Origin: a virus
Length of the DNA stretch: 44,301 nucleotides
IMG/VR virus record: IMGVR_UViG_3300033997_000053
Direction: 5' to 3' (one strand)
Both the position numbers and the translations under genes were made by a program. A model generated the notes under the pieces. The model was not told where the DNA came from. It made no database searches and saw nothing but the letters and a program-made list of their open reading frames with translations. Below, piece by piece: positions 1-44,301 of this stretch. Position 1 is the stretch's first letter, and the number at the start of each line of letters is the position of its first letter.

Positions 1-103
1 CCAGAGCACCCCATTACTCGGTATCCGACAAGTTTCGTGGCTACCTTCGCTGACATGGCCCGCGCTGCCCTTGCCGCCACCCAGCCAGCAGCGCAGGGGA
101 TGG
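1..103. repeat. Terminal direct repeat, identical to 44199-44301 (circular-assembly overlap or terminal redundancy)
   Basis: ccagagcaccccattactcggtatccgaca...gcgcaggggatgg is read at 1-103 and again at 44199-44301. Confidence 0.95.
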
Positions 104-264
104 ATGCTTACACCTTGCTGCGCGTGATCCAGCGGCTGAACCAAAACCCCTACAGCCTTACAAAGAGCGAATGCATTGCTGAGGTGCAGGCTATGCGCGA
201 AGAAGCCATTGCAGCCCAAGCCCAGCAGGGAGATCAAGCATGCACCAGCGCGCGCGAAAGCTAA
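1..264 (+). CDS. 3' end of a hypothetical protein gene that starts at 43491 and crosses the circular junction (323 aa in total)
   Basis: Frame 1 is open from base 1 (PEHPITRYPTSFVATFADMARAAL...) to TAA 262-264. It continues in frame the open reading frame 43491-44301 through the 103-bp overlap. Confidence 0.7.
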   Translation, partial: PEHPITRYPTSFVATFADMARAALAATQPAAQGMDAYTLLRVIQRLNQNPYSLTKSECIAEVQAMREEAIAAQAQQGDQACTSARES

Positions 265-485
265 TGGCGCTTGTGATCGAGCATCAAAACGCCTTAGAAG
301 CGTTGCAATGGTGCGCGAATAAGCAAGACTACGAACGCGTAAACGGGCGCATTCTCAAAATCCGGCAGACGCTAGGCAAGAAGCTAGACGTACTGTGCAG
401 GCAGGCAGAGCGCGGCGTTAAGGCTAGCGAGAAATTGCAGGAGTTGGCGAAAAAACAACGTGTGCAGCCTGAAAATTTGCGATAA
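264..485 (+). CDS. hypothetical protein, 73 aa, helical/coiled-coil character
   Basis: ATG 264 overlaps the upstream stop (TAATG). Same frame as track ORF 240..485. Confidence 0.55.
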   Translation: MALVIEHQNALEALQWCANKQDYERVNGRILKIRQTLGKKLDVLCRQAERGVKASEKLQELAKKQRVQPENLR

Positions 486-548
486 GATGCACAACATCCA
501 TCCCAGCGATGTAAAAGGCTGGGAAATCAATAACTACGCAATATCGCA

Positions 549-1028
549 ATGAACCATGAGTTGTTGAAAAATATATTCAAATACATCCCGGATACTGGTG
601 AACTTTTTTGGAAAGTGCGGTCTAGCCAAAGGGTTAAGATTGGAGATAAGGCTGGAACAAAAAAAGGGAATGGGTATCTTATGGTTAGGTTTGAAGGTAA
701 AAATTACCTAATACACAGACTTGCGTGGATCATGATTCATGAGTCTGAACCTGAAGGTATGATAGACCATATAAACGGGAATCGGTCAGACAACAGGATA
801 GTCAATTTAAGGATTGTGTCTTCAATAGGAAATGCACAAAATCAAAGGAATTCACACAAAGATAGCAAATCAGGCTTGTTGGGCGTGAGTGAGCATTGTG
901 GGTTGTGGGTAGCGCAGATAATGTGCGATGGTGTAATGCATAGGCTTGGATTGTTTAAAGATAAATTTGAGGCACATAATGCTTATGTTATTGCAAAGAA
1001 AAAATTGCATGAAACATCAACATTGTAA
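549..1028 (+). CDS. HNH homing endonuclease with AP2-type DNA-binding domain (159 aa)
   Basis: YLIHRLAW...IDHINGNRSDNRIVNLR (HNH core) followed by GVSEHCGLWVAQI...LGLFKDKFEAHNAY (AP2-like). The gene is visibly AT-richer than its flanks. Confidence 0.85.
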   Translation: MNHELLKNIFKYIPDTGELFWKVRSSQRVKIGDKAGTKKGNGYLMVRFEGKNYLIHRLAWIMIHESEPEGMIDHINGNRSDNRIVNLRIVSSIGNAQNQRNSHKDSKSGLLGVSEHCGLWVAQIMCDGVMHRLGLFKDKFEAHNAYVIAKKKLHETSTL

Positions 1029-1034
1029 TAAAAT
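1005..1034 (+). promoter_or_regulatory. sigma70-like promoter candidate reading into the non-coding region
   Basis: TTGCAT (1005-1010), 18-nt spacer, TAAAAT (1029-1034). The predicted start is near 1041. Confidence 0.4.
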
Positions 1035-1038
1035 GCTT

Positions 1039-1738
1039 TGATGGTTAAGGCGCACCGCAGCAATGCGCACCGCCTCACATCATGACACCCCGGAAAGACG
1101 GGGGCTATCACACATGCGGATTAATGCGCCGAAATGCGAAGGCGATAATGATGTAAGGTTGGATTCCTTATAGTCCGCAGCTGTGATGGCGTGACAGGTA
1201 CTTGCCCACCTGCAAACAGTGAAAGTCTGCTCGCAACCGCTTGTAGTGTGTTGTGAGGTGTTGGGAGCCGGGGCGAACACGGCAAGCCATATGACCACCT
1301 CGGGAAAGTAGCGAGGATCATCATTGAAGCGGCTAGAGGTTGCTCAGCACTTCCGCCACGGCGACCAGAAATGGATGGCCGCTTCAATGATGGTTAAAGT
1401 TGAGAACGGTTGAATGGCTGAGACGTTGCAAACCCTAAACGAAGCACCCAGCACCATCTGACGCCTCGGAAAGACGAGGATCATCACGAAGGTGGATTGT
1501 TTGAAAATTGCGAGGCGTCCTGCAGGTAAGTCGCATCAGTAATCCAGTCCACCCCCGTGATGGTTAAGCGACACACCGCCGATAAAGCGACACACCGCAG
1601 GGTTGGGGGAAACCTGGCCGCCATCAACCAAAATCGGCGTAGCACCCGAAGCAAACAATCCGGTTCTTCCATGCATTCCTGCCCGCCGTAAAAAGCGGGG
1701 TGCTATCAGGGTGCATGGAACAGCCGGATTTTTGTTTT
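1039..1738 (+). ncRNA. Candidate large structured non-coding RNA (about 700 nt) with three paralogous stem-loop modules; family not recognised
   Basis: No + strand ORF of 60 aa or more between 1028 and 1700. A roughly 36-nt motif occurs three times (1076-1113, 1287-1325, 1452-1487), each with a GAAAG-loop hairpin. Closing helices are 1077-1083/1148-1154, 1319-1333/1378-1392 and 1482-1488/1556-1562. TGATGGTTAA occurs at 1039, 1388 and 1558. Confidence 0.55.
1657..1738 (+). terminator. Long imperfect hairpin plus T-run; candidate intrinsic terminator closing the ncRNA
   Basis: Pairings are aatccgg 1657-1663/ccggatt 1724-1730, ttccatgca 1667-1675/tgcatggaa 1712-1720, cctg 1678-1681/cagg 1707-1710 and cccgc 1682-1686/gcggg 1695-1699. 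TTTTTGTTTT follows, ending at 1738. Confidence 0.55.
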
Positions 1739-1774
1739 GGGCGCGACAGTTTTTTAACCGTAGGAGGATGTGAG

Positions 1775-2068
1775 ATGAATGGTGGAATAGATTGGGGAAG
1801 CGCGCCAGATTGGGCAAGATGGGCAGCAAGAGATGTCAATGGATCATGGTGGTGGCACAGCCAAAGACCACATAGAACGGAACGCGAATGGCTTCCGAAA
1901 GTCGCGTCAGAAGTTTGGACAAACATCGAGCGGGCTTCTATCCGGTGCAACTTGCACTGGATGGTTTCTTTGACAAAACGACCAACAAAGGTGCTCTATG
2001 TCAAAAGCAATGGACGCGCTACATATGGCGAGCAAGCATGCATATTGCGAAAGCGGCCAGCATATTGA
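1775..2068 (+). CDS. hypothetical protein with Trp-rich N-terminus
   Basis: RBS taggagg lies upstream of ATG 1775. Product begins MNGGIDWGSAPDWARWAARDVNGSWWWH. The earlier ATGs of track ORF 1700..2068 lie inside the terminator hairpin. Confidence 0.55.
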   Translation: MNGGIDWGSAPDWARWAARDVNGSWWWHSQRPHRTEREWLPKVASEVWTNIERASIRCNLHWMVSLTKRPTKVLYVKSNGRATYGEQACILRKRPAY

Positions 2069-2228
2069 GTTTTTCCACGAAGACTTGGATGCTTTTGTAT
2101 GCGAAGTGCTCGAGCGCGCCGCAGTCGAGTGCGAGCAATCCGAAGCCTATAGGGGTTCAGTTTTCGCGCAGCGCATCCGGGCGCTGAAGCCTGTAGCAGA
2201 CAATTCAGGGAATCAAAATGAATCGTAA
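1998..2228 (+). CDS. hypothetical acidic protein, 76 aa
   Basis: aaagg precedes ATG 1998. It overlaps the 3' end of 1775..2068, so one of the two boundaries is uncertain. Confidence 0.5.
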   Translation: MSKAMDALHMASKHAYCESGQHIEFFHEDLDAFVCEVLERAAVECEQSEAYRGSVFAQRIRALKPVADNSGNQNES

Positions 2229-2373
2229 TCTGATAAAAGTCAGTATCTGGCTGGCTGGCGGCGCTTTTAGCACGTACATGGCATACCAATATCTTGGATT
2301 GACAATGGACGAAGCAAAAGGGTACATGTGGGGCTTGGTCGTCGGCCTCCTGTCAAACTTTGTAGAGGAATGA
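2218..2373 (+). CDS. small membrane protein, 51 aa (below the ORF-track cutoff)
   Basis: Hand translation gives MNRNLIKVSIWLAGGAFSTYMAYQYLGLTMDEAKGYMWGLVVGLLSNFVEE, with stop TGA 2371-2373. It has two hydrophobic segments and is tightly packed with its neighbours. Confidence 0.5.
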   Translation: MNRNLIKVSIWLAGGAFSTYMAYQYLGLTMDEAKGYMWGLVVGLLSNFVEE

Positions 2374-2375
2374 GA

Positions 2376-2561
2376 ATGAGCCAACAGATTCAACTGACAA
2401 CGCGCGAGGCGGTGGAGGAAGCGCTAGAGGCTCTCAACTACCGGCACGAAACAGCCAGGACAGATGAAAAACAGGAAAAGACACTGAAGGCAGCTCAGCT
2501 GCTCTGCGACCTCTACGGCTTCAAGCTGGAGCAGTTCTTTGTCGATGGCGACGAACTGTAA
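2376..2561 (+). CDS. hypothetical protein, 61 aa
   Basis: agagga precedes ATG 2376 (ATG 2370 is also possible). Product begins MSQQIQLTTREAVEEALEAL. Confidence 0.55.
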   Translation: MSQQIQLTTREAVEEALEALNYRHETARTDEKQEKTLKAAQLLCDLYGFKLEQFFVDGDEL

Positions 2562-2566
2562 AAAAG

Positions 2567-2609
2567 CCGACGAACGGTAGCCAAGAATCCTAGCCACTGT
2601 GGCACATTA
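2567..2609 (+). promoter_or_regulatory. Promoter-like site 1 carrying the CCGACGAACGGTAG upstream motif
   Basis: Motif at 2567-2580 and CACATT at 2603-2608. The leader carries aaagggga before GTG 2636. A near-copy, GACGAACTGTA, lies 21 bp upstream at 2548-2558. Confidence 0.55.
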
Positions 2610-2635
2610 GAGGCACTGAAACGAAAGGGGAAACA

Positions 2636-2797
2636 GTGAAATACGTTTACGCATCAGCAACTGTAATCGGCGCATGCTTTGCAGGCGTCTTTTTGCTTGA
2701 CACGAACCCAAAGCAGGCTATGGTCCTGGCAATACTCCAGATTGTTGCCATCCTGCTAGTTCTGTGCTTTGAGAAGGTTTTGGAGGTGAAGATATGA
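2636..2797 (+). CDS. small membrane protein, 53 aa, GTG start (below the ORF-track cutoff)
   Basis: Hand translation gives (M)KYVYASATVIGACFAGVFLLDTNPKQAMVLAILQIVAILLVLCFEKVLEVKI. Its stop overlaps the next ATG (ATGA at 2794-2797). Confidence 0.5.
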   Translation: MKYVYASATVIGACFAGVFLLDTNPKQAMVLAILQIVAILLVLCFEKVLEVKI

Positions 2798-3195
2798 CAA
2801 TGACATTCAAAGAAGCGCTGATCGCGCACTTGCGGGGCGAGAAGGTGCAATGCATGGGGTGCGAAGGCACATGGAAACCGTTGATGGAAAAAATTGGTGA
2901 AGGCTTGATTCGTTATGTTGACACTCAAAGCTACATGAGTGGACTCTCATTCCGCATCGCGCCGCGCACGATCCTGGTCAACGGCGTGGAGGTGCCAGCG
3001 GGGGAGAAGGAAGCTCCAAGCAAAGGTGCAACCTACTATGTTCCAGATCAATCCGAAGAATCGCTCGCATATGATTTTTTGTGGGGAGATGACGATATGG
3101 ACACTAGATTCCTTGAGCGCGGCCTTGTCTACCTTGACAAAGAATCTGCCATCGCGCGCGCCAAGGCCATGCTAATCACTCAGGAGGTGAAGTGA
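2794..3195 (+). CDS. hypothetical protein, 133 aa
   Basis: Track ORF with translational coupling at both ends. Confidence 0.65.
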   Translation: MTMTFKEALIAHLRGEKVQCMGCEGTWKPLMEKIGEGLIRYVDTQSYMSGLSFRIAPRTILVNGVEVPAGEKEAPSKGATYYVPDQSEESLAYDFLWGDDDMDTRFLERGLVYLDKESAIARAKAMLITQEVK

Positions 3196-3437
3196 TGAAG
3201 CAAGAATACGCATTCCCGCAGTCGTTGCAGGCGGGTGATATGGCTCAGTCAACTGGAGGGCTCACGCTACGCGACTATTTCGCTGCGCAGGCATTGCCCG
3301 CTGTGTACGTTGAGGCATGCAAGGAAATGGACAAAACTGGATATCCAGAGCATTGGAAAAAAGGCGTGGCTTTGGATGCATACGCCATGGCCGACGCCAT
3401 GCTCGCAGAGCGCGCGAAAGGTGCGTCCAATGGTTGA
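3192..3437 (+). CDS. hypothetical protein, 81 aa
   Basis: Track ORF. Contains the GLTLRDYFAAQALPA motif common in small phage proteins. Confidence 0.6.
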   Translation: MMKQEYAFPQSLQAGDMAQSTGGLTLRDYFAAQALPAVYVEACKEMDKTGYPEHWKKGVALDAYAMADAMLAERAKGASNG

Positions 3438-3915
3438 GCTAAAAACGACCTGCGGAACTACTTTCCTTGTTGACGAAGACATTGCGGAAACGATGGGGCG
3501 CTTTGCTTGGAAGCTCGATAAGGATGGATACGTTATCCGGAAAACGACGGTTAATGGGAGGCGCGGTATGACCGTGCGATTGCATCGTGCAGTGATGTCG
3601 TGCACCGACCCAAGAGTGCTGATAGATCATCGAGACGGCAATAAGCTCAACAACATGCGCGGCAATCTTCGGGAAGCAACGCGAAGCCAGAACGGGCAAA
3701 ACGGATTTAAAAGAAAAAACAGAGCATCCGTGTTTCGCGGCGTCACTTGGCACAAAAGATGCGGGAAGTGGCAGGCCAGCATCAAGGCGTTTGGGCGGAG
3801 CATTTACCTTGGACTGTTCGATGATGAACATGAGGCCGGCCACGCCTATAACCGCGCAGCCATAGAGAGACACGGAGAGTTTGCGCGACTTAACCCTGTA
3901 GGGAGAAAGGCATGA
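3430..3915 (+). CDS. HNH endonuclease with AP2-type domain (161 aa)
   Basis: ATG 3430 in the frame of track ORF 3235..3915. Contains LHRAVM...IDHRDGNKLNNMRGNLREAT (HNH) and FRGVTWHKRCGKWQASI...LGLFDDEHEAGHAYNRAA (AP2). Confidence 0.85.
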   Translation: MVELKTTCGTTFLVDEDIAETMGRFAWKLDKDGYVIRKTTVNGRRGMTVRLHRAVMSCTDPRVLIDHRDGNKLNNMRGNLREATRSQNGQNGFKRKNRASVFRGVTWHKRCGKWQASIKAFGRSIYLGLFDDEHEAGHAYNRAAIERHGEFARLNPVGRKA

Positions 3916-4244
3916 CTGAGAAAGAGCTTATGAAGCTGGTGGCCGACTACGGCAAGGAATGCATCTCTGCTGGCATTGCAGAGATGAGCCTCAGCGATGC
4001 CTTAAAGCAACGCATGGCCGAAGATGTGCGCACGGCGCATGTGGCGCTGACTGATCGGCTGCGCGCCCTTCTGACCGAGCTGGAGGAAGCGCGCGAGGAT
4101 GCGGCGCGGTATCGGTGGCTGATGGAGCAGTCGTGGTTCCAAGTTGCATTTGATAGGTTTGATCCAGATGATCACGGGCGCATTGACTTGTTTAAATTGG
4201 AGTGCAATCGAATCATAGACGCCGCGCGCAAGGTGGAAGCATGA
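3912..4244 (+). CDS. hypothetical protein, 110 aa
   Basis: Track ORF; its start overlaps the upstream stop. Confidence 0.6.
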   Translation: MTEKELMKLVADYGKECISAGIAEMSLSDALKQRMAEDVRTAHVALTDRLRALLTELEEAREDAARYRWLMEQSWFQVAFDRFDPDDHGRIDLFKLECNRIIDAARKVEA

Positions 4245-4669
4245 CCAACATTGAGAAAGCTCTGGTGGAGCTTGCGCTAGCACAAAGGCGCGTGACCGAA
4301 ATCAACAAGCTGATTGGCGAGGCATTGAGTGCAAGTCGCGCGGCTGCTGAGAAAACTTGGGAAACGTCGGCATCAGGAATTTCGATTGAGCCAAATGAAT
4401 GGTTTGGCAGCGCAAAAAATGGGTGGCTTGCCCTGGCCTACCAGATCGAGCGCGAGCATTACGGCTCCGGAGAGTTCGACACCTACTATGCGAACCACGA
4501 TGGCGATGTGGAGGGATTCCTAGCTGAGAAGTGCCAGCATGCCCTCCGCGCACACCAACTGGTGCAGCAGCGCAAGTCCCTGCGCAAGGCGCTGGGAATA
4601 GCAAAACGCCGCGTCACATTCATGGCTAATAGACTGGCCGACAAGGCCGAGAAAGGAAGCGAAGCATGA
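4241..4669 (+). CDS. hypothetical protein, 142 aa
   Basis: ATG 4241 overlaps the upstream stop (ATGA), in the frame of track ORF 4202..4669. Confidence 0.6.
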   Translation: MTNIEKALVELALAQRRVTEINKLIGEALSASRAAAEKTWETSASGISIEPNEWFGSAKNGWLALAYQIEREHYGSGEFDTYYANHDGDVEGFLAEKCQHALRAHQLVQQRKSLRKALGIAKRRVTFMANRLADKAEKGSEA

Positions 4670-4923
4670 ACCGAGATGACGTTATCAGGATGGCGCGCGA
4701 GGCTGACATCATCGACTTCCGCGATGCATCAGATGATCCGCATGTGGCGCAGATGGTTGATTTTCTGATGCGCTTCTCCGCGCTGGTGGCCGCAGCAGAG
4801 CGGGAGGAATGCGCACGGGTGGTAGATGCCAAGGAGAAATCCATCTACCTCTGGACCAACACCACCTATTTGATTGAGTGCGCAGCCGCAATCCGAGCGC
4901 GAGGCGTTCAGCCAAAGGACTAG
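4666..4923 (+). CDS. hypothetical protein, 85 aa
   Basis: Track ORF with ATGA coupling to the upstream gene. Confidence 0.6.
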   Translation: MNRDDVIRMAREADIIDFRDASDDPHVAQMVDFLMRFSALVAAAEREECARVVDAKEKSIYLWTNTTYLIECAAAIRARGVQPKD

Positions 4924-4972
4924 CCGCGCATAGTTGATAAAATCAAACACAATGAACCAAAGAGGATAGAGA

Positions 4973-5152
4973 ATGGCGCTAACACCTGAACAGCAAGCAC
5001 TGGAAGACAAACAGGACAAGGCAGATAGCGTGCATGGGGTAACTGCCGCCGATGCTTTCATGGCAGTTTTTGGATTTCGGCGGGTGATTCAAAAACCATC
5101 CAGCGAACAGATTGACAAAGATATGGCGATGCCAGATGGGTGGGACGGTTGA
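4973..5152 (+). CDS. hypothetical protein, 59 aa (below the ORF-track cutoff)
   Basis: Hand translation gives MALTPEQQALEDKQDKADSVHGVTAADAFMAVFGFRRVIQKPSSEQIDKDMAMPDGWDG. aagagga lies upstream. Stop TGA 5150-5152 is coupled to the next ATG. Confidence 0.45.
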   Translation: MALTPEQQALEDKQDKADSVHGVTAADAFMAVFGFRRVIQKPSSEQIDKDMAMPDGWDG

Positions 5153-5757
5153 TGACGCCAGAACAGCAGGAACTAGCCGACAAGCTCACCAACCTACAGC
5201 GCGGCGTAGTGCTGGGGGTGGTTGCGGGGAAGTCTCAGCGCCAGGCTTATCGTGATGCCGGGGGTAAGGCAAAGACAGACGCAAGCGCTGATGCTGTCGT
5301 CAGTGAGATGCTAAGCGACCCTAAGGTTGCTGATTTTTACCAAGTCATGATTGCAGAGGCTGCAACTGAGGCCGTGCTGACGCGAGAACAGGCCTTGGAG
5401 CGTTTAACTTTGGTTGCTAGTACCGAGATAACTGACATCCTGGAATTTCGCCAGGTGGAGGTTAAGAAGATCGGCAAGGATGGTGAGGAAGAAACCGATT
5501 GGGAAACAATCTGGAGCATGAAGGATTCGCCTGATGTTGAGCGCCGCGCCCGGGCTGCAATCAAGTCAGTGACGATGACTAAGCAAGGACCAAAGATCGA
5601 AATGTACGATTCGACCGCCGCAATTGCCCAGATTGCCAAGATGCAAGGATGGGACGCGCCGCAGAAGGTTGACCACACCAGCACGGACGGCACTATGTCG
5701 CCTTCGCGCGTTGACGAGAGTTTGGTGGCTGCTTTGGTTGATAAGCTGGTGGACTAA
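5152..5757 (+). CDS. terS: terminase small subunit
   Basis: Product begins MTPEQQELADKLTNLQRGVVLGVVAGKSQRQAYRDAGGKAKTDASADA, typical of the small-terminase N-terminal HTH region. It lies directly upstream of terL. Start 5152 (TGATG coupling) or 5140. Confidence 0.75.
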   Translation: MTPEQQELADKLTNLQRGVVLGVVAGKSQRQAYRDAGGKAKTDASADAVVSEMLSDPKVADFYQVMIAEAATEAVLTREQALERLTLVASTEITDILEFRQVEVKKIGKDGEEETDWETIWSMKDSPDVERRARAAIKSVTMTKQGPKIEMYDSTAAIAQIAKMQGWDAPQKVDHTSTDGTMSPSRVDESLVAALVDKLVD

Positions 5758-7322
5758 TGGCAATCAAGCCGATTGAATGGGATTCGCTGAATGTGGCCGA
5801 GCGTGCAGCACTTGCGAAGGCTGGTGAGCATTCGCCCTTGGCTTTTGCTTCGTTGTGGTTCAACCTGACACAAGGCGATTCATTTCGAACTAATTGGCAC
5901 CACCATTACTTTGACTACGCAGCGCGCAAGCTATTGGATGGCGAGGCGCAGAATATCATCGTCAACATTCCACCGGGAGGCACAAAGACCGAGTTTTGGT
6001 CTGTGCATTTTCCGGTGTACGCGATGATCAAGCACCGGCGCGTGCGTATTCTGAATACGTCATATTCGGCTGACCTTGTGCGCGAGAACTCGGAGCGTTC
6101 GCGTTCGTTGGTCAAGTCGGCTGAGTTTCAGGAGTTCTATCCATACCAGTTCGGTAAAGACAAAGCGGACGACTGGACGCTAGAAAAAGACGGAAAGCGC
6201 ATCCACCAGCTATTCAGCAGGTCAAGCGGCGGTCAGATTACTGGCGTTCGTGGCGGCTACATGGGGAGCGGGTACTCCGGGCACATTCAGGCCGACGACT
6301 GGGACAAGATGGATGACTTGTTCAGCGAGGCCAAGCGCAAGAAATCGCACACGCGGCTGGTTAACACCCTGCGCAGCCGTCGCGCTCACAGCGGAACGCC
6401 GTTCATTGCCATTCAGCAGCGCGGGCACGTTGATGATTCGACCGCGTTTCTTTTGTCTGGCGGCATGGGTCTTGCTGTTGATCTACACATCAAGATACCG
6501 GCGCTGGTCAACCGTGAGTACATCGACAGCCTTCCGCCGGGGATTCGTGAGCGCTGCATTAAATCCGTGTGCGGCTCTGAATGTGTTGATGGCTATTGGT
6601 CATACTGGCCTGCAAAGGAAAGCATCCATGACCTGATTGCGCTTCGCAATGCACACCCCTACACATTCACCAGCCAGTACATGCAAGACCCGTCGAAGCT
6701 CGATGGCGGCATTTTCTCGGCTGATGACTTTCTGTACTACGGCGAAGGTGGAGACATTCCAGAGCCGGAGAAGATCGAATACAGGTTCATCACATCGGAT
6801 ACAGCGCAAAAGACAAACACATGGAACGACTGGACAGTTTTTGCGGAGTGGGGCGTGGCTAACGGCCTGATCTACCTTTTGACTATCCAGCGCGAGCGCA
6901 TGGACGCAAAGCGACTGCGCCAAGCGTTTGAATCGTTCGTCAAGGCGGCATGGTCGCGGAATAGCTCAAAAGATGGAAATCTTCGCAAGGTGATGGTCGA
7001 AGATAAATCCAGTGGCACCGGGTTGATTCAGGAGCTTGAGGGCAAACTACCTTTAAGAATTACGCCAGTCCCGCGAGATCGTGACAAGCTGACCCGGGCG
7101 CTGGACGTGCAGAGTTTTCACGCGCAGAAGAAAGTAGCGCTTCCGTCCGGTGGGCAGCACAATTACGAATTCATATCCGAAGTCGCATCATTCACAGCCG
7201 ACGACAGCCACAAGCATGACGACCAGACAGACGTGATGATTGACGCATTGCACAATGTGTTCATTACCAAGGGCCCGATGCGTATCAGCCCTGCCGCTTT
7301 GGCTGCCGCAGGTAGACGTTAG
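5757..7322 (+). CDS. terL: terminase large subunit
   Basis: 521 aa. ATPase-like IVNIPPGGTKTEF and HIQADDWDK in the N-terminal half. Nuclease-like FITSDTAQK...DDQTDVMIDAL in the C-terminal half. The position between terS and the portal gene fits. Confidence 0.9.
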   Translation: MAIKPIEWDSLNVAERAALAKAGEHSPLAFASLWFNLTQGDSFRTNWHHHYFDYAARKLLDGEAQNIIVNIPPGGTKTEFWSVHFPVYAMIKHRRVRILNTSYSADLVRENSERSRSLVKSAEFQEFYPYQFGKDKADDWTLEKDGKRIHQLFSRSSGGQITGVRGGYMGSGYSGHIQADDWDKMDDLFSEAKRKKSHTRLVNTLRSRRAHSGTPFIAIQQRGHVDDSTAFLLSGGMGLAVDLHIKIPALVNREYIDSLPPGIRERCIKSVCGSECVDGYWSYWPAKESIHDLIALRNAHPYTFTSQYMQDPSKLDGGIFSADDFLYYGEGGDIPEPEKIEYRFITSDTAQKTNTWNDWTVFAEWGVANGLIYLLTIQRERMDAKRLRQAFESFVKAAWSRNSSKDGNLRKVMVEDKSSGTGLIQELEGKLPLRITPVPRDRDKLTRALDVQSFHAQKKVALPSGGQHNYEFISEVASFTADDSHKHDDQTDVMIDALHNVFITKGPMRISPAALAAAGRR

Positions 7323-7340
7323 AATTCAACCAGTTACGCC

Positions 7341-8990
7341 ATGGAGCCATCAGTGCCAAAACGAAGCAAACACTACACACGCCAGCCCGCGCCAGTTGCG
7401 CAAAATCAACCCGTCGCCATGGATGCAGGATTGGCGCTGCGCCGTGCTGCGGATAAGGCGCGCGAGAGCATGACGCCAAAGAGCTATCTGTTAAGCGCGC
7501 CAGTGTTGCCTAAGGGCGTGGTGCCAGAGGGCGAGACGCCTGCGGTTGCAATGGATTCGTGCGCGGATATTTACGCCTATGCGCAGCAGGGGTGCAATGG
7601 CGCAGGGTTTCAGCCTTTTCCCGGCTATCCCTACCTGGCCCAGCTTGCAACGCGCCCCGAGTACCGCGCATTTGCCGATGCCATGGCTGGAGAGCTTACG
7701 CGCGAGTGGATTAGCTTTGATGGCGCGAATGGTGGCGACGATGACGCGCAGGCCGACGCAAACCAAGACAATGAGCGTATCGAGGAACTGACCAAAGCAA
7801 TCGACCGCCTGGGCCTGAAAAACGTTTTCAAGCTGGCCGCGCAACATGACTGCTTCTTTGGGCGCGCTCAGATTGCCATCACGCTCAAGAACCAAGACCC
7901 GTCGCTACCGCTGGTGCTTTCGCCCAACACCGTGCCTAAGGGTAGCCTGGAGCGATTCGCGTGCGTGGAACCCATGTGGTCAACGCCCAACGAATACAAC
8001 GCCATCGACCCGACCGCGCCGGACTTCTACAAACCGCGCTCGTGGTTTGTGCTGGGCAAGAAGTACCACGCATCGCGCTTGCTGACGATAATTAGCCGAC
8101 CATTGCCCGATATGCTCAAGCCCGCGTACAACTTCAGCGGAATGAGCCTTTCGCAGTTGGCGGAGCGGTATGTCGATAACTGGTTGCGTACGCGCCAGAG
8201 CATTAGTGATTTGGTGAATAACTTTTCGATCACCGCGCTCAAGACCAACATGCAGAACGTGCTGACTGGCGGCTGTGATGGATCGGACATTGCAGCGCGC
8301 GCTGACTTATTCACGCTGTATCGATCTAACAAGGGGTTGATGCTGCTGGACAACGAAGGCGAAGAACTGGTGCAACTCAACACGCCTTTGTCTGGCCTAT
8401 CCGACCTGCAAGGCCAGGCGCTGGAGCAGCTTTGCGTGGTGTCTCGCATGCCAGCCATGATCCTGACCGGCATCAGCCCCAGCGGCTTGAACGCATCCAG
8501 CGAAGGTGAGATTCGCGTTTTCTATGACTGGATCAGCAGCTTGCAGGAAAGTGTGTGGAAGGATCCGCTAGACACCTGCATCAAGGTTATTCAGCTCAGC
8601 CTATGGGGCGAGATCGATCCCACGATCACCTGGAAATACAACCCGCTGTGGCAAGTGACGGCAAAGGAACAAAGCGAGATTCGTCTGAACAACGCGAACG
8701 CTGACGCTACCTACGTGGATCGCGGAATCCTGTCGCCAGAGGAGGTGCGCGAGCGCCTGTCAGCCGACCCGGATAGCGACTACGCGGGTATTGACGTGTC
8801 GGAGGTTCCATTTGTTGACGAAGGCGCAGACCCAGATGCAGAGCTAGAAGCCGCGCTAGGCATTCCCGGCGCAGACAAAAGCGTGAGCGAAGCCCAGCGC
8901 CGCGCCATGCAAGCCGCCGCCCATGGAGAAAGCACTTTAGGCATTCCCGTGTCGGTAGGCAAGGAGTTTGCAGAAAAGGAGGCGGAGTAA
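7341..8990 (+). CDS. portal protein (DUF1073-like) with a C-terminal DUF3008-like tail
   Basis: 549 aa, immediately after terL. The C-terminus SEAQRRAMQAAAHGESTLGIPVSVGKEF resembles the DUF3008 signature. Confidence 0.8.
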   Translation: MEPSVPKRSKHYTRQPAPVAQNQPVAMDAGLALRRAADKARESMTPKSYLLSAPVLPKGVVPEGETPAVAMDSCADIYAYAQQGCNGAGFQPFPGYPYLAQLATRPEYRAFADAMAGELTREWISFDGANGGDDDAQADANQDNERIEELTKAIDRLGLKNVFKLAAQHDCFFGRAQIAITLKNQDPSLPLVLSPNTVPKGSLERFACVEPMWSTPNEYNAIDPTAPDFYKPRSWFVLGKKYHASRLLTIISRPLPDMLKPAYNFSGMSLSQLAERYVDNWLRTRQSISDLVNNFSITALKTNMQNVLTGGCDGSDIAARADLFTLYRSNKGLMLLDNEGEELVQLNTPLSGLSDLQGQALEQLCVVSRMPAMILTGISPSGLNASSEGEIRVFYDWISSLQESVWKDPLDTCIKVIQLSLWGEIDPTITWKYNPLWQVTAKEQSEIRLNNANADATYVDRGILSPEEVRERLSADPDSDYAGIDVSEVPFVDEGADPDAELEAALGIPGADKSVSEAQRRAMQAAAHGESTLGIPVSVGKEFAEKEAE

Positions 8991-9781
8991 TGGCAAAGAA
9001 GCCTGCCAAGTACGTCCGCGCCATCCGGCCCAATGCAGGCGTTGAGGCTGCGTATCGTCGCGCCTTGGAGAAGATGGTCAAGGAAATGAACCACAGCGCG
9101 CAGTATTGGATTGAGGCGTCATACAAGGCCAACCCGCCGACGCTAGAAATGGCTATGGACGCGCTGCCATCGCAAGAGCTATCAAAGCGCATCAAGGAAG
9201 TCGCGCGCAGATGGATCAAACGCTTTGACGATATGGCGGACAAGATCGCCAATCAGTTTGTCGAATCCGGGCGCAGCACCACTGACCGCGCGATGATGGC
9301 TGCATTCAAGGACGCAGGCTGGACGGTTGACTTCAAGATGACGCGCGGCATGCAAGACGCCATGAACGCGACCATCAAGGAAAACGTGGCGCTAATCAAG
9401 TCGATCCCGCAGCAGTATTTTCTTGAGGTCGAGGGTATCGTCATGCGCGGCTTTACCAAGGGACGCGACCTGCAGCTGATTACCGAAGAACTGCAAAAGC
9501 GCTACGGCATCACCAGCAGGCGAGCCGCCAATATCGCCCGCGACCAAAGCAACAAGCTGACCGCAACAACCGAGCAGGCGCGGCGCGTGGAGCTTGGGTT
9601 GTTTGAGGCAGAATGGATACACTCGGGCGGAGGTAAAGAGCCTCGCCAATCGCACGTCAAAGCCGGAAAAGAAAAGCGCCGGTTTGATGTGCGCGAAGGA
9701 TGCCTCATTGATGGGGAGTACATTCTCCCAGGTGAAAAAATTAACTGCCGCTGCGGCTCGCGCGTGATTCTTCCCTTTTAA
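8990..9781 (+). CDS. head morphogenesis protein (Mu F / SPP1 gp7 family)
   Basis: ANIARDQSNKLTA...WIHSGGGKEPRQSHV...GEKINCRCGSRVILPF matches the Mu-F-like C-terminal pattern. The position after the portal gene fits. Confidence 0.8.
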   Translation: MAKKPAKYVRAIRPNAGVEAAYRRALEKMVKEMNHSAQYWIEASYKANPPTLEMAMDALPSQELSKRIKEVARRWIKRFDDMADKIANQFVESGRSTTDRAMMAAFKDAGWTVDFKMTRGMQDAMNATIKENVALIKSIPQQYFLEVEGIVMRGFTKGRDLQLITEELQKRYGITSRRAANIARDQSNKLTATTEQARRVELGLFEAEWIHSGGGKEPRQSHVKAGKEKRRFDVREGCLIDGEYILPGEKINCRCGSRVILPF

Positions 9782-9793
9782 CGAAAGCGAAAA

Positions 9794-9976
9794 ATGACAC
9801 TCTCAAGATGTATTTACTTGGCTGCGGTAATCGCTTTAGCATTATGGTTGCGTGATGGCTATAATGAAGATAGACAATTTGTCAAGGAATATGAATATTG
9901 TGTTTCCGAAACGAATCAAATTAGCAACTGTCTGGACGAACTAGATGCCAAGCGTAAAGCGCTCAAACAGTCTTAG
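9794..9976 (+). CDS. small membrane protein, 60 aa, in an AT-rich insert
   Basis: Track ORF with an N-terminal hydrophobic helix. It is visibly AT-richer than the flanking head genes and overlaps the start of the next gene. Confidence 0.5.
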   Translation: MTLSRCIYLAAVIALALWLRDGYNEDRQFVKEYEYCVSETNQISNCLDELDAKRKALKQS

Positions 9977-11249
9977 TCTTGCCTTTGATAAGGCATCAGC
10001 ACGCACGATTGATAAAGACGGGCGCATGCATGTTTCGCGCTCCAATATCTCCAAGGCCAATGTGTGCCCGTACATGGGCAAGGAAATCCCCGGCTGGCAG
10101 TCGCTGGGGCTTGATGCGAACAAGATTTACCGCTTGTACCGCGACCCGCAAGAACTAGCCAAGGGCGCGGCCACATTCAACAACCTGCCCATTCTCTTGG
10201 ATCACACCTACGTCAGTGCTGAAAAGCCAGAGAAAGAGCGTGTAATCGGCAGCATGAGCGGAGTGGAGTTTGGCGACCCATACCTGGCCGCTGATCTTTG
10301 CTTTTGGGACAAGGCTGCAATCGACGCAATCAACGCTGAAGCTATCGAAGAGCTTTCCAGCGCATACCACTACAAAGCAGACATGACCCCCGGCACCACC
10401 CCCGAGGGCGAAGCGTTCGACGGTGTCATGCGTGACATTATCGGCAATCATCTCGCACTCGTGGAACGGGGTCGTGCGGGCTCTGATGTAATCGTCGCAG
10501 ACTCCGATCCATTTTTCAAAAAGGAAAGTGCAATGAAGCAAACCAAGCTGGGCAAGGCCCTGATGGTCACGCTCGCGGCAGCATCCCCAAAGATCGCTCA
10601 GGACAGCGCGTTGCTGGGCTTGGTTGGTGGTGCAGTCAAGAAGTCGTTTGACAAGCAAAAGGTCGTGCAGGCCATTTGCGCAATGGATGAGGACATGGAG
10701 CCTGAAAAGGCTGATGAAATCATCGACGCGGTGCTAGGCGTGGAAGAAGAACCCAAGCCTACCGAGCCCAAGCCTGTGATGGATGAAGATGACGGCGGCG
10801 AGAAGTCCAAGCATGCCGAAATCATCGACTTCCTGAAGTCTAAGGGCCTGGATGCGTCCGACCTGGAAGCCGTGGGCAACATGCTGACCCGCAGGGATCG
10901 CCCCTACGCCTCCGATGAGGATGTGCAGGCCAAGGTTGAGGAAGAAGTCAAGACCGCCGCCGATTCGCTGCGCAAGGAAATCAAGCAGCACTACGCCGAA
11001 CTGGACAAGGCGCGCTCTGCGGTTCGTCCTGTGGTTGGTGAAGTGATTGGCATGGATTCGGCTGCTGACGTGTATAAGTTTGCGCTCAAGCACATGAACG
11101 TGGACTTCGCAGGCATGCCCGATGCTGGCCTGTCCAAGCTGTTTGCCGTGGCAGCCGCAAAGAAGTCCGAACCATCGCGCCCCGTCGCTATGGATTCGGC
11201 GTCCGTGAAAAAGGCCATCCCTGGCTTGGATCGTTTCCGCACCGCATAA
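9945..11249 (+). CDS. DUF2213-type prohead scaffold/protease-like protein
   Basis: 434 aa. N-terminal half has ATFNNLPILLDHT...IGNHLALVERGRAG. The C-terminal half is acidic and helical, like a scaffold. Confidence 0.7.
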   Translation: MPSVKRSNSLSLAFDKASARTIDKDGRMHVSRSNISKANVCPYMGKEIPGWQSLGLDANKIYRLYRDPQELAKGAATFNNLPILLDHTYVSAEKPEKERVIGSMSGVEFGDPYLAADLCFWDKAAIDAINAEAIEELSSAYHYKADMTPGTTPEGEAFDGVMRDIIGNHLALVERGRAGSDVIVADSDPFFKKESAMKQTKLGKALMVTLAAASPKIAQDSALLGLVGGAVKKSFDKQKVVQAICAMDEDMEPEKADEIIDAVLGVEEEPKPTEPKPVMDEDDGGEKSKHAEIIDFLKSKGLDASDLEAVGNMLTRRDRPYASDEDVQAKVEEEVKTAADSLRKEIKQHYAELDKARSAVRPVVGEVIGMDSAADVYKFALKHMNVDFAGMPDAGLSKLFAVAAAKKSEPSRPVAMDSASVKKAIPGLDRFRTA

Positions 11250-11261
11250 GGAGTCAAAACA

Positions 11262-11765
11262 ATGACCGCAGGTTTTCAACAAACAGTGAATCTCCAGCAG
11301 GCCGCAGCCGTTGCTGGTGACTTCGCATCTACGAACCCTCGTTCTTCCTTTGTGGGGCATGAGGGCACTTTGGTTGCAGATACCGCTGGCGTGACGGTTG
11401 GCCGCTTTGCTTGGGCTGTTGCTGGCAAGGTGTCCAATGCTGGCACAGGCAAGCCCACTGGCTTCGTGGCGCGCGAGCAAGGCGTGGCGCTGATTACCAC
11501 CTACCTGGCAGAAACGTCGCTGACCATCCCTCAAGGCTTTGGTGTGACACTGCAAGTCACTGGTGACTATTGGGCCGCTGTGACCGTGGCACAGGCTGCT
11601 GTTGGCAACAAGGTGTTCGCATCGCTGACCGATGGCACCATCCAGCCAGGCGCGGCAGGCGCGACCATTTCTGGCTACATCGAAACTGACTTCTTCGTGA
11701 CTGGCTTCCCTGTGGGCGGCACTGGCGCGGTGGGCGAGTTGGTTGTCATTTCCCGTGTGCAGTAA
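11262..11765 (+). CDS. head structural/decoration-like protein
   Basis: 167 aa, Gly/Ala/Thr-rich. It lies between the scaffold and major capsid genes and has a strong RBS (aaggag). Confidence 0.55.
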   Translation: MTAGFQQTVNLQQAAAVAGDFASTNPRSSFVGHEGTLVADTAGVTVGRFAWAVAGKVSNAGTGKPTGFVAREQGVALITTYLAETSLTIPQGFGVTLQVTGDYWAAVTVAQAAVGNKVFASLTDGTIQPGAAGATISGYIETDFFVTGFPVGGTGAVGELVVISRVQ

Positions 11766-11777
11766 GGAGGCACAAAA

Positions 11778-12836
11778 ATGGATCCATTGATGCAACAACT
11801 GATGGAGCGCGCCGGGATTGTTTTCCAAGGCTTTGACGCTCGCATGCTGCCCGAGGGCAAGACCTACACCGACCTGATCGGCATGGACTCCAACGGCGCG
11901 CCCGTGGCTATGGACGCTGCTTATCCACTGGTGACAAACGCCAACGCGGGTATTCCTGCGATGCTGTCCACCTACATCGACCCCAAGTTGATCGAGGTGC
12001 TGGTGGCCCCCATGAAGGCTGTGGAAGTCGCTGGCGGCGAAACCAAGAAGGGTGACTGGACAACCGCTACCGCAATGTTCCCTGTGATTGAATCAACTGG
12101 CGAAGTGACCAGCTATGGTGACTACGCAAATGCAGGCTCGGTCGGTGCTAACTTCCAGTTCCCTCAGCGTCAGTCGTACCACTACCAGACCGTGACCCAA
12201 TGGGGCGAGCTGGAAATGGCGCGCGCTGGCTTGGCTAAGATCGACTGGGCTGCGCGCCTGAATGTGGCTTCTGTTCTGACGCTGAACAAGTACCAGAACA
12301 AAACCTATTTCTTCGGCGTGTCTGGCTTGCAGAACTACGGCCTGCTGAATGACCCCGCCCTGCCCGCCACACTGACGCCTGTGACCAAGGCTGGCGGTGG
12401 CACTACTTGGGCTGTGGCTACTGCCAATGAGGTGATTGCAGACGTCAACAAGATGTTTGCCGCGCTGCAAACCCGCACCAAGGGCGTTGTGGATCGCGAC
12501 ACCGCGATGATCTTGGCTATGTCGCCCGTGTCTGATGCCAACGGCATGACCAAGGTGTCGGAGTTCAACGTGACCGTGTGGGATCGCTTGAAGAAGCTGT
12601 ACCCCAACCTGGAAGTGCGTGTGGCTCCTGAGTACACCACGGCAGGCGGCGAGCTGGTGCAGTTGATCGTGACCGAGCACGAAGGTCAACGCACAGTGGA
12701 ATGCGCGTTCACCGAGAAGCTGCGCGCCCACCCCATCATTCCTATGCTGTCTTCGTTCAAGCAGAAGAAGTCGCAGGGTACTTGGGGTGCCATCGTGTAC
12801 CGTCCGATGTTCGTGACGGGCATGCTGGGCGTCTGA
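11778..12836 (+). CDS. major capsid protein (DUF2184-like)
   Basis: 352 aa with RBS aaggagg. Its position after the scaffold and decoration genes fits, and a strong terminator follows. Confidence 0.8.
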   Translation: MDPLMQQLMERAGIVFQGFDARMLPEGKTYTDLIGMDSNGAPVAMDAAYPLVTNANAGIPAMLSTYIDPKLIEVLVAPMKAVEVAGGETKKGDWTTATAMFPVIESTGEVTSYGDYANAGSVGANFQFPQRQSYHYQTVTQWGELEMARAGLAKIDWAARLNVASVLTLNKYQNKTYFFGVSGLQNYGLLNDPALPATLTPVTKAGGGTTWAVATANEVIADVNKMFAALQTRTKGVVDRDTAMILAMSPVSDANGMTKVSEFNVTVWDRLKKLYPNLEVRVAPEYTTAGGELVQLIVTEHEGQRTVECAFTEKLRAHPIIPMLSSFKQKKSQGTWGAIVYRPMFVTGMLGV

Positions 12837-12846
12837 CGCAATGAAT

Positions 12847-12884
12847 GAAAAGCCCGCCATGTGATAATGAGCGGGCTTTTCAAT
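12847..12884 (+). terminator. intrinsic terminator after the capsid gene
   Basis: aaaagcccgc 12847-12856 pairs with gcgggctttt 12871-12880. Confidence 0.8.
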
Positions 12885-12904
12885 CACCTAGGAGAATCAA
12901 AAAC

Positions 12905-13258
12905 ATGGCAAATATCACAATCGGCTGCCGCCTTCCTTCTGGCATCATCCTTGACTTGGAAAAAGACGGCAAGGTTGTCAGCAGTGTTGAACTGGCAGGC
13001 CAGCGCCAAGCGCAAGAGCGCAGCTCGATCATCATTCTTTCCGAGGCTGATTACGGCCTGACGGAAGTTGACGCTGATTTTTGGGCATCGTGGAAAAAGC
13101 AAGTCGGCCCCGAGTTTGGCCCGCTGAAAAACAACTCGATTTTTGAAGCCAAGAACAAGACCGAAGCCAAGGCCAAGGCCAAGGACGCCAAGGATCAAAA
13201 GACCGGCCTAGAGGCGATGCCTCAAGACGCGCCCAACATTTCCAAGGCTGACCAGTAA
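12905..13258 (+). CDS. hypothetical head-associated protein, 117 aa
   Basis: taggag precedes ATG 12905, in the frame of track ORF 12845..13258. The upstream part of that ORF lies in the terminator. Confidence 0.6.
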   Translation: MANITIGCRLPSGIILDLEKDGKVVSSVELAGQRQAQERSSIIILSEADYGLTEVDADFWASWKKQVGPEFGPLKNNSIFEAKNKTEAKAKAKDAKDQKTGLEAMPQDAPNISKADQ

Positions 13259-13668
13259 TGGCGCAAGTCGTCTTTAACCCCGTTCAATTCAAAGCCATGT
13301 TCCCGGCTTTTTCCGGGGTTGATGGCGGCTTTTTAACGCTGTGCTTTAAGCAGGCCACTACCTACCTATCCAACAAGGATTGCAGCCGCGTTCAGGACTT
13401 GGAAGAGCGCGAGTATCTGCTGTGGCTGCTGACTGCGCACATCGCTCAATTAATGGGCGCGCTCAATCCTGCGGGCACGGCTGGCGGCGCTGCTGCAGTT
13501 GGCCGCACTGCATCGGCTACAGAGGGCAGCGTGTCCGTGTCGTTTGACTTTGGCCCGGTGTCCGAGCGTGCGGCCTGGTATAACCAAACGCAATATGGAG
13601 CAGCATATTTTGCTGCTACAGCCAAGTACCGCGCATTCCGCTATCACCCACGTCCTACCTGCTACTGA
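13258..13668 (+). CDS. head-tail connector protein (DUF4054-like)
   Basis: Contains FNPVQFKAMFPAF...REYLLWLLTAHIAQL. Gene order fits. Confidence 0.65.
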   Translation: MAQVVFNPVQFKAMFPAFSGVDGGFLTLCFKQATTYLSNKDCSRVQDLEEREYLLWLLTAHIAQLMGALNPAGTAGGAAAVGRTASATEGSVSVSFDFGPVSERAAWYNQTQYGAAYFAATAKYRAFRYHPRPTCY

Positions 13669-13669
13669 T

Positions 13670-14113
13670 ATGTCACTACAAGGCGGCGACAAGCTCACAA
13701 AGGTGCTGGCAGACATGACCAAGGGCCTAGAAGGTGAAAAGGTCTTGTCTGTAGGTTTTCTGTCTGGTGCAACGTACCCAGATGGAACGCCTGTGGCCGC
13801 AGTGGCATTCTGGAATGAGTTTGGGACGATCAAGTCACCACCGCGCCCGTTCTTTCGCACGATGATTGCTGAGGCAGCAGGAACTTGGCCTGAAATCTTG
13901 TCGAAGGCAGTCAAGTACACCGAATACGACGGGTCGCGCGCTCTGTCTATCATGGGCGAGAAGATCAAAGACGATCTTCGCGCGTCCATTACCGGGTGGA
14001 CAGCACCGGCCAATGCGCCCTACACCATCAAGCAAAAGGGCTTCAATAAGCCTTTGGTGGATACCGGGCACATGATGAACAGCATTGGATATGAGGTGAA
14101 CGATGGCTCTTGA
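13670..14113 (+). CDS. HK97 gp10-like head-tail joining protein
   Basis: ATG 13670 lies just after the upstream stop. Product has MSLQGGDKLTKVL...FWNEFGTIKSPPRPFFRTM. Confidence 0.65.
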   Translation: MSLQGGDKLTKVLADMTKGLEGEKVLSVGFLSGATYPDGTPVAAVAFWNEFGTIKSPPRPFFRTMIAEAAGTWPEILSKAVKYTEYDGSRALSIMGEKIKDDLRASITGWTAPANAPYTIKQKGFNKPLVDTGHMMNSIGYEVNDGS

Positions 14114-14513
14114 CCTGCGCAGCATCGCAAACGGCGCGATTCAAGGCGTCAACCCTGATTTATCCATCACGATCAAGCAGCCATCTGGCTATACGGTCGA
14201 TCCTGATACGCTGGTGCAAGTGCCTAACTGGGTGGAGCAGTCAGCGCTTGGCAACGTCCAAAGCATGAGCAGCGACGACCTGACGCAAGTCCAGGCGCTG
14301 AATATCGAGGGCACCATGCGCGCCGTGTACCTGCGCGGCAACTACAACGGCATCTTCCGCCCAGGCCAGCAGCCCAACACCGTGCTGCGCTTCACCACCA
14401 ACGAATCCGGAACAGTTGCAGCGCGCGACTGGAACGTGTTCAAGGTGCTTGAAGTCTGGTCAACCTGGTGCAAGGTGGCCGTGGTGCTGCAACTACCGAA
14501 AGAAACGCCATGA
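14103..14513 (+). CDS. hypothetical neck/tail protein, 136 aa
   Basis: Track ORF, coupled to neighbours within the morphogenesis operon. Confidence 0.6.
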   Translation: MALDLRSIANGAIQGVNPDLSITIKQPSGYTVDPDTLVQVPNWVEQSALGNVQSMSSDDLTQVQALNIEGTMRAVYLRGNYNGIFRPGQQPNTVLRFTTNESGTVAARDWNVFKVLEVWSTWCKVAVVLQLPKETP

Positions 14514-15022
14514 CCACCATCACCATCAATCAAGTGATTGGCCGTATAGGCGCTTTCCTGAAGCCTCACATGCCTGCTGATTGGAAGGCTGTTCGAGGTC
14601 AGGTAAACGATACGCCACAGCCAAAGCCACCCGTTCTGATTATGTGGCCCATCATGCTTGCGCAATACACCACCACGCGCATGAGCTTGGACGGTGTCGC
14701 AAACAAGATGGAATACGAAATGCCGCAGCGCCTAGAGATTCAACTCGACTTCTACGGGTTTGAAGCGGGCAATCAGGCGGCGATTGCTATGACGCTTTTT
14801 CGCAGCATGGCAACCGAAGGATTCTTCCCGGAAGGCGTAGCACCCCTGTATTGCACAGACGCGCGCCAATTCCCATTGACCACAGGCGAAAAGCAATATG
14901 AAGATCGGTGGTCATTGACTTTGGCACTCCAATACAATAAGCCTGTGTTGGTTTCTCAAGAGTCGTTCAATTCGCCCGGGGATTTAACGATTATTCCTGT
15001 CCCCGGCAACTTACCAATTTAG
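14510..15022 (+). CDS. hypothetical tail-terminator-like protein, 170 aa
   Basis: ATG 14510 (ATGA coupling), directly upstream of the sheath gene. Confidence 0.55.
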   Translation: MTTITINQVIGRIGAFLKPHMPADWKAVRGQVNDTPQPKPPVLIMWPIMLAQYTTTRMSLDGVANKMEYEMPQRLEIQLDFYGFEAGNQAAIAMTLFRSMATEGFFPEGVAPLYCTDARQFPLTTGEKQYEDRWSLTLALQYNKPVLVSQESFNSPGDLTIIPVPGNLPI

Positions 15023-15030
15023 GAGTGACG

Positions 15031-16518
15031 ATGGCTACACAAGCTATTCCATATTCCCAACTGGTTAACATCATTCCCGGAGTTATCGGGACTGGTGCTA
15101 ATCCGTTGAGTTTGAACGCAATCTTTATCGACAAAGATGCGAAGATTCCAACATCTGGCCTTCTGGAGTTTTATGACCGCGCTGGCGTGGTTGAATACTT
15201 CGGCTCTGATTCGGAGCAAGCGGCTTTGGCCGGAGTGTATTTCAATGGCTTTGACACAGCCACGCGACGCCCGGGCACTTTGTTCTTTGCTGGCTACGCT
15301 GAAACAGCGCGTGCTGGCTGGGTTCGCGGGCAGTCCTTGGCGGGTGTTACGCTGGACGAACTGAAAGCCATTAGCGGCACGCTGGATGTTGTGGTGGACG
15401 GAGGCTCCACAATCAATGCAACGATTGACCTGTCTTTGATGACCAGCTTCACCGATGCCGCAACCGCTATCGGCACCGCTATCGGCGCTGGCGTGGTGGT
15501 AACGTGGGACGCGCTGTTTTCGGTGTTTGTCATCACCTCCGCAACCACTGGTGCAACATCGAGCGTGGTTATTTCTGGCGGCACGGCGGCAGAGCCTTTG
15601 GGTTTGGTTGGTGGCTACAGCAGCACAGGCGCAGCGATTGACACGCCTACAAGCGCAATGGATCGCATCGTTACTCAGTCCAACGACTGGGCGACGTTCA
15701 TGACCACATTCAAGCCAGACCAAGACGACATGGTGCTGTTTGCTGAATGGGTTGGTACGCAGCGTCAGCGCTATGGCTACGTGGCTTGGGATTCGTCCTC
15801 CGCCTACTTCACGCCAAACAATCCGGCCACCTTTGGCAAGTACGTCGAAAACCAAAAGCTCGGCGCGACAGTGGTTGTTTATGACACCACCGCCAAGACT
15901 GCGGCATTTGTGTGCGGCTATGCTGCATCGATCAATTGGGACGAGCTGAACGGTCGCGCGACCCCTGCATTCAAATCGCAGGAAGGCTTGCCCTACACCG
16001 TTGACACACTGGCTAAGGCCAACGCTGTTCTATCGAACAATGCCAGCTACTACGGCCACTACTCCGGCCCCGGCGCTGGCAACGTGGATAACTGCTTCCA
16101 AGATGGCCGCATGAATGGTTCTATCTTCCAGTGGTTCGATACGTTCGTTAACCAAATCCGACTGAATTCGCAACTGCTGCTGTCCATCTGGACGGGCCTG
16201 CGCGCAGCAAAGGCCGTGCCCTACAACAGCCGAGGCGAGAACCTGATCCGCGCATGGGCGCAAGATCCGATTGATGAAGGCCTGAACAACGGCTCTATCG
16301 TGCCCGGTGTCACATTGAGCAATTCTCAGCGCGTTGAGATCAATACTCAAGTCGGCTTTGATGTGAGTGAAACCCTGTTCACGCAAGGCTACTACCTGCA
16401 CATCTTGCCAGCCACTGCACAGGTGCGCGGCCAGCGCAAGTCCCCTCCGCTCAAGCTGTTCTATTGCGACGGCGGAAGTATCCAGCAAATTGAACTCGCG
16501 TCCATCGCGGTACTGTAA
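15031..16518 (+). CDS. tail sheath protein (DUF3383-like)
   Basis: aggag lies 5 nt before ATG 15031. 495 aa, followed by the tube gene. Confidence 0.75.
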   Translation: MATQAIPYSQLVNIIPGVIGTGANPLSLNAIFIDKDAKIPTSGLLEFYDRAGVVEYFGSDSEQAALAGVYFNGFDTATRRPGTLFFAGYAETARAGWVRGQSLAGVTLDELKAISGTLDVVVDGGSTINATIDLSLMTSFTDAATAIGTAIGAGVVVTWDALFSVFVITSATTGATSSVVISGGTAAEPLGLVGGYSSTGAAIDTPTSAMDRIVTQSNDWATFMTTFKPDQDDMVLFAEWVGTQRQRYGYVAWDSSSAYFTPNNPATFGKYVENQKLGATVVVYDTTAKTAAFVCGYAASINWDELNGRATPAFKSQEGLPYTVDTLAKANAVLSNNASYYGHYSGPGAGNVDNCFQDGRMNGSIFQWFDTFVNQIRLNSQLLLSIWTGLRAAKAVPYNSRGENLIRAWAQDPIDEGLNNGSIVPGVTLSNSQRVEINTQVGFDVSETLFTQGYYLHILPATAQVRGQRKSPPLKLFYCDGGSIQQIELASIAVL

Positions 16519-16529
16519 GGAGCGAATAA

Positions 16530-16967
16530 ATGGCAGACCGTACTATCACCTCTGCAGATTCGAGTTACTTCCTCGGCTCTGCTGACTACGCCCTTGGCAT
16601 TGAGTTGGAAGGCTATGCGGCTGACGCTGCTTTTGCCTTGGACAATGCCGACACCGCTGAAACGTCTTTGGGCGTGGATGGTAAGCTGGCGGCAGGCTGG
16701 GTGCCTCGCAGCTACAACCAGACAATCACGCTGCAAGCTGACAGCCCAAGCGCGCAAGTGATTGATGCGTTCATTGCCGCGCAAGACGTGCAGCGAACCA
16801 TCTTTCGATTGACGGGCACCATCACGCTGCCTGGAAACAAAATGTCGTACAGCTTGCTGCGTGGCGTCATCAAGAACTACACGGCAATGCCGACGGCCCA
16901 GCGCGTGCTGCAGCCTCGTACCTACGTCATTGAGTGGGAAAAGGTTGTTCCTGTTCCGGTGGGATAA
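16530..16967 (+). CDS. tail tube protein (DUF3277-like)
   Basis: 145 aa with RBS aaggag, between the sheath and chaperone genes. Confidence 0.7.
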   Translation: MADRTITSADSSYFLGSADYALGIELEGYAADAAFALDNADTAETSLGVDGKLAAGWVPRSYNQTITLQADSPSAQVIDAFIAAQDVQRTIFRLTGTITLPGNKMSYSLLRGVIKNYTAMPTAQRVLQPRTYVIEWEKVVPVPVG

Positions 16968-16977
16968 TCAGCGACAA

Positions 16978-17003
16978 TAAAGGCCCCTTCGGGGGCTTTT
17001 CAA
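16978..17003 (+). terminator. intrinsic terminator after the tube gene
   Basis: aaaggcccc ttcg ggggcttttc. Confidence 0.75.
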
Positions 17004-17017
17004 CATGAGGAACAAAA

Positions 17018-17413
17018 ATGGCACGACGCACAAAAGACATTGAAATCAAAGACCCAGAAAGCCGCGACAACGGAAAGACCTATGTTGTCACTGAAATGTC
17101 GGCTGAGGCCGCTGAATGGTGGGCGTTCCGCGTTTTGCAGGCAATCCTTGGAGCAAACGCCGAAATTGATCTGAGCGCACCATTGGCTCAAATGGCCGCA
17201 GCCGGATTCAAGGCATTGGGCCAGCTTGAGCCTGAAAAAGCCAAGCCACTGTTGGATGAGATGATGAAATGCGTAAGCATGCGATTGCCGGATGGCAAAA
17301 CGCGCGAGCTTTTCGCTGGCGCAACAGACATTGAAGAGGTGAAAACTCGCGTCATTCTTCGAAAAGAAATCTTTGCCTTGCACGTTGATTTTTTTCAAAA
17401 TGGCGGCGTGTAG
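17018..17413 (+). CDS. tail assembly chaperone (short, unshifted form)
   Basis: 131 aa, immediately upstream of the tape measure gene. It ends shortly after a T7 slippery run. Confidence 0.75.
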   Translation: MARRTKDIEIKDPESRDNGKTYVVTEMSAEAAEWWAFRVLQAILGANAEIDLSAPLAQMAAAGFKALGQLEPEKAKPLLDEMMKCVSMRLPDGKTRELFAGATDIEEVKTRVILRKEIFALHVDFFQNGGV

Positions 17414-17604
17414 ACTTCCCGCTAACTCCGCCTAGTGCGAATGCGTCAAAAATGATTGAGTATCGCAACACGCCGGGAATCATTGCTGCGCTAGTTTCTG
17501 CGCGGCTTGCTACCTTCGTGGAGTTGCAGACGGTGCTAGGCCCGTATGACGCATACCAGCTATGGGAAATTCACCGCATTGACCAACACAACAGGGCGCT
17601 CTGA
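17018..17604 (+). CDS. tail assembly chaperone, -1 frameshift-extended form (17018..17395, re-reading 17395..17604)
   Basis: The -1 frame is open from the slippery site to TGA 17602-17604 (SKWRRVDFPLTPPSANASKMIEYRNTPGII...HNRAL). That stop overlaps the tape measure ATG. Confidence 0.7.
17389..17395 (+). other. -1 programmed ribosomal frameshift slippery heptamer T_TTT_TTT
   Basis: The zero frame reads GAT TTT TTT CAA and the heptamer occupies 17389-17395. Confidence 0.7.
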
Positions 17605-19301
17605 TGGCAACCGTAATTGATCAGCTTGTCGTAAAACTTGGGCTTGATCCAAAAGATTTCAAAGATGGCGTAAACATCATTGTTGTCGAATTGGACAAGG
17701 CCAAGGACAAGACAAAGAAGACTGCAGACGACATGAAGAAAAGCGGCAAGGAGGCCGCTGGGTTCTTCACTGAGCTGCAGAAGTCCACGCTCAAGTTCAT
17801 GGCCGCGCTGGCGGCTGGGCGTGGCCTGTACAACTTCGTTCAAAACACCATCAAGGGCGGGGCTAGCCTACAGCGACTGGCGACCAACCTGCAAACCACA
17901 ACTGACAGCCTCCACCGATGGGGGCAGGCAGTAAAGCAAAACGGCGGCACCGTTGAAGGCTTTCAATCCACCATCCAAGGGTTGAGCGCTGGCGTCACTG
18001 AGTTGATGCGCGGCGGCAATGAGAACCTGCGCGGGTTCTTGTCCACCCTGGGCATTGGTCTGCAAGACGCTACTGGCAAAGCCAAAACAATGGAGCAGAT
18101 TCTGCTCGATGTGGCGAGCGCGGTTGAGGCAGGGAAGCTGGGGCCAAGTCGCGCCAACCAGGTCAATTTCTTGCAACAGATGGGCCTTGATGATGGCACC
18201 ATCAACCTGCTGCTTAAAGGGCGCAAGGACGTAGAGAAAGCCCTGGCTGCGCAGACTGGTTACAACGAAGCCGATGCCAAGAAAGCACTAGAGTACGAAC
18301 AAAAGTGGCTTCAGGCGCAAGAGAAGATCAACGGCTACATGCGGGAGCTTACCTACAAGCTCTTACCGTCTTTGCTCCCGGCTATTGATGCAATCGGCAC
18401 AGCAGTAAGCACCATGGCGCCATACGTGGCAAAGATGGTTGACGGATTTGTCATACTCAATGAAAAAACGGATGGCTGGCTGGCAAATCTGCTGCTGGCT
18501 CTTGGAGCTGTTAAAGGTATTTCGATGCTGCTTCCAAAGGCGGCGGGCGGTTCTGCCGCAGCCGCTGGGGCAGGAGCAGCAGGTGGCGCCGCCGCTGGCA
18601 GTTTCCTTGGCAGGCTATTCAAGTTTGGTGCAGGCGGCGCTGCGCTGACTTACAGCGGCGACCTAAATACAGGTGAAGCGGCAGAGCTTGCGCGCCGTCG
18701 ATCTATGGCTCCCACCATCGACACAGGCCCTCGACCAAGTGGCGAACCATCTCCGCACGCATCCACCAAAAAGACGCGCGCAGAGCGAAACTTCAACCCC
18801 GGCAATCTGAACTACGCAGGGCAGGCAGGGGCATCGCTAGAGGCTGGTAGCAATGCGCGCTTTGCCAAGTTCAACAGCGAAGAAGAGGGCATTGCTGCGC
18901 TGGTTCGCCAGCTTCGCCTGTACCAGCAGCGCGGCATCGACACCATTGGCGAAATCGTCAAGAAATACGCTCCACCCAGCGAGAACGACACCCAGGCTTA
19001 CATTGCATCCATGGCGCGATGGACAGGGCTGGGCGCAGATGAAAAGCTGAACTTCAATGACACCGACACCGTGCGCAGAATGGTTCAGGGAATCAGCCGC
19101 AAGGAAGGACGATACACACCGCTTACGGAAGGTCAAATCATGTCGGGCATCAATCTAGCCAATCAACGCGCGGGCATTGCTGGAACGGCCAGCATTCAGA
19201 CTGGCGACATTACTATCAACACGCAAGCCACTGATGCAGCAGGAATCGCGCGCGACCTGTATCCGGCGCTGGTGGCTCAAGCTAACTCGGGGATGCGCTG
19301 A
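17604..19301 (+). CDS. tape measure protein with a C-terminal globular domain
   Basis: 565 aa. It has a helical N-terminus, a Gly/Ala-rich hydrophobic centre, and a C-terminal RNFNPGNLNY...YAPPSENDTQAYI domain. Confidence 0.85.
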   Translation: MATVIDQLVVKLGLDPKDFKDGVNIIVVELDKAKDKTKKTADDMKKSGKEAAGFFTELQKSTLKFMAALAAGRGLYNFVQNTIKGGASLQRLATNLQTTTDSLHRWGQAVKQNGGTVEGFQSTIQGLSAGVTELMRGGNENLRGFLSTLGIGLQDATGKAKTMEQILLDVASAVEAGKLGPSRANQVNFLQQMGLDDGTINLLLKGRKDVEKALAAQTGYNEADAKKALEYEQKWLQAQEKINGYMRELTYKLLPSLLPAIDAIGTAVSTMAPYVAKMVDGFVILNEKTDGWLANLLLALGAVKGISMLLPKAAGGSAAAAGAGAAGGAAAGSFLGRLFKFGAGGAALTYSGDLNTGEAAELARRRSMAPTIDTGPRPSGEPSPHASTKKTRAERNFNPGNLNYAGQAGASLEAGSNARFAKFNSEEEGIAALVRQLRLYQQRGIDTIGEIVKKYAPPSENDTQAYIASMARWTGLGADEKLNFNDTDTVRRMVQGISRKEGRYTPLTEGQIMSGINLANQRAGIAGTASIQTGDITINTQATDAAGIARDLYPALVAQANSGMR

Positions 19302-19897
19302 TGTTTGGAGTACCAAATCTACTAAAAGGCGTGGCGCGCGCCACTGTCGCCACACTTCTCAGCAACACGCTAGGCAAGCTGTATGACTTCTTTGTTGTCC
19401 CGCCCAAGTGGGGGATTTACCTGCCCGGCAGCTCCACAAAGGCGATTGAGGTCGCTAGCGTGGTGGCGATGGACATTGCAGGCTCTGCGGACGTGTCTGA
19501 CTACCAAATTGAGCAAGGCTCGTTTGTGTCTTACAACAAAGTGATCTTGCCTGATGTGTTTCAATTCCGCATTGCGCAGGACGGGCAAGAGGCCAGCCGC
19601 ACGTATTTTCTGGACTGGCTGCAGCGCGCCAAAAATGGCCTCGATGTGTTTGACGTGGTGTGTCCTGAGTTCGTCTACCCCAACGCGACACTAATCCGCT
19701 ACACGATCCGGCGCACAGCAGGCTCAGGCGCGGCAATGATCACCGCAGATTGCGTGTTCCAGCAGGTGCGGGAGAAGCCCGCCCAATATTCATCCAGCCA
19801 AACCGAGAAGCCCGAAAACAAAGAAAGCACGCCAGTGGTTCAGGTGAACCCAGTGCCTTCAAGTTCAATTCAGGCCACCGACTTAGGGCCGCTATGA
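19301..19897 (+). CDS. baseplate/tail hub-associated protein, 198 aa
   Basis: Track ORF, TGATG-coupled to the tape measure gene. Confidence 0.6.
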   Translation: MFGVPNLLKGVARATVATLLSNTLGKLYDFFVVPPKWGIYLPGSSTKAIEVASVVAMDIAGSADVSDYQIEQGSFVSYNKVILPDVFQFRIAQDGQEASRTYFLDWLQRAKNGLDVFDVVCPEFVYPNATLIRYTIRRTAGSGAAMITADCVFQQVREKPAQYSSSQTEKPENKESTPVVQVNPVPSSSIQATDLGPL

Positions 19898-20193
19898 CCG
19901 TTTACACCATACCAATAAAGCAGGTGCCAAGCCAGCGTGTCAACGTTGTGCTTTCAGGGCAACCCTGCACCATCGAGCTAAGGCAGCTAGGTGGCCGTCA
20001 GTATTTCAGCCTATCGATTAACGGCACGGTGATCTGCCAGAATGTGCTGATGGTTGACCGCTCCCGCATTGTTCGCGCTGCCTACACTGGATTCATTGGC
20101 GACTTTGCTTCTATTGACACGCAGGGCGCGGATGCGCCCGATTACACAGGATGGGGCACTCGATGGTTGCTAGCCTACAGCGACGACGCCTAA
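19894..20193 (+). CDS. hypothetical tail protein, 99 aa
   Basis: ATG 19894 (ATGA coupling), in the frame of track ORF 19750..20193. Confidence 0.6.
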   Translation: MTVYTIPIKQVPSQRVNVVLSGQPCTIELRQLGGRQYFSLSINGTVICQNVLMVDRSRIVRAAYTGFIGDFASIDTQGADAPDYTGWGTRWLLAYSDDA

Positions 20194-21050
20194 GGTTCGT
20201 CTTTCAGCTTGCTACAGGCTCGTTTGATCGTGTCGGCGCGCCCGATACTGTCGAGTTTGAGGACTTTCGATCCGTGGTTGAAATACAGCTACAGGGCGGA
20301 ATGACTTTCCCATCTTGCCGCGCCACCATCTTTGGTATTTCGCGCGACGTTATGGATCGGCTGACAGCAATCAATTTTCTGAACCTGGAGTTCATGCGCA
20401 ACACTATGCGCGTGGATGCTATGGACGATTACGGCCAGTGGACAACGGCGTTTTTGGGTGAGATTTTCAACGCCCAGCCAGACTACAACAGCATGCCCCA
20501 GGTGCCTTTTGTTGTAGAGGCGCAGTCCGGCCTGCTTGGCATCTTGGCACCTAAGAACCCAGCGACCTTCCCGGGTTCGCGCAAGGTTTCCGAGATCATG
20601 GATGTGCTGGCAAAAGAGCTTGGCCTGCGTTTGGAAAACAACCAAGTCGAAAGCGTGCTGGTAGATCAGTCCCTTGCAGGAACGACCGTGGACAAAATCC
20701 GGCGCGTTGCCGAGGCGGCCAACATCGATTACTGGATTGCTACGGAGGAAGGAATCCTCGCCATAGCGCCAAAGAATTTCCCGCGTAAGAGCGAACCGGT
20801 GTTGTTCAGTAAAGAAACTGGCATGATTGGCTACCCCAAGAAGATGCGCACGGGGATTGAGCTGACTGCGCTTTACAACCCTTCGCTGCGCAACGGCTGC
20901 AAGCTCAAGGTAGAAAGCGATGTGCCATCGTGCAATGGCGAATGGTACGCGCTCAATCAAACCATTTTGCTTTCGTGCGAACTACCTGGCGGTCCATGGC
21001 AAAGCACGATCTTTGCATCATCTCAACCATTTGCGACAAGCTACCGATGA
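20163..21050 (+). CDS. baseplate hub-like protein
   Basis: Track frame 20151..21050. The start is uncertain (20151 or 20163; it overlaps the upstream gene). Confidence 0.6.
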   Translation: MVASLQRRRLRFVFQLATGSFDRVGAPDTVEFEDFRSVVEIQLQGGMTFPSCRATIFGISRDVMDRLTAINFLNLEFMRNTMRVDAMDDYGQWTTAFLGEIFNAQPDYNSMPQVPFVVEAQSGLLGILAPKNPATFPGSRKVSEIMDVLAKELGLRLENNQVESVLVDQSLAGTTVDKIRRVAEAANIDYWIATEEGILAIAPKNFPRKSEPVLFSKETGMIGYPKKMRTGIELTALYNPSLRNGCKLKVESDVPSCNGEWYALNQTILLSCELPGGPWQSTIFASSQPFATSYR

Positions 21051-21721
21051 CAGTTGACAACCAGCAATACTTCGGCACTGCTACCAGGCTGTCAGACAAG
21101 ACGCAGTTTGAGCAGTTTAATTTCTTGATTCTCCAGAGCCTGCTTAAGCTGGAGACAAGCTCTCTCGTGCGAGTGGTATCGGTCAATGCTTCGGGCCTGG
21201 CCCCTGTTGGCACAGTCAATGTTGTCGTTTTGGTGGGACAGCTCACAGGAGACAACCAGACGCGTCCAGGCGTGGAGATTCCCAACGTCCCATACTTCCG
21301 GCTGCAAGGCGGTGCTAATGCCGTCATCATTGACCCAAAGCCTGGCGACATGGGTATGTGCTGCTTTGCCTCGCGCGACATTTCAAGCGTGAAGGCAGCA
21401 AGGCGAGCCGCGCCACCCGGAAGCCTGCGCCATCACGACTTTAGCGACGGCATGTATGTAGGCGGTTTTTTGAACGCAGCGCCTACGCAGTACATTCATT
21501 TCACGGATTCCGGTATTGTGGTTCATTCGCCTTATGCGGTGAGTGTTAATGCGCCAGCAGCCACGGTAAATGCCACTGACATTCAAATGAACGGCAATGT
21601 TCAGGTGACTGGTAATTTCTCGGTTAATGGAACAATGACCAACAACGGTACAAACATCGGAAGCACGCATACGCACGGCGGCGTCCAAACTGGCGGCGGC
21701 AACACAGGAGCACCAAATTGA
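21047..21721 (+). CDS. baseplate assembly protein V / central spike (Mu gp45-like)
   Basis: ATG 21047 (ATGA coupling). The C-terminus NIGSTHTHGGVQTGGGNTGAP is typical of gpV-type spikes. Confidence 0.75.
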   Translation: MTVDNQQYFGTATRLSDKTQFEQFNFLILQSLLKLETSSLVRVVSVNASGLAPVGTVNVVVLVGQLTGDNQTRPGVEIPNVPYFRLQGGANAVIIDPKPGDMGMCCFASRDISSVKAARRAAPPGSLRHHDFSDGMYVGGFLNAAPTQYIHFTDSGIVVHSPYAVSVNAPAATVNATDIQMNGNVQVTGNFSVNGTMTNNGTNIGSTHTHGGVQTGGGNTGAPN

Positions 21722-22065
21722 CAACTACGCTTTACCTTGACCCCGAAACATGGGATTTAACCGTAGATGCAGCGCGGTGCATTGCTTTGGCTGGCATGCC
21801 ATACGCAGCAGCGCAGACCGTTGCCAACGCCACGCGCTTGTGGCGTGGTGAAGCGCCGTTCAATCTGGATCGCGGCATGCCTTATCAAGAGGTCGTAGGA
21901 AAGAACCCGCCGCGCCAGCTTTTGGCTAGCTGGTTTGAAACCGAGGCAGTTACCGTACCGGATGTTTCTAATGCTGTGGCGGTGTTAGAATTTGACCGGA
22001 ATAATCGCGCACTTACCGGCCAGATTCAATGCACCCTTAATGACGGAACAGTGATCAATGTCTAA
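21718..22065 (+). CDS. baseplate protein (gpW / Mu gp46-like), TTG start
   Basis: acaggag lies 7 nt before TTG 21718. 115 aa, located between the V and J genes. Confidence 0.6.
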   Translation: MTTTLYLDPETWDLTVDAARCIALAGMPYAAAQTVANATRLWRGEAPFNLDRGMPYQEVVGKNPPRQLLASWFETEAVTVPDVSNAVAVLEFDRNNRALTGQIQCTLNDGTVINV

Positions 22066-23269
22066 CACGCCACCAATTCAAATTACGCCAACAGGCGTTG
22101 TTGTGCCGTCGGCGGTTGATATTCGCACCGGCATTCTGGCGGACACCAATGCGGCATTTGGCGGTGACTTGGATGTTGTCACGCCATCGACACCCCAGGC
22201 ATATCTGGCAGACAATCTGACGGATAACCTGATGGATTCCAATGCGGCCATTGCAAACTTGATTGCGATGATTGACCCGGCTACATCCGAAGGCCGGTTC
22301 CAAGATGGCATTGGGCGAATCTATTTTTTTGATCGCAAGGGCGCGACTTCTTCTGTAGTTCAGGCGCTTTGCACTGGGCAGCCTGGCCTTGTCATGCCAG
22401 CCGGTCAGCTTGCGCAAGATGCTGATGGAAACCTTTGGATTTCGGACAACCCGGCTACTTTTGACGGATTAGGCCAAGCTACTATCCAGTTTTCATGCCA
22501 AACCAAGGGTCCCATCGAGCTTGGTATTGGCGCGCTGACAAAGATTGCCCAGTTGTTCCCAGGCTGGGATGCAATAACGAATCTGGCACCTGCGATTATT
22601 GGTAGCAATGTTGAATCGCGCGGCGCTTTTGAAACTCGCCGCCAGGAAAGCATCGCCAAGAATGGCCGGGGAACTGTACCAGCCATTCGCGCCGAGGTAT
22701 GGGGCGTTGACGGTGTGCTTGATGTGTTTGCATACGACAACTTTACGAATGCGGCTATTTTGTACGGCGCGACAAACTACAGCATAAAACCGCACTCGAT
22801 TTATGTTGCGGTAGTTGGCGGCGCTAATGATGACATTGCACAAGCTATTTGGCGCAAGAAAGACGGCGGCTGTGATCTGAACGGAAATACATCTGTTGTA
22901 GTGCAGGACACGGACGGATATTCTTATCCTTACCCACAGTACACAATCACATTCAATCGCCCAACATCGACGCCCGTAAAGTTTTCTGTGCAGATCGCAA
23001 ATAGCACCGCCTTGCCATCGACCATCATCCAAGACGTGAAAACAGCTATTACACAGACGTTCACCGGAGAAAATGGCGCGCAGCGGGCGCGAATTGGCGG
23101 AAAGATTTTTGCATCGAACTTCTATGCTGCCGTGGCGCAGATCAGTTCGGCGGTGTCCATCATTCAGATTAAGGTGGGCCTATCCACTGCAAATCTTGAT
23201 TCTATTGACATAGGCATCGATCAATACCCAACAATTGACGATGCAGACATTGCGGTGTCATTGGTATGA
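22058..23269 (+). CDS. baseplate J-like protein
   Basis: 403 aa. Size and position after the V and W genes fit. Confidence 0.8.
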   Translation: MSNTPPIQITPTGVVVPSAVDIRTGILADTNAAFGGDLDVVTPSTPQAYLADNLTDNLMDSNAAIANLIAMIDPATSEGRFQDGIGRIYFFDRKGATSSVVQALCTGQPGLVMPAGQLAQDADGNLWISDNPATFDGLGQATIQFSCQTKGPIELGIGALTKIAQLFPGWDAITNLAPAIIGSNVESRGAFETRRQESIAKNGRGTVPAIRAEVWGVDGVLDVFAYDNFTNAAILYGATNYSIKPHSIYVAVVGGANDDIAQAIWRKKDGGCDLNGNTSVVVQDTDGYSYPYPQYTITFNRPTSTPVKFSVQIANSTALPSTIIQDVKTAITQTFTGENGAQRARIGGKIFASNFYAAVAQISSAVSIIQIKVGLSTANLDSIDIGIDQYPTIDDADIAVSLV

Positions 23270-23904
23270 AACAATACGCAGCATCGCCAGTCATCAATCA
23301 GCTGATCGACTACAGAAAAAGCTATTTCAACCAAGATTGGTCGAATAGTTTTTACGATGTGGTGTGGAACATCGACACGGCGCAAGGTTTTGGACTTGAT
23401 ATTTGGGGGCGCATTGTAGGCGTAGGGCGTGAGCTTCAAGTTGTTGCAGAAGTGCAAAACTTTGGCTTTAATACAACGCCTCAGAGCTTCTACCCTTTCA
23501 ATCAAGGCACGTTTTACGATGGCCCGCCAGCTACGCAAACATATAGACTGGCTGATAATTCGTACCGCGTGCTGATTCTTGCTAAGGCTCTGTCTAACAT
23601 CTCTGCCACAGATTGCGCATCGCTTAACCGCGTCATAAACAACCTGTTCCCAGGACGTGGTCGCGCTTACGTAAACGACGGGCGCGACATGAGCATTCGG
23701 ATTACTTTTGAGTTTTTCCTAGAGCCATGGGAGCGTGCAGTCCTTGTGGCTCAAAACGTCATGCCACGCCCTGCAGGTGTTGGCTTGAAAATTGCAGAAA
23801 TCCCAACCCCAAATACTTTCGGATTCGCAGAAATGGGCGCTGGCGTTGCCCCTTTTGATTCTGGTACATTCCTAGCAGATGGAGCTGTAACAAATGCCAA
23901 TTAG
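23266..23904 (+). CDS. baseplate/tail protein (DUF2612-like)
   Basis: Product begins MKQYAASPVINQLIDYRKSYF...TAQGFGLDIWGRIVG. Confidence 0.7.
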   Translation: MKQYAASPVINQLIDYRKSYFNQDWSNSFYDVVWNIDTAQGFGLDIWGRIVGVGRELQVVAEVQNFGFNTTPQSFYPFNQGTFYDGPPATQTYRLADNSYRVLILAKALSNISATDCASLNRVINNLFPGRGRAYVNDGRDMSIRITFEFFLEPWERAVLVAQNVMPRPAGVGLKIAEIPTPNTFGFAEMGAGVAPFDSGTFLADGAVTNAN

Positions 23905-24679
23905 CTTACCTAAGTTTTTTCAACGAGCGTTTGCTCAAAACGGCGGAAAACAAGACGTCCCAATCACTGGAGACACCAGCGGTGGGCGCGCATCTTACGA
24001 TGCTGGATTTCCGCCTGTTACTCGAATTCCAATTGTTGCAGGGGGTATCCCCCCATTTGGCACTGACTTCAATGGCGTCCTGTATGACTTGTCGCAAGCA
24101 ATTCAATATGTGCAATCTGGCGTTGCGTTCCCATTCAATCAAGACTTTGCAACAGCGATAGGCGGATATGAAATTGGCGCTATTGTCAGCGACGCATCAG
24201 ACAAATCATTGCTTTGGATAAATGGAACAGCATCAAACACCGCATTCCCGACAGGGTGGACTCAGCTTTCTTTAAAAAATTCCACTGAAACCATTCAAGG
24301 CACAATCCGCGTTGGAACGCAAGCAGAAGTCAACACCGGAACGCTTGATGATGTGGTTGTCACGCCTAAAAAGCTGCGGGATGGTTTTTCTGCAAATTTT
24401 GCGACAATTGGGTTTGTTGCCTTTCCATCTTGGCTTGGTGGACTGATTATTAATTGGGGGCAATTTTCTGCAAATGCTTCTGATGCGCGAGTCCTTACAC
24501 TTCCGTGTGCTTTTACAGCTGTAGGTTTTTTTTGCGGGCACACGCACTCCCTTGCAGCTAGTGGATATACACCCAAGGCTGGGCTTGACGGTTTAACCAA
24601 AATTCAGCTAGGCGCTGATTTTTGGGCTTCTGCAACAAATCCAACCGTCACCCATTACTGGTGGGCATTTGGAAAATAG
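23894..24679 (+). CDS. tail fibre protein
   Basis: The N-terminus has GRASYDAGFPPVTRIPIVAGGIPPFGTDFNGVLYDLSQ, typical of fibre attachment domains. The C-terminal part is AT-richer. Confidence 0.75.
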   Translation: MPISLPKFFQRAFAQNGGKQDVPITGDTSGGRASYDAGFPPVTRIPIVAGGIPPFGTDFNGVLYDLSQAIQYVQSGVAFPFNQDFATAIGGYEIGAIVSDASDKSLLWINGTASNTAFPTGWTQLSLKNSTETIQGTIRVGTQAEVNTGTLDDVVVTPKKLRDGFSANFATIGFVAFPSWLGGLIINWGQFSANASDARVLTLPCAFTAVGFFCGHTHSLAASGYTPKAGLDGLTKIQLGADFWASATNPTVTHYWWAFGK

Positions 24680-24687
24680 GAGAAATA

Positions 24688-25149
24688 ATGTTTTACTCTT
24701 GGAAAAATGGTGGCTTTTATAGCCATAGAACACATGAAAGTGACAAAGAAATTAGTTTCCTCGAATATAATTTTTTGTTAAGCGAGGAAGCTAAAGGAAG
24801 GAAAATAGTTGCAGATGTTGATGGCGCTCCCATTGCAATTGATAAGCCAGCAACGCCGCGTGAAGAAATTTTGGATCGTGCAAAAAACGAGCTGCGCGCC
24901 ATGCGCGCCCCTATGCTCGATGCGCTGACCGGGATTGCAGGACGCGCAGTTCGCGCTGGCAATGACGCGCTGGCATCAGAGGCTGATTCGCTGGCAGAGC
25001 AGCTGCTGGACATTACCGACGACCCAGCACTAAACGCAGCCACCACCTACGAAGCAATGCAGTCCGCAGGAGTAGACGCCTACCGCGCAATTGCAGCAAC
25101 GGCAAGCCCCGCGCTGGCTAGCGTTTTTAAAGAAATCACGGGGGCGTGA
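24688..25149 (+). CDS. tail fibre assembly chaperone-like protein
   Basis: aggag precedes ATG 24688. 153 aa, directly after the fibre gene. The N-terminal third is AT-rich. Confidence 0.6.
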   Translation: MFYSWKNGGFYSHRTHESDKEISFLEYNFLLSEEAKGRKIVADVDGAPIAIDKPATPREEILDRAKNELRAMRAPMLDALTGIAGRAVRAGNDALASEADSLAEQLLDITDDPALNAATTYEAMQSAGVDAYRAIAATASPALASVFKEITGA

Positions 25150-25150
25150 A

Positions 25151-25654
25151 ATGATTCATGAATTCCTCAAAGACGGCGCCCTATTTATCTCGCTTGTGAT
25201 TGCCGTGGTGGTTGGCTTAATCATTTGGCGCATACCCATTAAGCAATTGCCAACATGGGCAAAAGCCAAAGACGGAAAAGGCGTGATCAAGGGCGTAATT
25301 CTTGCCCCGCTGGTGATTGTGATTTTTGCGCTGGTGATGTTTTTACTGCCAAGCCCGGCGCGCGCGCAAGTCACGGTGCCAGGTTTGCCGGGTACGTGGC
25401 TCAATGACGGCCATGTATTTGCCGGGATTGATTACACGCGCAAGCAAAGCCCGCAATGCCAACCGGGCGGGTTTGATGACCGCAGCACCAGCAACATGGG
25501 TTTCCGCGTGAACGTGTGGCAATCGCCCAGCGAACGCATACGCCTCAACAGCAAATACACTCACCATTCATGCGCGCTCAATCCTGACCGCAACAGCTAC
25601 GACGCGCTGGGTGTTGAGCTGGAGTGGTGCGTGTGGGGTTGCTATAAGAAATAA
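25151..25654 (+). CDS. membrane protein with an internal signal-like segment and a PagL-like (acyloxyacyl hydrolase-like) C-terminal region
   Basis: It has two hydrophobic segments, the second ending PSPARA|QV. The C-terminal YTHHSCALNPDRNSYDALGVELEW loosely resembles the PagL HxS region. Confidence 0.45.
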   Translation: MIHEFLKDGALFISLVIAVVVGLIIWRIPIKQLPTWAKAKDGKGVIKGVILAPLVIVIFALVMFLLPSPARAQVTVPGLPGTWLNDGHVFAGIDYTRKQSPQCQPGGFDDRSTSNMGFRVNVWQSPSERIRLNSKYTHHSCALNPDRNSYDALGVELEWCVWGCYKK

Positions 25655-25666
25655 CGGGAGTGATAA

Positions 25667-25963
25667 GTGCCTTGGAGAGATCCGAACAACTGGCTTCGCG
25701 CCGAATTACTCGCTCCGCTTTTGTCTTTTGTTTTGGCTCTCTTCAGGACAGTTTATGACGAAAAGGAACCTCGGTGGGTTAGGAGGCTTACTGAGGCCGC
25801 GATGTGCGGAATGATTACTTTGTCTGCTGGATATGGAATTGATGCCATGGGCCTGGCTGGCGAGTGGAAGTACGCCGCAGCCGGTGCAATTGGTTTTTTG
25901 GGTGCCGACTACATCCGAACTGTTGCAAAGAAGTTTGTTGGTAGAAAGATAGAACCAAAATGA
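25667..25963 (+). CDS. holin-like membrane protein, GTG start
   Basis: gggag lies 6 nt before GTG 25667. 98 aa with hydrophobic segments and a basic C-terminus, upstream of the endolysin. Confidence 0.6.
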   Translation: MPWRDPNNWLRAELLAPLLSFVLALFRTVYDEKEPRWVRRLTEAAMCGMITLSAGYGIDAMGLAGEWKYAAAGAIGFLGADYIRTVAKKFVGRKIEPK

Positions 25964-26169
25964 AACATCACATTTTTAAAATCGCCTCGGTCGTGCTCGG
26001 CGTCATTTTGGTTTACACCCTTTCAACCGAAAATCAACGCTTGGAAGCGCGGGTGATTGGCGTCACGGCGCAGTGTGCTAATGGATCGTTCACAACCGCC
26101 AAGCGCGGCCCGGGGGTTTGCTCTGCGCATGGCGGCGTGCAGCGCTGGATTGAAAAGCGAGGTCAGTGA
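25960..26169 (+). CDS. membrane-anchored DUF3761-like protein, 69 aa
   Basis: An N-terminal TM helix followed by CANGSFTTAKRGPGVCSAHGGVQRW (C.(D/N)G..S....G.CS.HGGV..W pattern). Confidence 0.55.
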   Translation: MKHHIFKIASVVLGVILVYTLSTENQRLEARVIGVTAQCANGSFTTAKRGPGVCSAHGGVQRWIEKRGQ

Positions 26170-26645
26170 TGGACTTTGACACAGCATTCGACCGGCTGAT
26201 TGGTCATGAGGGCGGGTATAGCAACCACCCTGCCGACCCAGGTGGTGAAACCATGTGGGGCGTTACAGCACGGGTGGCGCGCGCAAATGGCTACACAGGG
26301 CCGATGAAAGATATGCCGCGCTCCACGGCCAAGGCCATCTACCGCAGGCTATATTGGGATGCAGTGAAGGCCGACCAATTGCCAGAGGTTGTGCGCTTTG
26401 ATGTGTTTGACGGTGCAGTGAATTCTGGCGTGGCTCAATCGGCGAAGTGGTTACAGCGCGCGGCTGGTGTTGCTGACGATGGCGTGATTGGGTCAAAGAC
26501 GATTGCCGCTGCGTCCGCTGCAGGCCCGGTCATCGCGGCCAGATACAACGGCCACCGCCTGGAATTCATGGCGAGCCTTCCCACCTGGCCGTCGTTTGGC
26601 AAAGGCTGGGCGCGCCGTATTGCATCGAACCTGAAAGGCGGTTGA
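26169..26645 (+). CDS. endolysin, GH108-type muramidase with PG-binding domain
   Basis: Contains FDRLIGHEGGYSNHPADPGGETMWGVT and DDGVIGSKTIAA...WPSFGKGWARR. ATG 26169 is coupled to the upstream gene (TGATG). Confidence 0.9.
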   Translation: MDFDTAFDRLIGHEGGYSNHPADPGGETMWGVTARVARANGYTGPMKDMPRSTAKAIYRRLYWDAVKADQLPEVVRFDVFDGAVNSGVAQSAKWLQRAAGVADDGVIGSKTIAAASAAGPVIAARYNGHRLEFMASLPTWPSFGKGWARRIASNLKGG

Positions 26646-26646
26646 C

Positions 26647-27204
26647 ATGGCAGATTGGAAAGACATTATTGGAAGCGTAGCGCCAGGCCTGGCAACCGCG
26701 CTCGGCGGGCCACTTGCTGGCGCGGCTGTAAAGGTGATTGCAGACAAGGTTCTTGGCAAGCCCGATGCAACACAGGACGAAGTAACCGCCGCGCTGTCCA
26801 CTGGCTCCCTGTCTGGCGATCAAATTCTGGCTCTCAAGACTGCCGAACAGCAGTTCCAGTTGGAGCTCGAACGCATCGACGCATCGCGCGAACAGGCCGC
26901 CATGCAAGACACGCAAAGCGCCAGGAATCAGACTGTATCGCTTGCCGAGGCATCATCGAGCATCGCATGGGCAGCACCAGTGATTAGCACGGTTATTGTG
27001 TCGGGGTTCTTTGCTTGTGTCGCTCTGCTGTTTATCGTTGACCGGACGTGGGACGAGCGCACCGCCAACTTGTTGAACGTGCTTTTTGGCGCGCTGATTC
27101 CGGGGTTTGCGCAAGTGTGCAACTATTGGTTAGGCAGCTCTGCTGGGTCCAAGCGTGCGGGTGATTCTGTACGAAAGATCGCAGAGAGCGCCGGAAAGTC
27201 GTAA
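26647..27204 (+). CDS. 3-TM holin-like protein (GTA-type holin family)
   Basis: 185 aa. N-terminal DIIGSVAPGLATALGGPLAG, a central coiled region, and C-terminal TM segments with NYWLGSSAGS. Confidence 0.6.
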   Translation: MADWKDIIGSVAPGLATALGGPLAGAAVKVIADKVLGKPDATQDEVTAALSTGSLSGDQILALKTAEQQFQLELERIDASREQAAMQDTQSARNQTVSLAEASSSIAWAAPVISTVIVSGFFACVALLFIVDRTWDERTANLLNVLFGALIPGFAQVCNYWLGSSAGSKRAGDSVRKIAESAGKS

Positions 27205-27276
27205 CCAACCGACTACCTGCAATTTACAGGCACAGGAACTGGCGCGTATTACCTCTCTTGGGAGGAGCGCCCATAA

Positions 27277-27301
27277 GAAAAGCCCCATTGCGGGGCTTTT
27301 T
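27277..27301. terminator. bidirectional intrinsic terminator between the convergent arms
   Basis: aaaagcccc attgc ggggcttttt, with an A-run and a T-run flanking the stem. Confidence 0.8.
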
Positions 27302-27846
27302 CATTGGCTCACCTTGATGCCGTGTGCTGCCAGCAGCTCGCGCACTTGCTGCTCGGTGTAGCCACGCACACGAATGCCGGCGTGGTTTGCTGTGTCGATG
27401 CCGTATTCCGGCAACTCCACAGGCGCTGCCAAGGTTCCGTTTGAAACGGAGGCTTGTGCCTCTGGTGGCTGGGGCGCGGCGGCTATCATTCTCTGCCAGC
27501 GCCAAGTAGCTTGCACATCATAAGTGTGCTTCCAGACAGGTCGTCCATTGAGGTTTATTCCATCCTGGCATGCTGCATCTACCATCTCATCGGTCGGAAT
27601 AACAGGAACCCGCTTCCACCCCTGCGGCACCGGTGCTGCTGGAGCGCGGCGCGCTGCTTGCCATGCCCACCATGCAAAGTGCGCCTCCAGTGAGTTGTCG
27701 TAGTCGCCATTTGCATTGCGGCGCAGATGGATGGTGCGAATGGCCTTCTCGCCATCTGACGATCCATCGCTTCCGATGATGCGCAGTTTTTCTGACACAT
27801 AGGCCGCCTCAAACTCTGCGCGATTTGCGTCTGTGTCGTGTGTCAT
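27301..27846 (-). CDS. hypothetical protein, 181 aa
   Basis: aaaggggaaat precedes ATG 27846, in the frame of track ORF 27301..27921. Confidence 0.6.
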   Translation of the reverse strand: MTHDTDANRAEFEAAYVSEKLRIIGSDGSSDGEKAIRTIHLRRNANGDYDNSLEAHFAWWAWQAARRAPAAPVPQGWKRVPVIPTDEMVDAACQDGINLNGRPVWKHTYDVQATWRWQRMIAAAPQPPEAQASVSNGTLAAPVELPEYGIDTANHAGIRVRGYTEQQVRELLAAHGIKVSQ

Positions 27847-27919
27847 ATTTCCCCTTTCGTGTTGCTTCATTTTACCACTAACCCACTGATTTTGCTTATA
27901 AATCAGACTGTTTGCATGC

Positions 27920-27962
27920 ATTCTGCGCCTGAATCAAGCGCCCGTCAACTGCCGTTCGTCGG
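27920..27962 (-). promoter_or_regulatory. Promoter-like site 4 with the CCGACGAACGGCAG motif
   Basis: On the - strand: motif (27962-27949), TTGACG (27948-27943), 17-nt spacer, CAGAAT (27925-27920). Confidence 0.65.
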
Positions 27963-27963
27963 A

Positions 27964-28004
27964 AAAGAAAAAGCCCCGCGCTCTGCTTTTGAGCAACGGG
28001 GCTT
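27964..28004 (-). terminator. intrinsic terminator after dut
   Basis: On the - strand gccccg...cggggc (28002-27973) is followed by TTTTTCTTTT. Confidence 0.7.
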
Positions 28005-28057
28005 AAGGGGAAGTGTGGCGCGAAGGGGAATGACACGCCACGGATTGAGTATAGCGG

Positions 28058-28489
28058 TTATCGGCCTGTGCTGCCGAGGCCACCTGTGCCGCGCTCGGTT
28101 TCTCCAAGCTCGTCCACCTCTACAAACTCAATCTTTGGCACTGGCACGATCATGGCCTGAATCACGCGCTCGCCATCTTGCACCTGGTAGGTGTCTGGCC
28201 CATCGTTGTGAAGCCGCACCATCAACTGGCCGCGATAGTCGCTGTCTAGGATGCCTACAAGGTTTGACAGCCGCACGCCATGCTTGATTCCGTGGCCGCT
28301 TCGGTTGTACGCCATCAGCGCATAGCCATCTGGCACTTCAAACGCCAACCCCGTCTCAAAGATTGCACTACGTCCACCAAAAGGCACTGCGCCCCCTTTC
28401 AGCACGCAAATATCAAAGCACGCCGCGCCCGCGCTCCCGTATGTTGGCACCTTGGCGTCTTGGTGCAGCTTCTTGATCTTCACTTGCAT
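28058..28489 (-). CDS. dut: dUTP diphosphatase
   Basis: Contains AGAACFDI...RSGHGIKHGVRLSNLVGILDSDYRGQL...ERGTGGLGSTG. Confidence 0.95.
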   Translation of the reverse strand: MQVKIKKLHQDAKVPTYGSAGAACFDICVLKGGAVPFGGRSAIFETGLAFEVPDGYALMAYNRSGHGIKHGVRLSNLVGILDSDYRGQLMVRLHNDGPDTYQVQDGERVIQAMIVPVPKIEFVEVDELGETERGTGGLGSTGR

Positions 28490-29061
28490 TTTTTCAAATC
28501 CTTGAGTTTCAATCGATATGTGTCACGGATTTCGACAAGCTCCGCAACAGTCCACTTTTGCGCCTCTTGATTACTCTCGAGCGCCTCCACAGCTTCCAGC
28601 CCAATCCTGGCGATAAGACCCAAGCGATAGTCAACAGCACGGCCAGCACCCCAGCGATTGCATACCTTGCGCTGGGCATGAGCATTGTCTTCATGAAATC
28701 TGAGATGGGGCGCACTTCCAACGGAGCGATAGTGCCCACAGTCAAACGCGCCGCCCACTTCTCCTGCTCCCAGCGGTAGGCCGCAGCAAATGCAAGGCTT
28801 CTCACTGTCGCGCTCACGGATGTAAGCATTAAATGCAACTTGGGCCTCCTTTATGTAGTCGCGCCGCGTTTTTAGCTTCTCTAGCTTTTGCTTGGTTTCC
28901 CGCCTGTCCTTCATCTGCGCCGACTTCACTGCCTTGACCTGCTTTCGCTCCGCCTTGGCCTGCATGGCGTCAGCATATGGCACGATGCACTCTTGGTGAA
29001 TCTTGATGCGCGCGCCTTCTGGCAGCTTTGCCTTGCAGTGGATGCAGCGTTTACGGATCAT
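28480..29061 (-). CDS. ninG: NinG/Rap-family recombination endonuclease
   Basis: CxxC at the N-terminus, a basic helical linker, and PCICCG...FDCGHYRSVGSAPHLRFHEDNAHAQRKVCN. Confidence 0.85.
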   Translation of the reverse strand: MIRKRCIHCKAKLPEGARIKIHQECIVPYADAMQAKAERKQVKAVKSAQMKDRRETKQKLEKLKTRRDYIKEAQVAFNAYIRERDSEKPCICCGLPLGAGEVGGAFDCGHYRSVGSAPHLRFHEDNAHAQRKVCNRWGAGRAVDYRLGLIARIGLEAVEALESNQEAQKWTVAELVEIRDTYRLKLKDLKKCK

Positions 29062-29204
29062 GCGTAAACCAGCAAGATCGCGCCATCTGGCTTTTTGTTG
29101 TTGGCCGCAACCGTTGATTTTGCATCTTCGTGCGATGCATGCACGCCTTCAAAAATCCACTTTACTAGCTTGCCGTTTTCCTTGAAATAGCATTTTGTAT
29201 GCAT
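29058..29204 (-). CDS. hypothetical protein, 48 aa (below the ORF-track cutoff)
   Basis: Hand translation gives MHTKCYFKENGKLVKWIFEGVHASHEDAKSTVAANNKKPDGAILLVYA. ggag lies upstream. Its stop is coupled to the ninG ATG. Confidence 0.45.
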   Translation of the reverse strand: MHTKCYFKENGKLVKWIFEGVHASHEDAKSTVAANNKKPDGAILLVYA

Positions 29205-29218
29205 GTGAACTCCAATCA

Positions 29219-29740
29219 TCATTTAGCCAGTTTCAGCGCCATCTCATACAGGCGCGAATCACCTGCATTCATCACATCAAGTAGCAATCTTTTTTCCTCC
29301 AGATATGTGAATGCAAACTTCGGATCATGCATCACGATGCTGCTGGTGTTGCTGATAATGTCTGCATACTTGATTGTCTGCACCCAGCGCGGCGCATTGA
29401 CAAGACGTGCGCGGCTTGCGGCTTTGCGCTCTGCGCGGCTTCCAGTTTCCAGATCAGATAGCAGCACTACACCGCGTACAACGTGATCAACAGCAGACAT
29501 GCTGAAACCCTGAAGCGCCCCGTGCAATTGATGTACGGTCACGCCTTGATCTTCAATGCAGTCATGCAGCCAGGCTGTAGCCACCAGTACCTCCGGATCA
29601 ATCTGGTCCCAATAAGTGACAGTCGCAACTATGCCTGCCACCTCTGCCAAGTGGTCGGTGTACGGGTTGCCGGTGTACTTGCGCTTTTGTCCTGCATGCA
29701 CTTCGCGCGCGAACTGCATTGCCTTGAATGCAATACTCAT
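29219..29740 (-). CDS. HD-domain phosphohydrolase, RelA/SpoT-hydrolase-like (small alarmone hydrolase candidate)
   Basis: Contains FAREVHAGQKRKYTGNPYTDHLAEVA and AWLHDCIEDQG (the HD motif). Confidence 0.75.
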   Translation of the reverse strand: MSIAFKAMQFAREVHAGQKRKYTGNPYTDHLAEVAGIVATVTYWDQIDPEVLVATAWLHDCIEDQGVTVHQLHGALQGFSMSAVDHVVRGVVLLSDLETGSRAERKAASRARLVNAPRWVQTIKYADIISNTSSIVMHDPKFAFTYLEEKRLLLDVMNAGDSRLYEMALKLAK

Positions 29741-29749
29741 AGATTCTCC

Positions 29750-29956
29750 TTATGCCGGAAACCAAGCGCCAGAACCAGCTTGCTTGTAAGCAACCGGATT
29801 GCCGCGCGTGTCGGTGATCTTGATGAACTGCGTGCCGCGAGCCTCCTTGGTAGCTTTGGTTTTCACGCCTTGCAACGTGCCAAAAACCCAGTCGCCCTTC
29901 TCGTAATCGTTCATGTGCTCCACATGATGCACGATGTATTGTTTCTTCATTTCCAT
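29750..29956 (-). CDS. hypothetical protein, 68 aa
   Basis: Track ORF, tightly packed in the operon. Confidence 0.55.
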   Translation of the reverse strand: MEMKKQYIVHHVEHMNDYEKGDWVFGTLQGVKTKATKEARGTQFIKITDTRGNPVAYKQAGSGAWFPA

Positions 29957-29958
29957 GA

Positions 29959-30171
29959 CTATTCCTGATCTAACTCTTCAAACATGTCCAAAGTCTCATC
30001 CTGGCGCGCTGGCTTCTTTCTAACCTGCGCTAGAGTGATTGCACCTAGCCCGCGCTTTGCTGGCGCAATCAAATTGTGCTTGCGCGCACATGTAGGGCCT
30101 ACAGGCAAGCTGCCAACGTACACAGCCGCTGAAAACATGACACGGCCACACATCGCGCAGTACAGCTTCAT
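29959..30171 (-). CDS. hypothetical Cys-containing protein, 70 aa
   Basis: Track ORF with a CAMCG...PTC pattern. Confidence 0.55.
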   Translation of the reverse strand: MKLYCAMCGRVMFSAAVYVGSLPVGPTCARKHNLIAPAKRGLGAITLAQVRKKPARQDETLDMFEELDQE

Positions 30172-30404
30172 TTCGCAATTCTCCAGACCTTAGCCAATCC
30201 GCCGTCAGTCTCGATCTTCCCGAAGTCCTTAAGGCTGCGCACGCACCAGGTCACGTTGGCGCGCTGCGCTCCAATGCGTTCGTGCAACTGCGCAACAGTC
30301 GCAGGCCCTTCATGCTCCAGCACGTACATGATGGCTATTTTTAGCGCGTCACTGCTCCATGCTACGCGCCGCTGTTTTTCTTGCTGATTCCGTGCGGCTT
30401 CCAT
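30168..30404 (-). CDS. winged-helix DNA-binding protein candidate, 78 aa
   Basis: ILEHEGPATVAQLHERIGAQRANVTWCVRSLKDFGKIE resembles a MarR-like wHTH. Confidence 0.55.
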   Translation of the reverse strand: MEAARNQQEKQRRVAWSSDALKIAIMYVLEHEGPATVAQLHERIGAQRANVTWCVRSLKDFGKIETDGGLAKVWRIAK

Positions 30405-30454
30405 TATTTCCCCTTAATTGATGGCTTGAATTTACCAGATTCATCCATCTTTTT

Positions 30455-30781
30455 TTAGTTGCCGGTTGCTTTGGTGATGGCTGCGCGGATCATTTCTTCT
30501 GCATCGCGACACATCTGCATGCGTTGATAAAAATCAGCTTTTGAGTGATCGTCTTCAGCCTCAAACCACTCTAGCACCTTCATAGACGCCTCTAGTAGTT
30601 CTGGCGCTGCGGCAATTAGGCGCGCGTTGGCTTTTTGCTGATCCCCATATCCTCCGTCTTGGTGTGTAGGCCCACAGGCCGCAACCTCTTGCACCAAGCC
30701 GCCGCCAATTTTTGCTTCTACATATAACGTCCGGATTCCAGTTAAAAACCAAGGCCCCGGCGTGTACTTTGCTTCAGTCAT
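30455..30781 (-). CDS. hypothetical protein, 108 aa
   Basis: Track ORF with aagggga before the ATG. It carries YTPGPW and ANARLIAAAPELL motifs common in phage proteins. Confidence 0.6.
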   Translation of the reverse strand: MTEAKYTPGPWFLTGIRTLYVEAKIGGGLVQEVAACGPTHQDGGYGDQQKANARLIAAAPELLEASMKVLEWFEAEDDHSKADFYQRMQMCRDAEEMIRAAITKATGN

Positions 30782-30806
30782 TCAATTCCCCTTGTTGTTG
30801 ATGATG

Positions 30807-30850
30807 ATAGTGTCGCTGCATTTTCATTTACTAGCAACACCGTTCGTCGG
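30807..30850 (-). promoter_or_regulatory. Promoter-like site 5 with the CCGACGAACGGTG motif
   Basis: On the - strand: motif (30850-30838), TTGCTA (30837-30832), 18-19 nt spacer, CACTAT (30812-30807). Confidence 0.55.
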
Positions 30851-31285
30851 CTATTTATCTTCAGTCCACGCTGGCAAGTTCACCCCGCGCGCTGCTGCCG
30901 TGGCGTATAGAAACTCGATCCACTCGCCAAACTCTGCTTTCGTGAACGCGCTAGTTCGCAAACCCAGCATCACAACGCCACCATCCAAGCCCATAGCCAC
31001 GCGCACCGATTCGCGCCTGAATGCAGCCGTTAGCACGTCTTTCCACTCTTGCGGCTCCATGTCAACCATCGCGCCATTAACCGGCCATTGCAACTGCTTT
31101 GAAAAGCACTCCAACAAAGGCCACATCAAGCGGTTCTGCGCCTGGCTGCGCGTTTCCTGCTTGACCGTTAGCATGTAGGTCTTGCCGCTTTCTAGCACGG
31201 CATTCAGGAAAGGGAAAAGCTGCGCGGTCATGAGCTCGCGCGCCTTTGCCTTGTCCTTTAGCCACAGCGATAGCTTCTCGCTCAT
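30851..31285 (-). CDS. ninB: NinB/Orf-family recombination mediator
   Basis: Contains TRSQAQNRLMWPLLECFSKQLQWPVNG...LRTSAFTKAEFGEWIEFLYA. Confidence 0.8.
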   Translation of the reverse strand: MSEKLSLWLKDKAKARELMTAQLFPFLNAVLESGKTYMLTVKQETRSQAQNRLMWPLLECFSKQLQWPVNGAMVDMEPQEWKDVLTAAFRRESVRVAMGLDGGVVMLGLRTSAFTKAEFGEWIEFLYATAAARGVNLPAWTEDK

Positions 31286-31413
31286 AGTTGCGCCTGAATC
31301 AGTCCAGCGGCCAGTGCGGCGTCTAGCTCTGCATGCTCTACGTACTCGCCCATATCATCCATGCCGTCGCTTGCCCATGCTGGCAGCACTTCGTCTTGTG
31401 GTTCATTTGCCAT
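31282..31413 (-). CDS. hypothetical acidic protein, 43 aa (below the ORF-track cutoff)
   Basis: Hand translation gives MANEPQDEVLPAWASDGMDDMGEYVEHAELDAALAAGLIQAQL. It is ATGA-coupled to ninB. Confidence 0.4.
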   Translation of the reverse strand: MANEPQDEVLPAWASDGMDDMGEYVEHAELDAALAAGLIQAQL

Positions 31414-32134
31414 TTGTAGCATCCCATTCAGTCAAGAATTGCCGGTAGTGCTCGGCCTTGCCTACATCATCTGTGCCTTCTTTGCGGCCAGCGCGCAGCA
31501 AGACCTCAACTAGCGCATCTCCAGCCGTGACACCGGCATTAATTAGGCGGTGCACATCCACATGACATGACTTACACAGCGCAGCGCCATTATCATCCAA
31601 GCACCTGAATTGCGGGTATTTCGCAAACGGCAAAATATGATGTGCGTGGAGGTTTTCTGTACTTCCGCAGGCATCACACTGCCAACCAGCCTGAGCTAGC
31701 ACCCGTTTCGGCCAGCCATCTCGGTCTACCATATTGCGCGCTTGAGAACGCTCCGCCTTCTTTTCGTCATTGCGCGCCCGCAAGCATCCACACGATCTCG
31801 TCTTTCCTAAAACTAAGTTACGTGTAGCAGTCACCCGCTCGCCGCCGCAGTCGCAGACGCACCTCCACGCGCCAGCAAGGGCCTCCAGTGCAATCAGCCG
31901 CCCAAAACGCTGTCCGCGCAAATCCGCACGTCGCTTACTTGGTTGATGCCTCAAACATCCACACGATTTTGCGACGTTCTGTACCAGATTGAGCATGGTA
32001 TGCGCGCTAAATCGACCGCAATCACAGGCACATGACCACAACGTCTTGCCCGTGGAATCATATCCAGCAGGCGCTAACGCCACCAGCCGCACAAACCGCT
32101 GTCCAGTGATATCTCTAAATGCCGTGCTCGCCAT
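31403..32134 (-). CDS. HNH endonuclease with repeated Cys-rich N-terminal modules
   Basis: A G(Q)RF(V/G)RL(V/I)AL...C.CDCG...SCGCLR module occurs twice, followed by CDACGSTENLHAHHILPFAKYP...NGAALCKSCHVDVH (HNH). Confidence 0.8.
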   Translation of the reverse strand: MASTAFRDITGQRFVRLVALAPAGYDSTGKTLWSCACDCGRFSAHTMLNLVQNVAKSCGCLRHQPSKRRADLRGQRFGRLIALEALAGAWRCVCDCGGERVTATRNLVLGKTRSCGCLRARNDEKKAERSQARNMVDRDGWPKRVLAQAGWQCDACGSTENLHAHHILPFAKYPQFRCLDDNGAALCKSCHVDVHRLINAGVTAGDALVEVLLRAGRKEGTDDVGKAEHYRQFLTEWDATNGK

Positions 32135-32360
32135 CAGCCACCTCGATCATTCTCTGTAGTGTATGCACAGCCTTATGCACATCGGTAATTCCACCTTTCC
32201 CAACTCCTGCAGAGTTATATCGTGCTAAATAGGCAATCGCCGTCCCCAGCAAATAACCAAGATGCTGATCTCGCGTCAGCCATGCTTCCATGGCGTCCCA
32301 TGGCTGAATTGTCATATCCTTGTAGTGACTCCCGCCCACTTGTCGCTCAATCGCGCTCAT
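32115..32360 (-). CDS. DUF3310-like protein, 81 aa
   Basis: ATG 32360 follows aaggaaaag. Product begins MSAIERQVGGSHYKDMTIQPWDAMEAW...AIAYLARY. Confidence 0.65.
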   Translation of the reverse strand: MSAIERQVGGSHYKDMTIQPWDAMEAWLTRDQHLGYLLGTAIAYLARYNSAGVGKGGITDVHKAVHTLQRMIEVADGEHGI

Positions 32361-32520
32361 TCTGTCTTTTCCTTTCTTCCTCAATCGCTCGCGCCATCTG
32401 CGCATCAACTCCGGCAGACTTTGCCGCGTCCCAGATGTACTCCCGCCAGAAAGCTAGTGTTCCGATCTGCTCAACCATCACCACCAGCTTTGCTAGGTCG
32501 CGCAGACGTTGTTTGTTCAT
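32347..32520 (-). CDS. hypothetical protein, 57 aa (below the ORF-track cutoff)
   Basis: Hand translation begins MNKQRLRDLAKLVVMVEQIGTLAFWREYIWDAAKSAGVDAQMARAIEEERKRQNERD. It is ATGA-coupled to the upstream gene. Confidence 0.45.
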   Translation of the reverse strand: MNKQRLRDLAKLVVMVEQIGTLAFWREYIWDAAKSAGVDAQMARAIEEERKRQNERD

Positions 32521-33059
32521 GCCTTCTTGCGGTTGCGCAGCTTTTCGTAGTGCGTCCAGCTAATACGCGGCATTGCATTCATTCGGTTGTGCAGCTCTTG
32601 CAGGCTGTCTGCAACGTATATAGGCCGCGCATTGTTCATCAGCACATACTGCGTCACCTTGCGATTGCCCGCTGGCTTTTTCTTCAGTTTCTGCGCATCT
32701 GCTGATTTTTCCTTCACTTCACCAAACGGCCACGCCTTACCGTCAGTCTCATATGGGCATGGACCCGAGCCTGTCACCTCGCCAGTTTCTTGGTTCACGC
32801 GGGCAACGCGCGCGTTTTCAGGCCAATAAAAACTCCATGAAATTTCACTAACAAGAAATGCCCCTTCTCTATTGAAATCGCTTGCAACCTCACAAGGCAT
32901 TGCATTTTGTGTGCACCAAACGCTCCAAAACTCACCATTCCACCAGCGCCATTTTGGTTTGACGCCGTTTGGTTGGCAGAGCCAAACTCCGATATGCGGC
33001 GGCGCGCCATTTTTCCAGCTTTTAGGCCGCCGTGTTGCGTCTTTTCGGTAAGTAACCAT
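32517..33059 (-). CDS. hypothetical protein, 180 aa
   Basis: aagggga precedes ATG 33059 (TGATG coupling), in the frame of track ORF 32517..33095. Confidence 0.6.
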   Translation of the reverse strand: MVTYRKDATRRPKSWKNGAPPHIGVWLCQPNGVKPKWRWWNGEFWSVWCTQNAMPCEVASDFNREGAFLVSEISWSFYWPENARVARVNQETGEVTGSGPCPYETDGKAWPFGEVKEKSADAQKLKKKPAGNRKVTQYVLMNNARPIYVADSLQELHNRMNAMPRISWTHYEKLRNRKKA

Positions 33060-33361
33060 CACAAATTCCCCTTCTTTCGTTGAATTTCCAGCCACTCCGC
33101 ATTAGAGTAGCTGACCTTTGCGCGGTAGATTCCTTTGCCTGGGCTACCTGCAATTTTTAGCATTTCGTCTTGCTGCTTGCTCCAGGTTAGCGGCTTGAGC
33201 GCGCATTTACGAGCAAGAATTAATGCGCCATCTGAAGAAAATTTACATCCACATGTCCCTACTACATCACTAAAAACCTCAACCAACCGACCAATGTGAC
33301 CTTTTAGCTCCGGCGCGCCGTACCCCGTAACAATCGCCAGCTTTCCCGTCAAATTCTCCAT
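33059..33361 (-). CDS. hypothetical protein, 100 aa
   Basis: Track ORF with aaggggga before the ATG. It is the first gene downstream of promoter-like site 6. Confidence 0.6.
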   Translation of the reverse strand: MENLTGKLAIVTGYGAPELKGHIGRLVEVFSDVVGTCGCKFSSDGALILARKCALKPLTWSKQQDEMLKIAGSPGKGIYRAKVSYSNAEWLEIQRKKGNL

Positions 33362-33389
33362 AACTCCCCCTTTGCAGCGTCATGTGGAT

Positions 33390-33432
33390 ACTGTAGCCGC
33401 CGCGCTTGGCTTTGGCTACTACCGTTCGTCGG
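33390..33432 (-). promoter_or_regulatory. Promoter-like site 6 with the CCGACGAACGGTAG motif
   Basis: On the - strand: motif (33432-33419), TAGCCA (33418-33413), 17-nt spacer, TACAGT (33395-33390). Confidence 0.6.
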
Positions 33433-33447
33433 GTTTTTTAGGCTATC

Positions 33448-34827
33448 TCAGATTCCGTAATCGCCGTTTGACTTCTTGTGCTTTGCGGGTTCGCTTAACT
33501 TCTCGTCTGTGTCGTGCCATTGTTGGTATTTGCCAACAAACCTAACACCAAAAGAGCCTTTGGCACCGCCTCGATTCTTCATCACATCAAACCCAATGAG
33601 CGTGCTGCTATCCCCGACTTCGTGAGGCCACATACCAATGATGGCGTCTGCATCCTCTTCGATGGCTCCAGATTCCTTGAGGTCGGCCATGATAGGGCGT
33701 GGCGGCGTGCGCTTTTCGACTTCGCGGTTTAGCTGGGATAGCAAAAGTATCGGGATTTCCAGCTCCTTTGCCAAAACCTTGATGCCTCGGCTGATTTCTT
33801 CGATCTGGTGGTGCCTCGACAGTCTAGGGTTCACGGATTGGCAAAGCTGCAAGTAATCAATAGCCAGCAACCTAAGACCATGTTTCCGCTTTAACACCCG
33901 CGCATGCGATGCAATGTCGGCCAAACGCAGTCCAGCCTGGTCGAACAGGAACAAAGGTATCTGGCTGGCAATGGCCGCTGCGTCAAGCGCATGATTGAAT
34001 TGCTCACTATCTCCAATCGGCTTGTTGTGAAACACCATGCTTACGCCGCCAATTCGAGAAATAGCACGATCAACCATTTCTTCGTTCGTCATTTCTTGAG
34101 AGAACATCGCAGCAGGCATTCCTGCACGTGCAGCGGTTTCTGCTGAGGCCTGGGCTATTGCTGACTTACCAACAGATGGTCGCGCGGCAATCACGTAAAC
34201 CTTGCCATTTCGCCATCCACCGTTAAGCAACTCGTCCAGCTTTTGAACTCCGGTAGAGATTGCATCGACTTGTTCTCCATCTGAATAGCGTTGGAGCTTG
34301 TCTAGATACCCTGGTATCAATGTGCCGATAAGAACCGGCGCGCGACCTGAACTAGACTGCTGCGCAACCGTGTCAAGCATCGCAACAATGCGCGCAAGTC
34401 GATCTGAAACTTTACAAGTCTGGTCTGTAGCTTGCTCAAATGCATTGTTGATCGCTGACACCAGCGCGCGCTCTTTAGCCTTCTCGCAAACAGAATCAGC
34501 ATACTTCATCAGCATGGATGACGTCGCGCCATGCTGTGCAATTTGGCTTAATTCAGCAATCGTAATGTCGTTGTTCGGATTGGTTCTTTCCAAGTCCTCG
34601 TAAACAGTGATTACGTCACAACGGCTACCGCTCCCGATTGCCTTCGCAATTGATGCGTAAACCTTCTGCCCGATGGTTGTGGAAAAGTGCTCAGTACGCA
34701 AAAAAGGCGCAACCCTATCGTACTGGTCGTTGTTCATCAAAAGAACCGCCAGCACGCCGTATTCGGCCTGTATGGACCATTGTTCCATGTAGTCTGCGGA
34801 TTCGTATTCTTGTTCTTCAAACATCAT
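33448..34827 (-). CDS. dnaB: replicative DNA helicase
   Basis: 459 aa. Contains IAARPSVGKSAIA (Walker A), LLAIDYLQL, and SQLNREVEKR...DLKESGAIEEDAD. Confidence 0.95.
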   Translation of the reverse strand: MMFEEQEYESADYMEQWSIQAEYGVLAVLLMNNDQYDRVAPFLRTEHFSTTIGQKVYASIAKAIGSGSRCDVITVYEDLERTNPNNDITIAELSQIAQHGATSSMLMKYADSVCEKAKERALVSAINNAFEQATDQTCKVSDRLARIVAMLDTVAQQSSSGRAPVLIGTLIPGYLDKLQRYSDGEQVDAISTGVQKLDELLNGGWRNGKVYVIAARPSVGKSAIAQASAETAARAGMPAAMFSQEMTNEEMVDRAISRIGGVSMVFHNKPIGDSEQFNHALDAAAIASQIPLFLFDQAGLRLADIASHARVLKRKHGLRLLAIDYLQLCQSVNPRLSRHHQIEEISRGIKVLAKELEIPILLLSQLNREVEKRTPPRPIMADLKESGAIEEDADAIIGMWPHEVGDSSTLIGFDVMKNRGGAKGSFGVRFVGKYQQWHDTDEKLSEPAKHKKSNGDYGI

Positions 34828-35561
34828 GTGCCCTTAGCTCGCTTTGCTTCAAAAGCAGACTTAAACATTTCCCCTGCGCTGGACAATTGCACAGTACCGT
34901 CCTTAACGTACCAGAACTTGTACCAGTTATCCTTCACGCAGTTGGCAAAAGTCTGCCCCCAGTCCTTGTACTTTTTCGACTTGCGCGCGCCTTCGGTGTG
35001 ATCTTCTTTGAACCTCACCCAACACAACCCAAACATATCCGAGGTAATGCCAGCATCTTGCGCATATTGACGGATTGGGTGGTTATCAGAAATTGGTTTG
35101 ACCCCTAGTTCGGCACATTCATCTAGATATGTCTGCAACACTCTCAGGCCAGAGGATTGGCGCTGCTTTGCTGCGCCTTTCTCTCTTACTGGTTCATTTC
35201 CTGGTTCATTTCCTGGTTCATTTCCTGATTCTGTAGCCACCTGCTGACCCACCGGGGTTTTTTGCAGGCTGGGGTGGGTCTGCAAAAAACCCACCCCAGC
35301 AGGGCAAAGCTCGTATTGGTTGGGTAGTTGCTGTCCTTCGTAAAACCTGGGGTGAACCTTCAAAAGACCAATCTCTGCAAGCTCCTTTAGTGCAGATTTT
35401 GTTGCAGATTCGCTTAGTCCACAATCTTCTGCCAGTGTCTTAATCTTTGGGATGCACTTGCCTGTGTCGCTGTTTACACGATTGGCAAGCATCAAAAGAA
35501 CAATCTTTTTAGTGGATGGAAGTTTTTGTTCTACCGCCCAGGACATTGCTTGAAAGCTCAT
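34824..35561 (-). CDS. replication initiator protein (N-terminal HTH, helicase-loader position)
   Basis: MSFQAMSWAVEQKLPSTKKIVLLMLANRVNSDTGKCIPKIKTLAEDCGLSESA is a wHTH. It is translationally coupled to dnaB and contains internal DNA repeats. Confidence 0.7.
   Translation of the reverse strand: MSFQAMSWAVEQKLPSTKKIVLLMLANRVNSDTGKCIPKIKTLAEDCGLSESATKSALKELAEIGLLKVHPRFYEGQQLPNQYELCPAGVGFLQTHPSLQKTPVGQQVATESGNEPGNEPGNEPVREKGAAKQRQSSGLRVLQTYLDECAELGVKPISDNHPIRQYAQDAGITSDMFGLCWVRFKEDHTEGARKSKKYKDWGQTFANCVKDNWYKFWYVKDGTVQLSSAGEMFKSAFEAKRAKGT
35189..35232. repeat. Perfect 12-bp tandem repeat ctggttcatttc x3 plus a partial fourth copy (iteron-like)
   Basis: Copies read directly at 35189-35200, 35201-35212 and 35213-35224. 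They encode NEPG x3 in the initiator linker. Confidence 0.9.
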
Positions 35562-35564
35562 CGC

Positions 35565-35729
35565 TTAGGCTCCTTGTTGAGCCTGAATGGCAAGTTGTGT
35601 GAGGCGATTCATCTTGCGCATGAAGTGGATTGCGCGAGAACGGTTGAAGGCCATGTAGGCTTCATATTCCAGCTTGCCTGCAATAGAGGACAAGCGCATC
35701 AGGCGTTGCGCCCGAGGGGTGTAGGTCAT
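35565..35729 (-). CDS. hypothetical protein, 54 aa (below the ORF-track cutoff)
   Basis: Hand translation gives MTYTPRAQRLMRLSSIAGKLEYEAYMAFNRSRAIHFMRKMNRLTQLAIQAQQGA, with ggag upstream. Confidence 0.5.
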   Translation of the reverse strand: MTYTPRAQRLMRLSSIAGKLEYEAYMAFNRSRAIHFMRKMNRLTQLAIQAQQGA

Positions 35730-35838
35730 GGTTTAGCTCCACGCCTTTATGGACGCTCTTCCCGTATTTCTACGGGTTGGCGGACACCTGAAAACTAGTA
35801 AAAGAGTGCAGAGCGCCCATAAAGACGTACTATGTTTA

Positions 35839-35863
35839 TCAAAAATCCAGCCGCCAAGCTGGA
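35839..35863 (-). terminator. weak intrinsic terminator after the Rha/Ant gene
   Basis: The - strand reads TCCAGC ttggcg GCTGGA followed by TTTTTGA. Confidence 0.45.
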
Positions 35864-35892
35864 GCGCACCCGCCTAGATGCGCAACTACATT

Positions 35893-36624
35893 TTACACGT
35901 TCTCCAGCGAAACGCTATACCCCTCAGACACCATGCGCTCGATAATCCAAGCCTCGCCAGCGGTGGTAAAGAGTGGTTGCGAGTGGCCTAGCTCGGTTTG
36001 CTTCAACTCGCCGTAGCCCTTGTCCACGAACCACTGCTTAAAGACGCGCGCCCGCTTGATGTTCTTGCTGTACACGTCCAGCTCGTCTAGGTGCTTGTTC
36101 AGTGCGACGGCAGACATACCGAGCTTCTGGCCTACCTGGGTGGCTGTCATCAGTGTGGCGCGCTCCACGACCTTATCGAAGAATTGAACCTTCGGAGCGG
36201 CCAGTGCAAGCGCAGCCTGCGCCTTTTCGCGTTCCTCGTATTCAAAAGCCCATGCGCGCGCAGATTCTGCTGGGTTGGTGAAGTCTGGAAGCGAAACAAC
36301 GGGAGCTGCTGACTTTTGCTTATCCTCTAGCTCTTTCCAGCGTTGGTTGACCGCGTGTCGATGAGGAAGGCTGTACCCTGTCACCAAGTCCAAGGCAGCA
36401 TCTTTGCTAAGAATGAACAATGGAAGTGATCTGCCAGTGGAATCGGCATACATTCCGTGCTTGATGTGCTCGCCTGCTTTTTCAGGTGAGTAGGTTTCTG
36501 CGTAGAAATCTCGCAACTTCCTGCAATCCATCATCACATTGTCGTGACGTTTTCCAGTGATTTCCGATATTTCACGGCTAGACATTGTGGGCTGATCGGC
36601 CACGGCGATAAGGCTGTTTTGCAT
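35893..36624 (-). CDS. Rha-family regulator fused to a KilAC/Ant-type antirepressor C-terminal domain
   Basis: ATG 36624 follows ggag. The N-terminus has MSSREISEITGKRHDNVMMDCRKL (Rha-like). The C-terminus has KVQFFDKVVE...MTATQVGQKLGMSAVALNKHL (KilAC-like). Confidence 0.75.
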   Translation of the reverse strand: MQNSLIAVADQPTMSSREISEITGKRHDNVMMDCRKLRDFYAETYSPEKAGEHIKHGMYADSTGRSLPLFILSKDAALDLVTGYSLPHRHAVNQRWKELEDKQKSAAPVVSLPDFTNPAESARAWAFEYEEREKAQAALALAAPKVQFFDKVVERATLMTATQVGQKLGMSAVALNKHLDELDVYSKNIKRARVFKQWFVDKGYGELKQTELGHSQPLFTTAGEAWIIERMVSEGYSVSLENV

Positions 36625-36636
36625 AAGTGCTCCATA

Positions 36637-36717
36637 CCTTAGCAACCACCCCTCCGGTTTCCCGGTGGCCGTCCCCGCACAAATTCGAGGTGGGGCGGTT
36701 GCTAAGGCATATTTGTG
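36637..36717 (-). promoter_or_regulatory. Large imperfect inverted repeat in the leader of the Rha/Ant gene
   Basis: ccttagcaaccacccctc 36637-36654 faces gaggtggggcggttgctaagg 36687-36707. cacaaat 36678-36684 can also pair with atttgtg 36711-36717. Confidence 0.5.
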
Positions 36718-36771
36718 ACGGAAGCCCACCGGCCAGGATGGGCGCGCACCGGCCCGATGCGCGGTTTGATT

Positions 36772-37146
36772 TTACTCTCCTGTAGAACTTGCAGCGTTCA
36801 TTGCTTCGTCAATTGTTGCATCAAGCGATTCAAGCTCTGCATGCTTTCGTCCGCCAGATGCAATGTAATGAGTAGATATGTACTTTGACCCATCTTTGCG
36901 CGTCCATTCCATGCTAGCGCTACACAACTCCAATGACTTTTGGCTTTTTAACCACTGATACCGCGCGGCGTCTTTCTGCGCTGCGTCAAGCATGTCTAGC
37001 AAAGCTAGCACAACATTTGGCGATGCATTTGCAACAAAATGCTTATCAGCCTCATAAGCGAATTCTGGCAAATCACCAACAGAGTACCAATCCTCATGGT
37101 TAATTGCCGTATTGCAAAATCCGCGCAGTTTTTTTAAATCAATCAT
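36772..37146 (-). CDS. hypothetical protein, 124 aa (AT-richer gene)
   Basis: Track ORF. It carries the DAARYQWLK motif also present in the product of 3912..4244 (DAARYRWLM). Confidence 0.6.
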   Translation of the reverse strand: MIDLKKLRGFCNTAINHEDWYSVGDLPEFAYEADKHFVANASPNVVLALLDMLDAAQKDAARYQWLKSQKSLELCSASMEWTRKDGSKYISTHYIASGGRKHAELESLDATIDEAMNAASSTGE

Positions 37147-37157
37147 TTTTTCTCCAA

Positions 37158-37856
37158 TCAGTCTGCATTGCGCTTTTCAGTCTCAACCAGGGCGAAGCCT
37201 TCGGCGCGCAGCGCGGCCTCGATCTCTTCCATGCGCTCGTTCAGCTTTGCCATCTTCTGGCTCCACTCTGCGCCATCGGCAGTGATGCGCTTGAATTCGT
37301 CGCGCAGCGCGATTGGGTCAAACGCTTTATCTGCAGCGGCTTCTGCGTTCTCAATCACCTGATCGATGGTTTGCGCCATTGGCTTGTCCTGCTGTGGCTC
37401 TGCGTAGCGCCATTGCATGATGTCGCCTGGGCTACTCTCCAAAGTCCAGCGCAAGCCATCAGAGGCCGTACCTTTGATTACCTTTCCACTACGCATCCTG
37501 AACTCAATACGCGCTCCATCAGCCACAGGCGGCGTCTTGCGCCCACGGTTGCGCCGCCATGGGTTGGCAGGCTTGTCCACTACCGCCGCAATCTCAGGAT
37601 CGCGCGCTGGCTGGATGCTGTCAAGGTAGGATGCGCGGGCGAATTGCCATTCCGCGCGTGTTACTCCACGATCAGGCGCTTGCTTTGCAAACTGTCTTAC
37701 ATGGTCATAACATAGATCAGACAAAAATCCACCAGATTCAGATGGTTTGTTGTCTCTCAAAACAAAAACCAATTCTTTATCATGATCCTGAAAAGCATAA
37801 ATAGCTTCATTAGGCCATTCAGTCAGCTCGCGCGCCAAAATATCTACCAATTTCAT
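37158..37856 (-). CDS. hypothetical protein, 232 aa
   Basis: Track ORF; coding looks plausible and it is tightly packed with neighbours. Confidence 0.6.
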   Translation of the reverse strand: MKLVDILARELTEWPNEAIYAFQDHDKELVFVLRDNKPSESGGFLSDLCYDHVRQFAKQAPDRGVTRAEWQFARASYLDSIQPARDPEIAAVVDKPANPWRRNRGRKTPPVADGARIEFRMRSGKVIKGTASDGLRWTLESSPGDIMQWRYAEPQQDKPMAQTIDQVIENAEAAADKAFDPIALRDEFKRITADGAEWSQKMAKLNERMEEIEAALRAEGFALVETEKRNAD

Positions 37857-37857
37857 C

Positions 37858-38040
37858 TTAGTTCCCCTTTGTCAAAGTGCCGTGCTTAATGCGCGCTTGT
37901 TTTGCTGCATCGGCTTTTGCAGCAGCGCCGGAAGTGATAACGATGTGCTGGTTAGGATTCAATTTAACCGGGCGTTCCGGAGGTTGTCGAGTACCGCTCA
38001 TCAGGGATTTAGCCGGAATGTCGAAAGCGTAGCGGGTCAT
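37858..38040 (-). CDS. hypothetical protein, 60 aa
   Basis: Track ORF, coupled to its neighbours. Confidence 0.5.
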   Translation of the reverse strand: MTRYAFDIPAKSLMSGTRQPPERPVKLNPNQHIVITSGAAAKADAAKQARIKHGTLTKGN

Positions 38041-38225
38041 TGCTTGTCTTTCATCTTGGGTTTGTGAGCTTTGATCGCTAGAGCGATGGCTATGGATGTG
38101 CTGGTGAATGGTGCATGCCCAGACTTGATGCGCGTGAGGGTGCGCCTGGGGATGCCGCTTTTGCGCGAGAACTCATTCAGGTTCTCAATGCGCCGGATGG
38201 TTTCGACTGTGTTCATGGGCTGCAT
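38037..38225 (-). CDS. small HTH DNA-binding protein (Cro-like position), 62 aa
   Basis: LNEFSRKSGIPRRTLTRIKSG is an HTH. It is the first gene of the leftward arm, and no SD is visible before its ATG. Confidence 0.65.
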   Translation of the reverse strand: MQPMNTVETIRRIENLNEFSRKSGIPRRTLTRIKSGHAPFTSTSIAIALAIKAHKPKMKDKQ

Positions 38226-38335
38226 TGTGCATGGCTAAATTGCCACGGCAAGGCATAGCCAAGTGGCGCATGTGGGTATTTGCGTTTTGTGCTGGATGGA
38301 TGCTACATTGGAGCCATCACAACAAAGGGGAAGCA
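38226..38335. promoter_or_regulatory. Divergent control region between the leftward and rightward arms
   Basis: Palindrome TTGCCACGGCAA at 38240-38251. Rightward candidate TTGCGT (38280-38285), 18-nt spacer, TACATT (38304-38309). Leftward candidate TTGGCT, 17-nt spacer, TTTAGC. The CCGACGAACGG motif is absent. Confidence 0.5.
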
Positions 38336-38812
38336 ATGTATCCAACACGCAAACCAATACCGGCGCATCACACAAACGCGCTGGCTATGCAGGCACGCAG
38401 CGCAGTGCATCGCCTGGCCGAAGCGAAAGAGCCGCGCATAGAAGCTGTGCGCACGTTGTTTGATTTTGTCAACATGGGAGAGACTTTCATTACCCACAAC
38501 GGCGGCGTATGGAAAGGCTGCGACTTGAAGCCAACGCCGCTAGAAGATGATGATGGGCTAATCAAGACAGGCATTCAAACGCTCGGCGCGATGTGGAATG
38601 AAGGCCTGCGCACCAAGCAACCGATGCGACTTGATGATAAGGGCGCGCAAGAGCTTCTCGACCTGATTGATTGTGTCGAGGAAATCATGCTTTTCTTGCC
38701 ACACAGCGAAGTGCATAAGTGCATGAACATTACCGCTCGTCGGATAAAACTTGTCTTAGCTGGGCGCGTTGGAGAGAATGACATTGTTATCAAAGCAGGG
38801 GAAAGCAAATGA
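38336..38812 (+). CDS. hypothetical protein, 158 aa
   Basis: aaagggga precedes ATG 38336, in the frame of track ORF 38225..38812. Confidence 0.6.
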   Translation: MYPTRKPIPAHHTNALAMQARSAVHRLAEAKEPRIEAVRTLFDFVNMGETFITHNGGVWKGCDLKPTPLEDDDGLIKTGIQTLGAMWNEGLRTKQPMRLDDKGAQELLDLIDCVEEIMLFLPHSEVHKCMNITARRIKLVLAGRVGENDIVIKAGESK

Positions 38813-39159
38813 GATACTACACAGCGAATCCAGAGGTTGACGCAGCGAATTGGATGGATGACCAGGACGCGTTTGATACGGCCAACGAAGCATCCGAAAA
38901 GCGCGCCTACGATGTAATCCTTGCCGAATTCAAGGCACTGAAGCCAACACAGTGGCACCACCATCTCATGTCGAGCGCGATGTATCCCGACGAATCGCTC
39001 ATTGCGTACATGGGAAGCTCGGACGTGTACACGAAGTTTGCCGAACTGATGGCAAGCCCCGCAGCGCATGGATTGCTTGAAGAACTGGCGCGCGCTGTAG
39101 CCAAAGACCACCACTGGACAATCTGCCCGCTGGAGAAGCCAGACAATGAACCCGTTTGA
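38809..39159 (+). CDS. hypothetical protein, 116 aa
   Basis: Track ORF with ATGA coupling. Confidence 0.6.
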   Translation: MRYYTANPEVDAANWMDDQDAFDTANEASEKRAYDVILAEFKALKPTQWHHHLMSSAMYPDESLIAYMGSSDVYTKFAELMASPAAHGLLEELARAVAKDHHWTICPLEKPDNEPV

Positions 39160-39256
39160 ATACCAGCCACCACCTAGCTATCCGCCACCGCTGCCACCTG
39201 AAGATGTGCGCGAGCTACTCCAACCAACCGAAGAACACCAGAGCGAGGCTATATGA
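39146..39256 (+). CDS. Pro-rich peptide, 36 aa (below the ORF-track cutoff)
   Basis: Hand translation gives MNPFEYQPPPSYPPPLPPEDVRELLQPTEEHQSEAI. It is ATGA-coupled to the next gene. Confidence 0.35.
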   Translation: MNPFEYQPPPSYPPPLPPEDVRELLQPTEEHQSEAI

Positions 39257-39462
39257 GCGAATGGCAACCTATTGAGACTGCTCCACAGGATGGCACTCCA
39301 ATTTTGTGTAACGGAGGATGTGGTTACAAAATGCCAGTGTTTATCGCCGCAGTGTATGACGATTTTGAAAAAGGATGGTTTCCAGATTCTTATGAATACG
39401 ATGGCGATCCACTAATTCCTACGCACTGGATGCCACTCCCTCCGCCACCAACAAAGGATTGA
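39253..39462 (+). CDS. DUF551-like protein, 69 aa
   Basis: Contains WQPIETAPQDGTPIL...THWMPLPPPP. Confidence 0.65.
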   Translation: MSEWQPIETAPQDGTPILCNGGCGYKMPVFIAAVYDDFEKGWFPDSYEYDGDPLIPTHWMPLPPPPTKD

Positions 39463-39463
39463 A

Positions 39464-39577
39464 ATGAAACCCGTAGAACTTGACTACACATCGCCAAAGA
39501 AGCGCAAGCGCCAGGACTTGCTGGCAGTGGTCGCCGTCGCGGCTGGGTTAGCGGCGCTGATCTGGTTTGGCATCTGA
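39464..39577 (+). CDS. small membrane peptide, 37 aa (below the ORF-track cutoff)
   Basis: Hand translation gives MKPVELDYTSPKKRKRQDLLAVVAVAAGLAALIWFGI. Confidence 0.4.
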   Translation: MKPVELDYTSPKKRKRQDLLAVVAVAAGLAALIWFGI

Positions 39578-39583
39578 AAATAA

Positions 39584-39626
39584 CCGACGAACGGTAGCCC
39601 ATGGCGCACAACATGGGCTACATTAG
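39584..39626 (+). promoter_or_regulatory. Promoter-like site 2 with the CCGACGAACGGTAG motif
   Basis: Motif at 39584-39597, inverted repeat cccatg...catggg in the spacer, TACATT at 39619-39624. The leader carries aagggga before ATG 39652. Confidence 0.55.
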
Positions 39627-39651
39627 AAGCTCACAAACACAAGGGGAAAAC

Positions 39652-39861
39652 ATGTTTTTCAAGAAACAGCCGCCAACCGTTCGCGCCCTGATCGAGGCCG
39701 AGCACTACGAAGTTGAAGTCGCGCTGCTGGCAGCCAATGCTGAATTTGAGCGCGCAAAGCACAACAAGGCAATGCTGGAAGAACGAAAGCTGCGCCTGCG
39801 TGGCGCGCTGGCCGATGCAATGCGCGGCGAAGTACCAAACAGCTTGATTAAGGCGGATTGA
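39652..39861 (+). CDS. hypothetical helical protein, 69 aa
   Basis: ATG 39652 follows aaggggaaaac, in the frame of track ORF 39601..39861. Confidence 0.55.
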   Translation: MFFKKQPPTVRALIEAEHYEVEVALLAANAEFERAKHNKAMLEERKLRLRGALADAMRGEVPNSLIKAD

Positions 39862-39862
39862 T

Positions 39863-40780
39863 ATGGGCCAGATTGCAACAATCGACCAAGTGATCTACGG
39901 CTTGCAGACCAATTTCGAGGCTGTGCAGGTTGACAAAAGCGTCACATTTGCGCGAGAAGCTGAGTTTGCATTGCAGATTCTGTCTGCGAACGACTACGCA
40001 AAAAACATCGCGCTTGGCAACCGGCAAAGCGTGGCAGATGCAATCACCAACGTGGCGGCGATTGGCATCACGTTGAATCCTGCGGAAAAGAAGGCATACC
40101 TTGTGCCGCGCAAGGGCGGTATTTGCTTGGCTATCAGCCATATCGGCCTGCTGCACCTGGCGATTGAATCCGGCTCTATTCGCTGGGGGCAGGCGCGACT
40201 GGTGTACGAAAAAGACCATTTCGAGCTGCAAGGCCTTGACCAGCAGCCAGTCCACAAGTTCAAGCCATTTGACAAAGATCGCGGCCAGGTTGTCGGCGTG
40301 TACGTTTCGGTAAAGACCGCAGACGGCGACTACCTCACAGAAGCCATGAGCACTGATGAGGTGCTGGCAATCCGCGACCGTTCCGATGCATGGAAAGCGT
40401 GGATTAGCAAAAAGAAGTCGTGCCCATGGGTGACAGACGAGGGGGAGATGTTTAAAAAGACTGTGGTTCACCGTGCGCACAAGTACTGGCCCAAGACCGA
40501 GCGACTAGATAAGGCGTTGCACTATCTTAACAACGAAGGCGGCGAAGGCATCACGCAAAACAGCGTCCAAGAAGCGCCAGAGCGCAAGCTAGACCCATCT
40601 GCTGACATTGAGGGCGTGTACGCGACAAAGACCGATGCCGAGGCACTGGCGTACTGGAAAGCGAACCAGGGTAAGTATGCGCAAGACTTGGTGGCGCATA
40701 CTGAGTTCAAAACCGCAGTTGTTGACCACCGCATGAACTTGAAGGCGCAGGATATTACGGATGTGGAGGTGAAGGCATGA
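39863..40780 (+). CDS. recT: RecT-family single-strand annealing protein
   Basis: Contains GITLNPAEKKAYLVPRKG, GVYVSVKTADGDY and CPWVTDEGEMFKKTVVHRAHKYWPK. Confidence 0.85.
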   Translation: MGQIATIDQVIYGLQTNFEAVQVDKSVTFAREAEFALQILSANDYAKNIALGNRQSVADAITNVAAIGITLNPAEKKAYLVPRKGGICLAISHIGLLHLAIESGSIRWGQARLVYEKDHFELQGLDQQPVHKFKPFDKDRGQVVGVYVSVKTADGDYLTEAMSTDEVLAIRDRSDAWKAWISKKKSCPWVTDEGEMFKKTVVHRAHKYWPKTERLDKALHYLNNEGGEGITQNSVQEAPERKLDPSADIEGVYATKTDAEALAYWKANQGKYAQDLVAHTEFKTAVVDHRMNLKAQDITDVEVKA

Positions 40781-41220
40781 ATCAATCAAAACAACCAGAG
40801 GCGCTGCGGCTGGCGCAAGAATTTGAAGACTGCGTGAAGGTGGACGCTATTCCGTCCATCAACGACATTGTGGAAGCAGCCGCTGAGCTGCGCCGCCTGC
40901 ACCAGCATGAGTTGGCACAGATAGAGTGGCTAGAGAAAACGGAATGGGTACAGAAAAGCGCGCGCCCAAGTGAACTTGGAAAGCACCGTGCAGATGTGAT
41001 TAGCGCCAGGATTGCTGAAAAGGATGCAGAAATTTGCCGCCTGCATGCCCGCGTGCAGGAGATAGAGTCAGCACAGGCACAGCGCATGCCGCTGAGTGAT
41101 GCAGCAATCCGAGATCTATACAGCGAAGAAGTCCATTGGGATATGGTCGCGCCTTATGTGATTGCATTCGCACGATCAATCGAAGCCGCCCACGGCATCA
41201 CACAGGAGAAGCAGGGATGA
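40777..41220 (+). CDS. hypothetical protein, 147 aa
   Basis: Track ORF between recT and the exonuclease gene, coupled at both ends. Confidence 0.6.
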   Translation: MNQSKQPEALRLAQEFEDCVKVDAIPSINDIVEAAAELRRLHQHELAQIEWLEKTEWVQKSARPSELGKHRADVISARIAEKDAEICRLHARVQEIESAQAQRMPLSDAAIRDLYSEEVHWDMVAPYVIAFARSIEAAHGITQEKQG

Positions 41221-41957
41221 CGTTCAAAATTCGCTGTTCCAGCCTGTCAAGCATCATGGCAGACCCGGTTGCGTATCCGCGCGAAGCAATGAGCGATGCC
41301 GAGCTAGAGGCGCTGGCATCAAAGAAGCGCACGCCTGAACAAGTGGCAATGCTGGATGCGGTCATGGCGCGCACGTTGTCAGCCGGTGCCAAGGAGCATA
41401 TTCACCAGATGGTCAAGCGCCATCTTTTTGACTACGACCAGCCGGAACTAGGAAGCAAGGAAGTACGCAAGGGAATCATGCAGGAAGGCGTGGCAATTGA
41501 TCTTTTGAGCGCGGTCAGTGGGGAGCTGTACACAAAGAACACTGTGCGGTTTAACAATGACTTCCTAACTGGTGAGCCTGACTTGCTGGCCGATGACCAC
41601 GGCAATGACACAAAATGTCCATGGTCGTGGGAGCAGTTCCCGCTGGTGGAAAGCATTGCGCGCGCCCAGGCCATCAAGGCAGGCTACGAATGGCAGAACC
41701 GGGGCTACATGCTGCTGACAGGCCTACCTAAGTGGGGCACAGCATATTGCATGGTTGACACGCCTTCGGAGCTGATGCCGCATTGGGAAAATCCAGATGT
41801 TCATAACCTGCACGGCATCCCGCTAAAGCAGCGAGTCACACAAGTGTGGTTTGAGCGCGACTTGGCGATTGAAAAAAGGATTGAACAAAAGTGCAAAGCT
41901 GCGCAAGAATACGCACAGAAACTAATCGCACAGTTTCACAAAGAAAAGGGGGAGTGA
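41217..41957 (+). CDS. PD-(D/E)XK recombination exonuclease (YqaJ / lambda Exo-like partner of RecT)
   Basis: ATG 41217 (ATGA coupling). Contains IRCSSLSSIM...GIMQEGVAIDLL...GEPDLL...DTKCPW. The call is supported by context with recT. Confidence 0.65.
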   Translation: MTFKIRCSSLSSIMADPVAYPREAMSDAELEALASKKRTPEQVAMLDAVMARTLSAGAKEHIHQMVKRHLFDYDQPELGSKEVRKGIMQEGVAIDLLSAVSGELYTKNTVRFNNDFLTGEPDLLADDHGNDTKCPWSWEQFPLVESIARAQAIKAGYEWQNRGYMLLTGLPKWGTAYCMVDTPSELMPHWENPDVHNLHGIPLKQRVTQVWFERDLAIEKRIEQKCKAAQEYAQKLIAQFHKEKGE

Positions 41958-42446
41958 ATGCGAACAAACGACAAGGCAATCAAGATCGCCAATCAGCTAC
42001 TCAAGGAAACGACCGCCACCGAATGTGGAGCGCGCCATAAGCTATGCATTGATGCCTCAAAGATCATCAAGCATTTGATCGAAAGCAATGAGTTTTTGCA
42101 AAAGCAGCTAGACAACCTCAAGGAAATGTCGGAGGACTTCAGCGACGTTCGGCTTGACACGTACCGGAAAGACAAAGAGATGATTGACTACATCAAGACG
42201 AATGCCAAATTCTTTACAGAAGGCGTCGTCGCAAGCAATCTCGGCATTTCAAAAAAGTACCTGCTGCTGCTTGCAAAAGAGCTGGGCGTTGAGTTTGATT
42301 GGGCAGAACTGCATCCAAAGATGCGCGATATTTATCCGCAGGGCCTGCCTAATGGGAGTGAGTATCTTATGGATACGCGCACAGACAAATACCTGATCCC
42401 TACGGCGTCCGGTGTTGTAACGCACGTTTTCTCGATGGATTTCTGA
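41958..42446 (+). CDS. hypothetical protein, 162 aa (AT-richer gene)
   Basis: Track ORF whose composition differs visibly from its neighbours. Confidence 0.55.
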   Translation: MRTNDKAIKIANQLLKETTATECGARHKLCIDASKIIKHLIESNEFLQKQLDNLKEMSEDFSDVRLDTYRKDKEMIDYIKTNAKFFTEGVVASNLGISKKYLLLLAKELGVEFDWAELHPKMRDIYPQGLPNGSEYLMDTRTDKYLIPTASGVVTHVFSMDF

Positions 42447-42504
42447 CATGGCAGCAAAAAAACCACTACTTGACTGGGCCTAGCATGGTCAGGTCATCAT
42501 CGAC

Positions 42505-42819
42505 ATGGCGCGCACGAAGTCGTGCACGCAGATCGCGGCTTACTATGGCGTTCACTCTGACCTTATCCGGCGCTGGCTGTGGCGGCGCGGAATCACTGCT
42601 GTAAAGCACGTTGAAACCATCAACACCAAGACAAAATCGGAAAACAAACACACAATCCAAGAATCAGTCAAAAACGCGCCCGTTGTCTGGCCTAAGTCAG
42701 TAAAGGTGCAAGTCATGCAGCGCGACCCACGCTATGACCAGTGGCGCGAGGAATACGACCCAAAGAAGCACGGCGGCGCGAGTGGGCAGGCTCCGGCGCG
42801 GGCGTTTAAACAGCATTGA
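42505..42819 (+). CDS. HTH-containing hypothetical protein, 104 aa
   Basis: CTQIAAYYGVHSDLIRRWLWRRG is HTH-like. Confidence 0.5.
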   Translation: MARTKSCTQIAAYYGVHSDLIRRWLWRRGITAVKHVETINTKTKSENKHTIQESVKNAPVVWPKSVKVQVMQRDPRYDQWREEYDPKKHGGASGQAPARAFKQH

Positions 42820-42831
42820 TGGAGAATGAAA

Positions 42832-43188
42832 ATGGCAAATGATCGTGAACTGCTGGAGCTGGCGGCAAAGACTTTGGAGCTAAACCTGTACAAAGCAGAT
42901 TCAAATGATGGTGGAGGATTTTATTTGTACAAAGATACGCCGTCAGGAAACAAAGAATTAACAGCCTGGAATCCTTTGGAAGAAGACGGCGACTGCGCGC
43001 GCATGGAGGCTGACGTGGGAATCAACCTGGAATGGGGAACCGATTTCGTTTGCGCGATTGACTTGGATGGCAATGAGGTGTGTGAATACTTCAAAGACCA
43101 CAACGGCGACAAGCAAGCAGCGCGCCGCATGGCAAGCCTGCGAGTAGCCTCAGACATTGGCCGCGCCATGCAATCCGACAAACGGTAG
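42832..43188 (+). CDS. hypothetical protein, 118 aa
   Basis: ggag lies 8 nt before ATG 42832 (42826 is also possible). Its stop TAG is part of the site-3 motif. Confidence 0.6.
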   Translation: MANDRELLELAAKTLELNLYKADSNDGGGFYLYKDTPSGNKELTAWNPLEEDGDCARMEADVGINLEWGTDFVCAIDLDGNEVCEYFKDHNGDKQAARRMASLRVASDIGRAMQSDKR

Positions 43189-43217
43189 TTGCCACTGCAT
43201 CAGATCAGTGGCACATT
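43175..43217 (+). promoter_or_regulatory. Promoter-like site 3 with the CCGACAAACGGTAG variant motif
   Basis: Motif at 43175-43188, TTGCCA at 43189-43194, 17-nt spacer containing gccactg...cagtggc, CACATT at 43212-43217. Confidence 0.6.
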
Positions 43218-43249
43218 AGAGCCATCGACAACGCGGCAGGAGCAGCACC

Positions 43250-43426
43250 ATGAAGAACCCAGACTACTTCAATCCCGACCACTTTGCCAAAGGCGAGTCC
43301 GTCAGCTACGGCGATTTCAAAGGGTCAATCGTGCGCCATTACTACGAAGGCATGTGGGAGGTGCGCCTTCCTGGTGGGATCGCATGCGTTAGCGGTTCGC
43401 AACTTCGCCGGATTCAACCAGCCTAA
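43250..43426 (+). CDS. hypothetical protein, 58 aa (below the ORF-track cutoff)
   Basis: Hand translation gives MKNPDYFNPDHFAKGESVSYGDFKGSIVRHYYEGMWEVRLPGGIACVSGSQLRRIQPA. aggag lies upstream. Confidence 0.5.
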   Translation: MKNPDYFNPDHFAKGESVSYGDFKGSIVRHYYEGMWEVRLPGGIACVSGSQLRRIQPA

Positions 43427-43490
43427 CCCAAGCGCAAAGCCCTGCGCTAAGGGCTTACCAACTAGATCAACCAACCACAAGGGGGATGAA

Positions 43491-44301
43491 ATGGAAAAAA
43501 CTTGCACAGGATGCGTAGTGAGCGCAGCGACGTACAAGCCAGCAGAGGCTGTGCACCAGAGTCACGAGCCGCAGACGAAAAAAACTGAGGCGCTGAGTTT
43601 GGCGGATTGGTTAACCCAAGGTGGGTGGCCATCTTATGTGCCGCAGGAAGCAGCCGCCGAACTGCTCCGCCTGCATGCCGAGAACGAGGCGCTGAAGAAG
43701 CAGATGGCAGCAGCACCGCAGGCAGTGCAGGCCGCCGTGCCGGAAGCAATTGAGCAGATGGCTGTAGATAGATACAAAGTCGTTCCGTCACACGAAAGCA
43801 TGTTCCATCGCTGGGCTGTTGTTGCTGGCAACGGAACACAGCAGCTTTACATTGGGCGCGAGGGTGAATGCCAGAACATGGCTCGAAAGTTCATGGGTGC
43901 GTTCTTGGACGGCGCATTTGTGGCCATGCAAAACGCCGCCCCCGCGCACCCCGCAGAGGGAGTGCCAGCGCAGGCCGTGGCAGTGGCAGATGCGCGTTCG
44001 GCGCGCCAAATTACGGACGCAATTGTGGAAAACTTCAAAGATGCCGGATGGTATGTGCCGTCCGTCGATGAAGCGCTAGTGCTGGAGGCTGTAAGTGCCG
44101 CTATCGTTGAGCATGGCGCTAGTGAACCGCTGACTGGCGTTGCCAGTGACGTTGACTCAATGGCTCGCGTGTTGATGGCCGCTTTTTCCAAGGCGGAGCC
44201 AGAGCACCCCATTACTCGGTATCCGACAAGTTTCGTGGCTACCTTCGCTGACATGGCCCGCGCTGCCCTTGCCGCCACCCAGCCAGCAGCGCAGGGGATG
44301 G
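43491..44301 (+). CDS. 5' part of a hypothetical protein gene that runs off the window end and continues at 1..264
   Basis: aaggggga precedes ATG 43491. I translated the frame by hand to 44301 without meeting a stop. It is absent from the ORF track because no stop lies inside the window. Confidence 0.7.
   Translation, partial: MEKTCTGCVVSAATYKPAEAVHQSHEPQTKKTEALSLADWLTQGGWPSYVPQEAAAELLRLHAENEALKKQMAAAPQAVQAAVPEAIEQMAVDRYKVVPSHESMFHRWAVVAGNGTQQLYIGREGECQNMARKFMGAFLDGAFVAMQNAAPAHPAEGVPAQAVAVADARSARQITDAIVENFKDAGWYVPSVDEALVLEAVSAAIVEHGASEPLTGVASDVDSMARVLMAAFSKAEPEHPITRYPTSFVATFADMARAALAATQPAAQGM
44199..44301. repeat. Terminal direct repeat, identical to 1-103
   Basis: Direct comparison of the two window ends. 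Confidence 0.95.

Follow-up and report, generated by a model that had tools for sequence, protein, structure and literature searches.

The question raised here is what a stretch without protein-coding genes encodes at positions 1029–1774 of IMG/VR virus record IMGVR_UViG_3300033997_000053 (44,301 nt, hereafter the window), where an earlier note, made from the sequence alone, had described a coding void and proposed one large structured RNA of unrecognised family. The void itself was confirmed, as no + strand ORF of at least 60 aa lies wholly inside the region, and the − strand ORFs (40–108 aa), which had been set aside as low-complexity products, were like the short + strand ORFs in having no convincing Pfam or PHROG match. 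For the ten ORFs of both strands, Pfam searches at E up to 1 returned only two sub-threshold matches at chance level (E 0.06 with 13.5 bits, and E 0.24) and PHROG searches at E up to 0.1 returned none, so that a decayed protein gene was rejected, no frame showing homology at these thresholds. A nucleotide search of phage databases, which the earlier note had recommended, was run with BLAST against INPHARED using the region and 8 kb of the window and gave zero matches, while an exact-protein look-up of the gene downstream of the array recorded no other contig.

The region was likewise not assigned to a catalogued RNA family, as had been anticipated. No Rfam model reached its gathering threshold in the window, and a search of 400–2100 at E up to 10 yielded nothing beyond chance matches to miRNAs and lncRNAs. 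The window showed no match to the Rfam 15 models for GOLLD, ROOL, HEARO/omega RNA, group I/II introns or known ribozymes, no tRNA or tmRNA (ARAGORN, Rfam), and zero matches to STnc100/PasD (RF02076; gathering threshold 47 bits) in 400–2100 at E up to 10. When the window and 23 related or comparison loci were scanned at gathering and relaxed thresholds, nothing relevant appeared except a sub-threshold STnc100 match in P1. Several specific candidates were rejected as their defining core sequences are missing: hammerhead, HDV-like/theta, twister, pistol, hatchet and hairpin ribozymes (Rfam ribozyme models unmatched), Cas13a-type CRISPR repeats and RNA anti-CRISPRs (Rfam CRISPR models unmatched), a CsrA sponge, a preQ1-I-like pseudoknot, RNase P CR-I mimicry, DnaA boxes, and a sigma-70 promoter with TGACA as its −35 element. 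Bacterial Y RNA (YrlA), which is recognised by a GNCGAAN0-1G Ro-binding motif, a permuted tRNA-like domain and a neighbouring Ro60/TROVE gene (PMC4201824), was rejected as well, since the motif (searched by eye) and the domain are both absent and no YrlA match was obtained; the scan of neighbouring genes revealed no Ro60 either.

The region is nevertheless strongly structured. Compared with shuffled sequences, 1029–1774 folds far better, and more so as the + strand (z −9.0) than as the − strand (z −4.7), in agreement with the + strand that the earlier note had taken as the RNA strand. The long hairpin with a T-run that had been placed near 1657–1738 is real, 1648–1742 folding at −48.4 kcal/mol (z −5.2), and by sequence and fold it has the features of an intrinsic terminator, i.e., a stable GC-containing hairpin (1648–1738) directly followed by the U-run UUUUUGUUUU; a simple terminator scan missed it, which we attribute to a stem and loop beyond the limits of the tool. 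The next gene has an RBS of its own, as described before. The proposed promoter TTGCAT-N18-TAAAAT had to be abandoned: it fails a consensus scan and sits within an HNH gene, an insertion absent from the closest relative. No promoter was predicted for the array, nor any after the terminator-like hairpin.

Inside the region, the three repeats noticed earlier turned out to be composite modules (Table 1). The first part, hp1, consists of a UGAC-R 5′ flank, a 5-bp covarying stem, an invariant inner G-C pair and a GAAAGA loop on the transcribed strand, and runs directly into the second part, the long hairpin hp2 with the closing strands RCYAUCA/UGAUGGY. With the composite module defined as such a closed helix of at least 12 bp, or a two-tier helix with a 2x2 internal loop, starting 0–1 nt after hp1, all three window units are composite modules. 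The long hairpin forms domain A of a unit, and domain B is closed by the same UGAUGG strand and a downstream RCCAUCA. Other loci are referred to below by L numbers.

Table 1. Features of the RNA array and its borders (window coordinates; z, fold energy relative to shuffled sequences)
Feature	Position	Strand	Description
HNH homing-endonuclease gene	549–1028	+	PHROG 99 at 1e−59, Pfam HNH_3; insertion displacing the 5′ part of the RNA array
Truncated-unit remnant	1038–1082	+	Orphan s2 UGAUGG 1039–1044, small hairpin 1048–1075, s3 CAUCA 1078–1082
hp1 copy 1	1083–1103	+	UGAC-A, stem 1088–1092/1099–1103, loop GAAAGA; exact pattern, 43.2 bits (hp1 covariance model)
hp2 of unit 1	1104–1190	+	Outer helix 1104–1112/1182–1190, 2x2 internal loop, inner helix 1115–1121/1173–1179 (GGAUU/AGUCC); MFE z −6.3
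Domain Y	1191–1291	+	Closed by s2:s3 1186–1190/1286–1290; z +0.2
hp1 copy 2 (variant)	1292–1316	+	UGAC-CA, stem 1298–1302/1312–1316, loop GGAAAGUAG; 12.2 bits, E 0.5
hp2 of unit 2	1317–1394	+	19-bp helix 1317–1335/1376–1394; z −6.0; 97% identical to L240 529–607
Spacer or minimal domain B2	1395–1458	+	Read from sequence; z +0.5
hp1 copy 3	1459–1479	+	UGAC-G, stem 1464–1468/1475–1479; exact pattern, 40.9 bits
hp2 of unit 3	1480–1564	+	Outer helix 1480–1488/1556–1564, 2x2 internal loop, inner helix 1491–1499/1545–1553 (GGUGGAUUG/CAGUCCACC); z −4.4
Minimal domain B3	1558–1627	+	s2:s3 closure 1558–1564/1620–1626; ends in CCGCCAUCAACC; 97% identical to L240 1071–1145
Long imperfect hairpin, then UUUUUGUUUU	1648–1742	+	99% identical in L240; likely intrinsic terminator or insulator, array end
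RBS and start codon of next gene	1762–1777	+	AGGAGG 1762–1767, ATG at 1775; read from sequence; product matches PHROG 21375

The earlier description of these repeats was partly confirmed. The exact hp1 pattern, of which 0.05 occurrences are expected by chance in the window, is found in the first and third copies, whereas the second is a variant, identical in form to copies in 9 IMG/VR stretches including the L240 contig. The compensatory stem change is present (CCCCG/CGGGG in one copy, CCUCG/CGAGG in the other two), as are TGATGGTTAA at 1039, 1388 and 1558 and the short local duplications. Among the helices proposed between ATCATCA and TGATG arms, 1319–1333/1378–1392 and 1482–1488/1556–1562 exist and even extend to 19 and 9 bp, respectively, but the one assigned to the first copy, 1077–1083/1148–1154, though complementary, crosses the family-conserved two-tier helix of unit 1 that both the MFE and the homologues favour, and is superseded by it. 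The small helix 1195–1199/1208–1212 was strengthened by two compensatory pairs across three other phages, while for the alternative pairing 1461–1468/1511–1518 the complementarity exists but comparative support does not.

Comparison with other phages adds detail to the individual parts. The hp2 modules all fold well individually (z values in Table 1) and their interiors in the window are simple hairpins that lack both a T-arm and a D-arm. The two-tier hp2 of unit 1, its inner stem covarying, is also found in L010, L033, L036, L043, L058 and L100; the hp2 arms of unit 2 surround a different, longer interior in L365, and the hp2 of unit 3 has homologues in other loci. The single-sequence fold signal is not significant in domains Y and B2. 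Domain Y is composed of the hairpin 1195–1199/1208–1212, a GUGAAAGUC loop (1218–1226) and a hairpin GCCG-GGGCGAACA-CGGC (1267–1283), has homologues in a Delftia genome contig (L229), L363 and L365 (93.7% identity), and shows compensatory changes at five predicted pairs. No homologue was found for B2 (1395–1458), which ends in the s3 strand CACCAUC (1452–1458), able to pair with s2 at 1389–1395. The end of B3, CCGCCAUCAAC, is shared with L010. The remnant at the 5′ border folds locally at −17.2 kcal/mol (z −2.5), and the s2 strand orphaned in it closes an intact hp2 in L240.

The arrangement of the modules in close relatives shows how the array is built. Searches with the flanking proteins retrieved one viral contig each, L239 through the downstream gene and L240 through the upstream gene, and a metagenome scan returned the L240 contig again. 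The HNH gene is not present in L240, whose positions 527–853 it replaces in the window; it was inserted at a module border and truncated one module of the window. In the closest relatives, L240 and L365, the modules recur in another order and number with further domains slotted in; relatives that differ in this way are 94–99% identical. A permuted, two-piece tmRNA lies in the same locus of L240, and among the close relatives the reordered modules are accompanied by tRNA-like inserts and STnc100/PasD-like domains in addition to this permuted tmRNA. Elsewhere, the closing helices enclose a tRNA-like domain in L052 (Rfam tRNA, 48 bits) and also in L084, L023 and L065, or an STnc100-like domain in L229 and L240. 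Some tRNA-like inserts have defective anticodon loops.

Since relatives reorder the modules and each window module recurs singly in unrelated phages, the region is best described as an array of independently folding units, and the interpretation given in the earlier note is only partly supported: a non-coding + strand RNA with three paralogous modules and no Rfam family stands, a single GOLLD/ROOL-type fold with global closure does not. The long-range closure 1038–1044/1621–1627 is not conserved, its 3′ strand having been orphaned from the module that the HNH gene truncated. One ornate RNA of ~600–700 nt, possibly multimeric and using the s1/s2/s3 strands and the GAAAGA loops for long-range or intermolecular contacts, would suit the very stable fold of the whole region and the repeated complementary strands, which could form intra- or intermolecular helices, and complementary hairpin loops in a companion domain (domain X, see below) hint at kissing contacts. 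We consider it improbable, however, given the variable order and number of modules among relatives of 94–99% identity, their solitary occurrence elsewhere, the orphaned closure strand, and the lack of any GOLLD, ROOL, HEARO or intron match in Rfam even at E up to 10.

The hp1 hairpin extends far beyond this phage. It recurs in hundreds of unrelated phages: the exact 18-base pattern is carried by at least 120 IMG/VR contigs and by at least 116 stretches of bacterial genomes belonging to many phyla, and well over 200 phage or prophage contexts were recorded in Proteobacteria, Bacteroidota, Bacillota, Cyanobacteria, Patescibacteria and others, with Xanthomonas phage FoX2 and Stenotrophomonas phage BUCT708 among the carriers. 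Further culturable carriers are FoX5, BUCT709 and Delftia/Comamonadaceae lysogens such as D. acidovorans MMO-42. About 6 copies lie at the BUCT708 locus, most loci having one. The covariance model did not find hp1 in HK620, P1 or mEp460, no Rfam match overlapped the motif in 17 related loci, and a literature search with hp1 sequence strings returned luciferase-type primers only. Across 122 model matches, double changes affect 4/5 stem pairs and 99.7% of cells are paired; on four of the five measures the observed value was matched by none of 500 shuffles, and on the fifth (pairs changed on both sides) by a single one (1/500). At the free stem pair U-G outnumbers C-A (15 vs. 3), and the hp2 helices associated with hp1 contain 662 Watson–Crick, 74 G-U and 9 A-C pairs. 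The covariation of the stem and this excess of G-U over A-C identify the + strand as the RNA strand. The loop GGAAAGAC and the upstream GAC show extreme sequence conservation. We conclude that hp1 is a very widespread family of phage RNA motifs that is uncatalogued (absent from Rfam 15).

The position of hp1 is equally consistent. In 22 contexts it precedes the mature 5′ end of a tRNA by 2–9 nt, mostly 5–6 nt (mode 6), the tRNAs having at least nine identities (Thr, Val, Arg, Met, His, Gly, Asn, Phe, Glu) and always the orientation of hp1. In about 20% of contexts it abuts a helix of 13–24 bp, and a helix of ≥14 bp starts 0–1 nt 3′ of hp1 in 38/211 contexts vs. 18/4220 random anchors (42-fold enrichment). 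With respect to ORFs, 32 hp1 copies lie within 60 nt upstream of a start and only 14/173 within 60 nt downstream of an end; the element is thus of leader type and not of 3′-UTR type. A role as a general 3′-UTR or terminator element was rejected, with a T-run in only 21/210 contexts and few copies just past a stop codon. The genes that follow hp1 are of diverse kinds and offer no hint at its function, and HNH genes often lie nearby.

A DNA-level element, such as a recombination or homing site, an origin or a packaging signal formed by the CCATCA/TGATGG repeats and the palindrome, could be imagined from the short direct and inverted repeats, the shuffling of modules between relatives and the HNH genes, one inserted at a module border and others often near hp1. 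The asymmetry of G-U over A-C in both hp1 and hp2 is expected only for RNA on the + strand and argues against it, as do the invariable orientation with adjacent tRNAs and the free covariation of the helices, which is unlike protein-binding sites, and we regard this explanation as very improbable.

A companion, domain X, connects these loci with a known RNA. It combines a covarying P1 with a GAAU junction and with two hairpins, one 5′ and one 3′, whose loops are complementary, was found in >120 IMG/VR contigs, and lies within or beside hp2 in L240 and L229; its hallmark sequences were not seen in 1029–1774. A copy in phage P1 scores 33 bits against RF02076 and canonical X sequences stay below the Rfam threshold; domain X is a relative of the prophage sRNA family STnc100/PasD. 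Its loops GCUGAU/AUCAGC become GUGC/GCAC in the STnc100 consensus, a change that, in this one between-family comparison, suggests tertiary or kissing contacts. The enteric counterparts are situated in the late leader of HK620, between pR′/qut and the late terminator, and in the ban/tRNA operon of P1, where tRNAs, a tRNA-like hairpin and X domains share one operon.

The modules are, in summary, real, covarying and strand-specific RNA structures that recur independently in hundreds of phages and are shuffled between close relatives, and elsewhere they fill the position of tRNAs, tRNA-like domains, tmRNA or STnc100/PasD-type sRNA domains. Our preferred reading, to which we give a probability of roughly 0.45, is that 1029–1774 is a phage stable-RNA island, a precursor from which cleavage would release stable small RNAs, hp1 serving as leader or punctuation. 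The island would be an untranslated segment of a + strand transcript, with three units in tandem (at least four originally) ahead of the terminator-like hairpin that ends it. Transcribed as one long precursor, it would be cut between modules by host RNases, with candidate RNase III-type cuts at the 13–24-bp closing helices and RNase P/E-type cuts beside hp1, and the products would be several stable small hairpin RNAs. In such a scheme hp1 may mark and protect the 5′ side of each unit, which would explain its closeness to whatever follows (0–1 nt to a helix, 5–6 nt to a tRNA and, judged by eye, about 10–25 nt to an RBS). The stable-RNA island fits less well with the weak enrichment of a hairpin abutting UGAC on the 5′ side (31% vs. 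21%), with the missing promoter prediction and with the lack of a fold signal in Y and B2, and it leaves the three-strand competition of s1/s2/s3 unexplained. Furthermore, the conservation of the hp1 loop and GAC exceeds the needs of a protective hairpin and implies a specific partner.

A different explanation is an antitermination or anti-Rho leader, in which hp1 would act like boxB or put by binding RNA polymerase, a Nus factor or a small phage protein and allow read-through of the untranslated structured RNA and the 1648–1742 hairpin into packaging and structural genes. We hold this proposal to be unlikely. With lambda nutR as reference, hp1 resembles boxB in its 5-bp GC stem, its purine-rich GNRA-like loop and its C/A-rich, G-poor 3′ flank (AUCAUCAC or AUCAAC); it occupies a leader position ahead of ORFs, tRNAs and ncRNAs; several hp1-like hairpins are interleaved with terminator-like sequences in the early leader of BUCT708 (by eye); a terminator-like hairpin with no promoter predicted after it separates the array from co-oriented genes; and the HK620 companion domain lies between pR′/qut and the late terminator. 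No boxA-like sequence is found upstream, however, the flank being UGAC preceded by unconserved sequence, and antitermination offers no role for the fixed 5–6-nt gap between hp1 and tRNA 5′ ends. A scan of 38 window genes turned up no N- or Q-like PHROG, weak evidence as N proteins are small and poorly conserved, but a phage-specific N partner is also unlikely because the hosts of hp1 span many phyla. As for HK022 put, a ~70-nt two-hairpin RNA for which ten sequences were aligned (PMC9378689), hp1 with its about 30 nt is far smaller, and identity with put was rejected on account of this size difference and because that study gives no indication of homologues other than those ten sequences.

Somewhat less likely still, hp1 might be a universal, phage-borne control element for elongation or 5′ maturation that is read directly by machinery common to all bacteria, such as RNase P or RNA polymerase (alone or together with NusA), with s1/s2/s3 as a built-in conformational switch setting the order of folding and cleavage. 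It would then constitute a minimal pan-phylum 'put-like' or leader signal placed ahead of tRNAs, sRNAs and genes. In a decoy or sponge array, comparable to CsrB/RsmZ, tRNA-mimic decoys or RNA anti-defence, the GGAAAGA loops would sequester a host or phage RNA-binding protein or nuclease. We find little reason to expect this, about as little as for the single ornate RNA. Several hp1 copies per locus (3 in the window, about 6 in BUCT708), the GGA in the invariant loop, the identity of the loop octamer with an RBS context (GGAAAGACC-AUG) in BUCT708 and the defective anticodon loops of tRNA-like inserts are compatible with a decoy, but the copy density is below that of known sponges, most loci have a single hp1, no candidate partner was found, and the loop is devoid of the A(N)GGA context typical of CsrA sites. 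To our knowledge, some of the host phyla have no CsrA.

Phage non-coding RNA is poorly charted, and with hp1 a ~30-nt hairpin with an invariant loop new to Rfam 15 is added. Under a simple grammar of exchangeable modules, tRNA arrays, tRNA mimics and tmRNA come together with the STnc100/PasD prophage sRNAs of pathogenic E. coli as one kind of locus. For annotation, this means that many 'hypothetical proteins' drawn over such regions, e.g., P1 plp/upl, are probably RNA. If hp1 were a processing or elongation signal for a universal host machine, it would reveal a general rule of phage gene expression and offer a compact, portable part for RNA engineering.

Among known systems, GOLLD, ROOL and HEARO are likewise phage-borne RNAs of several hundred nt often found near tRNAs, but share no Rfam model similarity with the array, which is modular and shuffled and not one conserved fold. 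Like lambda nut and HK022 put, hp1 lies in an untranslated leader ahead of terminators and forms a small, GC-rich hairpin whose loop is rich in purines and whose flank is rich in C and A; hp1 and boxB both have a 5-bp stem, but the hp1 hexaloop GAAAGA with its invariant G-C closing pair differs from the GNRA-like pentaloop of boxB, its UGAC flank is not boxA, no N protein was found, and it is spread across phyla. The closing helices, long, flanking and enclosing structured RNA (13–24 bp, some with a central internal loop), may be likened to the processing stems of rRNA operons and the RNase III sites of T7, except that in the array one strand is shared between neighbouring domains. The STnc100/PasD family matches domain X in model architecture, and both are phage-borne, untranslated and located in late-leader or tRNA regions, whereas the window has no X domain and the STnc100 model includes neither hp1 nor hp2. 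Finally, phage tRNA arrays, tRNA-like RNAs and tmRNA islands differ from the window, which has no tRNA or tmRNA and whose hp2 interiors are simple hairpins, but they share its grammar elsewhere: hp1 stands at a fixed distance before bona fide tRNAs, hp2 can enclose tRNA-like domains, the L240 locus holds a two-piece tmRNA, and an operon of P1 combines tRNAs with X domains.

The + strand of region 1029-1774 is void of genes, as the earlier note had stated: in the ORF listing and on reading positions 1-2400, no ORF of at least 60 aa lay wholly within it, the GTG-1700 ORF being a mere upstream extension of the next gene, which starts at ATG 1775 behind its own RBS (AGGAGG, 1762-1767). Neither the - strand ORFs (40-108 aa) nor the short + strand ORFs matched a protein family convincingly: Pfam (E up to 1) returned just two sub-threshold matches and PHROG (E up to 0.1) none. 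The suggested comparison with Rfam 15 was run and the region matches no family: the whole window gave no match at gathering thresholds, relaxing the cut-off to E up to 10 for positions 400-2100 brought up nothing beyond chance similarity to miRNAs and lncRNAs, and ARAGORN found neither tRNA nor tmRNA in the window. The minimum free energy of the region was -312.6 kcal/mol (z -9.0) on the + strand and -284.7 kcal/mol (z -4.7) on the - strand. The feature is real and had mostly been described correctly, with the ORF void and the listed repeats and inverted repeats present; the exceptions are the copy-1 helix 1077-1083/1148-1154, which clashes with the pairing favoured by the MFE fold and by homologues (1104-1112/1182-1190 plus 1115-1121/1173-1179), and the promoter proposed for the array, which fails a consensus scan.

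The repeats contain a small hairpin (hp1), whose core TGACNCCNCGGAAAGACGNGG (18 fixed bases) was used as search string and matched at least 120 IMG/VR contigs as well as 116 stretches in one-genome-per-species GTDB (Burkholderiales, Xanthomonadales, Bacteroidales, Clostridia, cyanobacteria, Patescibacteria, and others); about 17 matches would be expected by chance in 596 Gb of genomes (uniform-composition estimate). At the unconstrained stem pair, 213 unique contexts carried C-G (122), U-A (53), U-G (15), G-C (8), A-U (6), or C-A (only 3). A covariance model built from 52 contexts placed hp1 in the window at 1077-1109 (43 bits), 1453-1485 (41 bits), and, weakly, the variant site 1286-1322 (12 bits), with no copy beyond these, and over 97 loci it recovered 22 further copies outside the search pattern. 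The stems of these 22 vary everywhere save the inner G-C pair (e.g., GCCCG/CGGGC, CUUUG/CAAAG, UAUCG/CGAUA), while neither GGAAAGAC in the loop nor the GAC upstream changes much. Among 122 model matches, double changes occurred in four of the five pairs and 99.7% of cells were paired; in 500 shuffles the observed value was never reached on four of five measures, and was reached once on the remaining one, the number of pairs with both sides changed. hp1 is therefore an RNA structure under selection on the + strand. This signature of the array seems to be both uncatalogued and unusually widely distributed.

Across all loci, ARAGORN placed the hp1 end 2-9 nt (mode 6) 5' of the mature tRNA 5' end on the same strand in 22 unique contexts; the phages are obviously unrelated, and the tRNAs are those for Thr, Val, Arg, Met, His, Gly, Asn, Phe, and Glu. 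The 6-nt spacer is often palindromic (GCAUGC, AGAUCU, GUGCAC, AUGCAU; L016, L042, L070, L086, L154, and others). A helix of at least 14 bp began 0-1 nt past hp1 (38/211 contexts vs. 18/4220 random anchors); the helices of this long hairpin (hp2) measure 13-24 bp and hold 74 G-U pairs vs. 9 A-C mismatches, a second indication of + strand RNA. Of the remaining contexts, 20 had an ORF with its RBS no more than 60 nt away, 21 had a T-run, and 104 were unclassified. Since hp1 is rare within 60 nt after a stop codon (14/173) and commoner within 60 nt before a start codon (32), it behaves as a leader element by position. The downstream genes are mixed (helicases, polymerases, several HNH endonucleases). 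Cultured carriers are the Xanthomonas phages FoX2 and FoX5 and the Stenotrophomonas phages BUCT708 and BUCT709, each with a gene-free region of ~700 nt bearing hp1-like hairpins, which in FoX2 additionally holds a tRNA-like domain and tRNA-Leu. The 700-nt early leader of BUCT708 (L238 2490-3190) has about six hp1-like hairpins and two real-looking translation starts, GGAAAGACCAAUG, containing the hp1-loop octamer.

The hp2 that follows hp1 is closed by strand s1 (RCYAUCA) paired with s2 (UGAUGGY) around a variable interior, which may be a plain hairpin (seen in the window), a stem in two tiers that carries a 2x2 loop and GGAUUG/CAGUCC (units 1 and 3 of the window, L010, L033, L036, L043, L058, L100), a tRNA-like domain (L052, L084, L023, L065), or a conserved domain X (L229, L240). 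The tRNA-like domain of L052 scores 48 bits against Rfam tRNA, yet has a 2-nt "anticodon loop". Strand s2 can also pair with a downstream s3 (RCCAUCA(AC)), often just 5' of the next hp1, closing a second domain; as the two helices overlap by 5-6 nt of s2, they are never complete simultaneously. All three strands change jointly among phages (AUCA/UGAU/AUCA vs. AACA/UGUU/AACA). One second domain of the window, Y, recurs in L229 (a genome contig of Delftia acidovorans), L363, and L365 (93.7% identity), with compensatory changes in three helices (AGGU/ACCU, AGGC/GCCU and CGGU/ACCG, and the stem below the GUGAAAGUC loop). Downstream of the arrays of L229 (~5300-5345), L363, L365, L368, and L371, a hairpin GCCUGGG...CCCAGGC with a CU-rich, anti-Shine-Dalgarno-like loop UCCUCCUCCCUCCC is conserved, followed by apparent intrinsic terminators; it is absent from the window.

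Second domains of the array and landmark genes in the window
Feature	Position	Strand
Second domain: small hairpin	1045-1077	+
Second domain: conserved Y domain	1191-1291	+
Second domain: spacer	1395-1451	+
Second domain: minimal domain	1565-1619	+
terS/terL	5.1-7.3 kb	
Endolysin	26.2 kb	
DnaB	33.4-34.8 kb	-
RecT/exonuclease	39.8-42 kb	

The closest relatives show how the array is assembled. The flanking genes of L240 are 96-99% identical to those of the window, but in place of the window HNH gene 549-1028 L240 has an additional unit (L240 527-853); relative to L240, the HNH gene is an insertion or replacement, with which one RNA unit and, of another, the 5' half were lost; TGATGGTTAAGG (1038-1049) is the 3' strand left from a module that lacks its 5' part. 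Another HNH+AP2 gene is located at 3235-3915. Shared modules are ordered differently in L240, where one hp2 contains X and a tmRNA gene of the permuted, two-piece type (tag AKAAASAKAEVAAFA; L240 1176-1577; ARAGORN), which the window lacks, stands between array and terminal hairpin. L365 and the window share Y, the variant form of hp1, and the second hp2's arms, but in L365 these enclose a different interior and an X-like domain follows. Given these swaps, the long-range closure proposed previously is a side effect of arms that can be exchanged, and what the region forms is a cassette array, not one fold; structured + strand RNA of an unrecognised family holds as a description, whereas one large ornate RNA does not, the modules being reordered in relatives. 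The nearest RNA-module relatives (window 1181-1333 vs. L229, Delftia acidovorans MMO-42) are Burkholderiales genome contigs, suggesting that the phage host is probably a member of Comamonadaceae or another Burkholderiales bacterium. Loci with both hp1 and X were seen in Roseateles, Comamonas, Achromobacter, and Polynucleobacter.

The last 103 nt (44199-44301) are identical to the first (1-103), which makes the window a complete genome of ~44.2 kb, assembled as a circle; an ORF of ~323 aa spans the circular junction into 1-264. Past the array, the small ORFs 1775-2068 and 1998-2228 overlap by 71 nt, and the relative L239 matches the former at residues 1-73 only, so the 3' end of this ORF may be wrongly set or carry a frameshift.

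In many phages, X is the second domain closed by s2:s3. It comprises a P1 helix, GAAUGCGCA[GGCUGA]UGCGC, a variable stretch, and GCCGG[AGAUCAGCA]CCGGC, with both hairpin loops mutually complementary. An independent fetch by its 5' motif returned at least 120 IMG/VR contigs, in which P1, anchored by sequence rather than complementarity, was 88% paired vs. 60% in shuffles (reached by 0/500), and several of its positions took all four Watson-Crick pair types. X was present in 179 GenBank phage records, including mEp460 (after the repressor gene), Stx2 phages, HK620 (between pR'/qut and the late terminator tQ), P1, and T1-like and Vi1-like Klebsiella phages; the hp1 model found no hp1 in the enteric carriers HK620, P1, and mEp460. 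The HK620 late leader from pR'/qut to tQ (~650 nt) has, at L361 1915-2110, a ACAACAGGUAAGAGC...GCUCUUUCC hairpin and then an STnc100-like X, in the same s1/hairpin/s2/X/s3 grammar as elsewhere, but here lacking hp1. Phage P1 carries X in the ban operon, after tRNA-Asn, tRNA-Thr, and a tRNA-like hairpin, beneath the minus-strand "plp/upl" CDSs. Opposite these two, the plus strand (L359 2198-2895) holds structured RNA, namely the tRNA-like hairpin that follows tRNA-Thr plus two STnc100-like domains; both CDSs are probably misannotated. The second, divergent X of phage P1 scored 33 bits against Rfam STnc100 (gathering score 47) and aligns with it in the common P1/GAAU/two-hairpin layout; the STnc100-type loop pair GUGC/GCAC replaces the GCUGAU/AUCAGC of X, so the loops covary. 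STnc100 and PasD are related prophage sRNAs, and PasD adjoins Q and was recovered by Hfq RIL-seq.

The modules are thus independent, covarying + strand RNAs, interchangeable with tRNA, tRNA-like, tmRNA, and sRNA domains, and the array ends in a terminator-like hairpin. We infer, as the most likely reading (probability about 0.45), a polycistronic non-coding precursor from which stable small RNAs are cut: at 13-24 bp the closing helices are as long as RNase III substrates, the single-stranded gap ahead of tRNAs, a constant 5-6 nt, suits RNase P access, and hp1 sits as near as possible to the next element, as expected of a 5' protective or marking hairpin. The main rival, which we hold to be rather unlikely, is a boxB/put-like antitermination or anti-Rho leader for read-through of the untranslated RNA and the hairpin at 1648-1742; gene scans of the window yielded neither a Q-like nor an N-like protein, and promoter scans yielded none for the array. 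Precursor processing and antitermination are mutually compatible, and the invariant hp1 loop and GAC flank demand a specific partner. Region 1029-1774 is a phage stable-RNA/sRNA island, a known kind of locus, and its location on the + strand between early/recombination and packaging genes matches the place of Q, pR', and the late leader in lambdoid phages.

Follow-up and report, generated by a model that had tools for sequence, protein, structure and literature searches.

A 14-nt motif, CCGACGAACGG, that recurs along the phage genome studied here is probably the box of a LytTR response regulator of the AlgR type. This regulator is likely encoded by the host and would activate six sigma-70-type promoters. 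In Pseudomonas, AlgR belongs to the LytTR family of response regulators, and it governs type IV pili, alginate and virulence. The window, i.e., the whole stretch of 44,301 nucleotides that was analyzed (IMG/VR record IMGVR_UViG_3300033997_000053), is the complete and circularly permuted genome, of about 44.2 kb, of a tailed phage whose host is probably a Pseudomonas-like gammaproteobacterium. The major capsid protein has its nearest counterparts in Pseudomonas phages (65.6% to Amjad_SA), the GC content of the genome (54%) is low compared to Pseudomonas, and the largest open reading frame (ORF) in the window encodes 565 aa. For the large terminase, identity to any GenBank phage does not exceed 48%, and megablast against GenBank phages revealed no close relatives. 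A scan of a genome collection for the box combined with ACATTAG gave two matches, about the number expected by chance, in MAGs of uncultured Acidobacteriaceae and Candidatus Oxydemutatoraceae, and no prophage relative.

The motif is strongly over-represented. Five exact and two one-mismatch copies were found in the window for a chance expectation of 0.48, seven sites were reached in 0 of 100 shuffles, and the exact 9-mer GACGAACGG occurs 5 times vs. 0.41 expected. The sequence scan placed the exact copies of CCGACGAACGG at 2567 (+), 39584 (+), 27962 (-), 30850 (-) and 33432 (-), and a one-mismatch copy, CCGACAAACGG, at 43175 (+). These six copies, which an earlier note on this DNA had listed and which were all recovered where it had placed them, are intergenic and co-oriented with genes. 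The other one-mismatch copy, CCGACGAGCGG (box CCGACGAGCGGTAA), was absent from that list; it lies at 38730–38743 (-), antisense within ORF 38333–38812, with no convincing -35 or -10 after it. It is kept in the relatives L001 and L032, though in coding sequence, and its function is doubtful. The box has a G+C content of 64% and is preceded by only a short A-rich run, and no UP element (A/T-rich tract at -40 to -60) was found there. The boxes are kept across mosaic relatives; the next-nearest viral relative (L006, DnaB 61% identical) showed neither the motif nor an obvious substitute.

The fixed geometry described previously turned out to be tighter still, as a -10 hexamer of the form nAnAnT stands 21–23 nt after the 14-mer at all six sites and the box abuts the -35 position; measured from the box core, the distance to the -10 is 24–26 nt. 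Sigma-70-type hexamers (a -10 with A2 and T6, a -35 16–18 nt upstream) are present, and at four of the six sites a 17-nt spacer leaves an acceptable -35. Perfect boxes are nonetheless present at the two promoters whose -35 hexamers are poorest. A generic promoter scan recovered only the promoter at 27962. The motif is upheld as an element upstream of promoters that form a distinct class, and it extends from about -49 to -36. The geometry of an activator site (centre at about -41 to -45, fixed helical face) is also present, with a second class shifted upstream by one turn of the helix in other phages; of the activator or operator site suggested in the earlier note, an activator-type position is the most natural reading. 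In line with that note, the ribosome-binding site (RBS) is AAGGGGA or AAGGGGG at five sites and GGAG at 43175. The comparison class, i.e., the motif-less rightward early promoter of the divergent control region, was confirmed at 38281–38309 (+) as TTGCGT-17-TACATT.

The promoter at 2548–2608 (+) is the sole candidate upstream of the 25 kb of structural and lysis genes (2636–27204). It comprises a degenerate box, GCGACGAACTGTAA, at 2548–2561, the main box, CCGACGAACGGTAG, at 2567–2580, a poor -35 (GCCAAG, 2580–2585) and the -10 CACATT (2603–2608), followed by an RBS at 2625–2631 and a GTG start at 2636. The degenerate box had been reported as a near-copy 21 bp upstream; its start is 19 bp upstream of that of the main copy. 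A strong terminator was observed upstream of this promoter, at 1938–1964. The promoter at 39584–39624 (+), with box CCGACGAACGGTAG at 39584–39597, the poor -35 AGCCCA and the -10 TACATT (39619–39624), leads to an RBS at 39641–39647, an ATG at 39652 and then the RecT and exonuclease genes. Its spacer contains the inverted repeat CCCATG-N8-CATGGG. In L001 and L032 the box at this place is CCGACAGACGG, with two changes in the core, and the spacer stem is compensated; since the promoter is kept in both despite these changes, it may not depend strictly on the box. The promoter at 43175–43217 (+) combines box CCGACAAACGGTAG, which overlaps the 3′ part of ORF 42826–43188, with the -35 TTGCCA (43189–43194), the -10 CACATT (43212–43217) and an ATG at 43250.

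On the minus strand, the promoter at 27920–27962 has its box, CCGACGAACGGCAG (27949–27962), immediately behind an intrinsic terminator, followed by the -35 TTGACG (27943–27948), the -10 CAGAAT (27920–27925) and an RBS at 27850–27856. At 30809–30850, the box CCGACGAACGGTGT (30837–30850) adjoins the NinB stop codon and precedes the -35 TTGCTA (30832–30837), the -10 GACACT (30809–30814) and an RBS at 30787–30793. The -10 of this site had been read as CACTAT, and this reading has to be corrected, as the hexamer that is intact in relatives is of the GACACT/AAACT type. In L003, L004 and L032 this box is unchanged while the spacer and the downstream cassette are divergent. The last promoter (33390–33432) has box CCGACGAACGGTAG at 33419–33432, 15 nt past the DnaB stop codon, with the -35 TAGCCA (33413–33418), the -10 TACAGT (33390–33395) and an RBS at 33366–33372; in L004 and L032, a mosaic junction falls at this promoter.

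Read in reverse complement, the core GACGAACGG(T) gives the published 9-bp AlgR consensus, CCGTTCGTC (PMC4064291, PMC4787818). When single changes such as CCGTTTGTC or CCGTTCATC are allowed in this consensus, the window contains five exact sites and one RB3-type site, all in reverse complement. The latter is the copy at 43175, as the reverse complement of CCGACAAACGGTAG contains CCGTTTGTC, the weaker algD-RB3 site of P. aeruginosa, which is centred at -45 in the orientation opposite to RB1 and RB2 and is required for full algD transcription (PMC4064291). The phage promoters resemble algD-RB3 in that the 9-bp core is the same (identical at 43175, the high-affinity consensus at the five others) and in that a single box stands near -44/-45, immediately ahead of the -35 position. 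They differ in that algD also needs far-upstream sites, whereas the phage promoters have one box except at site 1 (2567), and binding at the phage sites is predicted. Moreover, algD needs an alternative sigma factor, whereas the phage promoters look sigma-70-type. The outer CCG-N5-CGG symmetry pointed out in the earlier note is probably a coincidence, since what is conserved is an asymmetric core that fits an asymmetric published site. Our literature search found no paper on AlgR boxes in phage genomes.

Hundreds of unrelated viral and metagenomic contigs also carry this box with an identical phase to the -35 and -10, and there it often forms tandem pairs spaced by 21 bp, a hallmark of LytTR sites. 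Among unrelated IMG/VR contigs (118–120 exact 14-mers), TTGAC was found at offset 0 in 10–11 cases and at offset 10 in 6, for about 0.1 expected per offset, and TAnAnT peaked at offsets 21–22 and 32–34 over 272 distinct boxes; this spacing of boxes to promoter hexamers is the geometry of the window. An A occupies position -2 in 69 of 120 unrelated sites. Neighbouring boxes of unrelated phages and metagenomes are spaced by exactly 21 bp in 15 cases out of 18, and tandem boxes replace a missing -35 upstream of good TATAAT hexamers in other contigs. Many matches of the metagenome tandem-box scan were in-frame 21-nt coding repeats (VDERF heptads) and were excluded; a crude analysis of the first ORF downstream of the metagenome loci gave mostly noise. 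LytTR regulators bind 9–11-nt repeats with 11–13 nt between them (PMC4847170), and their promoters (AgrA P2/P3, YpdB yhjX, PlnC, ComE) carry two such repeats upstream of a weak -35. The unrelated phage and metagenome promoters match this arrangement, with 21 bp from start to start. The window differs, with a single box in five of its six promoters; no LytTR-type tandem site (two repeats, direct or inverted) was found in it, since the second copy of site 1, the only one, is degenerate and spaced by 19 bp start-to-start.

A short-BLAST search of GenBank phages with the box followed by TTGACG retrieved 29 records, of which 20 were Pseudomonas phages, most matches being intergenic; the remaining records include Xylella, Xanthomonas and Stenotrophomonas phages. 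Among GenBank phages, the box is almost confined to those of these four genera. A reversed control query gave 6 scattered matches, in coding or unannotated sequence. Two Autographiviridae (T7-type) have the box as well, either within their early non-coding region (P. putida phage Kurepalu-1) or upstream of gene 1, close to the left end (Ulina01); in Pseudomonas phage UFV-P2 (genus Vicosavirus) it lies in the non-coding left end, and Amjad_SA has one box followed by TGGCGT-17-CATAAT. Box-bearing contigs range from 33 to 71% GC, so that more than one subfamily of LytTR regulators may read the box. Megablast of three unrelated box-bearing contigs gave no useful matches as to their hosts.

Bacterial sequences also carry the box. 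Tandem boxes were found 70–170 nt upstream of prepilin-motif genes in seven metagenomic loci; in L200 they are followed by genes for GspH/FimU-like, N_methyl/PilV-like, PilW and PilX proteins, and in L205, L226 and L202 the boxes are near Response_reg+LytTR genes. The probes for the latter were AlgR and AgrA sequences, used with phmmer; they can be considered valid because the retrieved ORFs were confirmed by Pfam as Response_reg+LytTR. The AlgR-controlled operon fimU-pilVWXY1E shares the box family, and perfect tandem boxes precede such operons in metagenomic contigs. It differs from the phage case in that the genes are chromosomal and the boxes are farther from the gene start and in opposite orientation: in the pilin promoters they are reversed, with ACCGTTCGTC, which we take to be the extended AlgR consensus for RB1 and RB2, towards the gene, and stand farther from the -10. 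The AlgR sites of P. aeruginosa fimU, CCGTTTGGC and CCCTCGGGC, are poor consensus matches. Also, some box contigs belong to bacteria in which the neighbouring regulator controls acs/actP, not pili.

The earlier note had left open whether a phage protein or a host factor reads the motif. The presence of the box upstream of minor-pilin operons and beside LytTR genes favours the host option, and the factor predicted to bind is probably an AlgR-type LytTR response regulator. No LytTR domain was found in about 48 scanned window proteins, nor by phmmer across all window ORFs. Several other promoter types were also considered and rejected. The phage uses only the host RNA polymerase, and a promoter for a phage polymerase or sigma factor was rejected since neither family matched and since the box core, at 24–26 nt from the -10, is farther away than the roughly 20 nt expected of such an element. 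A sigma-54 promoter (TGGCAC-N5-TTGCW) does not fit, as site 1 reads TGGCAC-N5-AGGCA and elsewhere the GC is missing or shifted out of register, and ECF-sigma, sigma-28 and LexA readings were excluded by spacing or absent half-sites. In Mu, the Mor/C middle and late promoters combine an activator site centred at about -43.5 and a poor -35 with the host sigma-70 polymerase; in the MotA-box middle promoters of T4, the site of the phage activator is centred at -30, and Mor/C sites are dyad-symmetric. These systems resemble the present one by an activator site beside or replacing the -35 and by the use of the host sigma-70 polymerase throughout. They differ in that their activators are phage-encoded, whereas no homologue was found in the window and the box occurs in unrelated phages; a Mor/C-type or MotA-type activator was rejected, as the family is absent (Pfam, PHROGs, non-structural proteins) and the box lacks symmetry and stops at -36.

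If the boxes are of AlgR type, the host regulator might still act as a repressor or brake that gates development by the state of the host. AlgR does repress some promoters (rhlI, with a site at -28, and rhlA), and the four promoters with an acceptable -35 might fire without an activator. Nevertheless, the box ends where the -35 starts and leaves the -35, spacer and -10 uncovered, perfect boxes stand at the two promoters with the worst -35, and tandem boxes elsewhere substitute for an absent -35 before a good TATAAT. The second phase class, displaced upstream by one helical turn, is what face-of-helix activation typically shows, and a purely harmful site would soon be lost, whereas the boxes are kept across mosaic relatives. 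Repression therefore seems unlikely.

A phage-encoded DNA-binding protein that reads the motif and turns on a middle or late promoter class would be a more classical explanation. Several small HTH proteins are encoded and several early proteins have no family assignment; the candidates are the wHTH protein (30168–30404), the Cro-like HTH (38037–38225), the HTH protein at 42505–42819 and unannotated early proteins, e.g., 38333–38812. Motif-less early promoters would permit a cascade, and the wHTH gene is 97–99% conserved among the mosaic relatives, its neighbouring genes being only 55–75% identical. However, this gene is itself downstream of a box promoter, and the same box at the same position is found in unrelated phages, in early regions of Autographiviridae transcribed by the host RNA polymerase and upstream of bacterial pilin operons. 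In the fetched parts (fragments) of 120 unrelated box-bearing viral contigs, the regulator candidates of the window have no homologue, only a few other window proteins giving scattered matches. As the box moreover matches an experimentally defined host-regulator site, we consider the phage proteins put forward in the earlier note to be improbable readers of the motif.

It is very improbable that the motif acts at the DNA level outside transcription, as a recombination site or module boundary or as a replication iteron. Boxes do stand at mosaic junctions, L004 and L032 differing in the cassette between two boxes, and the 21-bp tandem arrays and the DnaA boxes (TTATCCACA) that adjoin the motif in several unrelated contigs would suit an iteron. 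Against this, neither function would lead one to expect that hundreds of unrelated sequences keep a strict phase to the -35 and -10, or that the boxes are strictly co-oriented with genes, short sequences shared between modules naturally give mosaic junctions at promoters, and the likely origin repeats are elsewhere. These repeats, at 35186–35231, are away from the boxes. Lastly, an RNA element (a site where read-through transcripts would be processed or antiterminated) would agree with boxes on the coding strand directly after stop codons and with the hairpin-capable inverted repeat that follows the box at three sites, one with a compensated change in relatives, but it is hardly credible given that Rfam (like the tRNA search) gave no match, that the hairpins vary in sequence and are missing at the other three sites, that what is conserved in the flanks is a -35 and a -10 hexamer, spaced as in a DNA promoter, and that the same 10-mer is inverted upstream of pilin genes, as fits a DNA site.

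Returning to the activation by an AlgR-type host regulator, we infer the binding, the activation, the transcription starts and the host from features that can be read directly: the motif, its phase to both promoter hexamers, its identity to the AlgR consensus, its same position in unrelated phages and its presence upstream of pilin operons. Immediate-early transcription would proceed from the motif-less divergent promoters near 38226–38332. Six further sigma-70-type promoters would each use one box, the non-template strand carrying GACGAACGG; as the box stops at the start of the -35 hexamer and is centred near -44, the bound regulator could contact RNA polymerase and activate the promoter. The 39584 promoter would then serve the recombination operon, the 43175 promoter a small downstream unit, and the 33432, 30850 and 27962 promoters three units of the leftward Nin-like region. 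The 2567 promoter, with the worst -35 and a second, degenerate box, would serve the entire structural and lysis operon.

Type IV pili are a common phage receptor. As a tentative extension, which we regard as possible although not yet probable, phages of pilus-bearing Proteobacteria (Pseudomonas, Xanthomonadales and others) might widely wire their promoters to the surface sensing of the host by the two-component system FimS-AlgR, through AlgR boxes set at a fixed phase to the -35 and -10, either single or in 21-bp pairs; here the recombination, Nin-region, virion and lysis operons would fire only in cells with active AlgR, a state in which type IV pili are also produced. Phage promoter classes are usually attributed to phage factors, whereas the class described here apparently depends on a two-component response regulator of the host. 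If this is true, the course of phage development would, in Pseudomonas-like hosts, be tied to surface sensing and to the state of the envelope, and algR mutants could stop phages after adsorption, which would be relevant to phage therapy of mucoid and non-mucoid cystic-fibrosis isolates. The box would also provide a host clue for uncultivated phages from sequence alone, and the unit formed by the box and the -10 a compact AlgR-responsive promoter for synthetic biology.

The 14-mer CCGACGAACGG occurs five times exactly and twice with one mismatch in the window, against 0.48 expected, and its core 9-mer GACGAACGG is found exactly five times against 0.41 expected, so the motif described in the earlier note at six promoter-like sites holds. 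These sites (P2567, P39584 and P43175 on the plus strand; P27962, P30850 and P33432 on the minus strand; named by the start of the box) are intergenic or at gene ends, as had been claimed, and all are co-oriented with the flanking genes. At all six, an nAnAnT hexamer lies 21–23 nt past the 14-mer and, when a 17-nt spacer is assumed, the -35 hexamer either starts exactly at the end of the 14-mer or shares one or two bases with it. The -35 hexamers were as reported at four sites (TTGCCA, TTGACG, TTGCTA, TAGCCA) and poor at 2567 and 39584. A seventh copy, at 38743 on the minus strand, is antisense within a gene, with no promoter-like sequence downstream. The divergent early region does lack the box and carries TTGCGT-17-TACATT. 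A generic sigma-70 scan gave no excess of promoter-like sites over shuffles, so weak box-associated promoters are easily missed in this way.

Inverted repeats occupy the -35/-10 spacer in three box promoters: GCCAC-T-GTGGC (2592–2602), CCCATG-N8-CATGGG (39598–39617) and GCCACTG-N9-CAGTGGC (43191–43213). The second reads CTCATG-N8-CATGAG, a compensated double change, in the related contigs L001 (6424–6443) and L032. Of 37 promoter-like sites next to boxes in other sequences, 22% had a spacer stem of at least 5 bp, against 6.6% in shuffled sequence (300 shuffles, maximum 19%).

The first and last 103 bases of the window are identical (1–103 = 44199–44301, an exact terminal repeat), and a 323-codon gene cut by the window ends spans the junction (43491 to 264). 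Thus, the window is a full phage genome, circularly permuted and 44,198 bp long. Its rightward arm starts at 38333, crosses the junction and ends at 27204; it encodes RecT (39863), an exonuclease (41136), the large terminase (5757), portal (7341), capsid (11778) and sheath (15025) proteins, and a holin and endolysin near 25667–26645. The leftward arm (38225 to 27301) encodes a Cro-like HTH protein, a Rha/Ant protein, a replication protein, DnaB (33448–34827), NinB, NinG and a dUTPase, and a bidirectional terminator at 27281–27300 ends both arms. P2567, downstream of a strong terminator (1938–1964), is the sole visible promoter of the virion and lysis operon (25 kb). Its -35 is the poorest of all, and a degenerate second copy of the box lies 19 bp before the main one. 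P39584, with a poor -35 too, stands at the head of the RecT/exonuclease operon. No RNA polymerase, sigma factor, tRNA or Rfam family was found in the window.

Other features of the window were observed. The 1.3 kb at 1029–2327, which include the 12-bp-stem terminator 1938–1964, contain no convincing ORF and are conserved in L002 only in patches. Two HNH_3-type endonuclease genes (549–1028 and 3235–3915, the second also with an AP2 domain) are likely homing endonucleases, and their homologues are dispersed among related and unrelated contigs. Within the replication gene (34824–35561), the 12-bp unit TTCCTGGTTCAT recurs in three to four tandem copies at 35186–35231, which encode GNEP repeats and, by analogy with lambda O, may be origin iterons inside an initiator gene.

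The motif positions were compared in viral and Logan contigs 80–100% identical to the window in parts (L001–L004, L031–L033), and the box was found at the corresponding junctions. At the one next to NinB the core is unchanged, while the two final bases of the 14-mer vary, as do the spacer and even the cassette of genes that follows. The exception is the 39584 box, which reads CCGACAGACGG in L001 and L032, with the -10 kept. Extra cassettes follow DnaB in L004 (4579–7340) and L032 (5016–8549; DEAD-box helicase, HNH, N6/N4 methylase) with a box promoter on either side, which indicates that the boxes mark mosaic module boundaries. The 78-aa wHTH protein (window 30168–30404; L032 10501–10752) is 97–99% identical among mosaic relatives, against only 55–75% for the genes beside it, and in L032 no other gene separates it from the box promoter.

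Beyond these relatives, the exact 14-mer was present in at least 120 IMG/VR contigs, essentially all unrelated to the window; one partial relative among those listed, L040, is 70% identical to the window over about 600 nt of the RecT gene. Among the IMG/VR matches listed, TTG immediately follows the box in 25 of 120, A stands at -2 in 69 of 120, like in the window, and TTGAC occurs at offset 0 in 10–11 and at offset 10 in 6 unique sites (about 0.1 expected per offset). In a pooled set of 272 different boxes close to promoters (viral, metagenomic and GenBank sequences), TAnAnT peaked at offsets 21–22 and then 32–34, and -35-like hexamers at 0 and 9–10, among the matches listed; the six promoters of the window belong to the first phase class. 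Of 18 pairs of adjacent boxes on the same strand among the matches listed, 15 had a spacing of exactly 21 bp.

The window has no near GenBank phage at the DNA level. The best matches of its capsid protein are in Pseudomonas phages, namely Amjad_SA of P. alcaligenes at 65.6% and P. syringae phages at 62%; Pseudomonas phages account for 299 of 551 matches. A short-BLAST search of 50,697 GenBank phages with the box plus TTGACG returned 29 records, mostly with intergenic matches; 20 were Pseudomonas phages, and the others include phages of Xylella, Xanthomonas, Stenotrophomonas and Ralstonia. The reversed query gave 6 dispersed matches, 4 under annotated coding genes and 2 in unannotated records. 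Xylella phage MATE2 has three box promoters in 1.1 kb, one of which (TTGACG-17-CAGAAT) has the hexamers of P27962. In Kurepalu-1 (Autographiviridae, T7-type, P. putida) the box is followed by TAGACA-17-GATACT in the non-coding region before the early genes; in Ulina01 (Autographiviridae) it precedes gene 1 close to the left end, and in UFV-P2 (genus Vicosavirus) within the non-coding left end. In T7-like phages, the early region is transcribed first by the host polymerase. If this applies to these three phages, there would be no phage protein yet to bind the box.

Two other arrangements were seen. A perfect DnaA box TTATCCACA adjoins an AlgR-type box in at least 5 unrelated viral contigs (L045 324–370; L078 ~4800; L107 ~4830; L121 ~3725; L149 ~5595), against about 0.1 expected by chance, and in 2 of them it lies exactly at the -35 position. 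In Xanthomonas phage pXoo2107 (L161, ~235–264), an inverted pair CCGTTCATC-gac-CCGACGAACGG, whose left half is a czcR/rhlI-type AlgR variant, follows a terminator and directly precedes TTGACA-17-ACAATA.

Read on the opposite strand, the core GACGAACGG gives CCGTTCGTC. This is the AlgR core consensus, which was established by footprinting and confirmed by ChIP-seq (PMC4064291, PMC4787818); AlgR is the response regulator, of the LytTR family, in the P. aeruginosa AlgZ(FimS)/AlgR system. The variant at 43175 equals algD-RB3 (CCGTTTGTC), a site of lower affinity, centred at -45 in inverted orientation and required for full algD transcription; AlgR sites function in either orientation (PMC4064291). 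LytTR regulators typically bind two 9–11-nt repeats with 11–13 nt between them (PMC4847170), which matches the 21-bp period of adjacent boxes. Metagenomes were scanned for the pattern GACGAACGGT-N11-GACGAACGGT. 

We take algD RB1 and RB2 to share the 10-mer ACCGTTCGTC, which would also account for the conserved T after GG. Once in-frame heptad-coding repeats had been removed, the metagenome scan left three kinds of loci. Many were phage-like promoters, with TATAAT 21–23 nt on, among the matches listed. At least 7 others have tandem boxes 70–170 nt before prepilin-motif genes, oriented opposite to the promoter boxes of the window; in one, L200, the genes that follow are GspH/FimU-like, N_methyl/PilV-like, PilW and PilX, the fimU-pilVWXY1 operon type, which is directly activated by AlgR. 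In at least 3 further contigs, a Response_reg+LytTR gene is found no more than ~2 kb from the boxes, and the genes downstream of the boxes encode acetyl-CoA synthetase or symporter-like proteins. The removed repeats (GACGAACGGT at a 21-nt period in L173, L176, L185, L192, L245, L276 and others) encode in-frame VDERF... heptads of coiled-coil-like proteins and are false positives for any tandem-box scan.

In contigs of ~70% GC, tandem ACCGTTCGTC boxes stand between the gene after a LytTR response-regulator gene and acetyl-CoA synthetase/solute-symporter-like genes (L205 3034–3064; L226 1396–1426, with flanks identical in L172; L202 118–148; L255 594–624), which points to use of this box by another LytTR two-component system. 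As LytTR regulators use the box in bacteria of widely differing GC, an AlgR paralogue may be the reader in the host of this phage.

A reader encoded by the phage was also considered. The divergent, unannotated early proteins at 38333–38812, 38809–39159 and 37158–37856 are low-probability candidates for such a reader. Pfam and PHROGs scans of ~48 window proteins detected no LytTR domain, only weak HTH matches, Rha/Ant, HNH and similar families, and phmmer with AlgR and AgrA sequences found no match in either the window or the viral contigs; with these probes, bacterial LytTR regulators were recovered, which Pfam later confirmed. The phage HTH or wHTH binder proposed in the earlier note is disfavoured, since no homologue of any regulator candidate of the window was found in the fetched parts (fragments) of the listed unrelated box contigs, where a few other window proteins (terminase, RecT, HNH, others) gave dispersed matches. 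The host factor, the other option raised there, is favoured: three independent lines, namely phage host range, timing (early-region location) and regulon (pilin and LytTR loci), tie the box to the AlgR regulator family and to a host factor.

Full-text literature searches with motif strings and with AlgR plus phage promoters found no description of AlgR-box phage promoters. A preprint describes an algR deletion strain as phage-resistant in a CRISPR-independent way; this resistance is confounded, as the phage there uses pili. The nearest known site in both sequence and position is algD-RB3.

We infer binding, the sign of regulation and the transcription starts at the box promoters. Immediate-early transcription would proceed from the box-less divergent promoters, and a host AlgR-like regulator would occupy roughly -49 to -36, where the non-template strand reads GACGAACGG, and assist RNA polymerase at six more promoters, of which P33432, P30850 and P27962 would re-initiate transcription along the leftward arm. 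The sign would be activation and not repression, because the box abuts the core promoter without covering it, because a second phase class lies one helical turn off, and because elsewhere tandem boxes take the place of the -35 before good -10 hexamers. The box promoters are probably host-factor-dependent phage promoters. Their logic is similar to that of the Mu Mor/C and T4 MotA promoter classes; unlike in these, a host response regulator would apparently read the box, which many unrelated phages have in common.
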